The notes beneath the pieces were generated by a model that had not been told where the DNA came from, did not search any database, and saw nothing but the letters and a program-made list of their open reading frames with translations. A DNA stretch of 63,988 nt, the filler included, from Octopus bimaculoides (lineage: Eukaryota), in the NCBI RefSeq assembly GCF_001194135.2. It is 4 parts of 4 records of this genome, joined end to end, with 100 filler letters (N's around TTAATTAATTAA, not from the genome) between each part and the next. Parts side by side here need not be neighbours in the genome. Positions count along the whole stretch, not along the records: positions 1 to 24,332 come from NC_069006.1; 3 more parts are not named here. One strand, given 5' to 3'. Position 1 is the first letter of the stretch. The number at the start of each line of letters is the position of its first letter. A program made the position numbers and the translations under genes. This document shows, piece by piece, positions 1 through 63,988 of this stretch.

Positions 1-315
1 GTAATTCCTGGCAGAAATTTGAAGCTTCCACTTCTGATCACCCTTACCTACTGGGTCATGAAAGCAGCAACATCTTAATGAGAAAATTAAGATATTGAAA
101 TCTATTTCAATCATTAGGCTTACTATAAAGATTTGAAGGAGATTTGGTTATTATGTGAAGGCTGCTTTGTGACCCCTTATTCACACACACACACACGCAT
201 GCATGCACAATCATTTTGTTAAGGGAAATTATATGGTTGCTTAAATAAATATATATATATATATATACAATTGCAGCACGGAGGGTGCTTGTAGGCCATT
301 TGAGGGCACACGGGG

Positions 316-437
316 ACCGTTAGATTCACTTCAGCATTTAAACTGCAGCACAGAATTTTGTCAGTGAACAGGTCACGGTCTCAAAGTGACAAAAATATTT
401 TGGCAAACTAAATTTAAATGCTGAAGAATCTAACGGT
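316..437. repeat. Foldback (palindromic) element
   Basis: Arms accgttagattc-ac-ttcagcatttaaa / tttaaatgctgaa-gaatctaacggt. Confidence 0.6.
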
Positions 438-652
438 TTTGTGTGTTTTTGAATGGCTTATAGACACCTTCCATGCTGCAATTGTTTATCATGATATATT
501 ATTATAGTTATTATTGTGTGTGTGTGTGTATCAAAATCGAACCGAATCTGACAACTGGCACCCATGCCAACCTCTCCTTCATTGGACACTAATCTCTGCT
601 TGCGAAGACCTGTTGGGGCAAGTGAAATCCTAACTGAACCATACGTGATGAC

Positions 653-1105
653 TGGCACTGCGCCAGTGGAGCACTAACAGCACTGTCCGAGCGTGTTCAT
701 TGCCAGAGCAGCTGTCTGGCTTCTGTGCTAGGGGCCCGCAAATAGCACCATTTGAGCATAATCGTTACCAGTGTTGCCTTCTAGCACATGTGCTGGTGGC
801 ACGTTAGAAAATCATTCGAGCGAGGTCGTTGCCAGTGCCGCTGGACTGGCTCCTGTGCAGGTGGCATGTAAAAAACATCTTTTTGAGCGTGGCCGTTGTC
901 AATACCGTGTGACTGGCCCTTGTGCCGGTGGCACATAAAAACACTCACTACACTCTCTCGGAGTGGTTGGTGTTAGGAAGGGCATCCAGCTGTAGAAACT
1001 CTGCCAGATCAGATTGGAGCCTGGTGCAGCCATCTGGCTTGCCAGTCCTCAGTCAAATCGTCCAACCCATGCTAGTATGGAAAGTGGACATTAAATGATG
1101 ATGAA
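653..1105 (+). mobile_element. 5'-truncated 3' end of an RTE-type LINE (high-copy repeat)
   Basis: Shares the gaaactctgccagatcagattggagcctggtgcagcc...(gat)n tail with 18100-18465, 21541-21950, 29905-30122, 52436-52920 and 61765-61906. Confidence 0.75.
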
Positions 1106-1569
1106 CAACAACAATCTCTGAGATAGGCACAAGGCTAGAAATTAATTATTGCAATTTGATTGGTATCTTATGTTAATCAAACCTTGAATAATGAATAACA
1201 ACAACAATTATTATTATTACTATCGTAAATTTTAAGATAGGCCCAAGGATGGTACAACTGATATATAACTAGTGGTTAACAGGTGTTTTAGTCAATCATT
1301 GAATGATGATTGATGAAAAACAGAAATTTGAACTCAAATACCTAAGAAATATGTAACAAAGTATCACAAAGCATATCATCTGATGCTCAACCAATTCAGG
1401 TGTATACTCGTCTCAAGGCATTTTGTCTAAAGCTTTACCAGTTCTTTTGAACATTGCCTCAACAATAACAGTTTCTGGCATGGGCATGAGGTTCTCAATG
1501 TTTGGCATATACACACACACATGCATTAATGAATGATAAGGGGACAGGAATTATGTGATCAACTTCATT

Positions 1570-1650
1570 AGCTTACAGTTGTTTCTGCTCTAAGAAGCAT
1601 TGCGTTCAGAACTGAGTGTTTTTGCAACATCATATAGCTTCTTCAGAGCC
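1570..1650 (-). ncRNA. Minimal type I hammerhead ribozyme motif, slightly degenerate
   Basis: GGCT-CTGAAGA-AGCT...AGCA-GAAA-CAACTG-TA-AGCT on the minus strand. Confidence 0.6.
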
Positions 1651-1914
1651 GCAAAAATGAAGTATATCAAGGAAATTATAGGCCATTGTAAAATCATTCA
1701 ACTCAGAGTGCACTGCTTCTTATAGCAAAAACAGTTGTAAGCCAATTAAAGTTGATTACATAATTTCTGTTCCCTTGTCATTCATTAATTAATATTACAC
1801 TCTGTACTCAACTTATGTTTTATTCTGAAGAATATGTGTATTTATTGAGTTCTGACAACAGTATGTCTAAGTGAAATATTAAGATATATATATATATACA
1901 TACATATATATCTA

Positions 1915-2130
1915 ATTCTTTATTGCTCACAGGGGGCTAAACATAGAGGGGACAAACAAAGGGATTAAGTCGATTACATCGACCCCAGTGTGTAACTGGT
2001 ACTTATTTAATCAACCCTAAAAGGATGAAAGGCAAAGTTGACCTCGGCAGAATTTGAACTCAGAACGTAATGGCAGACGAAATACCGCTAAGCATTTCGC
2101 CCAGCGTGCTAACATTTCTGCCAGCTCACT
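1915..2130 (-). mobile_element. tRNA-derived SINE (family C)
   Basis: ctggcagaaatgttagcacg...ttctgagttcaaattctgccgaggtcaactttgcctttcatcc. Other copies at about 3045-3218, 23985-24190, 35432-35635, plus many older ones. Confidence 0.75.
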
Positions 2131-2229
2131 ACCTTATATATATATATGCACACAGACACACACATATATATATCTATGAATGTGTACATGCCTTTCTTTT
2201 TCTGGGCTCAAATCTCATTTGTGAACCCA

Positions 2230-2468
2230 TGGAAAAGCTCCACCAACTATTCTGCCTATATGTCTGTGCACACCTTTCAATGCAGTGTATGCCAGAAGGT
2301 TTGCAAATCCAACAGAGGCTCAAAAGACATTTTAAGATCCACAAAGATCAGAACTTATATGCAACTCTTGGTGGTCCAAATTGGATATGCAATCTATGTG
2401 AGTGTCTTTTCAGAACATTGTCTGGTTTAAAAAGCCACATCAGATGCCATGATGGTTTTAAGGTGTAG
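2230..2468 (+). mobile_element. Frameshifted pair of C2H2 zinc fingers, probably the C-terminus of an RTE LINE ORF
   Basis: QCSVCQKVCKSNRG/(frameshift)LKRHFKIH and WICNLCECLFRTLSGLKSHIRCH*. Isolated, no TGEKP linkers. Confidence 0.5.
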
Positions 2469-2513
2469 GGTACAGGTGGTTGTCAAACCCTACATAAGGA
2501 GTAGACCACAACC

Positions 2514-2554
<41 letters not shown>

Positions 2555-3240
2555 TGCATGTATATGGCCAATTATACCAACTGTCTTCCCTGAACCCCCT
2601 CCCCAGTACTTGATGGTGTTATACTTTATTGACCCTTGAAAAATGAAAAGCAAAGATCAAATAAGCACGTACAGGTAGGATTTGAACTCAGAACTTAAAA
2701 GTCTCTAACTAAATACCAGAAGATATTCTGTGTCCTGTTTTAATTATTCTGTTTTACACAGCCCCCAACAACAACAACAGCAACGATAATAATGATTTCA
2801 AATTTTGGCACAAGGCCAGCAATTTCAGGAGAAGGGTTTTAGTCAACTACATTGATCTGAATACTTGTCTGGTACTCTGTTTTATCAACCCCATAAGGAC
2901 GAAAAACAAAGTTGACCTCAATGGGATTTGAACACAGAACAAAAAGAATTTAATCTGATGTTCCAACAATTCTGACAAATCACCACCCTAACATTAATAA
3001 TGATGATAATAATAATAATAACAATAATCTTTTTTTACTCCAGGCCTTGAAAATTTTGGGGGAAGGGGACTAGTCGATTACATCAACCCCAGTGTCCAAC
3101 TGGTACTTATTTCATCGACTCTGAAAGGATGAAAGACAAAGTTGACCATGGCAGAATTTGAACTCAGACTATATAAAGATGGACAAAATGCCGTTAAGCA
3201 TTTTGCCTGGCACCGCCTTAAATAATAATAATAACAACAA

Positions 3241-3585
3241 GAGCACTCAGAGAGCGCAAACCTCCACCAAGGTAACACCAACGTCTTCTCAACAATTAGC
3301 CAGAGATGATTTTTAAAATGAGAATATCTGAAATAAACTCGACTGCTCTCACAAATGAGAATACTCAAAATGAACCTGACCACTCTCAAAAATTAAGTAG
3401 AAGAACCAGAATCCTTGTCCGGGACCAGGTCGATCCCAAACTCTAATCAGTTCATGCCAGTCACAAGACCAAACATCCCTGAAAGTTTCCTCTGAATCCA
3501 TCCAGCAGTACTTGAGATATCTTGTCCACAGACAAACAAACAAATACGACTGAAAACAATACCTCGACCTTCGTTAAAGCAGAGG
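3241..3585. mobile_element. Interspersed SINE-like repeat embedded in (TAA)n
   Basis: About 345-bp GC-richer unit (gagcactcagagagcgcaaacc...cttcgttaaagcagagg) with (taa)n on both sides. Confidence 0.5.
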
Positions 3586-4946
3586 TAATAATAATAATAA
3601 TAATAATAATAATCATTTCTAATGTAGATACAGAGTCATAACTTTGTGGGGAGGGTGTTAGTCAATTGGATTGTCCCCAGTATTTAACTGGTACTTTACT
3701 TTTTATTGACCTAGGAAGGCTGAAAGGCAAAGATGAAACTGGCAGGATTCAAATGCAAAAATAGGCACACACACACACACACACAGACTGTAGGTAAATA
3801 GCAGAGCACAAGATAGTTTGTGCCCTGCTCTACCGATTCTCTCATTCACTGCCATAACAATATCAAGGATACCAACTGTAACTTCGTCGAACCAGTAAGA
3901 GGCCCATAGCCAGGGCTCACTCACACACAGATTTACACAATTTATATAACAATTAGAGGAGCAAGAGGGTTGTTGGGCATAGGAACCAACAGACTAATCA
4001 TCCAAAGGCGAGAGTGGCAAGGGAGTGACAGTAACTTAATGCAGAACAAATATCAACAGGGCATTTAATTTGAAAGGTAACATCTTTTGTTTTATTTATA
4101 TTTTTTTTTCAGTTTATCTCATTGGTGTTCATGCCTTTTGTTGAAAAAGATAAATACACACATATATACACATACATACGCACACATATATGTACATTCT
4201 CACACATACATACACGTATACACACACATATACATATATATATACATATATATATATACACACTCACACACACATATATATACACATACACATATATATA
4301 CATACATATACACACACACATATATACACATATGTACATATACACACACACATATATATACACACACATACGCACAACACATATACATACATACACACAT
4401 ATACATACATACACACATATATACATACATATACACATGCATATATATATATATGCCAGCATGAAAAGATGATGTTAAATGATGATATATATACACAAAC
4501 GCACACGACACATATATAATAAATGGATTTTGGTACCAAAATTATCAACCATGATTGTTCATTTGCTTGATCGTCTAGCTAACGAGGTTTATTAAATTAA
4601 CATAAATGACTGAGTATTCCTAATTTGTAACTCTGAGGTGGATGGAATCAGCCTAATTCTTTACAGGTTCCCCTCAATAATCAAATTCTCTCACAAGATA
4701 TTGGACAGCCTGCAGACCATAACAGAAGAAACATGCCCATGGTGCCACTCAGATGGATTGAACCCAAAACCACGAATTTGCAAAGTAAGCTTCTTTCCCT
4801 ACACAACCAGGCCTACACCTATACATTAGACCAGTGGTTCTCAACTGAGTCCCATATGGCCCTTTAGGGTCCATATGAAATTTTGTTGTTAGAATTTATC
4901 TGCAATGAATTGGTTATACAGTTCTATATTTAAGAGACGAGGAATT

Positions 4947-5307
4947 ATTTACATTATTTACATTTGACGGATATTTGTCCTCATCTTGTTTGTTAATATA
5001 CTGATATTAACAACAGCTGATATACCCTTCAGCCTTCATCAGGTGTCTTGGGGAAATTTCGAACCTGGGTTCTCATTCCTAAGGTAGTTTTTGATGTTAT
5101 TATTATTATTATTATTATTATTCCGAGTTCAATTCCAAGCAGTGACCTGAATAATAATAACAACAACATCGAAAAATACCTTAGAACCTGTATAAATCAA
5201 GCTGGTATATGTATAATTTCCCCAAGACCTGGAGGGTATATCAGCCAAAACGTTGTGTTAACAAACAAGATGAGGACGAATATCCGTCAAATGTAAATAA
5301 TGTAAAT
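4947..5307. mobile_element. Palindromic Penelope-like terminal-repeat element
   Basis: About 50-bp near-perfect outer arms (atttacattatttacatttgacggata...), inner inverted blocks, and hammerhead remnants in both arms. Confidence 0.65.
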
Positions 5308-5384
5308 TGGTTATACTTCTAAAATACTTTATTAATTTTTAAATATTTTATCAATTTTTTTATACAATTCTTAATAACATTTTG

Positions 5385-5766
5385 TGGCACTGCGCCGCTT
5401 ATGGCGTTGAGGGTTCCAGTTGATCTGATCAGCGGAACAGCCTGCTCATAAAATTAACGTGCAGTGGCTGAACACTCCACAGACACGTGTACCCTTAACG
5501 TAGTTCTCAGGGAGATTCAGCATGACACAGAGTGTGACAAGGCTGACCCTTTGAATTACAGGCACAACAGATACAGAAAGAAAGAGTGAGAGAAAGTTGT
5601 GGTGAAAGAGTACAGCAGGGTTCGCTGCCACCACCTCCTGCCGGAGCCTCATTGAGCTTTAGGGGTTTTCGCTCAATAAACACTCACAGTGCCTGGTCTG
5701 GGAATCGTAACCGCAATCCCACGACTACAAGACTGCTGCCCTAACCACTGGATCATTACGCCTCCA
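5385..5766 (-). mobile_element. tRNA-derived SINE (family D)
   Basis: Minus-strand tRNA-like head (ggaggcg(c/t)aatg...agtggttagggcag...cgattcccagacc). Copies at about 8940-9235, 25968-26325 and 45532-45776. Confidence 0.8.
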
Positions 5767-6594
5767 CAATAACATTTAATCATAAAAATATAATAGGATT
5801 TCTTTAAACATTGAAATGGCTATAAGGGTCCATCCAAGTAAAGTAGGACTGAAAGGGGTCCATAGGTCAAAAATGGTTGAGAACCACTGCATTAGATTAC
5901 GACATATATTTGAAAATCAGAGTTGTCTTGTGTAGATTAACCAGACACCAGGTGTTCCCCTGTTTATACTTTTATTATATTATACATATACCAGCTTGAT
6001 TTATACACTGCCTGTAGTCGAGCCTTGTTTAGGCAGCTAAAACAACCCTGCTTTTTTAGATGCAGTTCAAGTTTGAATTTAAGTGTTGATTGTAGGGACC
6101 CATTATCTGACGTCATCTGAAATAAAATTGCTTTCTATTAGAGCAGCCTTTCTCAACCAGGGTTCCACAAAAGGTTCCTAGGTCTTCCGTGAGAAAGAGT
6201 GAGATAAGCTAATGTTAATTTCACTATTGTAGTATTACTATACATGCACAACATGTTATTGGTTATTGTAATATTGTAATAGAGACATCATCCTATCTAA
6301 CCTATCATGTTATTAAAATATAACAACCATTAGGGATGTATTTAGTGATGTCTGTAATTTATGGATACCGTATATAAATATATATATATATATATACACT
6401 CTTTTATTTGTTTCAGATATTTGACTGCGGCCATGCTGGAGCACTGCCTTTAGTCAAGCAAATCGATCCCGGGACTTATTCTATCAGTCTCTTTTGCCGG
6501 GGACGGAAACACCTCAGCATCGGTTGCCAAGCGATGTTGGGGGACAAACACAGATACACACACACGTATACACATAAATATATATATTTTCACA

Positions 6595-6758
6595 CATGAC
6601 AGGCTTCTTTCAGTTTCTGTCTACCAAATCTACTCAGAGGGCTTTGGTCGGCCTGTGGCTAGTAGAAGACACATGCCCAAGGTGTCGCACAGTGGGACTG
6701 AACCTGGAACAATGTGGTTGGGAAGCAAGCTTCTTACCACACAGCCACTTCTGCGCCT
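6595..6758 (-). mobile_element. tRNA-derived SINE (family B)
   Basis: ggcgcagaagtggctgtgtggtaagaagcttg...ggttcagtcccactg...gaaactgaaagaagcc. Copies at about 25086, 34365, 43500, 45345, 47960, 55447 (+) and 63575 (-). Confidence 0.8.
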
Positions 6759-7926
6759 ATAATAATTTTATAAATAATGATTGTCTTGAATGATTCATCC
6801 TTTGTATCACTTTTTCACACTGAACAAACAAAAAACAGTAAAACTTTTAAATCAATGACGTTGATAATAAATTTTTTTTCTCCTGTACACACGTGGTTTC
6901 AAGTACAGCACCACTGCATGGCACTTTGGGCAAGTGTCCTTCCCTATAGTTCCTGGCCAACCAAAGCCTTATANNNNNNNNNNNNNNNNNNNNNNNNNNN
7001 NNNNNNNNNNNNNNNNNNNNNNNNNNNNNNNNNNNNNNNNNNNGGCCCTATTTACAGTGTTTCATGTGTGTGTGTGTACTGCTTATTTCTCTGGGACCGG
7101 TATTCTCATTCAAGATGGAGACAAGAACCAATGTTCCCATGTGGCAGGCTTGAAACCATTGATAGCCTTATGGACCTATAAATACAAAATATTTATCTAC
7201 CAATTTGGTGCTGAGCAGTCACTCTCACTGCTTGATTATCCAAAATGGAGATGAGCACCGTTCCTCCAGGTAGTCGGCTTGAAAAATTAAGATATTTTTC
7301 TTAACATGAAACCAATAGTAGCTTTAATACAAATGAAGAAATGCTATCCACCAATGCAGTGTTGAGCACTCATTTTACATCATTCGACATTTACAAAGAC
7401 AGATGGATAGGCAGGTCGGTATATGGAAGGATATGCATAAGGCTGTGTTTGTATCTTTGTGCTGTGGTTGTCCACTACCACCACTTGAGAAGTGGTGCCA
7501 TGTAGTTGACATTTGTGTAACTTAGTGGTTTGGCATAACAGACCCAATATCAAAGTTGACCGTAGCAGAATTTGAACTCAGAATGTAAATTCAGAAGAAA
7601 TGCAGCTTAGCGTTTTGTCTGAAATGCTAACCATTCTGCCAGCTTACTGCCTTGAAAAGGACAAAAGGCAAAGTTGATCTGAGCAGGATTTGTGCTGAGA
7701 GCAGAAAGACTGGGAGATAAGTTACTAACAATTCTGCCAATAATCCTTTCTGCTATGGGCACAAGGTATGAAATTTTGGTGGCAGAGTAAGTCAATTATA
7801 CTGACCCCCTTAGAATTTGAACTCGAAACAGATACTGCAGAACATTTTGTCTGACACTGCAATAATACTGTCAATCCCCCACCCTAATAATGTGTGTGAA
7901 TTAAACTGTATATTAGGGTAGTGATG

Positions 7927-8024
7927 CTTCCATTACTGCACAGTTTCAACATTGATAATTATTGAAATAGTATGCACATACCTTTTCAGTGATCCATAAT
8001 GGTAAAACTGTGCAGTAATGGAAG
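7927..8024. mobile_element. Small MITE
   Basis: Perfect 19-bp inverted arms cttccattactgcacagtt / aactgtgcagtaatggaag. Confidence 0.6.
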
Positions 8025-8844
8025 TGTAATCAACCTGTTACTCTAGTTAATACACATATACCAAATCTACAACACTATTGAATCCTCTTTTTTTTTTTTT
8101 TTTTTTTNNNNNNNNNNTTTTTTTTTTTTTTGTTTTTAGCATTTCAGTATATGTATGCATGTATATAAACATAATATGTGTATGTATTCTTTTTGTTTAA
8201 CACCATTCTCTACAGGTTACCACTAACATTCACTCATGCCTCCATCCCATCATGAAATGATCCAACTATTGATACAAAGTGATCCAGACAACCAAATTTT
8301 ATGAGTGTTCTCCAAAGGGAGGCCCTATTCACAGTATTTTGTGTGCATGCACTGCTTGTTTGTCTGGGACTTGTCAAATGATGAAGACACCTCTGAAGAG
8401 ATTGCAAAAAGGGTCAGAAATGGATTTAGGTTATTCCTCATTATTTTTCATTCTATAGAGAAACAGGAGTACAGGACATGTTTGTATGTTTACACATAGG
8501 TTTATTTATATACATATATATGTATGTGTGTGTGTGTGTGTGTNNNNNNNNNNNNNNNNNNNNNNNNNNNNNNNNNNNNNNNNNNNNNNNNNNNNNNNNN
8601 NNNNNNNNNNNNNNNNNNNNNNNNNNNNNNNNNNNNNNNNNNNNNNNNNNNNNNNNNNNNNNNNNNNNNNNNNNNNNNNNNNNNNNNNNNNNNNNNNNNN
8701 NNNNNNNNNNNNNNNNNNNNNNNNNNNNNNNNNNNNNNNNNNNNNNNNNCACAGAAGTTTGGTGCAGGTTCAGTTTGACTGGCTCTTGTGATACCGTCCT
8801 GCCCATGCTAGCATGGAAAATAGATGTTAAATGATGATGATGAA

Positions 8845-8892
<48 letters not shown>

Positions 8893-9400
8893 ATACATAC
8901 ACACACACATACATACATATAACTGTCAATCTGTCAGTTATTGTGATGAGGGTTCCATTCGATCAACAGAACAGCCTGCTCATGAAATTAATGTTCAAGT
9001 GGCTGAGTACTCCACAGATGTCTTCTTTTAATGTAGTTCTCAAGGAGATTCAGCATGACACAGACTGTGACAAGGCTGGCCCTTTTGAATTACAGCTACA
9101 ACACATTGTTGCCAGCTGAGTGGACTGGAGCAATAAAGTGAAGTAAAGTGTCTCGCTCAAGAACACAATGCACCACCTGGAATCGAACTCATGACCATGA
9201 GCCAAGTCCACAAACCACTTAGCCACATGCCTTTAACACGTACATATAACTGCAGGAGTAAATATAAGTATGCAGTTGATTTTTGTCTATATATCTATAT
9301 ATTATAAAAATATGATCCGGGGATCTGAGTGCAGGAAGTTGATAAGCTTCAAGCAGTGAGTGGCAGATGTAAAGAACAAAAATTTCATTCAGCAAATCTC

Positions 9401-9467
9401 AGCCTGATGATTAGCTACATTGCATAACTATTACATAATGAGCTTCAGCTAAGAAACATATGTAGCT
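9401..9467 (+). ncRNA. Minimal type I hammerhead ribozyme motif
   Basis: AGC-CTGATGA-TTAGCT-(30 nt)-AGCTAA-GAAA-CATATG-TA-GCT. All core nucleotides present, 6-bp stem II, palindromic stem III. Confidence 0.7.
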
Positions 9468-9510
9468 TGCATTTTACCGCTGTTACTCCCTCTCAATTTG
9501 GATTTTTACT

Positions 9511-9557
<47 letters not shown>

Positions 9558-10789
9558 GAGAGAGGAGGAAGGTTTGTGGGTGTATAAAATAAAGAGTTTG
9601 TTTGCCGGTGACACAGGAATGCACCTTAGTGTCATAATGCATGCATCATACACACAGATATTCATCGGAACAAGACAATCGGATTCCAACATTCTTAGTG
9701 TATCTTAGCAAAAATATCTCTTTTGCACACATATATCTCACACATACACAAACATGAGCATAGGCTTGAAACAAAAGACTTTCCTTTCTCCCAGGTGTCA
9801 AACTAATACACTTGCTTGTTGTTCATACACCTGTCTTCACATATATATATATTATATACATGTATATATACATATTATACACACACACATTGTTGTCTGC
9901 TGATTGTATTTTATTTTTATTTTATTTTTCATTTTATTTTCATCAGAAATTTCTGAATAAACTCCAGCCTCTCGGCTATGACCAATTAATTGAACAAGAG
10001 ATAATTAACAATTTAAACATAATAAAACAATTATTTTTAATATAAACATATGTGTATTTTTATGAATGTATGTATATCTAAATGCAAATGTGTATGTATA
10101 TGTGTGTACCCAATACCTCGTTTTACACTTTCTCTTTGGACAAAACCTTATAACGAAGCTAGATATTGCAAAAGTCAAAGGACTAAACCCTGGAATATTC
10201 CTGCTAAGATTTGAACCCCTTTGTAAAGAAGCAACTAATGGTTTTATTAGTAGACACAAATAAAGCAATCAATCTGTCTGGTGAATGAAACAAGGCAAAA
10301 CATCTAAGATAAATGGACTAATTTTCAAAGCATTCGTGAAATGGTGGAATCGGCAAGTTAAGTGCTGAAATTCAGGTTGCATTGGAATTCCCAGCACAGT
10401 TGATGGGAATTATAGATGGAGGTAGACATCCAAAAAATTTAGTCATTAATATAAGCGAATGTCATGTATTTTATAAATGGTTGAATCTCAAAAATATTTA
10501 TCTCAAAGAAGGATCCAAGATGTGGAAAAGTAAAGCAGTGAAAGATGGTTTCGTATTTTGGTTACAAGTAAATGTCACCAGAGACTGGAAACCATAGCCA
10601 TTGCTTGTCTACAGCTCTCATTCTCCAATAGCAATGAAGAGCATTTCCAAATGCAGTTTGCCTCTTACTATATTTGATAGCAGAAAAGACAAATGAGCAA
10701 ATTAGATCCACAACAATTTCTGCAACACATATTCAAGAAAAAGAAGTGTTTCTCTTGAATTAATCCTTCAGTATTTAAAACATCCATAT

Positions 10790-12245
10790 CCTGCCTAGAT
10801 GTTCTACCTGCTTTATGTTCAAACCAGCCATATTCAGCCTCTCACACCTACCCTACAATGTCATTCTAAAAATAAGCAATCACAACAAAATCTCAAAGAT
10901 ACAAGTTAATGCATGATTAATTTAAAACAATGGATAAATGAACATTACATTTGACAGAGTAATCTGAATGTCAAAGGGTTAAAGCATGTAATAAAGGCCC
11001 AACTTTGCATTTAAGATACAATGTGATGTTTTTGAAGGCTTTTTTTTTTTTACTTTTAGAAAAAATGTGTGCCTTCTATGACATCAAATATAACAAGTGG
11101 AAAGTGGACAGAAAATCTTGAGTTACACAAAATTTATTTACTGAAGAAATCCACGGAGATTTCTGCCCTGCTATCAAACATAACGGTGAAGACAATATTC
11201 TCAAGTCAATGCTTTTCCTTCAAATCTAAATCCACTCCCAATGAGATTGCTTTTTATTCCACTAAACAGACACAATTTTTCTGTTTTCAAATCATTATTA
11301 TAGAACTAATTTTCTTGTTACCATATTTCTATTGAAATGTGCTGACTTTGTTTCAATTAATTTTGAAAATAATGAAAAATTTAGTAAAATAGCTTTGCCA
11401 TTATTAAGCTGGAGTTTGAAACAAATTAACACAGAATTTTGATGAAAGGTTTTAATTTAAATCACTTTAACCCTTTCGTTACTACATTTCCATAGAAATG
11501 CATTGTCTTCATTTCAATTAATTTTTAATGCAATGAAAAATTTAGTGAAATAACTTTGTCATTATTGAGCTGAAGGTTGGAACATAAATTAGCATAAAAT
11601 TTTGATGGGAGGCTTTAATTTAAAATCACTTTAACCCTTTTGTTACATATTTCCATAGAAATACATTGTCTTCATTTACTACAGGGTGTCCACAAAGTCT
11701 GGGTACACAGAGTAAATAGAATCATAACATAAACAATTAAATATAAGAAATAATAATTTTCCTTTTTTACTTTTGTTTAAATTAAATAAAAAAATACTTT
11801 ACTTTTCTAAATTTATTTGCGTTATTTATTTATGTTAATTGAGTTCATAAATTTATTAACATAAATTTATTTATGTTAATCGAGTTCACCTGAATTTTGT
11901 AAGGCGCATCAAGTTATGCATTGAAAATGATGGAAATCATTTTGAAATTATTATTTATTAGCATTATAATTAAATAAAATTGTTTTGTTTTAAAAGTATG
12001 TGTTAATCCCCATGCACCCAGACTTTGTGGACACCCTGTAGAATAACTTTGTCATTATCAAGATCATATATGAAACATGAAATTTCGATGGAAGGTCTTA
12101 ATTCAGACCACTTTAAGGTAAGAAGTTTGTAACCCAGAACAAGGAGTGAATTAATCCTGGCATAATAAAGGATTAATTCAAAACAACATGAATAAAAAAA
12201 AAAGGCATTACATTTGACAAAATAAATTGAATGCTAAAGGGTTGA
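10790..12245. mobile_element. Cluster of piggyBac-type non-autonomous element pieces
   Basis: Termini aaagggttaa (about 10980) and ttaaccctttcgttac / ttaacccttttgttac (11468, 11631), in about 165-bp tandem units. A related full unit lies at about 42813-43036. Confidence 0.55.
11682..12038. mobile_element. Tc1/mariner MITE
   Basis: TIRs cagggtgtccacaaagtctgggt / acccagactttgtggacaccctg, flanked by a TA TSD. Confidence 0.85.
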
Positions 12246-13845
12246 ATAGTAAAGATGAGGCACTAACTTTTAACGAGGAGGAGATCCTAACTAAAAAATT
12301 TAAAAGCCTTACTAAAATTACTCGTGCTTCTTTCAGATCTGAAAACAATCCAGATTTTTAACAAGACAAAATCTTTAAATGGTAATACTGACTCATCATA
12401 TGGAAGGATTTAGAAAATAAAACTAAGAGATAATATTTATGCCTACTTAATTGTGGATTTATCACGAGAGCAAACTATACTGCAATAGTTACCATGAGAG
12501 AAACTCTCCTCTGCTTCCCCTAGTGGTCAAGAAAGAGTCCACCATTGCCAAGACCAAACAAGGTCGAAATCACGTGATCTGGTGGTCTCAGCACTGGAGA
12601 TGGCAGGAATCTTTCTCCCCACTAGCAATGGTTCAAAGCTCAGCAGCTATAGTGGTTCCTGACCGATTTTTGGTCATGCCCCATCAAATCATTTCTAAAA
12701 TCCCAATGCCCCTTTGGTTAATGTTTACAATATTGCCTGGAAACAAAAAAAAAAAAATTGCGTAGGAAACACACACACACACACACACGTGTGCGTTTGT
12801 AATCACCTACATGTTTTCACATACCAATCAAAGGAAATAATCTTTTCCCTCTTTAGATCTTATGAAACCTGTTGTCTCTAAAATGTCAAAAGATTTTATT
12901 CCCACTTTAGAGACATCAGGCTCACAATCATGAGGTTGTGAGTTCAATTCCCAGACCAGGTTCTATGTTGTGTTCTTAAGCAAGACACTTTACTTCATGC
13001 TGCTCCAGTTCAATCATCTGTAGAAACAAGTTGCGACATCACTGGTGCCAAGCTGTATCAGCCTTTGTCTCTCTCTTGGACAATATTGGTGGCACGGAGA
13101 GGGGAGACTGTTGGTCTTCCATAAATAACCTTACCTGCACTTGTGCCTTTCTTGGTGCAATCTCATGGCCTTACATGACCACTAGTGATATAAACAGTTT
13201 GAAGAGCTTCTCTCTTGTTATCTGCTGCAGTATAGTCTGTTCCAACAGAACATTCATGTTCAAATGGGGATGATTATTAACCTTTCAGTCTTAATACTGC
13301 CTGTCACTTATATGTATTTTTTAACAAGCTCACTGGCTAATTGCAACACCAGTGCCTCATCTAGAACTGTTTTTCTATATATCACTGGCAGGGAGATGAG
13401 TCACTGTTATCTCTAGTGGTCAAGTGTTCATCATTGATCAGACCAAAGAAAGTTGAAATCATGTGATCTGGTGGTTTTGGCACTGGAGATGGCAGGGATT
13501 TATCTCCCTCTTACCAATATAAACAAGCATGCATTTTGCACCTAAAGTCAACATGACGGCTTCTCTCGTGGTATCTACTGCAGTATAAATTGTTCTAACA
13601 GAACATCCATGGTTAAATTGAGATAAATATTACCTCTGAGTATCAATACTGCTTCTGTTGCTAATAAATAAAAAAATAAAACTATCAAAAACATTTGATG
13701 TATTAATTTTTATAATAAAAATTCAACAAAATTGGTAGAACCACATTTATTTTGCAGTGTGTCATTCTTTAACTTGTTGCATAAATTAAAGAAAGGAAAT
13801 ATGGNNNNNNNNNNNNNNNNNNNNNNNNNNNNNNNNNNNNNNNNN

Positions 13846-13903
<58 letters not shown>

Positions 13904-13905
13904 TT

Positions 13906-14119
13906 TAAAGGACACAATACATGTTTTTAAGTGCGACTAATAGTGTCATATGTTGAGAAATATTTCAAACATATTCATCAGACACAAACCACATATTATA
14001 ACGAACTAAATTTTCTTAGTTCGTTATGATATGTGGTCTGTGCCTGAAGAATATGTTACAGATATTTCTCAATATATAACACTATTAGTAGCACTTAAAA
14101 ACATGTATTGTGTCCTTTA
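13906..14119. repeat. 214-bp foldback palindrome
   Basis: Arms of about 104 bp pair nearly throughout (taaaggacacaatacatg... / ...catgtattgtgtccttta) around a 6-nt spacer. Confidence 0.85.
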
Positions 14120-14726
14120 GATAAATAATGGAGTACTTTTTGGGGAGGATTTTCTATCATGGAACAGTACATTATATATATATATATATATATCTCAGTG
14201 ATTAAAGCAACTTATCTACATAAGGAAACAAACTGTTTTTTGCTATCCACTCATAATGAAATTTCTGATAGCAAAGTCACAAAAAAGTGGAACATTAACT
14301 TTTAGCACACTGCCCTGTTATTACAGGAGAGAAAACTCATACGGTAACACGATGCACCTACAGAGTGCTAAAGGTTAGCTTTATTTATTGAGGTATTGGC
14401 ATGTGTGTATATCGCTATGAATGAGTGTGTGTGTGTATAAAAAATAAAGTAAAGTAAACCCTATGGACATTACTGTCTCAAGTCCAAGGAGGGTTCATAG
14501 GGCCAGTTACCCAGTTTCTGTGGCGTACAAGTGGCTGAGACCACAACATCCACCCTGAATGTGACACCAGTGTTTTTGCTCAAGAATACACTGCACTCCC
14601 TGGTCCAGGAACTGAGGCCATGGTTTTATTTTATGAGTGCAACCATCTTAACCACTAGGCTATGCATCTCCATGTGTGTGAAGTGTATGTATGTATACAT
14701 AAATGTGTGTGTGTGTGTCTATATAT

Positions 14727-14948
14727 ATTGGGTTGTCCGGAAAGTTCGTGCTGATTTACCTTTCAACTTATTTGCCATGAAACCACCTCAATTCTGGGAA
14801 GAGGGTATTTTCAAGTTAAAGGAGAGATGGAGACACATTGTGCAACAAAATGGTTCATATTTGGTTGATTAAAAATGTAATGGCAAGTATTTATTGACCT
14901 TTTTCTTTCCTTTAAAAATCGGCATGAACTTTCTGGACAACCCAATAC
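14727..14948 (+). mobile_element. Internally deleted mariner element
   Basis: TIRs tattgggttgtccggaaagttc / gaactttctggacaacccaata. Retains the transposase C-terminus FWEEGIFKLKERWRHIVQQNGSY. Confidence 0.8.
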
Positions 14949-14960
14949 TTATATGTATGG

Positions 14961-14994
<34 letters not shown>

Positions 14995-15029
14995 TGTATA
15001 TATGTGTATGTGTATATATAGTGTATGTT

Positions 15030-15064
<35 letters not shown>

Positions 15065-15085
15065 CTGTGTGTGTGTGCATATATA

Positions 15086-15124
<39 letters not shown>

Positions 15125-16101
15125 GTGTGTATGTATGTCTAGATACAAGTGTGCTGATGGACGGGACAGGTGGGGTATAAAAATTCATTTAAAAACATCA
15201 AGGAGCTGACCAAGTGGAGGTGGGACGTGTGTTTTGTTTTGTCTTTAAAGGGCCATCCCCAAGCCCACCCCCTTGTGGGCTGCACAGGAGGTGGGTGGGT
15301 GGGGGAGCAAGGGGAAACAAAAACAATCAAAAACAAACAAAAAAATTGGGTAAGTGATGGGGGTGTGAGAAAGAAAGAACAAAAGAAATGCCAGCACCAT
15401 CCAACCTAATTGTCAGGTCTTCGTTAACTTTCAGCCAAATTATGAGATCAACCACCAGCATGGTATCAGATCAGTAATAACACAGACAAGGTGTAGTAGT
15501 AGTGGTGGTGGTGGTGGTGGTTTGGTCTACAGTGATTGCAGACTGAGAAAGAGCAGGAGTGGGGTATGGGTCTAATTTGGAAAAGGACCACAGTAAAAAC
15601 AAAACATGAAAAATGGGTCCTTCAAACATTGTATGCATCACCATCATCGTCAATACCACCACCACCACCACCACCAACCATCATGATCATCAATACCATC
15701 GCCATCATCACCACCACCATCATCATCATCATCGTCATCATCAACTAACACCATTACCAATTATCATCATCATTTCACACATGACCAGAACCTTTCCATA
15801 CAACCTTACAGATTAATTAATGTCATATTTTCTATTCTTCAATACACACACACACTTATATATACATATATATATAGAGAGAGAGGTTATGAGCGGTAAT
15901 GGTGTCAATAAGACCCAAAGGTGTCAGGTAATGCTGAGTAAGTGCTATGGACAGACCAGAGTTAAGCTCCAGGTTCGGTGATTATGCGAATGAGAAGTTC
16001 AACGTAGGTCATATATCAGCGTGTGTATATATAAAATTTTTTTTTTTCAGAATGAGATAAAAAAACCAAGGCTATGAAGATTTTAGAACATTTATAAATA
16101 G

Positions 16102-16149
16102 GTCTTACAGCTGTTTCCAGGATATTTATTATATCCCTTCATCAGAGAC
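16102..16149 (-). ncRNA. Minimal type I hammerhead ribozyme motif (inverted copy)
   Basis: Reverse complement of 16522-16569. Confidence 0.75.
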
Positions 16150-16521
16150 GGTGTGAGAAAATGGTTAAGCAATAGTTATTCTAGATAAGATATGAAATAC
16201 AGAGTGAAGTGGAGGAATGAAAATAGATGTGAGATATGCACGGATATTGNNNNNNNNNNNNNNNNNNNNNNNNNNNNNNNNNNNNNNNNNNNNNNNNNNN
16301 NNNNNNNNNNNNNNNNNNNNNNNNNNNNNNNNNNNNNNNNNNNNNNNNNNNNNNNNNNNNNNNNNNNNNNNNNNNNNNNNNNNNNNNNNNNNNNNNNNNN
16401 NNNNNNNNNNNNNNNNNNNNNNNNNNNNNNNNNNNNNNNNNNNNNNNNNNNNNNNNNNNNNNNNNNNTCTGTATTTCATATCTTATCTAGAATAACTATT
16501 GCTTAACCATTTTCTCACACC

Positions 16522-16569
16522 GTCTCTGATGAAGGGATATAATAAATATCCTGGAAACAGCTGTAAGAC
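16522..16569 (+). ncRNA. Minimal type I hammerhead ribozyme motif
   Basis: GTCT-CTGATGA-AGGGATAT..ATATCCTG-GAAA-CAGCTG-TA-AGAC. Stem I GTCT/AGAC, palindromic stem III, GUA cleavage triplet. Confidence 0.75.
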
Positions 16570-17208
16570 CTATTTATAAATGTTCTAAAATCTTCACAGC
16601 CTTGGTTTTTTATCTCATTCTGAAAAAAAATTTTTTTATATATACACACATAATATATATATATATATATATACATACACATTTATATATACACATATAT
16701 ATACACACACATATATATACATATACACATATATACACACATATATATATATATACATATACACATATATACACACATATATATATATATACATATACAC
16801 ATGTATATATACATACACACATATATATACATACATATGTATATACATATATTCATACATATATATATACACACATACACACACACATATATATCAAATA
16901 CATATTTTGGGGGGTGGGCAGGGAAGGAGAGAATTAATTTTCTTGAAAAAGAAAAAAAATTCCAAAACTTAAATTCTTAAACCTTTTCTACTTTCATTTT
17001 TCCTTCTTTTCCAGAAAAAAAAAAAATTCTTAAATTTTATTTTTAAAAAAACTCAATACTTTTCCTCTTTAAAAAGTTTTGCAATTTTGCGTTCTTTCAT
17101 TGTTTCTTTTCTTTCGTTTTTCATTTCAAGAACATTTTTTTTTATTTTAAAGTTTTGTTTTTTCAATATTTATTTTGATAAATGAATAATTACAAGGGTT
17201 AACTAACA

Positions 17209-17269
17209 TCATCGTTTCATGGGTGAAACATTGACATTTTGGTAAATTTGACGAGAATCATCAGGTTCA
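17209..17269 (-). CDS. PTPN11: PTPN11-like last coding exon with stop
   Basis: Polypyrimidine tract plus ttgcag acceptor; phase 2 matches the previous exon. (H)EPDDSRQIYQNVNVSPMKR* parallels SHP2 EDSARVYENV. Confidence 0.85.
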
Positions 17270-18734
17270 CTGCAAGGTAAAAAAAAACAAACTTTTAATA
17301 ACATCATCATCATTTAACATCTGTTTTCTATGCTGGTTTGTATTTCACAGTTTGGCAGGACCCAGCAAGCCACAAGATGGTGCTGGTCACCATTGTCAGC
17401 TTTGGCATGGTTCCTATAGCTGGATGCCCTTCCTAACACCAGCCTCTTCACATAATGTACTGGGTGCATTATTTTTCATGGCACCAGCATCATAGAAGTT
17501 ACCTTGCCATCAGCTACACTAAACAGTTTTACAAAGCACTGCATTGTTATGAATCAATTTATCATCATCATCATCATCATCATTTAAAGTCTGTTTTCTA
17601 TGCTGGTGTGGATTTCACAATCTGACAGGATTCAGTAAGCCATGGGGCTATGCTGAGCACCAATGTCGGTTTTGACATGGTCCCTGTAGCTGAATGCTCT
17701 TCCTAACACCAGCCTTTTCACATGGTGTACTGAGTGTTTTTTACATGGCACCAGCATCAAAGAAGTTACCTTGCCATCAGCTACACTAAAGAGTCTTCTA
17801 AAGCGCAGCATTGTTACAACTCAATTTGATTTATTCCTCACAAACTGTACAGGATGCTTTTTTTTGTGACACTAGTATGGGTAGGGTTGCCTTTTAGCAT
17901 GCAAAACAAAAGAAAGCTAATATAATTATCATTGTTCTTTAATGTCCATGCCCCTTGCTGACATAGGTTGTGTAGTTTGATGGGCCCAAGAACTGTATTA
18001 TACTCCAGCGTCTGCTTTGGCATGGCTTCTATGGCTTGATACCATTCCTATTTGTATATGTGTGTATATAATTGTAATTAAGGGCATCCAGAAATTTTCT
18101 CACATATATAAAGCGAAATCGTGATGGCACCTGTGCCCAGCGTCGCTTTCCTGACACTTGTGCCGGGGACACGTATAAAGACATTCGAGCGAGATCGTTG
18201 CTAGTGCCGCTAGACTGGCTCCTGTGCAGGTGGCACGTAAAATACACCATTTTGAGCGTGGCCGTTGCCAGTACCGCCTGACTGGTCTTCATGCCGGTGG
18301 CACATAAAAGCACCCACTACACTGTCAGAGTGGTTGGCGTTAGGAAGGGCATCCAGCTGCAGAAACCCTGCCAAATTAGATTGGAGGTTGGTGTAGCCAT
18401 CTGGTTCACCAGTCCTCCGTCAAATCATCCAACCCATGCTAGCATGGAATGATGATGATGATATGATGCTAAATCATCCTGCTGGTGAAGGAAAAGCCAT
18501 TGGGCAAACCCTGGGCATGTCTATATCATTATTAATTTCTGTTATCTTACTGCTTCGATTTCAACACGCGTATTACTTTGTGCTGAGATGATTTAGAATC
18601 TACTTTCAGCATAGAGGCTAGAAAATTCTTTCTATGCCCTTAATTATAATTAGAAATATAATTTCACCTTAATTGGTCTTTTTTTATATGCTGGCCACTG
18701 ATGAAATTTAAAAAAAAAAATTAATCTTTTGTTA

Positions 18735-19095
18735 TTGTATATGTGTATATGTATGTGTATAATGTTGTATGTGTATAATGTATGATGTTTGTGTATAATG
18801 TTTTATGATGTATGTGTATAATGTGTGTATAATGTATGTATGTGTATAAAGTTGTATGTGTATAAGGTTGTATAATGTATGTATAATGTATGTAGGTGTA
18901 TAATGTTGAATGACGTATGTGTATAATATGTGTATAATGTATGTATGTGTATAATGTTGTATAATGTATGTATGTGTATAACGTATGTATGTGTATAATG
19001 TATGTATGTGTATAATGTGTGTATAATGTATAATGTTGAATAATGTACATATGTGTATAATGTATAATGTATGTATAATGTATGTGTATAGTGTT
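18735..19095. repeat. Degenerate (tgtataatgtatgtatg)n minisatellite
   Basis: Direct tandem repeats starting just inside the intron after the PTPN11 tail exon. Confidence 0.8.
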
Positions 19096-19106
19096 GTAGT
19101 ACTTAC

Positions 19107-19327
19107 TGTGGTACTTCTCGGAATTTTACTGGTCGTGGTGGAGCTTGAGATAAACTCTTCCTGGGGTGGGACGATAGTGAAGCTTGAACTGGTGATGTCA
19201 TCTGTTGTGAGGGGATTCTGGTCTGCTGTGGTGGAATATTCACATTAGTCTTAGACATGGCTCTTTGAAGATCTGTGGTGCCGGCATAGCGAATGTTCGT
19301 GTATTCACGGCCATCCACTTGACTCAT
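19107..19327 (-). CDS. PTPN11: PTPN11-like C-terminal tail exon
   Basis: 221-bp exon (ttccag/GTAAGT): MSQVDGREYTNIRYAG...APPRPVKFREVP. GREYTNIRY matches the SHP2 GHEYTNIKY tail tyrosine motif. Confidence 0.9.
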
Positions 19328-19919
19328 CTGGAAGAGAAACAAATGAAATATACCCCCATATTTAATTACTTCTAATTCAAGCACAAGGTTAGGAATTTTG
19401 AGGGGAGGCACAAGGACCAATTGCATTGACTCCAGTGTTCAACTAATTTAATTGACCTACGTGGAATTTGAACTCAGAATGTGAGGATTTGAAATGCTTA
19501 CTGCTTTAATTAATTCATATATTCGAATAGTCTTTTACTTGCTTCAGTCACTGGACTATAGCCATGCTGGGGCACCACCTTGAAAGGGTCTTAGTCAAAC
19601 AAATTGACCCCCATGACTTATTTTGAAAGTCTGGTGCTTATTCTATTGGGCTTTTTTTTTTTTTAGCTAAGCTGCTACTTTACATGGATGTAAACAAACC
19701 AACACTGGATGTCAAGTGGTGCAGAATGGAAAAACAAACACATGCACAATGACACACACACACATATGATGGGCTTCCAAACAGTTTCTGTCTTCCAAAT
19801 CAACCTGGCCTGGGGTTATAAAAGAAGACACTTGTCTAAGGTGTCCTGCAGTGGGACCGAACCTGGAACCATGTGGTTGCAAAGTGAGCTTCTTAAGCGG
19901 CTACATAGCACTGTGCACA

Positions 19920-20550
19920 CATATATGAACACACACTCACATATGTATATATATATATATATATATACAAACATACACACACACGTAAACACAAACATTT
20001 ATGTACACATACATACATAAGCAAACATTTATATACACATATATACACACAAACAAACATTTATATACACAAACATACATACATACAGACAAACGCAAAC
20101 ATTTATATACACATACATACACATGTAAACAAACACAAACATGCATTTAGACAAACACACTCACAAACATTTATAGACATGAACATACACACATTAACAC
20201 ACACACACACACACAAACATTTACAGACATGAACATACACATGTTAACACACACACACACAAACATTTACATACACATACATACACACACAAACGTTTAT
20301 AAATACAAACACAAACACACACACATTTATATACACAAACATATTTACACATAAACACACACAGACAGACAGACACATGTACACATACATATACACAAAC
20401 ATTTATGTACACATAAATACATACATACACACAAACACTTTTATATACACAAACATACAACTTAGACAAAGACACAAACATTTATAGACATGAACATACA
20501 CACATTTAACACATGCACACAAACACTTATGTACACAAACAAACACACAC
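19920..20550. repeat. Complex CA-rich minisatellite (acaaacatttatatacac-type units)
   Basis: Repeated units visible in the sequence. Confidence 0.75.
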
Positions 20551-20629
20551 ACACGGTGCTTTTCTAGCACTTTGTCCAACTTTGGTGCCTGCGAAATGGT
20601 AAGCACTGAAAGAGCTGTAAAAGACAAAC

Positions 20630-20778
20630 CTGTTCTGCCAGCAACCGTTGGGAAGTATCGATATATTGTTGTACGGCAAGGTAAATAAATTTGTACTGGG
20701 CCTCAGTCTGCACAAGACCAGATCGCTGCGAACGTACCATTTGGATGGTTTTCTGAATGTCAATCTCGCAATCCAGAC
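20630..20778 (-). CDS. PTPN11: PTPN11-like exon, Q-loop
   Basis: 149-bp exon: (G)[49 protein letters not shown]. Phase 1 in, phase 0 out. Confidence 0.95.
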
Positions 20779-22099
20779 CTTTAAATAAATTAGACGAATA
20801 TTATACATTAACCCATTACCTCCCATAATTCTATTAACTGGAATTTTTTTTTATGAAACTTTGATTTCTAGCATAAAACAGCCTTAGAAACATACTGGAA
20901 TGATCAAAATAACATTTGAAAATAACATTTTAAATAGAAATAAGCGAGATATTGGGTGAAAAGTTAGCAAACCTCATTTGAATATCAGAGAAATATACCT
21001 AGCAGATATAGCAAAAAGGTTAGATATGTATAAATATTGACAGATAATTATGAAATTTGCAATTTTTAAGTGATCTCATTTGAGATCACTGGTAGGTAAT
21101 GGGTTAATGATTAATGAATCCAATGATGAGGTGTGTATACACACACACATGTATATATCTAACCATTTAATGTTCGTTTTCTATGTTGTCATGGGTTGGA
21201 CAGTCTGACAGGAACTGAGCAACCAGAGGATTGCATCCAGCTCCAGTATCTGTTTTGGCGTGGTTTCCACAGCTGGATGCCCTTCCTAATGCCAACCACT
21301 TTACAGAGTGTATTGGGTGCTTTTTTTTTATGTGGCACCAGCACTAGTGAGGCCACCAAGTAACTTGTAAGAGAAGACCCCGAGGGAGATGGCCATGTAT
21401 CAGGTGGTGACCTATTAGAGTAAGATAAAGGGATGGAAATATGTATCTGACAGTAAAGGAGATACGTGGCTCCCCCTGTTGGAAAAGGAAAGAGAAATTG
21501 AAGGAGATATGTTGGGTTATATCCTCATGTTACAGGGAGACACATCATCATCATCATCGTCGTCGTTTAACGTCCGCTTTCCATACTGGCATGGGTTGGA
21601 CGGTTTGACTGAGGACTGGCGATCCAGATGGCTGCACCAGGCTCCAATCTGATCTGGCAAAGTTTCTACAGCTGGATGCCCTTCCTAACGCTAACCACTC
21701 CAAGAGTGTAGTGGGTGCTTTTATGTGCCATCAGCACGAGGGCCAGACAGGCGGTTCTGGCAACGACCACGCTCAAAAGGTGTGTTTTAGGTGCTACCTG
21801 CACGGGAGCCAGTCCGGTAGCACTGGCAAAGACCACACTCGAATGTTGTTTTTCACGTGCCACTGGCACGTGTGCCAGTAAGGCGACGCTGGCAATGATC
21901 ATGCTCGAATGGTGCTTTTTATGTGCCACTGGCATGGGAGCCAATCCATGGTCCTCATAGAAGCCGGAAGACCAGCCCCAAGAAGGAAAACTTTACTTGT
22001 TCTTACTTTTTACCTATCCTCACTTGGTCATGATCAGTAGAATATGATTGTTTATACAAATGACCAAAATACGATTCCTCTGAAATATCTCTGGAGTAA

Positions 22100-22330
22100 T
22101 GTTACTTAAGGGGGTGCACAGTTCAGAGATCAGGGAGTTTCTCGAGGTCTGCATTGAGAGGTCACAGCTCTGTCATTGCGGGCATCTTATTAGAATGCTA
22201 CAAGAAAGTATCTCAAGATGGATTCTTCAACCGAGCCAACTGGCTGGAGACCTAGGGTTAGACCAAGGATAAGAAAGCATAACAACGGTTGCTTCTGATA
22301 GGATGGTATGGAGGGGATGCCTGAGGATTC
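22100..22330 (+). mobile_element. Degenerate RTE LINE RT C-terminal fragment
   Basis: SQLCHCGHLIRMLQESISRWIL resembles the RTE QLRWxGHxxRM motif. Confidence 0.5.
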
Positions 22331-22565
22331 TACCCCAAGAATCCTTTTAAGAATGATAAGCGAAAACGAATGGTTAAACAGTCGAGAAAATCCAAGGGGG
22401 ATAACTCCAGAAGTTAAAAGAAATACAAAATGATGTTGGTAGCAAGTTCTGGTGTTGTCTCCCTTGTTTTAGTAAAGCCTACATCAAAGAAATGATGTGT
22501 CCGAAGACGTCAATGACACAAACACTTTGAACTCATAAAAACAACAAAATTCAATGGAGGATTAC

Positions 22566-22633
22566 CGTGTCGCTTAATCTTATCAATAATCATATCAATG
22601 ACGATGAATGTTCCAGTTCGACCAATTCCAGCA
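22566..22633 (-). CDS. PTPN11: PTPN11-like exon, PTP signature motif
   Basis: 68-bp exon (ttcag/GTAAT): (S)AGIGRTGTFIVIDMIIDKIKRH(G). Completes VHCSAGIGRTG in frame with the previous exon. Confidence 0.95.
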
Positions 22634-22859
22634 CTGAAACAGAAAGAAAACTCCCCGTTATTGCATCTATTTCTTGCTGAAGTGTGTAGTGTATATTGTA
22701 TGTGTATCTAGAATGTAGCAACACACAGACGCGCACACAAAGACACACAGACGCACACTTCGAACACAATACATAGCAATCATCACACAAGTTCATGCAA
22801 TAATGCAAAATTACCAATACCATTTTAAACCTAGGAATCAAATACAAAACTAACAGGTC

Positions 22860-23390
22860 TAAATTACCAACATGTAGCTAACAAGGTCACTAAAAACTAA
22901 CCAACATGGAGCTTGCAAGGGCACTAAAAACTAACCAACATAGAGTTAACCATGGCACTAAAAACTAACCATGTAGCTAGCAAGAGTACTAAAAATTAAC
23001 CAACATGGAGCTAGCAAGGGTACTAAAGCTAACCAACATGTAGCTAGCAAGAGCACTAAAAACTAACCATGTAGCAAGCAAGAGTACTAAAAATTAACCA
23101 GCATGGAGCTAGCAAGGGCACTAAAAGCTAACCAACATATAGCTAGCAAGAGTACTAAAAACTAACCATGTAGCAAGCAAGAGTACTAAAAACTAACCAA
23201 CATGGAATTAGCAAAGGCACTAAAAGCTGATCAACATGTAGCTAGTAAGAGCACTAAAAACTAACCATGTAGCTAGCAAGAGTACTAAAAACTAACCAAC
23301 ATGGAGCTGAGAAGGGCATTAAAAACTAACCTACATGGAGTTAATCATGGCACTAAAAACTAACCAACATGTAGCAAAACAAAGTAAATC
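22860..23390. repeat. Minisatellite, 27-31-bp unit, about 17 copies
   Basis: Unit ctaaaaactaacc(aac)atg(g/t)agctagcaag(g/a)g(c/t)a. Confidence 0.9.
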
Positions 23391-23399
23391 AACATGTAC

Positions 23400-23554
23400 C
23401 TGCAGTGTACAACGAATGGCCCAGCGTCAGGTATTGATTCTTGTTGTTCATTGACCATTTGCAGGAAATTCAAAACCGTTCCTGGATCGGAAGGAACACC
23501 ATAGTCTGGCCAAATCATAAAATGGTAATGATAGATCCTCCTGGGACCTTCGAT
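23400..23554 (-). CDS. PTPN11: SHP2/PTPN11-like tyrosine phosphatase, exon with WPD loop and start of the catalytic motif
   Basis: ag/GT-bounded 155-bp exon: IEGPRRIYHYHFMIWPDYGVPSDPGTVLNFLQMVNEQQESIPDAGPFVVHC(S). Closely resembles SHP2 WPDHGVPSDPGGVL...DAGPVVVHCS. Confidence 0.95.
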
Positions 23555-23933
23555 CTGGTAAATGGAAACAAAAGAAAGATTAGTTTAAGCTGGCACCAAC
23601 CTAATTAAGTGAAACAAAATATTTTAATTACTAGATTTGCTGGCAGTTAATAATAATAATAATGATGATGATGATGATTATAATCCTTTCTACTATAAGC
23701 ACAAGGCCTGATACTTTGGGGGAGGCAGGAGGGTTGTTGACTACATTGACCCCACTACATAACAGGTACTTATTCTATTGACCTTAAATGGACGAAAGGC
23801 AAAGATAAGCCCAGTGGAATTTGAACTCAGAAACTAAAAATGGATGGAATGCTGCTAAGCACTTTGTCTGGTGTGTTTTCAATTCTTCTACCTCACCATC
23901 TTAATATTACTACTACTACTACTACTACTACTA

Positions 23934-23971
<38 letters not shown>

Positions 23972-24332
23972 ATTAATCCTTTCCTACTAAAGGTACAAGG
24001 CCTGAAATTTTGGGGAGGGGGATAGTCGATTACATTGACCCCAGTGCATCACTGGTACTTATTTCATCAACCCCCAAAAGGATGAAAAGCAGAATTGACT
24101 TCAGCAGAATTTTGAGCTCAGACCATAAAGACAGACGAAATGCCGCTAAGCATTTTGCCTGGCTAAAGGTTCTGCCAGCTCACCGCCTTAGTAACTCCTA
24201 CCACCACCACCACCACCACCACTACTAAAAATAATAATAATAATAATCGTTGTTGGTTAATGTCAGCTTTTCATGCTGGCATGGGTTGGATGGTTTGACT
24301 GAGGCCTCGTAAGCCAGGAGGCTGCACCAGGC

Positions 24333-24432
24333 NNNNNNNNNNNNNNNNNNNNNNNNNNNNNNNNNNNNNNNNNNNNTTAATTAATTAANNNNNNNNNNNN
24401 NNNNNNNNNNNNNNNNNNNNNNNNNNNNNNNN
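24333..24432. other. Assembly join pad (44N-TTAATTAATTAA-44N); also at 55705-55804 and 61907-62006
   Basis: Identical 100-bp construct occurs three times; the 12-mer gives stops in all six frames. Confidence 0.9.
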
Positions 24433-25327
24433 ATATATATATATATATATATACAGAGAGAGAGAGAGAGTGAGTGAGTGAGCGAGTGAGATTTATATTG
24501 AATTAGTGATGACGAGCCTAACATATACGACTATATCGATTTTTCTTTTTCAATTTTTCTCGAAATTTCGACTTATTTAATAATTCTGTTATTGAAATGT
24601 TACATCTGTTACGTATCTCAAGAGTACGTAAAAGCTTATAAATTAACTTTTTATGACATTATTTAGCAGGGAAAATGTTTTTCTTCTTTTTCCATATCCA
24701 CCTTCAATCTCCTGGAAACATAGTGTCGCTATTGTCATCTGTACTGTTAGTTAGCCATCATTATCCGCACGCTATAAATAATCTCTTCCACTATAGGAAT
24801 GGTAGAGGAGATTAGTCAATTGCAGCTACCCTAGTACTTAACTGATTTTATTGAACCCGAAAGGATGGAAGGTAAAGTCAACCTCGCTGGAATTTGAACT
24901 CTGACCATAAGGAGCCAGAAGAAACACCGCAGAGCATTTTCTCCGGTGCGGTAACGATTGAACTAGCTCTCTGTCTTCTAAGCCCTGTTGATAATAGATG
25001 CTAAAATTACTTTACGAAATTGTTGAAAGAGATGACTGATTCTATAATTAAAATACAATCTGGTCAGAAGCAGAATTAATCACTAGGCGTAGGAGTGGTT
25101 GTGTGGTAAGTAGCTTGCTTACCAATCACATGGTTCCGGGTTCAGTCCCACCGCGTGGCACCTTGGGCAAGTGTCTTCTACTATAGCCTCGGGCCGACCA
25201 AAGCCTTGCGAGTGGATTTCACAGACGGAAACTGAAAGAAGCCCGTCGTATATATGTATATATATATATATATATATATTTGTACATATGTATGTATATA
25301 TACATATATAAATATATATGTATAAAG

Positions 25328-25372
<45 letters not shown>

Positions 25373-27459
25373 ATAGATAGATAGATAGATAGATAGATAC
25401 AAACTATAAGATTGTTTTTATTTATCTTTTAATATAAGCATGGCTACAACCATTTCGATCATAGGTTCATTCAGTCAAGCTTGGCCTATAGTGAAATAAC
25501 TACGACAACAACGACAATTACTACTACTACTACTACTGCTGCTACATATTCTCCTTTATCTTGGCACTATGTTTCACAAATTGCAGAACTCCTCAGCTAC
25601 ATCCAAATCCACAACAAAAATACTAATAACAGTTTCCAATTTTGACACAAGGCCAGCCACTTTTGGTAACGGGGTAGTCAGCTTATATCCATGCTCCACT
25701 GGTACTTGTTTTTATCGAATCCGAAGCGATGAGAGGCAAATTCGATCTCAGAACGTAAGGAACCAGATGAAATGCCGCTAAGCATTTTATCTGTCGGCTT
25801 AAGGATTGTGCCAACTCACCACTTTGTCCAAAATACCAATGATATCTTCTTATAACATTTAAAATATAGAAACAAATCTTTTTTGTCCATGTTAGTATTG
25901 CTGTTTAGTTTCAGTTCAAATCAAGTTGACTAGCACTAGTATACCAATAAGTATGTTGATGTTGTTGGCACTCCGTCGCTTACGACGTCGAGGGTTCCAG
26001 TTGACCCGATCAACTGAACAGCCTGCTCGTGAAATTAACGTGCAAGTGGCTGAGCACTCCACAGACACGTGTACCCTTAACGTACTTCTCGGGATATTCA
26101 GCGTGACACAGTGTGACAAGGCTGACCCTTTGAATTACAGGTTCAACAGAAACAAAGAGTGAGAGAAAGTTGTGGTGAAAGAGTACAGCAGGGTTCGCCA
26201 CTATCCCCTGCCGGAGCCTCGGTGTTTTCGCTCAATAAACACTCACAACGCCCGGTCTGGGAATCGAAACCGCTATCCTATGACTGCGAGTCCACTGCCC
26301 TAACTACTGGGCCATTGCGCCTCCATCACCAATAAGTATAGCAATAAGTATACGCACTAATATACCAATAAGAAACTTGATGGAAACGCTGACCTTCTGT
26401 GTAGCAACTACCTACTTCAGTGTGGACACTGATATATATATCGACAAGAGGAGAGTTTAGCTATGGGTTCGCCATTATCAAACTTCTTTGCCCATGTTAG
26501 TCTTGCTGTTTAGTTTCAGTTCAGATCAAGTTGACTAGCCGCAGCACACTGGTGTGTCACGAGACGACGCTAGGTGTGCCGCACTGTAACCTAAATATAC
26601 CTTTTTTTTCCCCTATACCTTTAGTTATATAATTTTTTGCCCAGGTATGCTGCCGAATTTTGAAAAAGAATATAAGTGTACCGCAAGTGAAAAAAAGTCT
26701 GCAGAGTACTGGACTAGACCAATGATTCAAAGCGTTCCAGCTGTGACCATCCTTATACATTGCACAATATGTCCAGCTTTTCATAAGACGATAGAAGATG
26801 GTTTGAAGGAGATTTCGCTGTCATGTCTAGCAAGTCAAGCGGTCATGGAGAAATTCCTCCTTAGCTGTAATATTCACAGAACTTTAATGTTGTTTTTTTA
26901 ACCCCAGGCCAACTCTAATTGAACACCTATGAACTATGACTTTTTAGCCATTTCTATAGTTTTGTTTATGACTACATTATCTAGAGCCTCCTTCCTTTTT
27001 AAAAAACAGTATGGTGTGCTATTTAAGGGAACATAAACTGCTACTTCCAACTTATAAATCGTACGACTGTAGTAGTAAATTTACTGAACAATAATACGTT
27101 AAATAGCTCCAGTTCTTCCCCTTACTAAAGGGTTGCTTCCCTTGGAACACATTAAAGTATGCTTAAAGTAATCAGAATTTTGTTAAATGCTACATATACG
27201 TAGTACAACGATAAGTGACGGGTATCATCACATAAATACACACACACACAGACACACTCACACACGCGCGCGCGCATGCACACACACATACATACATATA
27301 TACATACATGTATTTGGCGTGGGATACTATTTATAGAAAATACGATGAATACTATCTCCAACTTTGGAGCCACAACTATCAGCCTTGTTACACAATTGGT
27401 TAATCTTCAGACGAATTAACTCAGGGAGCCTTTTATTCACGACCGTAGTGATTTTCGAC

Positions 27460-28330
27460 TGTGGTAAATAGCAGGTACAACAGCAATGATTATTGTATTA
27501 GTAGTGGTAGTCAGGATTATATACCGGTGAAATGTGCCCTTACTGAAATTTTCCGAGAAAAAATAACTTTGGCCTTGAAGGAGTCTCTCGAGGAGAGAGT
27601 ATTCTCTACCAAATTAAGTAAAAACAACCAGATACGGTATTAAAAGCAGTTAACAAAATCGGTGATGAGTATTTACAATAGTGTGATGAACCCACATTCT
27701 GGCAGATTTACACCTGTCTATATGCTCTGGCTACTACTGCAAACCAGTACATGAATAACATTCAAAAAGTAAACAAAACCGAAACAACAAAGAAAGTACC
27801 CTCATGGGTTTTGAAGACAGAGAAAGCGATAACTGGCTTACGAAAGACCATCGGTCATGTAATGATGCTTCTTGCGAGCAAAAACGTAAATCACTATACG
27901 TCCCACCAACGGAAAGTAAAGAAGGAGATAGAAATGAGGTTTGGAGACAGCAAAAAGAAGACATTCACTTGAAAACTGATTGCCCTCAACTAGGAGCTAA
28001 AAGTTGTGAGTGAAAAACTCAGAAGAACAATAAACAAAGAATTTAACCGAAACCAGGCAGCAGTATAGAGAGACATGAGAGGAGGAGCAGCAAACATCAC
28101 AGAAGCTTCTGGAGGAAAATCTGGAGTAAAGAGGAGTTTAACCAAGATGGCGTAAAGAGAAGGAGTTTAACCAATGTTGTATGCCCAAGACATACAACAT
28201 TGATGGTGAAACTCTTGCAACTGTAATCTAGAAACTTTAGGATAGAAAAGCACCAGGAAGAGAATTGTTGGATATTGGTACAAGAAGCTAATCTACCAAC
28301 TACACCTTATCAATCTGTACCAGCAAGATC
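27460..28330 (+). mobile_element. Degenerate R4/Dong-like non-LTR retrotransposon ORF fragment
   Basis: KVPSWVLKTEKAITGLRKTIGHV resembles the pre-RT PxWxxRLxxxIxxLRxxIG region of R4-clade elements. Many stops. Confidence 0.45.
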
Positions 28331-29804
28331 TCAATAGGAACAGTAGCACACCACATTGGTTAGCTCTGTCAGAGACAAAATTGATCTATTGCAGTGTTAG
28401 ATTTTGAGTATTTAACTTGAAATTAGAAAAAAATAAACAATAAACACACTCTATAAGACCTGGACATCAATGTTTTGAAACTGATCTATTTTCCATTACA
28501 TTTCATACACATTCAGCGCTGAGTTGCCTAAGTAGAAATATCATTATAACAAATATTCTGTTCAATACCACAGATTTGATTATAAGTTGCTTAACCTTAA
28601 CCACTCGAGCATGTTCCTTAGTGGCTGACAATATGTGCATCTCTGATGAGGAGTAGGAGGAGCATCATAGCCATGTGCTGAAAGGGAGTCTTTCGGGTTT
28701 GAATAAATGCAACTAAAGCAAATTTTGAAGGAAATATTAGCCATTTTTCATGCTTTCTAGGGGTAAGCAAATGGGAAATAAAAGTTACTACCTAAGAACA
28801 AAAATCGTATTAGTGTTATTTGACAGCCAAGATTCTTGGTATCAGCAGACAAGTAGTGACTTCAATAAACACAATTCATCGGTGAAAATACCATATACAA
28901 ATATATAAATAAATAAATAAATGAATAAATAGATAAATAAATAAAACAAAAAAGGATGCTTTCGCACGAATGCCACATGAGATTCGTGTTAGCGAAATAG
29001 CAGTCAATCGAGTCAATTACATTTGTCACTAAAATACGTTTAGCTTAAATATTTAAATTTGGCTGGAAGAGTTGTTTCCCTTTGTAAATTTGTGAGATTT
29101 ATCTCCCCTAGATTTTATCGACGAAGTGTTTACATATCTCTCACCCTGCTAGAAATACTAACGAACTCTTTCCGCCTACATACTATATGTACAAAAAGAA
29201 ACCCATTGTATAATATAGTCCTAGATACATGATGCTCCACAAACTGAAAGGAATGATAACGGCTAAAAAGCCTTTGATCCTGTATCTCATTTGGGAAGAC
29301 TGACCTGTAGTTAGACAACAGCAACATAGCAGAACCGTAGACTGCTACATAAAATGTACTATATCATTGAGTTCTGACGACGGACTCATCTACAGCTTCT
29401 ATTTTTCTTGGATCCGTGCCATGACATCAAAAACTGGTGACATACTGTTGCTGTAGTCGTTGTCATCATCGCCGTTGTGTCATCGTTGTCCGTAGGGTTG
29501 TTTCATCCGAAATGACCTGATTGAGCAAAGCTGCAATTATTAATATTACGACTTTTCACTTGTTTTGTATATCAGGAAGAACATACTCCAATGTGTCCTT
29601 CCTTATCTGAAGCTGCATTGTGTGATTTAAGGAGTTATTTAGTTAAGTTGCTGCTTCTTTGTAGTTCTGGGCTTTGTATAGATTATTTCGTTATATAGAA
29701 AAGGAGGTAAAAAATCAAGTTGAATTCTTTACAATATAGTAATACTTATAGCCACTTAGTGAGCTCTATTTGCACAGGAGTTAATATTGTCTTCGGACTA
29801 GGGC

Positions 29805-29861
29805 CTGATGAGTGGTCCACGAAGTTGCGGCCTGGCTTTCATGGATGCGAAACCACTGGTC
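29805..29861 (+). ncRNA. Partial hammerhead motif
   Basis: CTGATGA-G..TCCA...TGGATGC-GAAA-CCACTGG-TC. Core, stem III and GUC present; stem I does not pair. Confidence 0.35.
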
Positions 29862-31068
29862 ATTATGACCAGACATTAACTTTATTACTTCACTATATAT
29901 ATATATCATCATCATCATCATCATCATCGTTTAACGTCCGCTTTTCATGCTAGCATGGGTTGGACGATTTGACTGAGGACTGGTGAAACCGGATGGTAAC
30001 ACCAGGCTCCAATCTAATTTGGCAGAGTTTCTACAGCTGGATGCCCTTCCTAACGCCAACCACTCAGAGAGTGTAGTGGGTGCTTTTACGTGTCACCCGC
30101 ACGAAAACGGCCACGCTCGAAANNNNNNNNNNNNNNNNNNNNNNNNNNNNNNNNNNNNNNNNNNNNNNNNNNNNNNNNNNNNNNNNNNNNNNNNNNNNNN
30201 NNNNNNNNNNNNNNNNNNNNNNNNNNNNNNNNNNNNNNNNNNNNNNNNNNNNNNNNNNNNNNNNNNNNNNNNNNNNNNNNNNNNNNNNNNNNNNNNNNNN
30301 NNNNNNNNNNNNNNNNNNNNNNNNNNNNNNNNNNNNNNNNNNNNNNNNNNNNNNNNNNNNNNNNNNNNNNNNNNNNNNNNNNNNNNNNNNNNNNNNNNNN
30401 NNNNNNNNNNNNNNNNNNNNNNNNNNNNNNNNNNNNNNNNNNNNNNNNNNNNNNNNNNNNNNNNNNNNNNNNNNNNNNNNNNNNNNNNNNNNNNNNNNNN
30501 NNNNNNNNNNNNNNNNNNNNNNNNNNNNNNNNNNNNNNNNNNNNNNNNNNNNNNNNNNNNNNNNNNNNNNNNNNNNNNNNNNNNNNNNNNNNNNNNNNNN
30601 NNNNNNNNNNNNNNNNNNNNNNNNNNNNNNNNNNNNNNNNNNNNNNNNNNNNNNNNNNNNNNNNNNNNNNNNNNNNNNNNNNNNNNNNNNNNNNNNNNNN
30701 NNNNNNNNNNNNNNNNNNNNNNNNNNNNNNNNNNNNNNNNNNNNNNNNNNNNNNNNNNNNNNNNNNNNNNNNNNNNNNNNNNNNNNNNNNNNNNNNNNNN
30801 NNNNNNNNNNNNNNNNNNNNNNNNNNNNNNNNNNNNNNNNNNNNNNNNNNNNNNNNNNNNNNNNNNNNNNNNNNNNNNNNNNNNNNNNNNNTATATACAT
30901 ACATACATACATACATACATACACACATATGCATGTATGTGTATGTGTGTGTGTATATATATATAAAAAACATAACAAAATCACTGTGAAACTTAATTTA
31001 ATTTTAATTTTTAATAAATTGATTTTAATTGAGTTTTTACCTCTGATTTTGGATTTTATCCCTAATAT

Positions 31069-31105
<37 letters not shown>

Positions 31106-33486
31106 ATATATATATAGGTTGTCGATTGCACACACTTAATGTATGTGTTTTGTTTGCTCACTGGTTTGCTGCAGAACAGCACTTGGGATATGACTCTTTC
31201 ATAGCGCTGGATATTAAAATTCCTGAAAGTCATAAACAGTGAGACAACTTGCTTCCGATCAAATTCTGGAGTGATGGATATTTTGCCATTTTTGTGGTTT
31301 ATCAACTTCATGTACTTAGATCGAGCTGGAAACAAATCAAATCGCCAGTCTGTGACTATATATAAACAGTGCAAAATCTCTTTGCTGGTATGTCACAGTG
31401 ATGCATACTTAAGATTAAATTCAGTAATGGTTTAAAAACAGTGTAGTAAACATTATCATCCACACATACTCAATATATGTACTTGACAGGTAGTACTATT
31501 CCTCTGACCCAGAGCTGTAGCAACTGTCAGGATCCCAGCTATGGGCTAACTAGCATATGTGCAACAGGATGTAGAAATACTCAGGTTGGTGTCCAAGGAT
31601 GCAGTAAACCCATTGGCAGTGTAAAACGCCCTTATCTTTGTTCAGGCATCCCTCTAGAAAAAGATTGATTTATATATAAAACCCACTGCTCTACTTAACC
31701 GAATATCTTGAAATTTGCTTGGCTCTGGGCTTCACAGTATTGCTAGTGAGAGTTTTTGTGGTGGTGTGCAAGCCATACTCAATTTAAAACCCTTGCACAG
31801 GCATTGATAGTACCTGTCAGTAATGGTCATGCTCGTTTAACGAGTTGACAGCCATCATAAATGCATGTATATTTCTATGTATGTATGTATATATGTATGA
31901 GGGTATATGGCCTAGTGGTTTGGTGTTGCATTCAAGATTACGAAATCGTGGGTTCGATTTCCAGACCGGGTTTTGCATTGTCTTCTAGCGCAAAATCCTT
32001 ACCTCGCATTGATCTGCAATCACTTTAACATCGAATGTATAACAAACTGTGCACCTGTACAGGTAATGCCGATTTAATGGAGGGAGTGAGCTATTGTTCA
32101 GCACGAGCATTTGATTACTTTAAACAACTCATCTGTGTAGGGTGTCCGGTAAGAAATTGCATACCTTCTTCCTTGAATCCAAAAGATGACCTTACATGTA
32201 TATTTGTGGAACATTGCTTTTGTTATATTTTTGGTGATTTTGTTGTTTTTTTCTCAAGCATTATTTTTCCATACTTCTGCAAAAGTTTATTGAAGGATAA
32301 AGTAATTAAATCACAGAAGTTTTCAAACCTTCATAACCTCCTCTTCATGTTGAAGTGATCACAGTGTGAAATACTGCCTTTCTGCAGCAGACATGGACAA
32401 TTTGATTACTGTTGACATTACTTCGCAAATTTGAATTTTGACTGCTAGATATTTACATCAACAACATTTTTGTTTGTTAATTGTAATGGTCTTTGTAATT
32501 GTCTTTGTGTGTTAATATCATTTAGATGGAATTTTGGTTTAAGCACCTTTTATATCCCCTAACTCTTTTTCATTTTTTGGAATTTTCAGAAAAGTTTTGT
32601 GAATTTCTTTTCTACTCACAGGAATTCATACAATTATGAAAAAAGAATTGTTTTTTTGTTTTTTTTTCCACACCCACTTTATTCTTCATAAGTCCTAAAA
32701 TTTCTATTTTTCAAATTTTTTTTTCTTTTTTTTTACCTGAATCAGAATTTAAAACACTGACAGTCTGAATATTTTGCTTAAATCCCAGCAATGGACCACC
32801 CTTCGGTGCATCATCATTGCAATAAATGTGCTTATAGGGAGAAAAATATGGAAAAGCATCAATACATATCAGAGTGACAAAGAAATGAGGAAGGTACCAG
32901 GTGGTCGTAAGATGTGCTATAAAAATAACGGCCAAATCACCCTCAAATCACACACATTTTCTTTTCTTTTCTTTTTTCTTTTTTCTGTATAATCATATGA
33001 ATTCCTGTATGTAGAACACAAACTTGCAAAAATCTGAAAATTCCAGAAAATAAAAAGGTTATGAGGTGTTTAAACCAAAATTCCACCACTTTTTAAATTT
33101 TAGCATTGTTATGTGTTCTGGACATCACTTCCTTTATTAATTGAGTAGTTTTTTTCAGAGGCTAGAAATAATTATGCAGAGTATCAATGTGTTATCATTA
33201 ATGTTATGGGTCTAGACTTGTTCTTTGTACAGTGCAGTACACTGAAATTGCACCTTCTTATAGGTACATGATGGGCCAGCCACAGTGTGTTGCACTCGTA
33301 TGGTTAACATCACAGAATTAAAAGTATACAAATTTCACGTTTGCAACCAAATTTATAAATCACATTGGTTTTTATCATTGTTCTCAATTTTCCATTTTTA
33401 TATGTTTGTACCATNNNNNNNNNNATGATGATGATGAGGGCAAATTTTAGCTATTTCTCTGTAGATTGAAAAATAATGATGAACAA

Positions 33487-33527
33487 CCTTAATTGATTTT
33501 CAAACCTTACTGGGTTCTCATCAGTGG
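33487..33527 (-). ncRNA. Degenerate minimal hammerhead motif
   Basis: CCA-CTGATGA-GAACC-cagtaa-GGTTT-GAAA-ATCAAT-TA-AGG. One mismatch at the base of stem I. Confidence 0.45.
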
Positions 33528-33769
33528 ATTCTACATCATTCTCACGGACTCCAGAGAAACAAACAGCCAAACTGTCTATATACTCAACAAATAAAGTAGT
33601 TACTTTATGAAGGGATACCTAATTTGCATACCAAAAGTGTTTAACAGTTATTTGGTATTATGTATATATCTCTGTTCTGTTTCAACAAGCGTTTTGATAA
33701 TGAGCTCCTCTAGTTTGTGTTCCTTGTGTGTGAGAGAGAGAGAAAGAGAGAGAGGGGGGGGGAGAGAGG

Positions 33770-33819
<50 letters not shown>

Positions 33820-33825
<6 letters not shown>

Positions 33826-34070
33826 TCCCTAGAACACAGACAGGTAAGATATGCAGTGATATACATTTGGAAAATCCTGCAAGGACGTGAACCAAACTTT
33901 GGTACTGAAAGTTACACAGCCACCATCGAGATAAAGGACGAGATAATGGGACACCTTGAGTTTCAAGAGCCCACAGCTTTTTTGATATCCTCCAAAAAAT
34001 CTTTGAGAGACCTACATGGAGGAATGTAGGTGTCTTCAAAACAAAACTGGATCTCCTCCTGTCATGAGGT
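33820..34070 (+). mobile_element. CR1/L2/Jockey-like LINE 3' fragment
   Basis: SLEHRQVRYAVIYIWKILQGREPNFG resembles SLERRRERYxIIYxWKIxxG. Confidence 0.55.
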
Positions 34071-36621
34071 CCAGGTTTACTTTCACTGCATGACACCTTG
34101 GGCAAGTGTCTTCTGCTATAGCCATACATCTTACCACACAACCACACATGTGCCTATAAATAAATTCTGATATCAAATCTGAAACTAGAGATAAACAAGA
34201 AATATGGTGAATGTGTGCAACATGGAGCTGATGCTACGAAGCAGCAGCAGGAGGGATGTCAAGTTTCTTGGATTGCATGGAAGTATTTTACAAAAATGTA
34301 ATGTCATGCATTCTTTCATTCTTTCAAAAATAGATATATAAGTAAATAAATGTCAGTCAATAAATGCAGGCATAGCTGTGATATGAAGCTTGCTTCTCAA
34401 CCACATGGGTTCAGGTTCAATCCCACTGCATGGCAACTTGGGCAAGTGTCTTCTGCTATAGCTTTGAGCCAACCAAAGCCTTGTGAGTGAATTTGGTAGA
34501 CAGAAACTGAAAGAAGCCTATTGCTTTGTGACCCTCAGTACCATGTAATCTAAAATTGATTCTATCACATGATTTTCCTTCCAAGTGAAATATCTTTCAC
34601 TTGCTTTCATCATTAAAATAACTGAGAAATGCATCAATGTCATAATTTCAATATCTCTTCAAATGTAATGTTGAAACAAAGTTTCAATGTAAGAATTCTT
34701 TGCTGTTGTGGGATATGGCGAGGGTGGGGAGTTAAATCATGGCATGCTTTTGAATTCTGTCTAAAGCAGTCTCACTTAAATCTCATTCTTAAAACCATTA
34801 TTCTTTCTATGTAAAAATTGATGGTGTGTGTGTGTATATGTGAGTGTGTGTATATGTGAGTGTGTGTATATGTGAGTGTGTGTGTATGTGTGTCTGTGTT
34901 AAATATATATACCTGTAAAAGAAATCATCATCACCAGAGTTACCATCATTATCACCAATAATACCAACAATATTATTGAATTTTTCCTAATTATTTTTAT
35001 TATATCTTTATTTGCTAAGAATACATAATCAACATAAACAACAAATGTATAATTAGACTGTACAACAAACCACATGATGAACAAAAACAGCCAATCAAAC
35101 ATTACTATTACCATTACAAGCATGTGACAATAAATATTTACGTTTTGGTTCATCTTACAGTATTAGTTTATTTCAAATGGTGGTCAGAAAGCCATAATTT
35201 CACAGCAAACTACATGTAGTCTACTGACTGTTTATCAGCATATAATGAGTACCTATTTCATTAATCCCGGAGGAACAGAAAACAGAATCATAGATTTGAA
35301 TAGTTAAACCCAGTCCATACAGGGATATATAATCTTGCACTCTCTCAGCTACTCTTGTTTTGTAATGTAATGATAATAGATTCTGTAAATCAAACACAGA
35401 AGTGCTTTCTATACTATAGAGGAGGGAAAGGCAATGTGCTAGCAGAATCGTTAGCATGTCAGGTGAAACGCTTAATGGATTTCTGTCTGTCTTCACGTTC
35501 TGAGTTCAAATTCTACTGAGGTTGACTTTGTCTTTCATCCTTTCAGGGTCAATAAGTGCCTGTTGAGTACAAACATTGATGTAATCAACTTACCTCCTCC
35601 CCTGAAATCACTAGCCTTGTGCCAAAGTTTGAAGGGAGGAAGGGAGAGAGAGACAATAGGGGTGTAAGTGAAAGGAGCTTGAAATAATCAAGAACTGAAC
35701 CAGATTTACATTACTTCTTCTTTAATAATGTTCAACTGAAAATATTTTGCTATGATGTATTGATGTCCAGTATAGAGACAAGGCTACATGTTTGGGGTGG
35801 ATGGATTAGTTAAAATGACTCTATTAAAAGGCAAAGTTAACTTTGATAGGATTTGAAATCAGAACATAAAGAACAATAACTAAATAACGATGCACTTATG
35901 ATTCTGCATCAGTAAATCAACTTCTGTTTAATGAAATATTGTTATACAGCACATACAGAAACCACACAGTTTTTCATGAGAGCCATAACCGATTGATTTG
36001 ACAACACTCTTTCAGTGGCATTTTATGTTTTTTCAACCCAAGAAGGATAACAGGCACAATTAACCTTGGTGGAATCTGAACTCAAAATGTAGAGGAAGGT
36101 AACTAAATAATAGTTTCAAATTTTGGCACAGGGCCAGTGGTTTTTGAGGGGATGGGGAGGTTGATTACATAGGCCTCAGTACTAACGTTATTGACCCTGA
36201 AAGGATGGAACGCAAAGTTGGCCTCAATGGAATTTGATATCAGAATGTAAAGACAGTTGAAATGCTGCTAAGCTTTTTGTCTCGTGTGCTGACTATTATG
36301 CCAGCTCACTGCCTTAATGCAACTAAGTTCTCTGTTAATACAAACCTACTAGGCTAACAAAATTTTTTTTAGTTAAGAACTCCATGTATATTTGTGGCAG
36401 GCTCCAAGGTTATAGTTCAGAACCATTCTATATTGTAAATCCATGGCTATATTCCCATTTAGACTGGTCTTTTACACAGAGAGATATACAAGACAAGGAA
36501 TATGTAATGATCATTATTTATACCTTGTCTAATATATATATATATATATATATATATCATCATCATCATCATCATCGTTTAACGTNNNNNNNNNNGGGTG
36601 CTTTTACGTGTCACCTGCACG

Positions 36622-36668
<47 letters not shown>

Positions 36669-37670
36669 ATATATTGTCTTAGTTGGAAGGGGAAGGGGCA
36701 ATACTCATATACTTCAACAGGGACTCTCAGACTGATGGAGGGAAAGTGAAGATGAGCAACTAGTTTGGCCATGGTTCCACCAATTCTAATTCACAGTCCT
36801 CAGTGCACCATTTCTAAGTTAAGTACAAGACCTTTAAAACTTAAATAGGCATTAACAAATAGTGGAAACCATATGGAGTCCCATGCCCAAACAATTCTAT
36901 CATCTACAATACTTTCTTGTCAAATGTTGATGACTAATATAAACAGATGACCCCAAATTTCAAGGATAGTGTATAGCAGTTTATTATACTGACTACAATC
37001 AATCTGGTTGTGATTATATCTACACCAGAAGGATGAGAAACAGAGTTGCCAATTCTGAAATGTGAACTCAGAACATTAAAAAAATGACAAAACTAAATAG
37101 CGAAAAACAAGCAATTTATCTGCCATTCTACCACCTCCACCACCTACTGCCATCGCTTTGCACTAAAACAGAGATACAGCAAAACAGATAGATAGCACAT
37201 ACAACAACAATATAGTTTATACTCTAAAACATTTCAAGACAAAATTGAGAAAGTCTGAGGAATAAGATTAAAGTGTTTGTTGAATAAAATAAAATATAAA
37301 ATGTTAAATAACATTGATCATGTGCCTGTCTGTATCTAAAATAGGTATATGTATTTGTGTCTATGTATGCATGTGTGTATATATCATTGTATGTAGGTTT
37401 ATACATGTATATCTGCATATGTGTATATGTGTATATATGTATATGGGTAGGTAGGTAAATAGGTAAGTAGGGAGGAAGGTTTCTACTGTCTATATGTATA
37501 TGTACATACATATATCTGTGTATGTTAATATCTGTGTGTGTGCGTGTGCGTGCATGCACATTTATGTATGTGTATGTACATGCATACGCAGATACACAAT
37601 ATTACTAATAATAATGTTATACAATATTCTAGAATAATTCTAGAATTAAAATTTTGATCCCAGATTATAA

Positions 37671-37687
37671 TTAAAGTAGTAGCAGTA

Positions 37688-37750
<63 letters not shown>

Positions 37751-37809
37751 GTAACAATAATAATAATAATAATGATAATAATAATAATAATAATAACAAC
37801 AGCAATAAC

Positions 37810-37858
<49 letters not shown>

Positions 37859-37868
37859 TCAATATCAA
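37671..37868. repeat. (TAA)n microsatellite, about 60 units
   Basis: Direct observation. Confidence 0.95.
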
Positions 37869-38367
37869 TAATCGCTTAAAATATTTCTGAAGTTATTGGT
37901 AAGAAAACAATTAAGTATGTTATTGTTTTGGTAAGGGAATACTAATACCTTTTAGGTGTTTGTAGCAGGTGGCTGGGTGGGAGTGAGGGGGGAGGGGACA
38001 TTGTGTTTTTGAAAGTGATGTTAATGGGACATTTAGAAATGTATTTTTTTAAGAATACATTTATAAATGTATGTTGTTATATTGTTTAGGGGACAATAAT
38101 GTATGTTACAGTATTGCTAAAGGTATATGTGCGTGTGTGTGTATATATGTATATATATATATATATGTTTGTTAAGGGTGCATTTTTTAAATGTTTGTTG
38201 TTGCATTAATGGTATGTTTAGAAATATAATTGTTGGGTACATATAGAAATGTCTATTGTGATGTTTGTTAAGGGTACATATAGTAATGGTTCTTTCATAT
38301 CTAATATTGATTGGATGAATGTATGGTTAGATATATTTATCAGCAAAGTTGGTCACCGGGTTTATTT

Positions 38368-38533
38368 CTATTCATCTGATGATATGAGTTTGCCATCGTC
38401 TTTCAGAGCACCGTTCAAATTAATGTAAAAGCCTTCGATGGAGGGCGGCATAGCAGCTTCCACTAAGCCTCGTGGTACCATACCGCCCAGATCTGGTTGA
38501 ATCAGGTTCACCAGTTTGGTCTTGTTTGGTTCA
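38368..38533 (-). CDS. STARD5: STARD5-like last coding exon
   Basis: ttccag acceptor, phase 2: EPNKTKLVNLIQPDLGGMVPRGLVEAAMPPSIEGFYINLNGALKDDGKLISSDE*. Confidence 0.9.
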
Positions 38534-39784
38534 CTGGAAAATAAATAAGGAATAAAATATAAAAGACGTTAGCATAGAATTAGATGTAGAGATAGAATGG
38601 CTACTGCAGCAAATGCCACTGGCCATTCTCTGCAGCAACTCATCACAGTCATTACCATGGGGTAACTGACCACACTATTTGTTCTAAGATATGCGACCCA
38701 TCACCCATCCCTGTCTGTCTTCAGCTGCTTTAACTCCACCCCACTTGTCTAGTGGCCATAGTAAAAATGTTGTGTGATGGCTAAGACTGAAATGATTAAA
38801 GCAAACGTCTTCTTTTTTTGTCATATCCTCTGTAGCGCTTCCAGGCTACACTTGGAAAGTAAAGAGAAGATGGAAGAGGAAGTGTTCTCCTCCAACAAAT
38901 TTGTCGAAAGATGAGTTACTGTCACAAAAATGATTAGAGTGAATGGAACTAATCGTGCACATGTAAAATAGAGAACAACAGTTGGGTGAGAGTTCAAATC
39001 CCTATTGGTGCCTCACTTCTATCAAGATTGCACAATCCATATATATCCACATATATTATACACAATGTATACCTTTTATCTCATTTATTCCCTCCTCCTC
39101 TCCTTTTCTCCTTCCTCACTAGCTTCATGTAAACCTTAACATAAATTATTTCAAATTTTTGCACAAGGCCAACAATTTTGGGAGTTAAGTTGATTTCCTC
39201 AGCCCCAGTGCTCAACTGGTACTTATAAAGTCCTTATAATATCCCCTTCATCGGACGTTCCTATGACAAATAAAAAGAATTTTCAACATCATTGTCATCA
39301 TCATCATCATCATCATCATTCAGTGAACTGATAGAATCATTAAGGAGTTGGACAAAATGTCTTACAGTATTTCTTCCAACCCTTTCTGAGTTTGAGTATC
39401 AAAGGTCAACTTTGCATTTCATCTTTTTGGAATCAATAAATACGTTATTCAAGTATTGGGGTTGATAACAAAGACTAACACCCCACCCCTCAAAATTGCT
39501 GGCCTTATGTCAAAAACTAAAGGTTTTGTTATAATTATTATTACTATTAAATGTAATTTAGGTACAAAGACAGAAATTTTTAGAGGATGTGGCTAGTATA
39601 TTTGACCACAGAAAGATGAAAGGTATATATGATCTTGGTAAGAATTGAACTCCAATATCAACTTTGCCTCTTCAAATTCACAATTAAGTATTGCCTGTCA
39701 ACATTGTTGAGAATCAACGAAGTAGATAATCTAGATGTTATCATATGAACTGTGCAAACCATGTAGTAGTAGTAGTAGTCTTAC

Positions 39785-39878
39785 TTGGGAACTCGGCAAC
39801 AGATTAATCCACAAGGATGATTCCATCCCCTTACATAAGCAGACAATGGAGGACATTGCTCTGATTCAATGCTGACAG
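39785..39878 (-). CDS. STARD5: STARD5-like internal exon
   Basis: 94-bp exon (ttcag/GTAAG): (A)VSIESEQCPPLSAYVRGWNHPCGLICCRVP(N). Compare STARD5 CPPKPGFVRGFNHPCG. Confidence 0.9.
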
Positions 39879-40249
39879 CTGAAAAAGAAATATATGAAAA
39901 CGCATTGATAAATATTATTAAAATATTCTCATGCAGTATTTGAAAACCTTAAACAATTTTACATATATTTTCTTAGATGTAACTAGTTTCTGTTTTAAGA
40001 AGGAAAATTTCTCAAACCTAGAATAATAAAGGCAAAGATAATGGATTTCACTTTATTTTACTGTCTGTTAACTTATACTATCTTAAACAACTTGGGTTAA
40101 CACTTGTTGTGAAGATGGAGGAGAACAAGAGATTGCAGAACTGGTGAGATAACAGACAGCAAGACTCTAAATTAGTGTTTTATATCATAGCTTGGCTTTG
40201 TAAATGAAGAGTGACAAAGTGATTCCACATCAATTAAGAAACACACTGC

Positions 40250-41870
40250 TTGCTGACCAGGCTCTTATGAAACAGGCTGACCTGGCTACAGAGACTGCAA
40301 GGAAAATTCTGTTTTTGGGTTTGATGCTGCTTTGTCATGGTTCTTACTTATTTGCCGTTTAACCTAAAATTCAGTCTGTCGTTCATTCTTGGAGGTGACA
40401 GATCAATGAGTGGTATATCAAAGGATTTCTTCAAAGAGTAGTATCTTTTTCTTCGTGCCCCTCTGCAACAGCAGCCAGTGGTAAGTTTGTCATTCAGCAC
40501 AGTCTTGGGCAAACAATATATTTTTCATCTTGGAAATGTTCACTTCCTTGGGCAACTGTAACTCTAACAGCATGGCCTCTATACGGCTAACTTACACCTG
40601 TTCCAAGACTTCAGTGTTACTAACAAAGCTATTCCTGCAGGTGTTGAAATTACTATGAAAGCAGTCAACCAAGGCTGACAATCCCAGTTTACTTTCTGCT
40701 TGGGATTTAGTCAAACTTAGGCCAAATCATTTGAGCCACAGCACAATATGTTTGAAAATTTCTGCCAGCAGTTGCTTTTAAATATGAAATTGCTTCTAAA
40801 TAGCAACACAATGACACAATGTTCTTTTTTCAGCAAGTGTGATGGAATGGTAAGTTCATATTCTCAGGAAAATATTGCTGTGGCTTTAGTTTGCTGTGAT
40901 CTGATTACTAGCAATGTTGGTAAGAATGTTGATCCCAAGTCTTAGCAAAAAATTCAGATACTGATGTTGATAACAGAAAGTTGTTTCATGTGGTGAGGTA
41001 ACCAATTTAGTGAGGTCTTCGATTAAAATTCAGTTTGCTTGTTATGTAATTTTACTTGGATGCTGTCAGGCCATGATGCTGGTAGGGAGAAAGGGATAAA
41101 TTCACTATGTGCAATGAGGATTGTTTACTCTATAAATAAACATGGGCCAGGTAGGGGTAGAGAGGTCTTTCTAAGGTATCAGTGGCTAATACTTTGAAGT
41201 TCATTAACAAGGCATATCTTTGATGACAACATTAGTATATAGCAGTTTTACTGTCATAGCTATTTGTAAGGCTTGAGATTGTTGAACTGTAGGAGTGTAT
41301 ATGTTCTTATAGGATATTCAAGTTAAATAACCTGACAAAGTCAGTGATCTTGTTTTGTCACATTATTCTCAATGAATAAGCCAAACAATGGATCACTTTT
41401 CATTTCCACTCAGTAAGAACCATTCATTGAATAGGAGAGACTTCCTGCATTCTTATATTGTGGTCTAGTTAATTGTTTCCCAAAAGTTTAGGGCTTTCAG
41501 AGGATTTCTGAAAGAGCAAATATCCTTGACATCAAGTTAAATAAATCTGCAGGCTGCTTTAGTCTTGGTGTCATGGAATCAGTTGATGTCAAGTGAAAAT
41601 CTTTCAATACTATGGCCCTTCAGATATCAGAGTTGATAGCATCAAGAATTTACTGACTAAGTCAATCTTACTCTGGGACAAATTGATTAGCCTGCATTTA
41701 GAATTAGAAAGAACATTGGATTTTTGAGTCTTAGGAGCAATATAGGGGTCACATGGTAATTTGGTCCACTTGGCAAGTAACAGATTACTAAATACAAGAT
41801 GACCAGACTGTCCCCTCAACTGTGTGGTAGCATGTATGAAATTAACAGGTGTCTCTGTTTTATCAGACTG
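40250..41870 (-). mobile_element. Highly degenerate LINE (CR1/L2-like)
   Basis: Non-repetitive 1.6 kb with stop-riddled fragments (e.g. FFAKTWDQ, PWLTAF) resembling the EN-RT linker. Confidence 0.35.
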
Positions 41871-42100
41871 TTCACTCTTGAACTAATCAAATATTCTCAA
41901 CCTGAAGCCATCTTTTGATTCTCCTTAATCTAATTCAGTATGTCTAAAGATGTAGATAGATATCTGCATTTTGAGTCCCTGAGAAATGTTGAGCTTAATC
42001 AACTTGTTAAATATCACATGTATATATGTGTGTGCATGTGTATGCTAGTATGTTTGTGTGTGTACATGTATGTATATATGTATTAAAATTCGAAACTCAC

Positions 42101-42215
42101 CACAAGTTGCTATATATTTATCAGTATTGACTGCATAGATGACATCAACAAAATCCCTTGGAGAGATTAGTCCAATACAGGCACTGCTCGTGTATGTCCT
42201 CATCACCCTTAGATC
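42101..42215 (-). CDS. STARD5: START-domain lipid-transfer protein (STARD4/5/6 subfamily), internal exon
   Basis: 115-bp exon (tttcag/GTGAGT): DLRVMRTYTSSACIGLISPRDFVDVIYAVNTDKYIATC. ISPRDFVD is the STARD4/5/6 hallmark. Confidence 0.9.
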
Positions 42216-44009
42216 CTGAAAAACACCGACGGTAAAGACAGCCAATTATTAATGTTGTTGTTGTTGTTGTTGTTGTTGTTGTCAAACATAATGATTTGTG
42301 GTTTTTTTGTTCCTGCTCTTCAAATTCTGCTGTTGTCAACTTCACCTTACATCCTACCTGGATTGATAAAATACAATACCAGTCTAGTACTAAGATTAAT
42401 GGTACTGACTCCTCTACTCTCCTTAGAACTGCTGATTTTATGCCTCAATTAGAAACCATTATTGTTGTTGCTGTTGTTGTTGTTGTTGTTGTTACAAAGT
42501 TCTCCCTTCCCCAGTAAATTTGCTGCAAAATGCATAAGAGTGTTTAACATTGCCTGAGTAAATGAACCTGCTCTGAATAGATGCTGTAAAACACATGAAG
42601 AATTTTGGAGAGAGTAAATGTGATTAGACAGAGCAGTTGAGTTCCTTAATTATTCGAAAGTGGTTGTTCCTTTTAGGAGACATATCTTAACATATAAAAG
42701 CTAATGTAGGTAACTTTGTATATATGTATGTACACATGTATGTGTATATGATCATGTGTATACATATATATTCATGCATGTATGTGGGTTTTATCTAAGT
42801 TCTTTACAGAACTGACCCTTTAGCACTGTAACCTACCATATCAGACCAAAATATGTAACCAGTTTTATGTTGAGACTGGCCAGATCTGGCCTCTCACCTC
42901 AACTCTACAATGTCATTCTAAAACTAAACAATTACATCATCATAATCTCTGAACTACAAGATAATGCATGATTAATTCAAAATAATATAAATAAACAAAC
43001 ATTACATTTGACAGGATAATCTGAATACTAAAGGCTTGCAGTCAGACACTAATAAAGTGAAAAGTCTTTTAGTATTAGTCAAGACATTAAACATATATGA
43101 ATTTATATATANNNNNNNNNNNNNNNNNNNNNNNNNNNNNNNNNNNNNNNNNNNNNNNNNNNNNNNNNNNNNNNNNNNNNNNNNNNNNNNNNNNNNNNNN
43201 NNNNNNNNNNNNNNNNNNNNNNNNNNNNNNNNNNNNNNNNNNNNNNNNNNNNNNNNNNNNNNNNNNNNNNNNNNNNNNNNNNNNNNNNNNNNNNNNNNNN
43301 NNNNNNNNNNNNNNNNNNNNNNNNNTTTACATAGGTTAACATCTTTTTGAAAAGGAAGGACAATGGTTACATGTCTTTTTAAGCTCTCTATTTGATTTAT
43401 TATTTTACACATATTTGTGGAACTCAGCCCAAACCATCTTTTGAATTTCCTTCATTAAACCATCCTAAGTAAACTAACATTCCCAGACCAAATGAAGATT
43501 GAGTGGTAAGAAGTTTGCTTCCCAACCACATGGTTCCTGGTTCAGTCCCACTGCATGGCGCTTTGGGTAAATGTCTTCTACTATAGCCTTGGGCCAACCA
43601 AAGCTTTGTGAGTGGATTTGGTAGAAATTGAAACAAGCCTGTCGTGTGTGTGCCTGTGTGTCTTTGTGCTTGTGTTTGTTCTCCCATCACCACTTAACAA
43701 CCAGTGTGGGTGTGTTTACATCCCTGTGACATAGCTATTCAGCAAAAGAGACCGATAGAATAAGAACCAGCCTTGAAAATAAGTACTGCGGTCGATTCAT
43801 TCAGCTAAAAAATTCAAGGTGGTGCCCCAGTATGACTGCAGTTAAATGACTGGAACAAGTAAAAGATAAAAAAGACAAGAATATAAGTACAGAAATTAAG
43901 TCATCCAAAATATAACAAAATCATGTAATTATATCTATTTTAGATATTAATAAACTTTGAACAAGGTCATATACTGCTGCTAGTACAGTATATTTCCCAT
44001 GATTTAAAA

Positions 44010-44320
44010 GGTGGTATGAAAAGTTTCCAGGATTAGATATGTTTGATAAAATATAACTTATTTAACTAAGTTTTAGCATCATTTCCTTCACAATAGTCAC
44101 CTTGCACTGCAATGCACAGGTACCAGCACTGCAATGCACAGGTACCAGCATTGCTGCCACGTTTGGAATCTGACCTGGAAGTCATTTTCCCTAAGCACCT
44201 GGATCTTGACAACAATGTTAAAACTGCAACCTTTGAGTTGCATTTTCATTTTGGGAAAGAAATGAAAGTCCACACGTGCTAAATCTGGCAAATAGGGTGG
44301 GTGTGGAAGCATGCTGGATG
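44010..44320 (-). mobile_element. Mariner transposase C-terminal fragment
   Basis: LPHPPYLPDLARVDFHFFPKMKMQLKG (YSPDL motif). Contains a 21-bp tandem duplication at about 44105-44150. Confidence 0.8.
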
Positions 44321-44743
44321 AAAGGCACAACAGTAATTTGCCCATCACTACGTTCTGAGTTCAAATTCCGCCAAGGTCAACTTTACCTTTTGTCTGTTCA
44401 GGGTCAATTGAACACTGGGTTTGATGTGATCAAATCAGCCCCTCCCACAAAATTGCTGCCTTTGGGGCAAAACCTGAAACTATTATTATTACAATCATAA
44501 TTGATAGAGCTCATACATTCTAATCCCTGCTTCCTTCAAAAACTGCTGGCCCTGAGTCAAAATTTAAGACATTATTATTATCATCATCATCATCATCAAC
44601 ATCATCATCATCATCATCATCATTATTATTGTTATTATTACTATTATTATTATTATGTTTGTTTAAGGTTCTCTATTTTTACCATCCCAGATTGTAATAA
44701 TCAATTTTGGGTGTTGTCTATAAATCACATAATGTGTGTGTTC

Positions 44744-44774
<31 letters not shown>

Positions 44775-45906
44775 TCTTGTTGCATACATACTGTGTTTCG
44801 ATGTTGTTGTTAGAGTCCTGTCATTGGGTTTTTCAATTCCCTTGTGCTATATTCATAGCAAGTGCATCTATTAACCCAACCTATCTCTCTCCCAGTTATA
44901 TTTTAATGGCAGTTTATAAGAATAAAATTCTAGAAGTCAAACAAAATATTTCTTTAAACAAATAGAATGTCCATCTGAAATAATGTTATTGTGTAACTCC
45001 AGGTCAACTCAAACACAGTTGACCTATCATCAAAGTCCTTTTTCTCTCGGGCATTAACAAACTCCCAGATTATATAAAACAATGTATACTTTTTAAGATG
45101 TAATTTAGGGTCATTTGGTTGCTATTTCTAACAGATTAATTAGCAAAGCAGATGCTCCCTAGAGAGGTCATCATACTTAAATAATAGATTTGTTGAGTAT
45201 ATGCATCTGAAAAACCGATTATTTCAAAACTGTAGTTGTAAATGTAACCCTAAATTCCTCAAGACAATATGTAGTGACATCAGAGATGAAGGGGAAAATA
45301 GAATGATTTTGGAAGGCAATTTTTGAAAAATGTTTACAATAAAGCACAGGCATTGCTGTGTGGCAAGAAGCTTGCTTCCCAACCATATGATCATGGGTTA
45401 AGTCCCACTGTGAGGACAAGTGTTTCCTACTATAGCCTCAGGCTGACCAAAGCTTTGTGAGTAGATTTGGTTGATGGAAACTGAAAGAAACCCATTGTGT
45501 ATATACATACATATATAGATATTGTTAGCACTCTGTCAGTAACGATGATGAGTGTTCCAGTTGATCCGATCAACAGAACAGCCTGCTCATGAAATTAACG
45601 TGCAAGTGGCTGAACACTCCGCAGACACGTGTACCCTTAATGTAGTTCTTGGGGACATTCAGCGTGACACAGAGTGTGACAAGGCTGGCCCTTTGAAATA
45701 CAGGTACAACAGAAGCAGGAAGAAAGAGTGAGAGAAAGTTGTGGTGAAAGAGTACAGCAGGGTTCACCACGCCCCTNNNNNNNNNNNNNNNNNNNNNNNN
45801 NNNNNNNNNNNNNNNNNNNNNNNNNNNNNNNNNNNNNNNNNNNNNNNNNNNNNNNNNNNNNNNNNNNNNNNNNNNNNNNNNNNNNNNNNNNNNNNNNNNN
45901 NNNNNN

Positions 45907-45953
<47 letters not shown>

Positions 45954-45961
45954 TATATGTT

Positions 45962-46005
<44 letters not shown>

Positions 46006-49000
46006 TTTATGTCTGTGTTTGTACTCCACTGCCACTTGACAAGCAGTGTTGGTGTGTTTATACCCCCATAACTTAGCAGTTCAGCAAGAGACTGACAGAA
46101 TAAGTACTGGGCTCCAAAAAATAAATCCTGGAGTTGATTTATTCGACTGAAAAAAAAAAAATATTCAAGGTGGTGCCCCAGCATGGCCTTAGTCAAATAA
46201 TTGAAACAAGTAAAAGAATAATGACGGAAGTAAGTCTTGGTTATTCAAGTTTACTGTTTTAACCTTTTACTTGTTTCATTCTTTGGATAAGACCAGGCTG
46301 AGACAGTACAAACCATAGCCTATAACTTTGTTTCATTGAACTGGAACATAACATCACTACAAACTACTCCAAAACTCTTCCCAACTATGCTAAAAATCTA
46401 ACATTATAAATCTAACATTAAACAGCAGTATTTCATAAGAGAATGTAGTATCAGAAATATTGATTGTTAAGAGAGCAATTTAAGAAATAAACTATTCGTT
46501 TTAGTTGCTAACTTTTAAGCTCATCAGAAATAATGTGACCTCTTAATGGAAAGCAAAGTAGTAAATCCTGGTTGCAGCAAAATATATTCTACCAAGAAAT
46601 TAAATAAAGATTTTGAAACAACATGAATTTAAAGCCAAGACAATAGAAGAGAAAGGCATTAAACTGGCACATATGTGACTGATAATGAATAAACTTAAAA
46701 GTGTTACCAATAATTACATCAGATGATTGGCAATGAAAATGTGACTGTGTCTGGTTGAACAAATACAACAATAATAATTGCTATATAGAAACAAGACATC
46801 ACTACTAGAGACATTCATAGGAATATCAATTTCTTGAAACAATATACACTATTGATACAATGTCAACACATAACAGTATAACAAGATATTTTATATGCTT
46901 GGTCATTCTATTTCAAATCATTACATTAAAAAACTTTTGTGATACTCATATGAACCTCCCCCATCTGTCTTAGAATCCGTAAATATAAATATGAATATTC
47001 AATGGAATTTGTGTATGAAACTGATGCACAAAATAATTCGTAAGAAGCCTGATATCATTTTACCTGGGTTTTGCTAATGATTATTAAAATAACAGAATAA
47101 ACATAGTTGAATGAGCTAAGGAAAAACATTCAAATTTTATACTGCCATAACTGTTAAATCAAAGACCTGCATCAAATGACATCGACATTACCACCACCAT
47201 TACCACCACTGCCACCAACTCCATCATCATCATAATAATCATCACCATTACCACCATATATATACCTGATACAACAAGAATGTTACACATCCCTTCTGCT
47301 AAGGTTACAACTAAGGATAGGTGAGGAATTGGCAATTATTAGAGCATCAGTTAGAATGCCATATTGTATTTGTTGTTTTGACTTTCTGCACACTGAGTTC
47401 AAATCCTACAAAGAATAACTTTGCATTTCATCCATTTGAGGGTCATTAAAACACATTACCAATCTAAGGCAAGGAATTGGCAGAATTGTTAGAACATTGC
47501 ATGAGGCACCTGACTGTATCTGTTCCAACACTTCACATTCTGACAGTAATGCCTGCAATAACACTGATTCCAAAATGCTTCAGTTTTAGCCAGTACCATG
47601 GACATATCATTGATGGCATGAGAGAGAATGTTTGCATACATGGGTAACTTTTAGTTTTGCCTTAATCTGGAAATTTCTAGATGCAGAAGTCCAGGATCAG
47701 ACATGACTGAAGGAAACACTAGATGATTCACGGGCACCTTTTAAGAAGTTGACAACATGAGACATGGTTACTCATCCGATGAGTTGTACTACTAAAAAAA
47801 TTCAAGGTAATTTTTTATTCGATGTGGTTCCATTCAGAAAGTCTCATGGACTGTGGTTTACCCGAGACTGCCCTAGTCTCATAGTAATAGACATAAGTAT
47901 GTTCCAGAAAATGGCAATACCAAGATATATAAATATCATAAGAGTATTCCTTCAAAGTTTGCTAGGCGTGACTGTATGGTAAGAAATTTGTTTCTCAACC
48001 ACATGGTTCCAGGCTCATTCCCTCCATGTAGTACCTTGGGCAAGTGATTTTTCTAGCAGAGTACTGAGCCAAACAAAGCCTTGATAATGGATTTGGAAGA
48101 CATCATCATTGTCGTCATCATCGTCTTCATCATTCAATATCCATGTTCCATGCTGGCATGGATTAGAAGGTTTAAAATGGATCTCATGAGTCAAATGACT
48201 GCATCATGTTCCAGTGACTGCTTTGGCATGGTTTCTATAGCTGGATGCCTTTCCTAATGTCAGGCATTTACTTTGTATACAGGGTGCTTTTTCATGCTGC
48301 CAGCATTATTAAGGTCACCATACAGCTCATAAGTCAACAAACCCAGGGTGAGAGGATACTGGATCCATTCAGAAGTAGGGTTAAGATATATATATATATA
48401 TATANNNNNNNNNNNNNNNNNNNNNNNNNNNNNNNNNNNNNNNNNNNNNNNNNNNNNNNNNNNNNNNNNNNNNNNNNNNNNNNNNNNNNNNNNNNNNNNN
48501 NNNNNNNNNNNNNNNNNNNNNNNNNNNNNNNNNNNNNNNNNNNNNNNNNNNNNNNNNNNNNNNNNNNNNNNNNNNNNNNNNNNNNNNNNNNNNNNNNNNN
48601 NNNNNNNNNNNNNNNNNNNNNNNNNNNNNNNNNNNNNNNNNNNNNNNNNNNNNNNNNNNNNNNNNNNNNNNNNNNNNNNNNNNNNNNNNNNNNNNNNNNN
48701 NNNNNNNNNNNNNNNNNNNNNNNNNNNNNNNNNNNNNNNNNNNNNNNNNNNNNNNNNNNNNNNNNNNNNNNNNNNNNNNNNNNNNNNNNNNNNNNNNNNN
48801 NNNNNNNNNNNNNNNNNNNNNNNNNNNNNNNNNNNNNNNNNNNNNNNNNNNNNNNNNNNNNNNNNNNNNNNNNNNNNNNNNNNNNNNNNNNNNNNNNNNN
48901 NNNNNNNNNNNNNNNNNNNNNNNNNNNNNNNNNNNNNNNNNNNNNNNNNNNNNNNNNNNNNNNNNNNNNNNNNNNNNNNNNNNNATATATATATATATAT

Positions 49001-49109
49001 AAAATATTTACATATATATAGAAAGGACAACAAAAGAAAGAAAGAGACCTCGATATTATGTAAATAGAGCAATTTATCTGTAAAAATGTGACATTTATTT
49101 GGTAGCCAG

Positions 49110-49170
49110 GATAAAACTCTGAGTTTCGAATGCTGGGGTGAGAATCCACGCCGCCGTCTCTTCAGTTATC
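49110..49170 (-). ncRNA. Type I hammerhead ribozyme motif in a Penelope-like terminal repeat fragment
   Basis: GATAA-CTGAAGA-GACGGCGG...CCAGCATTC-GAAA-CTCAGAG-TT-TTATC. 5-bp stem I, imperfect stem II. Confidence 0.6.
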
Positions 49171-49783
49171 TGGCCATTGAAAATTCCTGTGAAAAATGAC
49201 CGTTAAGCAAAGGGAAATTACTGTGTGGTTGACCGTTATTAAGACAAAAGAGCTAAGACCGCTAAGTAAGGGGAGGGAGTGAAGGTAAGGGAGTAGAAAA
49301 GTTTATAGGTTTGCGTAAGCGCACCAATCCATACATTCGCCTATATGTATATACTCAACCACGGTTGCTTGAAACACACACATTCTCACCCACATACTCA
49401 CCAAAAATTATATATATATACATATACATATATATACCTGTATACACACCCACACACACATGCGCTCAACACTCACGCACCCATACACATGCATGCAAAA
49501 AAAAATCACAGGGCTAAAAGCAAAATACAGAAGAAAGTGTGAAAAAGCTATAAGGTTAAAACGCATCTGTATGCACATATTTTTGCATGCACGCACATAC
49601 ACCTATATACACACGTACCCGCATACACGCACACATTCACTAAGTGTGTGTGTGTATATATGTATGTATATCTATCTGTCTCTCTATATATATATATATA
49701 TATATATTACGTCATATATAAATATGCAAGTTTGTTTTTGAAGCGTTGAAATGTATTGTAGAACAAGCAGAAAGGTAAATTTA

Positions 49784-49892
49784 TTCAACGCATAAATGCT
49801 GAACTGTATATATATAAAGGATAAAATCCTTTTAAAGGCAAGTTTTTCTGCTTATCCTTTATATATATATATCGTTTAGCATTTACACGTTG

Positions 49893-49893
<1 letters not shown>
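49784..49893. repeat. Foldback palindrome
   Basis: ttcaacg..taaatgctgaac..tatatataaaggataa / ttatcctttatatata..gtttagcattta..cgttgaa. Confidence 0.65.
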
Positions 49894-49929
<36 letters not shown>

Positions 49930-50055
49930 CAAGTAGAAAGAAATTTTTCCCGAGCGTCCAATAACACTATCCGTATCACGTCCTCACTTTGTTGTTTTTT
50001 TGTTATTGTTTTTTGTGTTTTTTTTTGAAACTATATATATACACATCTATCTATA

Positions 50056-50154
50056 TACAAGACAAGGCACAAATAATGGTCATTTCATATTTTTCTTTAT
50101 TGTACTACAATAAAGAAAATTATGTAATGACCATTATTTACACCTTGTCTTGTA
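50056..50154. mobile_element. 99-bp foldback MITE
   Basis: Near-perfect palindrome with a 1-nt loop. A shortened relative lies at 36487-36530. Confidence 0.8.
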
Positions 50155-51424
50155 TGTCACTCTGTGTAGGAACCAGTCCAATAACTGGAGCACAACCATG
50201 GATTTAAAACAGAATGGTGATGAACTATAACCTTGGACATTGCCACAAGAATATGTGGAGCACTTTACTAATCTAAATAATATTGTTAGACTGGTGTACT
50301 AACAGACAGCTTATGAAGTATTTTGCCCTGCTTGATAATCCCTCTCTAATATCTATCTATCTATCTATCTATCTGTCTGTCTGTCTATCTGTCTGTCTGT
50401 TTGTCTATGTATCCACCTTTATCTATATATACATACATAGTGTGTGGGGAGTGCATGTGTATGAATATATATATGCATGTGTTTCTCTGTGTGTCCCTCA
50501 CCACTGCTTGACAACTGGTATTGGTGTGTTTACATCCCCACAACTTAGTGGTTCAGCAAAAGAAACTTATAGAATAAGTACAAAGCTTAACAAAAAATGA
50601 AGTACTGGGGTTGATTCATTCAACTAAAAACTCTTCAAGGTTGTGCCCCAGCATGGCCATAGTTTAATGACTGAAGCAAGTAAGAGGTAAATGATAAAAG
50701 TCATCTAGAAATATTTCAACCTAGCCATGTCATATAGTAGGCAATGCATTAAACCCAAGAATCATGCCATTTGTCAAGTTGAGCTGAAATATAATAACTG
50801 CCTGTTTCTAACTGGTCTTAACTTAAAATGGATTTCTATTCTCTCATTCTTTCATTCTAAATGTCTTTAGGTATGTTCTGTCTGTCAATCAGCTTGACCC
50901 TAGCTGTCTTAACAAATATAATTGATTTGTATTCCTCACATACAATATGTACTCATACAAACACATACAACATACATACACATATATACACAGGCATACA
51001 TATGCATACATTCAACTTCACATAGGCAAAATACTTATATATATGTACTAACTCACACACACATATATCTATCTACAACATTGGCAGATTCTTTTATGTT
51101 TTACATGTACTTATAGACATATATATATGCATAGATTTACATGTCTGTATGTATTTCTATACATATACAGTAGAGTTGTGTGATGTGGAGTGGTATGTTA
51201 AAATATAAGGTTACTTGGCTTAACAGGATTAAAGTATTATTACCAATGTCCCTTCCAGACATGTGTACTGACTGAATCTACAAAGCTACTTTTAATCATC
51301 TTACAAACCTCATATTTACACATTGACCCCACTTTGCATATACATACATATATACATTTACACATTTGTATATCATTTGTGTATATGCATGGATATATGT
51401 TTCTGAATATGTATGTAAGTATGT

Positions 51425-51511
<87 letters not shown>

Positions 51512-51873
51512 TACAGATAAGCTATATATGTACATCATTACTGTACTAAAACATATTTTCAAAGACATATGTATCATAGCTAAGTTTTACTTCAACATCT
51601 GCAGAGAAAATTGCAGAGTTTAGTGTAAATAACAGAAAGGTTTTAAATAGGAGTGGTAGAATAGGACAAAGAGAGAAAGGAAGAATTAAGGATAAAGTTA
51701 AAAAAATAAAAAAATAAAAAAAGAATAGAAGATGGAATGAAAGAACTGAGAGTATCAATAAGGAAGTATGTTAATGAAAGAAAAAAGCAGGGAAGACAAA
51801 ATATGAATAGATGTTAAAAGGGATTGAGAAAGCAACTACAATGAAATTTAGTAATAATGGAGTGGAAACGCAT

Positions 51874-51913
<40 letters not shown>

Positions 51914-52435
51914 NNNNNNNNNNNNNNNNNNNNNNNNNNNNNNNNNNNNNNNNNNNNNNNNNNNNNNNNNNNNNNNNNNNNNNNNNNNNNNNNNNNNNNN
52001 NNNNNNNNNNNNNNNNNNNNNNNNNNNNNNNNNNNNNNNNNNNNNNNNNNNNNNNNNNNNNNNNNNNNNNNNNNNNNNNNNNNNNNNNNNNNNNNNNNNN
52101 NNNNNNNNNNNNNNNNNNNNNNNNNNNNNNNNNNNNNNNNNNNNNNNNNNNNNNNNNNNNNNNNNNNNNNNNNNNNNNNNNNNNNNNNNNNNNNNNNNNN
52201 NNNNNNNNNNNNNNNNNNNNNNNNNNNNNNNNNNNNNNNNNNNNNNNNNNNNNNNNNNNNNNNNNNNNNNNNNNNNNNNNNNNNNNNNNNTTCTTGAAAG
52301 AAAAAAGTAAAGTACAGTTATATGGAAATGGCAGGTTGTGACATAAAAATATTGGTGAGTTATATTAACTGATTAGTGTAACATGGCCCTTGTATGTTGT
52401 TAGCATATGAGTTAAATTTATTAATTTATTAATAT

Positions 52436-53960
52436 CATCATCATCATCACTTAACGTCCGCTTTCCGTGCTGGCATGGGTTGGACGGTTTGACTGAAGAC
52501 TGACGAGCCAGATGGCTGCACCAGGCTCCAATTTGATCTGGCAGAGTTTCTACAGCTGGATGCCCTTCCTAACACCAACCACTCCCAGAGTGTAGTGGGT
52601 GCTTTTATGTGCCACCGGCACAGGGGCCACTCAGGCGGTACTGGTGACGGCCATGCTCAAATGGTGCTTTTTATGTGCCACCTACACAGGAGCCAGTCCA
52701 GCGGAACTGACAACAACCTCGCTCGAATGTTGTTTTTCACGTGCAACCAGCACAAGTGCCAGTAAGGTGACGCTGGTAACGATCATGTTCAAATGGTGCT
52801 TTTTATGTGCCACAGGCACAGGAGCCAATCAGTGGCCCTGGCAACGATCATGCTCAGATGGTACTTTTAACATTCCACTGGCACGGGTGTCAGTCAGGCG
52901 GTGCTGTCATTGGCCACGTCAGCAAATTTGATTTTGATTGTGATTTCACTTGCCTCAACTGGTCTTTGCAAGAAATGCATAAGTAGGCTGGTTACGCCAC
53001 TGGCATAAGCCACAGGTTATGGTCTCACTTGGCTGGCTGGGTCTTCTCCAGCACAGTATATTTCCAAAGGTCTCGGTCACTAGTCATTACCTTGGTGAGG
53101 CCTAATGTTCAAAGGTCATGCTTCACCACCTCATCCCAGGTCTTTCTGGGTCTACCTCTTCCACAGTTTCCCTCAACTGCTAGGGTGTGACACTTTTTCA
53201 CACAGCTGTCCTCATCCATTCGCACCACATGTCCATACCAGCGCAGTCATCTCTCTGATGCTTCTTAAGTTCAATTTTTCTATCATGGCACTTACACTCT
53301 GTCAAAATGCACACTGACATTACACATCCAGCGGAGCATACTGGCTTCATTCTTTGTGAGCTTACGCATGTCCTCAGCAGTCAAGGCCCATGTTTCACTG
53401 CCATGTAGCATGGTTGTTCATACGCATGTGTCATACAGTCTACCTTTTACTCTGAGCAAGAGGCCCTTTGTCACCCTCAGAGGTAGGAGCTCTCTGAACT
53501 TTGCCCAGGTTATTTTTATTCTAGCAGCTACACTTTCAGAGCATCCACCCTCGCTACTGACTTGGTTACCTAGGTAACGGAAGCTGTCAACTAAGTCTAA
53601 TTTTTCTCCCTGGAATGCGACAGAAGTTGTTCTCTGCACATTTCCAGTGTTTATTGCTTCTGAGCATCTGCCACATACAAAAACTATCTTCGCAGTTAGC
53701 CTTCCTTTGATATTGATGCACATCTTATGTGTCCATAGCTTACACTGGGTACATCTTATAGAGTTTCTACCTACGCCTTTTCTACAGATTGAGCAGGGCC
53801 ATCTACCTGAAGGGATTTGTGGTTTGTTTGCCTTCCTACTTATTAAGACTTAGGTTTTAATTAGGTTGACTCTAAGGCCCTTCGATTCTAATCCTTGCTT
53901 CTACACCTGAAACTTCTCCTCTATTCCTGATAGTGATTCAGCAATAAGAGCAAAGTGATT
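52436..53960 (-). mobile_element. 5'-truncated RTE LINE: RT C-terminus with Cys-rich insert, 3' UTR and (GAT)n tail
   Basis: SIRCTQCKLWTHKMC...FVCGRC...VDSFRYLGNQVSSEGGCSESVAARIKITWAKFRELLP...KGRLYDTCV, contiguous with the high-copy tail. Confidence 0.85.
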
Positions 53961-53985
53961 GGAGAAGCAAGTGGTTATCAAAACA

Positions 53986-54046
<61 letters not shown>

Positions 54047-55343
54047 CCAGTGTGAGGCTAGAGCATGAGGGGGAGAGATAATTCTTTTGGGATTTTTGCG
54101 AAACATAATTTTAATGAAACAGCAAATTGATAATAGAAAGAATGTAAAAATCTCGGAATTTTCAGTCAGCTAATCTGTGACAAAATTAGAGAAATAACTA
54201 ATTGACAATGTGACAAAAGTAAATAGATGCATGAATAAGTGATGATAAGGGTATTCGTGTAAGACAGAAGACAAAAACCATGTTTACAGAACTAAGAAGG
54301 GTCATGATCCGTGCTGAAATAGAGTGGAAAAAAATAAGAATCCTTATCTGAACAACATATTCTGGGTTTGTATTCTTTTGGAAGGGTAATGTGGTTAAAC
54401 ATTAATCAATTAACATTCTACAGTTCTTTGTTGATGGATTTACTTTATTAATTAATGTATTGACTAATTTACTAATATATCAGATAGTCAATTAGTGCCA
54501 TAGTTGGATTTAATCTATTAACAGATAAAATTAATTTATCAAATAATCAATTCATAAATAAATTTGATCCTCTCTTGATGACAAAACAAGAACTTCACTA
54601 TACTTAATTGGTTGAAGAATCACTACCACTGTGACATCTTTAAATATCAGAGTTATGAGTTTTCTTCCTTCCTTTCTTTTAATAAAAGTTTTTAAACTCA
54701 AAATTTCAGAGTATGAAGTAAAATTAATTTATGTTGTGTTTGTTTTTCACATTTTTTCTAAATTATTTCCAATCTGCATTCAGGTGGATTCTGAAATACA
54801 CTTAACTCTATTTCACAATGTTTCGTATTAAACTACAAAATAGATGGCCGAAATAAGAAGGGCTGGGGATAAAATGAGATTAAGAGTAAAAAATGTGGTG
54901 GTGGGACAAAATGAACAACAGTAATAATTAAATAAGTAAATGAATATAAATATAGATACATTGACAAAAAAAAAAAAATGAATGATATGTGATGAGGAAA
55001 GAAATGAAAGAAAAACCAGAAAGTATTCCAAGAAGCTTAACTGAAACGTGATGATTTCTTTAAGTGCAAGATTGTTATTTATCTAACCCTAACCACCCCT
55101 TATCATCTAATATTAATAACAATGTAAAGTAAAAGAAATGAAAGGTAAAAGGAGCAAATGAATGGCCGCATGTTGTAGCTATTGTTTGAGAAGGTATTTG
55201 AGATTTAGGATCAACGGATGAATTATAAAGAAGTATAATAACTATCAATTTATGTCTGAACTTTGAAGATTACTCTGTTTCCACCTCTTTTGCACTCAAC
55301 TTTTCCATGTCTTCAATTATCATCTTTTCTCTCCATTCAAGTA

Positions 55344-55377
<34 letters not shown>

Positions 55378-55609
55378 CATACATACATACATGAATGTGT
55401 GTATCTGTAAGTGTGTGTGTATATATGAATAGATATACATTCATATAGGCAAAGGTGTAGCTGTGTGGTAAGAAGCTTGCTTTCCTACCACATGGTTCTG
55501 GGTTCAACCCCACTATGTGGCACCTTCAGCATATGTCTTCTGCTATCGCCTTGGGCCAACCAAGGCCTTGCAAATGGATTTGGTATACAGAAACTGAAAA
55601 AAACCTTGT

Positions 55610-55644
<35 letters not shown>

Positions 55645-56599
55645 CAAGCTTTTTCAGTTTTTGTGTAACAAATCCATTTAAACTGAAAAAAGCTTGTCAT
55701 ATATNNNNNNNNNNNNNNNNNNNNNNNNNNNNNNNNNNNNNNNNNNNNTTAATTAATTAANNNNNNNNNNNNNNNNNNNNNNNNNNNNNNNNNNNNNNNN
55801 NNNNTAGAATTAAACAACCAAACTTTCCCGCTTTAATCTTTCTCTTTTATGGTCGGCCGACCATGAGCATGGACGTGTGCTAAAGCTGTCTCTACATCTT
55901 TTGGACTTACACAAGACAGCTCGCTCACAACTACAGAACAACGTTCCAACAACTATGCTCATACACACAGAAGCTGTAACAACAAGAACTAATGATGTAC
56001 ATATTTACCACCTAAATAAAATGTTGTTTAAGTTGATAGTCTGGAGTTCAGCATTCCGTTGTATTCTTATTTTATAGTAGGAAAGTCAGGTATACAATCC
56101 AAAGATGTATAACCCACTTTCCTATATTTCTAACCAAAATACACCCCTTATGAGTTTCAATTAAATTCTAAAATAGTCGTGAATTTAGACTAGTCTCATT
56201 AAACAACTGTAACTTTTTTACTTAACATATTAATGTTATGTAAAGGTTCTTAATCAATTTCACTGCATAACTTTTGTCTCAAAGTAACTCTAATTACAGG
56301 TAAATACAGGTAAATTCAGCAAAATATAAAAATATTAAAATTTTGTTTAAACATCACCATAGAAATGAGTTATCAGTTAATATTCAATTGGATATGCAAC
56401 AAAATTTTAATATACAAGAATTGTGCACATCACTAGATTATCAGTTGAATTTAATGCACATATGAACAGGTAAAGGTAAAATAAAATGAATACACAAGAA
56501 CATATATAATAAAGATTTACCATAGAAATTAAATCAAAACTTATCACTCACTTCACAGGTAAGTCAAAATTACAGGTAAATAAAAAGTAAAAACAAAGT

Positions 56600-58545
56600 A
56601 AATTTGAAAAATATTTAAACAATCTAATCATACATATATACAATATTTACACAATATTTCTGTCATGGAAACTTGTAAAACATCCCGCTCTACATATGCA
56701 ATCTTGCAGAATGCACATTGGAAAGAAGATTCAACTGGCTGTCCACTGGTAGACTTTCTTTGTTGATGTAGACATTCACAGCATTGCCTTTTGTGACCCT
56801 TGATTTTTTCTAATTTATGGAGATCAGCTGAACTCAGATGGATATCTTTCTGGTAGGTCTTGCTTTTCCTTCCTACAGTTATTTTTTGGAGGAATAACCT
56901 GCCCTCAACTGCGTTGCTACATCTGCTTGGAACTGCAGATGGTTGCACCGCTTTCAAGCACCTCCTGATTTGGTATATAATATAAATGCATTTGCAATGT
57001 TCATGTTAACTATATACCAAACCAGGTATTGTCATCATCTATTATTTGGTCTACTAACCAGATAATAACTCGTCATTTGGTTCAGCTGATCTACACTGTC
57101 CATGTATCTGTTATAATTGAGGTTCACAAACAGGGTGCCATTTTCATCTACACATGGTCGTGCACCAGTAGATAGAAAATTAATCTGCCTCTTATCTCTG
57201 TATGTGGTCGCTAGCAGATTTCCTTTCTGCTGTTGGATTATTTCACCTCATTTTAAAAACATTTTTCTCTTTTTTAGCACACGTATATGTCACAGCTTCT
57301 AAATCTACTGCTAGTTTGACTGAACTAAAAAAAATTGGTCAAAAAATATTATACGGCCCTGGTTATGGTATAGAAGTGATAAATTCCAGACTATATTGTA
57401 TCCTAGGCCATGCTGACTAAATTATTATCCTTTTTCCCAGTATAAAATCTAAACCCACAGCAGTACCCAGTATTTGTTTCGCTAATTTTCCAAAATTTGA
57501 TCCCTCATTTTGTGGGCTTTCCTGGCATATATTGTTGGAAGCGTACATTCCCTTTATACCCCACCATGCCCTCGTCGACGGATAAGGGTTGTAGAGTATT
57601 TTATATACGTTTTGAACAGTCAATGAAGGGTCTTATTTTAAACACAGGATCAAAGTTTGGTTCTCCATGTACTGGGGTACTGCTAGTGTCTCTCACATGT
57701 AAATACTGGTTCAATTTCACAAATTGTATCCTTGACATAATACTAGAAATGTACTGATTTCCAAAAGGTTTCTGACTGCTTCAGTAATTTGCAATTCTGG
57801 GTAGTTTTATACCCATAATAATATTTATGGCAAAAAATGCCTGTATTTCTTCTACACTTGTGGGAAACCACAAGCTATCTTTTTTTTCCAGTTTGTTTAC
57901 ATTTTGTGTAATGGTTCGTTTCTGCAGTGATGGCTTCAAACAAGCTTACTAGAAAAAATAAGAAAAAAAATGTCTAACAGTTTCGCTTCCTGAGAAAGAC
58001 TATGAGTAGATTCAATCTCTTCAGAAAAATCGTTGACAAAAATATTTTTTAACTCCTTACTCCATTCAGCTGTAAAATCGTCAGCACTATTGCTATCGCT
58101 GTTTTGAGTTTCTTCAGAATCACTGCTTTCAGTTTTGGATACAGAAATATTCGCTTAATTTTTATACAATACATGCTTTTGTATTTCACTCATACTTTTG
58201 CTCGATTTCTCCATATCTTCTGTTGAAAAGCCCTCAAATTCAGAATTACTGCTTGATAGCATGAAACTCCTATTAATTTTAAAAGTTGAAAAAAATCGCC
58301 AAAGAAAAAAAGTGGAAAAAGAATTTCCCAAAATTCACAGAATTCAGATATTACATCAAACAATTTCGGATACTTATAACTCAACTATTTACAAAGTGTA
58401 ATCACGTTTTCACGAATGTAATAACGAGATTTGTGCTGAAATTCACATTTAAATAACAATGGGTTCACTCAGAGAGCTATGGCCGGGTTGGTCATTTGAG
58501 CCAAAAAGTTTTCAACCAGCTGCAGCCAGGTTGGTATCGAAAGGG
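56600..58545 (-). mobile_element. piggyBac transposon fossil (PGBD4-like DDE transposase with Cys-rich C-terminus)
   Basis: TTAA|CCCTTTCGATACC terminus at 58549. LSVDEGMVGYKGNVRFQQYMPGKPTK*GIKFW, YRDKRQINFLST, YNRYMDSVDQLNQMTSYY, RQCCEC...FQCAFC. Has stops and frameshifts; other end not found. Confidence 0.85.
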
Positions 58546-59096
58546 TTAAGCTATTGACGATGGTGACAAAATCTGAGTATAAGGAGTGAAGTGAAATTGC
58601 TGCACTGCAAAACAAACCAATACAGTGTTTTTCATAAAAGTCAGTATGCTTTTGAAGTAGAAGTCTGGTTTTTCCATAATGGCCTTCTACCAGAATAGGT
58701 TTTTCTCTATGAAATTCTCATATATGAAGAACAGATTTTCTGTGACTTCGCTGAGCTGTTTCCCTCTCCTTGTAACCACCTAATTATATCATACAGCTTC
58801 AAAACTTAGCCTATACATAAAGAGAAATTTAGGTTATGAAAGACTCAATTATAATTGAAGTGGGATTGGGCTGATCAAATTGTCTATGATGTTTCTTTCT
58901 GGCAGGCTCTCTCATCATTCATAGAATATTTATGATGAATCACTGAAGACAATATACAATATCTATAAAGTGATGTGCTTTAAACATGGTTGTATGGCTT
59001 AAAAAAACATGGCCATCATACAAGAAATACACAGAGCTTGTAACAACTTTCATCAGATGCTTATGCACCAAACACATCTGCAAGAACTGCAATATC

Positions 59097-59545
59097 TTAA
59101 GGAGATTTTAGAACTAGCATTTTTGCTTGTTGCAAAATCAGCGACTGCATGTTCGCTCGAAATAGTGTGAGCAGAAGTGAGCTACTATCATCGCTAGCAG
59201 ACGAGGTGTCCAGTACTGAGGAGTGGTCGAAATAGCCCAAAACCAGAACTGGTCTGCTGGTCCTGTTGCTAGAAAGTGGTAGGGGTTCGCTCCTCTGCTC
59301 ACAATTTTTCAAATGCAGCTGTGTCGTTAACCAGCTAGAGGAGATGTCCTCTTGGGGTTGAAAAATCACAGTAGAGTCCATTTGAATGGCTATGAATATT
59401 ACTTGTCAGTACAACTATTGTGTTGATCTCTTAAGGAGATTTTAGAACTAGCATTTTTGCTTGCTGCAAAATCAGCAACTGCATGTTCACTTGAAATATA
59501 TATATTGTGAGCAGAAGCGAGCTACTGCCATCTCTACCAGACTCG
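59097..59545 (+). repeat. About 1.3 tandem copies of a 334-bp unit containing a hammerhead motif
   Basis: ttaaggagattttagaactagc... begins at 59097 and again at 59431. Confidence 0.8.
59210..59260 (+). ncRNA. Type I hammerhead ribozyme motif with core GAAA changed to AAAA
   Basis: CCAGTA-CTGAGGA-GTGGTCGAAATAGCCC-AAAA-CCAGAACTGG-TC-TGCTGG. 6-bp stem I, 4-bp stem III, GUC triplet. Confidence 0.65.
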
Positions 59546-59589
59546 GTTTTTTGTTGCTTTTTGAAGAATACTAAGTGAGATTTTTTTTG

Positions 59590-60650
59590 TGCAAAGCCAC
59601 CATTGTTGGGTGGTAGTGAAGTATTGAAAAATGAAGTTACGCAGAAGCTACTGGAGGTCGAGATGCTATAGACCCACGTGTGCTGAAGCCGAGAAGATGG
59701 AGTGGAATGAAGAGAAGATAACTAAATATTGGGAGAATGCAAAGAAAGAAGGGTCAAACATAAAAATGACCCTGCCAGAGGAGGAGAAAAGAAAAATGGA
59801 AAGCAGAACGGTGATATTCAGAACATTTTTGAATGAAAATAGGAGAATAGAACATGCACCACAGGAAGAGATAGAGGAAATGGTGGTGGTGAACATGGGA
59901 GAAAAGATAACGTTTTTTACAAGAAGAAGAAGATACGGAACTATAGTAGTAACCTTTCTTTCAGAAGATGAGGTGAGAAAATCCGGCAACATGATGTTGA
60001 CGGGAGTAAAATGGACGTTGATGCTAAACTGTTGGGGGCAAAAGAATTGTCAGGGTCAGGGTAGGAAGAATCTCACTGTCGATAGACCCAGAATGGGTAA
60101 TAGCCGCAACGTTTAATTCAGAACTGAGGAAGAAAGAAGACCTGAAGATTGGCATAGTAAGTAGAACACAACAATTAAATTGATGGGAGTATGGTATCGA
60201 AATAATCTGCACGATAAGCCAAAAATACTACAACGAAATGGCGGAAACTTTGGAATTACCAAATGGTGAAAAATTGGAAATAATGTTGGAGGGGAGACCC
60301 CGCCACCAAATGCTATGGATGTGGTGAAAGAGGGCACCTGAGAAGGAAATGTCCTAGAGAAGCAATGGAAATGGTGGAAGAAAGTGCTCAGGAAGATATA
60401 GTGGTGGAAAAAAAGCAAAAACAAAAAATAGAATATGATGGGAATGTTGCAGAGGTAAAACCCAGGAAACGAGAGAGAAGAAAGTCACCGACGACAGTGG
60501 ACTTGAAGAAGAGTAAAGGAATGGAGGAAGAAACCCAACCCACGATGAGAAACGGAGAAAATTTACCAGTGGAAGTACCAGCAAAGGAATTAGAAGTACA
60601 GTCATTTAGACCAAAAACAAGGCAACCTAGAATTACAGAAACCTAAAAAC
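59590..60650 (+). mobile_element. Degenerate L1/Tx1-like ORF1
   Basis: ESRTVIFRTFLNENRRIEHAPQEEIEEMV...YGTIVVTF, followed by a Glu/Lys-rich tail. Similar to the ORF1 at 63035-63283. Confidence 0.5.
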
Positions 60651-62006
60651 ATAGACATACAGACGAAACACGTAGAGTTATAGTCAAACGAACACACAGA
60701 CACACAAATACAAGAACACATAAAACAGCAGGAAAATAGAAGCAAAAAGAGACAACATGAAAAACACAAACGAAAAGAAAATTATAGTGAGATGGGACAA
60801 CCCAATATAAAAGATTGTAGAATTGAAAGACATTGTGAGAGATAGAAGAGGTAAGCTGAAATAATTTTGTAAAGACTGTAACTGGAGAAAATGTTTAGTT
60901 GAATTTTTAGGGAAAAACAAGTAAAGTTTGTAAAGGGTGAATGAACAAGTTTTTCGAAATGTTGTAAAAAACAAGGAAGAAAATAAGAAGTAAATTCTGC
61001 ATAAACAATTGGTTAAAAGGTGTGTAAATTGTAAGGCAAAAGCGAAAAGGGAAGTCGTGGTTTCGCCTCAGAGCTAGGCTAGAGGTTGTCTAAAAGTTTA
61101 AGTGAAAAGGAATCCCTGGTTTCAGCTCGCAACGGGAGCAAGAAGGCCGTCTCATTTGCATTCTATTTTATTCATTATACATTCATCTTCATATGTTTTA
61201 TGTACCTGCATGTTTTTGTATATCCCCTCTGTAATTAGGCCTTGTGCCTGTAATAAAGAATCAATCTCTACCAGACTTGTGTTGGATTTTTTGGCTGCTG
61301 CATTTGTGAGTTCAAATTGTTATACATCCAATGTTTTATTGTTGTTCTGTGTTATTGTTTGTTGTAGCACTTGTGAAGATTGAACTGTTGTTGGTCTGTT
61401 GACTGTAGTTTTCGCCCTGCAGGGCAGAAAATTTGGAATATTGTTACCGAACGGTGATTTGAACTTTGATTTTTACCCTTTGCAGGGTAAAGGTTGCTTT
61501 GTTAAAATATTACTTTAGCAAAATATTATTTTTTTGTCAAACTTTTTTTTTGGGGGGGAAAAAAAAAAAAATTGTGTCTAATTGTATTCCTTTTGAAGGA
61601 ATTTGTGTTTGATAATAACTATTCATTATGGATTATGATTTGATGTCACGCTTTTTTGGTTGTCGCTTATTTATGTTCGTGAGTTCAAATTTGTTATATA
61701 TTTAATGTTTTATTGTTATTGTTGCACTTGTTGGAATTGAACTGTTGTTTATTTGTTCATCATCATCATCATCATCGTTTAACGTCCGCTTTCCATGCTA
61801 GCATGGGTTGGACGATTTGACTGAGGACTGGTGAAACCAGATGGCTACACCAGGCTCCAATCTGATTTGGCAGAGTTTCTACAGCTGGATGCCCTTCCTA
61901 ACGCCANNNNNNNNNNNNNNNNNNNNNNNNNNNNNNNNNNNNNNNNNNNNTTAATTAATTAANNNNNNNNNNNNNNNNNNNNNNNNNNNNNNNNNNNNNN
62001 NNNNNN

Positions 62007-63300
62007 CCACATTCACCCATTCAACGAAATTACTGGGTGACAGTACCTTCCTCTCCAGCCTCAATTTCCTTTTCAGGTAGAACCTGAGAAGTCAATGAAG
62101 CCTTAGCCAAAGAGGAAGGTACCCGCCTTGAACCCTTTCAATCGCGTCCACCACACAACCTCTTTTGCCAAAGCCACCAGACAGAGAAAAATTACCCTCC
62201 CATCCCGGCCAAAGAAAGGAGGCGTAGCGATCTTCACAATGGACTCGGACGATAGTCGGAACCGCCCTACACGTGACAATAACTGTTCGACAAAGCTCCT
62301 AGAAAGGCCTCCAGGCGTCTGAAGAACTCCGGCTGCCCCGCTCCAATTGGTGCGTACACTGCGATCAGTCTCGTTATCGTTCACGTCCAGGACCACAGAC
62401 TTACCTTCCGGGTCCAGGAAGACTGACCGTATCTCGAGATCCAGGCATTTTCTGAACACTACCACCCCACACCTCATTCCCGGTCGACTAAGAGATGCGA
62501 AAATCTCAAAGTCATCGAAAATAGGAGCCAAGGTCTGTGTGTCCGCGATCCTAGTCTCACTGACGGCTATTACATCCAGACTTAGCCACTTGAGGTCGTT
62601 GCGCAAGCGTCCTTGCTTCCGCAACGACTCCAGGCACGTACACTTATACAGCCTACTTACCATGCTGGCCAGGAAGTAAAGAAAGGAAAAGGGAGTGTCA
62701 CTTACCCTCCTGGTACTGTTTTGTTGGGTTCTTCTGGAAACTCCCTTAAAAGTCATCTGCTGGCCATTACACTGGGAGATCCAACGTCACACAGGTAGCT
62801 CCGCTTAATGTTTGTATAAGTCTCTAATGTCATTCGCACCATCATTAGGCTCTCCGGTACTCAAAAAGTGTTACAGATCACCCCCTCTATTTCAATGTTC
62901 TCGTTTTGTGCTCTGGACAAATAATGGCGAGAAACCACCATAAATCCAAGCCTGGACTCCAGGTACAGTAATTCGCACCACCTTTCTTCCCAAGCACGTT
63001 GGGAAGAGGGTTATTTCCTCGGTGCGACGCCTGGTCACGGAGTTTTGTATTCTTGCACCTCGGTCTTAAAAAGGACATCTTCTCCGCCGTACTGCTTCGC
63101 TCTCGCAATGTGGTGGATATCCTGCCATATGTCTTTCAAAGCTCTTTTCATCTGATCGCATTTAATGTGTTCAAGATTCCTTGTCTTTGTGTTCACGCAC
63201 CTGTAGACAACTGTCCGCTTCGCTGTTGCTTCAAGCACGTCGCTTGGAGGCGTCAATTCTGCCCTCCTTCCATTCATTTTCATATATTTTGCTGCCTTGT
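62007..63300 (-). mobile_element. Internally deleted L1/Tx1-like LINE (ORF1, AP-endonuclease N-terminus, ORF2 C-terminus)
   Basis: SLDVIAVSETR...CGVVVFRK...FLDPEGKSVVLDV (EEP domain) runs directly into EQLLSRVGR...FLCLVALAKEVVWWTRLKG. No RT motifs. Confidence 0.75.
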
Positions 63301-63503
63301 TTAGTTTTTTTTTTCTATTTTGTTGTCCAATGAGATGTTAAACAATTCGACCCCAGGACTTATTCTTTGTAGGCTTAGTACCTATTCTGTCTCTTTTGCC
63401 GAACCGCTAAGGTACGGGGACTTAAACACGCCAACATCAGTTATCAAGCGATGGTGGGGGAACAAACACAGACACACAAACATATATATTATATGTGTGT
63501 GCG

Positions 63504-63536
<33 letters not shown>

Positions 63537-63766
63537 ATGTATGTATGTATATANNNNNNNNNNGTATGTATGTATATACGACGGGCTCATTTCAGTTTCC
63601 GTCTACCAAATCCACTCACAAAACTTTGATCGGGCTGAGGCTATAGTAGAAGACACTTGCCCAAGGTGCCACGCAGTGGGACTGAACTCAGGAGCATGTA
63701 CCACAAACAAGCTACTTACCACGCAGCCACTCCGGCGCCTGAAAGCACGCTATAAAAATAAGACTA

Positions 63767-63809
<43 letters not shown>

Positions 63810-63988
63810 GCGAAACTTTTTATCTGTAAGTATGAGATCATGGAGAACCACACTGATGTTGAACAATGACAATGAATCTCTAAATGCTGGAGATGTAAGA
63901 ATTTCATGTGGCATTTTCCAGGGTGACTCACTATCACCACTCCTCTTCTGTCTAGCCCTAATACCGCTCTCAAAATTGCTCAATGATG
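63810..63988 (+). mobile_element. 5'-truncated R4/Dong-like RT fragment
   Basis: SMRSWRTTL...VRISCGIFQGDSLSPLLFCLALIPLSKLLN, starting right after a (TAA)n array. Confidence 0.75.

What the first reader, a model, noticed from the sequence alone, without database searches (positions are those of the whole stretch)
16021..16648. Inverted hammerhead pair about 1 kb downstream of the PTPN11 stop codon
Two 180-bp inverted arms flank a gap, each with a core-intact minimal HHR. The minus copy (16149->16102) is in the PTPN11 sense orientation. If the 3' UTR reaches it, the mRNA would contain a long dsRNA hairpin and a self-cleavage motif. Cephalopods have abundant A-to-I editing, and a 3'-UTR hammerhead is established in rodent Clec2 genes. 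Caveats: AATAAA hexamers at about 17169 and 17140 could end the mRNA earlier, and inverted copies across a gap can be assembly artefacts. One substitution between the arms mildly favours a real duplication.
Basis: partly seen in the sequence, partly recalled or inferred. Interest (0 to 1): 0.7.

Follow-up and report, generated by a model that had tools for sequence, protein, structure and literature searches.

The report
Inverted retrotransposon ends carrying minimal hammerheads
The two inverted arms and their hammerhead motifs are real in the sequence, but they look like the head-to-head ends of a Penelope-like retrotransposon insertion, a known source of minimal hammerheads, not a ribozyme switch serving the PTPN11 gene.

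Summary
Arms 16011-16203 and 16468-16658 are inverted copies across the gap: 99% identical over 144 nt and about 96% over 193 nt. The left arm runs 46 nt further, to the gap edge. Each arm carries an identical 48-nt type I hammerhead motif with every core nucleotide present (+ 16522-16569, - 16149-16102).

A motif this good is expected fewer than about 1e-4 times per window by chance. No Rfam hammerhead model detects it, and its 10.1-11.1 pair is non-canonical.

The anatomy matches the minimal hammerheads published for Penelope-like elements (PLEs):
- helix II of 7 bp and helix I of 4 bp;
- an extra nucleotide after A9;
- a 2-bp helix III inside the 8-nt palindrome ACAGCUGU, which predicts activity only as a dimer;
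- two copies 373 nt apart on opposite strands, both pointing outward;
- A/T-rich ends abutting a (TA/CA)n microsatellite, and a short-read assembly break.

I read it as a head-to-head pair of 5'-truncated PLE or PLE-derived copies (confidence 0.6). An RT-endonuclease ORF and other family copies could not be checked.

A read-through PTPN11 transcript would fold the arms into a roughly 190-bp duplex that buries the single sense hammerhead. Three AATAAA hexamers lie 35-168 nt after the stop codon. A role in PTPN11 regulation is therefore unsupported. This is a known kind of feature, of low interest.

The parts
16011..16249 (-). Left arm. The element reads on the minus strand, with its 3' end pointing left. 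The inner 46 nt (16204-16249) have no visible counterpart because the right copy is cut by the gap.
16102..16149 (-). Minimal type I hammerhead motif in the PTPN11 sense. Predicted cleavage after A17, between 16106 and 16105.
   Evidence: fold
16250..16467 (.). Assembly gap of 218 N (estimated length). It should hold at least the 46-nt counterpart of 16204-16249 and the junction of the two copies. Its content and true length are unknown.
16468..16658 (+). Right arm. The element reads on the plus strand, with its 3' end pointing right into the microsatellite.
16522..16569 (+). Minimal type I hammerhead motif, antisense to PTPN11. Predicted cleavage between 16565 and 16566.
16021..16065 (-). Outer (3') terminus of the left copy: ...CUCAUUCUG A(11) U(4) AUAUAUACACAC.
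16604..16649 (+). Outer (3') terminus of the right copy: ...CUCAUUCUG A(8) U(7) AUAUAUACACAC, merging into the microsatellite.
16637..16905 (.). (TA/CA)n compound microsatellite abutting the right arm. Likely the insertion target.
17209..17269 (-). Inferred last coding exon of the SHP-family phosphatase (PTPN11-like), ..EPDDSRQIYQNVNVSPMKR*, with stop TGA at 17211-17209. The exon is inferred from an AG acceptor at 17271-17270 and a pYxN-type tail motif, not from transcripts.
   Evidence: family identity
17036..17174 (-). Three AATAAA hexamers starting at 17174, 17146 and 17041, which is 35, 63 and 168 nt after the stop. They are candidate poly(A) signals that would end the mRNA before the repeat.

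Best explanation
The locus is one insertion of a hammerhead-bearing retroelement of the Penelope-like (PLE) kind. It is either two 5'-truncated PLE copies or a non-autonomous derivative of the PLE terminal repeat (pLTR). It sits in or beside a (TA/CA)n microsatellite about 0.55 kb downstream of the PTPN11-like stop codon.

The two copies lie head to head with their 3' ends outward, which makes the inverted repeat. Each copy carries the element's minimal type I hammerhead about 70 nt from its 3' end.

Inferred origin: the PLE endonuclease/reverse transcriptase nicks both target strands and primes cDNA synthesis from each, leaving two oppositely oriented copies truncated at their 5' ends.

Inferred function: within the element's own life cycle the hammerhead acts only when two sense copies pair through the palindrome ACAGCUGU to build a long helix III, as in tandem transcripts. 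At this locus each strand holds one sense copy, so the motif is most likely a passenger. Any read-through RNA would form a long duplex instead of a ribozyme.

The palindromic structure next to a microsatellite is also the likely reason the short-read assembly broke here.

Shown: the repeat, the motif, its non-random quality, the predicted dimer fold and the predicted duplex. Inferred: PLE identity, the twin-priming origin and the lack of activity.
For: Architecture:
- The arms are 99% identical over 144 nt and 96% over 193 nt, and both point outward.
- The outer ends are A/T-rich and share the same ...CTCATTCTG-A(n)T(n)-ATATATACACAC terminus.
- A 269-nt (TA/CA)n array abuts the right arm.

Motif:
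- All core nucleotides are present, with helix I 4 bp, helix II 7 bp, an extra A after A9, and helix III 2 bp inside the 8-nt palindrome ACAGCUGU.
- A motif this good was never produced in 2,000 shuffles or 400,000 Markov trials.
- The predicted monomer MFE (-10.3 kcal/mol) is not the hammerhead fold (-5.0). The predicted MFE of two 48-mers (-25.9) is exactly the double hammerhead with an 8-bp intermolecular helix III.

Literature match:
[quoted passage not shown] They work as dimers.
- In Schistosoma mansoni, pairs occur 100-700 bp apart on opposite strands (PMC4209133). Here the spacing is 373 nt.
- PLE insertions often carry an inverted 5'-truncated copy, prefer microsatellites such as (TA)n, have the HHR near the 3' end, and cause problems for short-read assemblies (PMC8557442).
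- A purified PLE protein cleaves and extends both target strands (PMC11167929).
- Penelope elements are abundant, and recently active, in octopus genomes (PMC13282606 and PMC8967140).

A second, gap-free palindrome beside a microsatellite at 13903-14122 shows that such structures exist as assembled sequence in this region.
Against: - No RT or GIY-YIG coding sequence is visible. Only about 230 nt of each copy are readable and the centre is in the gap.
- No other copy of the arm exists in the 24-kb window, and no relative could be fetched. Family membership, copy number and covariation are therefore untested.
- The G10.1-C11.1 pair, described as highly conserved in PLE min-HHRs, is replaced here by A.G, or by G.U plus an extra G.
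- No Rfam hammerhead model matches, even when only 71 nt are searched at E<=10.
- About 0.5% divergence between the arms needs a very recent insertion, gene conversion or an artefact.
- The shared outer ATATATACACAC could be duplicated flank and not the element's terminus.
Confidence: 0.6

Rival explanations
1. Assembly artefact. Only one copy of the element exists at this locus. The second arm is the other haplotype's copy, or a collapsed repeat contig, placed in reverse next to a scaffolding gap. The hammerhead motif would still be real, but there would be no inverted pair and no hairpin.
For: The arms flank an N-gap of estimated length, and the right contig starts inside the repeat. The arms are nearly identical, and the few differences are of the size expected between alleles or from homopolymer errors. 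Low-complexity TA/CA sequence at the outer ends could seed a chimeric join.
Against: The two arms were assembled with different outer flanks: unique sequence on the left and a 269-nt microsatellite plus the PTPN11 3' region on the right. They differ at 5 positions. None of the other four gaps in the window has duplicated flanks. Inverted twin copies are the published norm for this element class.
Confidence: 0.15
2. A non-PLE repeat: a foldback or MITE-type DNA element with long terminal inverted repeats, or a local inverted duplication. The hammerhead-like motif would then be fortuitous or unrelated to retrotransposition.
For: Only an inverted repeat is visible, with no coding sequence. A palindromic element without a hammerhead core lies 2 kb away at 13903-14122. 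The 10.1-11.1 pair is non-canonical and Rfam models are silent. Genome-wide, a relaxed descriptor is expected to hit about 200 times by chance.
Against: A motif of the observed quality is expected fewer than about 15 times per 2.7 Gb by chance. It also carries features that my descriptor did not require, all of them PLE min-HHR hallmarks: the 8-nt palindrome, the 7-bp helix II and the A after A9. Its sense points outward toward A/T-rich termini, like a retroelement 3' end. No clear target-site duplication is visible. No tRNA-like head or B box is present in the arms.
Confidence: 0.15
3. The pair lies in an extended PTPN11 3' UTR and acts on the mRNA through self-cleavage as in Clec2, or as an ADAR-editing or dsRNA signal.
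For: The minus copy is in the gene's sense, 1,060 nt after the stop. No other gene was recognised between the stop and the repeat. The predicted duplex is long and nearly perfect.
Against: Three AATAAA hexamers lie within 168 nt of the stop. A single sense copy of a dimer-dependent motif does not reach the hammerhead fold as a monomer. Even consensus PLE min-HHRs cleave poorly in vitro. The duplex would bury the ribozyme. The arms are too similar to be an old conserved feature. No transcript or orthologue evidence was available.
Confidence: 0.05

Closest known systems
Minimal hammerhead ribozymes (min-HHR) in the pseudo-LTRs of Penelope-like retroelements (Cervera & de la Pena 2014, PMC4209133)
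   Same: Type I topology and an intact CUGAUGA/GAAA/UH core. Helix II of 7 bp and helix I of 4 bp without a defined loop 1. An extra nucleotide after A9. A tiny helix III embedded in a palindrome, so that only a dimer forms a stable ribozyme. Two motifs a few hundred bp apart on opposite strands.
   Different: The G10.1-C11.1 pair is not canonical here. No RT-endonuclease ORF or direct pLTR is visible. Family copies and covariation were not seen.
PLE insertion architecture (Craig et al. 2021, PMC8557442; Arkhipova-lab biochemistry, PMC11167929)
   Same: An inverted 5'-truncated copy abutting another copy head to head, a microsatellite target, the HHR near the 3' end, and a short-read assembly break.
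   Different: Both visible copies are short fragments. The 30-40-bp 'tail' and the partial tandem cannot be identified.
Animal non-LTR retrozymes and Schistosoma SINE-like hammerhead repeats (PMC7229834; bioRxiv 10.64898/2026.07.22.740005)
   Same: Small, AT-rich, non-coding repeats with a type I hammerhead and a weak palindromic helix III. They are proposed to be pLTR-derived.
   Different: Those are direct tandem arrays with a canonical 6-bp helix I, a 4-bp helix II and loop-loop contacts. This is an inverted pair with min-HHR proportions.
Discontinuous 3'-UTR hammerhead of rodent Clec2 genes (reviewed in PMC6765202)
   Same: A hammerhead core downstream of a stop codon, in the sense of the gene.
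   Different: The Clec2 ribozyme is split by several hundred nucleotides, lies between the stop and the poly(A) signal, and cleaves in vitro in that bipartite form. Here the motif is contiguous, dimer-dependent, repeat-borne, and lies beyond three AATAAA hexamers.

Membership tests
Hammerhead ribozyme (general definition) | Conserved core: C3 U4 G5 A6 N7 G8 A9, G12 A13 A14, A15.1-U16.1, H17 | tested here: met
   CUGAUGA ... GAAA ... U-A in both copies.
Hammerhead ribozyme (general definition) | Three helices around the core | tested here: met
   Helix I is 4 bp (GUCU/AGAC), helix II is 7 bp (GGGAUAU/AUAUCCU) and helix III is 2 bp (AC/GU). As a monomer the hammerhead fold (-5.0 kcal/mol) loses to another fold (-10.3).
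Hammerhead ribozyme (general definition) | G10.1-C11.1 pair closing helix II | tested here: not met
   The sequence reads CUGAUGA-A-GGG...CCU-G-GAAA. This gives A.G opposite each other, or G.U plus an extra G.
Hammerhead ribozyme (general definition) | Match to curated covariance models (Rfam Hammerhead_1, Hammerhead_3, Hammerhead_II, HH9, HH10) | tested here: not met
   No hit at gathering score, none at E<=10 on 851 nt, and none on 71 nt. The literature says min-HHRs needed a relaxed descriptor of their own.
Hammerhead ribozyme (general definition) | Self-cleavage | not testable with these tools
   Needs in vitro transcription of monomer and dimer constructs.
Hammerhead ribozyme (general definition) | Compensatory changes in helices among relatives | tested here: inconclusive
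   The two copies are identical across the motif. No other relative could be obtained.
PLE min-HHR | [quoted passage not shown] | tested here: met
   7 bp and 4 bp, and no extension of helix I is possible. Criteria from PMC4209133.
PLE min-HHR | [quoted passage not shown] | tested here: met
   An A follows CUGAUGA. It faces an unpaired G on the other strand, which is not part of the published consensus.
PLE min-HHR | Palindromic 15.2-16.2/loop 3 allowing a dimeric ribozyme | tested here: met
   ACAGCUGU is an 8-nt palindrome. The cofold MFE of two 48-mers is the double hammerhead with an 8-bp helix III.
PLE min-HHR | Located in the terminal repeat of an element encoding RT plus GIY-YIG endonuclease | not testable with these tools
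   The interior lies in the gap. No cephalopod sequence was reachable in the collections.
PLE min-HHR | Belongs to a multi-copy consensus family in the genome | not testable with these tools
   There is no further copy in the 24-kb window, and the source genome is not available here.
PLE insertion architecture | Inverted 5'-truncated copy head to head with another copy, 3' ends outward | tested here: met
   Motif sense and A/T-rich termini point outward in both arms. The inner junction is hidden by the gap.
PLE insertion architecture | Insertion into a microsatellite | tested here: met
   A (TA/CA)n array at 16637-16905 abuts the right arm, and ATATAT/GTGTGTATATATA lies at the left boundary.
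PLE insertion architecture | 30-40-bp 'tail' at one end | tested here: inconclusive
   The boundaries fall in low-complexity sequence and cannot be set from one locus.
Clec2-type 3'-UTR hammerhead | Split ribozyme lying between the stop codon and the poly(A) signal of the host mRNA | tested here: not met
   The motif is contiguous and type I, and three AATAAA hexamers precede it.
Non-LTR retrozyme | Direct tandem repeats of 170-400 nt, each with a hammerhead | tested here: not met
   The copies are inverted, and no direct copy is visible.

The most novel reading that the evidence does not exclude
The retroelement twin has been captured by a long 3'-UTR isoform of the PTPN11-like gene, for example in neural tissue. 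Its arms of at least 190 bp would then form a near-perfect dsRNA that is hyper-edited by ADAR or processed into small RNAs. That would tie the stability or localisation of a signalling phosphatase mRNA to a very recent transposon insertion. Hammerhead cleavage would play at most a minor part.
Probability: 0.07. Interest if true: 0.45.

Novelty: new member of a known kind. Interest (0 to 1): 0.2.

Why it matters
It matters mainly for annotation.
- Hammerhead cores near genes in cephalopod and other invertebrate genomes should first be tested for the Penelope-type min-HHR anatomy before a gene-regulatory role is proposed.
- Inverted twins beside microsatellites explain some assembly gaps.

If the arms really are transcribed with PTPN11, the locus would be a clean natural example of a young transposon-made dsRNA in a cephalopod 3' UTR. 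Nothing here shows that.

Tried and rejected
- **Rfam scans.** Three scans found no hammerhead family: the whole piece at gathering score, 851 nt at E<=10, and 71 nt at E<=10. The only sub-threshold hits were miRNA-like matches to the TA/CA microsatellite, which I treat as low-complexity noise.
- **Other copies in the window.** blastn with word size 7 found only low-complexity matches.
- **Orthologous locus or transcripts.** A protein search with the C-terminal exons returned SHP-family fragments from other animals. None carried this tail, so no cephalopod locus or mRNA could be fetched.
- **Metagenome pattern scans.** Two scans, one for the helix II variant and one for the helix III/helix I segment, found nothing.
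- **tRNA-derived SINE reading.** There are no ARAGORN hits in the window and no B box in the arms.
- **Relation to the palindrome at 13903-14122.** The alignment shows only scattered identity, and that element has GACA/AACA where GAAA is needed. I rejected it as a relative.
- **Pfam scan of six-frame translations.** The tool refuses sequences with stop codons. I prepared stop-free segments but did not submit them, so transposon-encoded domains in the window remain unscreened.
- **Lunse et al. 2017.** This paper on PLE hammerhead dimers is not held in the library.

Full report
**What is in the sequence**

Region 16011-16658 is an inverted repeat interrupted by the assembly gap at 16250-16467.
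- The ungapped core, 16060-16203 against 16468-16611, is 144 nt long and 99% complementary.
- With two one-base indels the match extends to 16011-16203 against 16658-16468, 193 nt at 95.9%.
- The arms differ by one substitution (16074 against 16597), by one A in an A-run, and by three positions at an A-run/T-run boundary.

**The gap**

The left contig continues 46 nt further inward (16204-16249) than the point at which the right contig resumes. Those 46 nt are not self-complementary. The two sides are therefore not contiguous, and if the repeat is symmetric at least 46 nt plus a centre are missing. Continuity cannot be settled with these tools.

The other four gaps of the piece have no duplicated flanks apart from one microsatellite match. 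An inverted duplicate at a gap is therefore not a habit of this assembly, at least locally.

**The motif**

Both arms contain the same 48-mer, at + 16522-16569 and - 16149-16102:

GUCU / CUGAUGA / A GGGAUAU aauaa AUAUCCU G / GAAA / C agcu G / U A^ / AGAC

- All invariant hammerhead nucleotides are present.
- Helix I is 4 bp, helix II is 7 bp and helix III is 2 bp.
- The topology is type I.
- Predicted cleavage falls after 16565 on the plus strand and after 16106 on the minus strand.
- One deviation: the position normally held by the G10.1-C11.1 pair is A opposite G, or G.U with an extra G.

**Chance**

| Descriptor | Expected hits per window |
|---|---|
| Relaxed, modelled on the published min-HHR descriptor, 2,000 dinucleotide shuffles | 0.0015 |
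| Relaxed, first-order Markov model | 0.0018 |
| Helix II >=6 bp and helix III >=1 bp | 1.7e-4 |
| Helix II >=7 bp and helix III >=2 bp, as observed | 0 hits in 400,000 trials |

In the real window the relaxed descriptor hit only the two arm copies and one weak site at 8393. Scaled to a genome of a few Gb, the last row means at most about a dozen chance matches. Meeting one in a random 24-kb window argues that the motif belongs to a multi-copy family.

No Rfam hammerhead model reports it, even when only 71 nt are searched at E<=10. It is not a canonical hammerhead by those models.

**What it resembles**

Cervera and de la Pena described the minimal hammerheads of metazoan Penelope-like elements (PMC4209133). 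Their features are:
- helix II of 7-8 bp;
- helix I of 4-5 bp with no defined loop 1;
- an unpaired nucleotide between A9 and 10.1;
- a palindromic 15.2-16.2/loop 3 region that lets two copies build one long helix III;
- very low in vitro activity even as dimers;
- frequent single motifs from truncated elements;
- in Schistosoma mansoni, pairs 100-700 bp apart on opposite strands.

The present motif meets each structural point except the G10.1-C11.1 pair. The two copies are 373 nt apart on opposite strands.

ViennaRNA agrees with dimer dependence:
- The monomer's minimum-energy fold (-10.3 kcal/mol) is not the hammerhead (-5.0).
- The minimum-energy fold of two 48-mers (-25.9) is precisely the double hammerhead, with an 8-bp intermolecular helix III formed by ACAGCUGU.

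**Architecture**

In both arms the hammerhead sense points outward. It is followed about 40 nt later by ...CUCAUUCUG, an A-run, a T-run and AUAUAUACACAC. The right arm runs into a 269-nt (TA/CA)n array.

Craig et al. describe these traits of PLE insertions (PMC8557442):
- high 5' truncation;
- partial tandems;
- an inverted 5'-truncated copy placed head to head, which creates inverted repeats;
- hammerheads near the 3' end;
- a bias for microsatellite targets such as (TA)n;
- resulting problems for short-read assemblies.

A purified PLE protein cleaves and extends both strands of its target (PMC11167929). That offers a direct route to two oppositely oriented cDNA copies. Penelope elements are abundant and include young copies in octopus genomes.

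A second, gap-free palindrome lies at 13903-14122, with arms of about 110 nt at 87% identity and TG/TA microsatellite on its flank. It shows that such structures occur as contiguous sequence here. It lacks GAAA, though, and is not demonstrably related.

**Best explanation (confidence 0.6)**

The locus is a head-to-head pair of 5'-truncated copies of a PLE, or of a pLTR-derived non-autonomous relative. It was inserted recently beside a microsatellite, and each copy carries the element's own dimer-dependent minimal hammerhead.

PLE identity is inferred from anatomy and context. The following could not be examined:
- an RT/GIY-YIG ORF;
- a direct pLTR;
- other family copies;
- covariation.

The reasons are that the interior lies in the gap, the window holds no other copy, and no cephalopod DNA or transcript was reachable.

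**Relation to the gene**

The neighbouring gene is an SHP-family phosphatase on the minus strand. Its exons match PTPN11/PTPN6 structures and corkscrew-like proteins.

I infer the last exon at 17269-17209, encoding ..EPDDSRQIYQNVNVSPMKR*, with the stop at 17211-17209.
- The right arm begins 551 nt downstream of the stop.
- The sense hammerhead begins 1,060 nt downstream.
- AATAAA hexamers lie 35, 63 and 168 nt after the stop.
- The next AATAAA in that sense is inside the hammerhead's helix II loop.

If a transcript did read through, the arms would form a near-perfect duplex of about 190 bp. This gave -297 kcal/mol with the gap replaced by a 4-nt linker, so the number is illustrative. The duplex would sequester the only sense hammerhead, which in any case lacks a partner for dimerisation.

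A dsRNA or editing role remains possible but is unsupported.

**Rivals**

| Rival | Confidence | For | Against |
|---|---|---|---|
| Assembly artefact with one real copy | 0.15 | Near-identity of the arms and the position of the gap | Distinct flanks, five differences between the arms, and the known biology of the element class |
| Non-PLE foldback element or local duplication with a fortuitous motif | 0.15 | No coding sequence is visible | Would have to explain by chance several PLE-specific features that my descriptor did not require |
| A regulatory 3'-UTR element for PTPN11 | 0.05 | Sense orientation and position downstream of the stop | See "Relation to the gene" above |

The tRNA-SINE reading has no support.

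**Verdict**

The feature is a new member of a known kind and of low interest, unless transcripts show that the arms are part of the mRNA.

Noticed in passing
window 13903-14122: A contiguous 220-nt palindrome with arms of about 110 nt at 87% identity, meeting at about 14012. (TA)n/(TG)n lies on its left at 13846-13902, and another (TA)n run lies at 14173-14193. Each arm has CUGAUGA or CUGAAGA followed by a 7-bp hairpin, but GACA/AACA where a hammerhead needs GAAA. It is possibly a foldback/MITE-type element or a decayed relative.
   Followed up: partly
window 8389-8431 (+): A weak hit to the relaxed hammerhead descriptor: ACCU CUGAAGA ... GAAA ... UU AGGU. Helix II is only 4 bp with two G.U pairs, and there is no helix III. 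Such a hit is expected 0.002 times per window. It is not part of any repeat I could see and is probably chance.
   Followed up: partly
window 16125-16130 (-) and 16541-16546 (+): The helix II loop of the hammerhead spells AAUAAA. In the PTPN11 sense this is the first poly(A)-type hexamer after the three that lie close to the stop codon.
   Followed up: no
window 17302-17827: Two tandem copies of a 270-nt unit (82% matches) lie in the last intron of the phosphatase gene, directly upstream of the last exon. The same SINE-like sequence recurs elsewhere, for example around 970-1095 (minus) and 21520-21700 (plus).
   Followed up: partly
window 2058-2465 (+): An open frame with C2H2 zinc-finger-like spacing (C..C...H...H motifs such as CNLCECLFRTLSGLKSHIRCH). 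It may be an exon or a relic of a zinc-finger gene.
   Followed up: no
window 16635-16750: Sub-threshold Rfam matches to miRNA families (mir-297 at 39 bits against a gathering score of 90, and others) fall entirely in the TA/CA microsatellite. They look like low-complexity artefacts.
   Followed up: yes
window 15636-15754: An imperfect (CAT/CAC)n trinucleotide array lies about 270 nt beyond the left arm. It is open in several frames but has no protein match that I tested.
   Followed up: no
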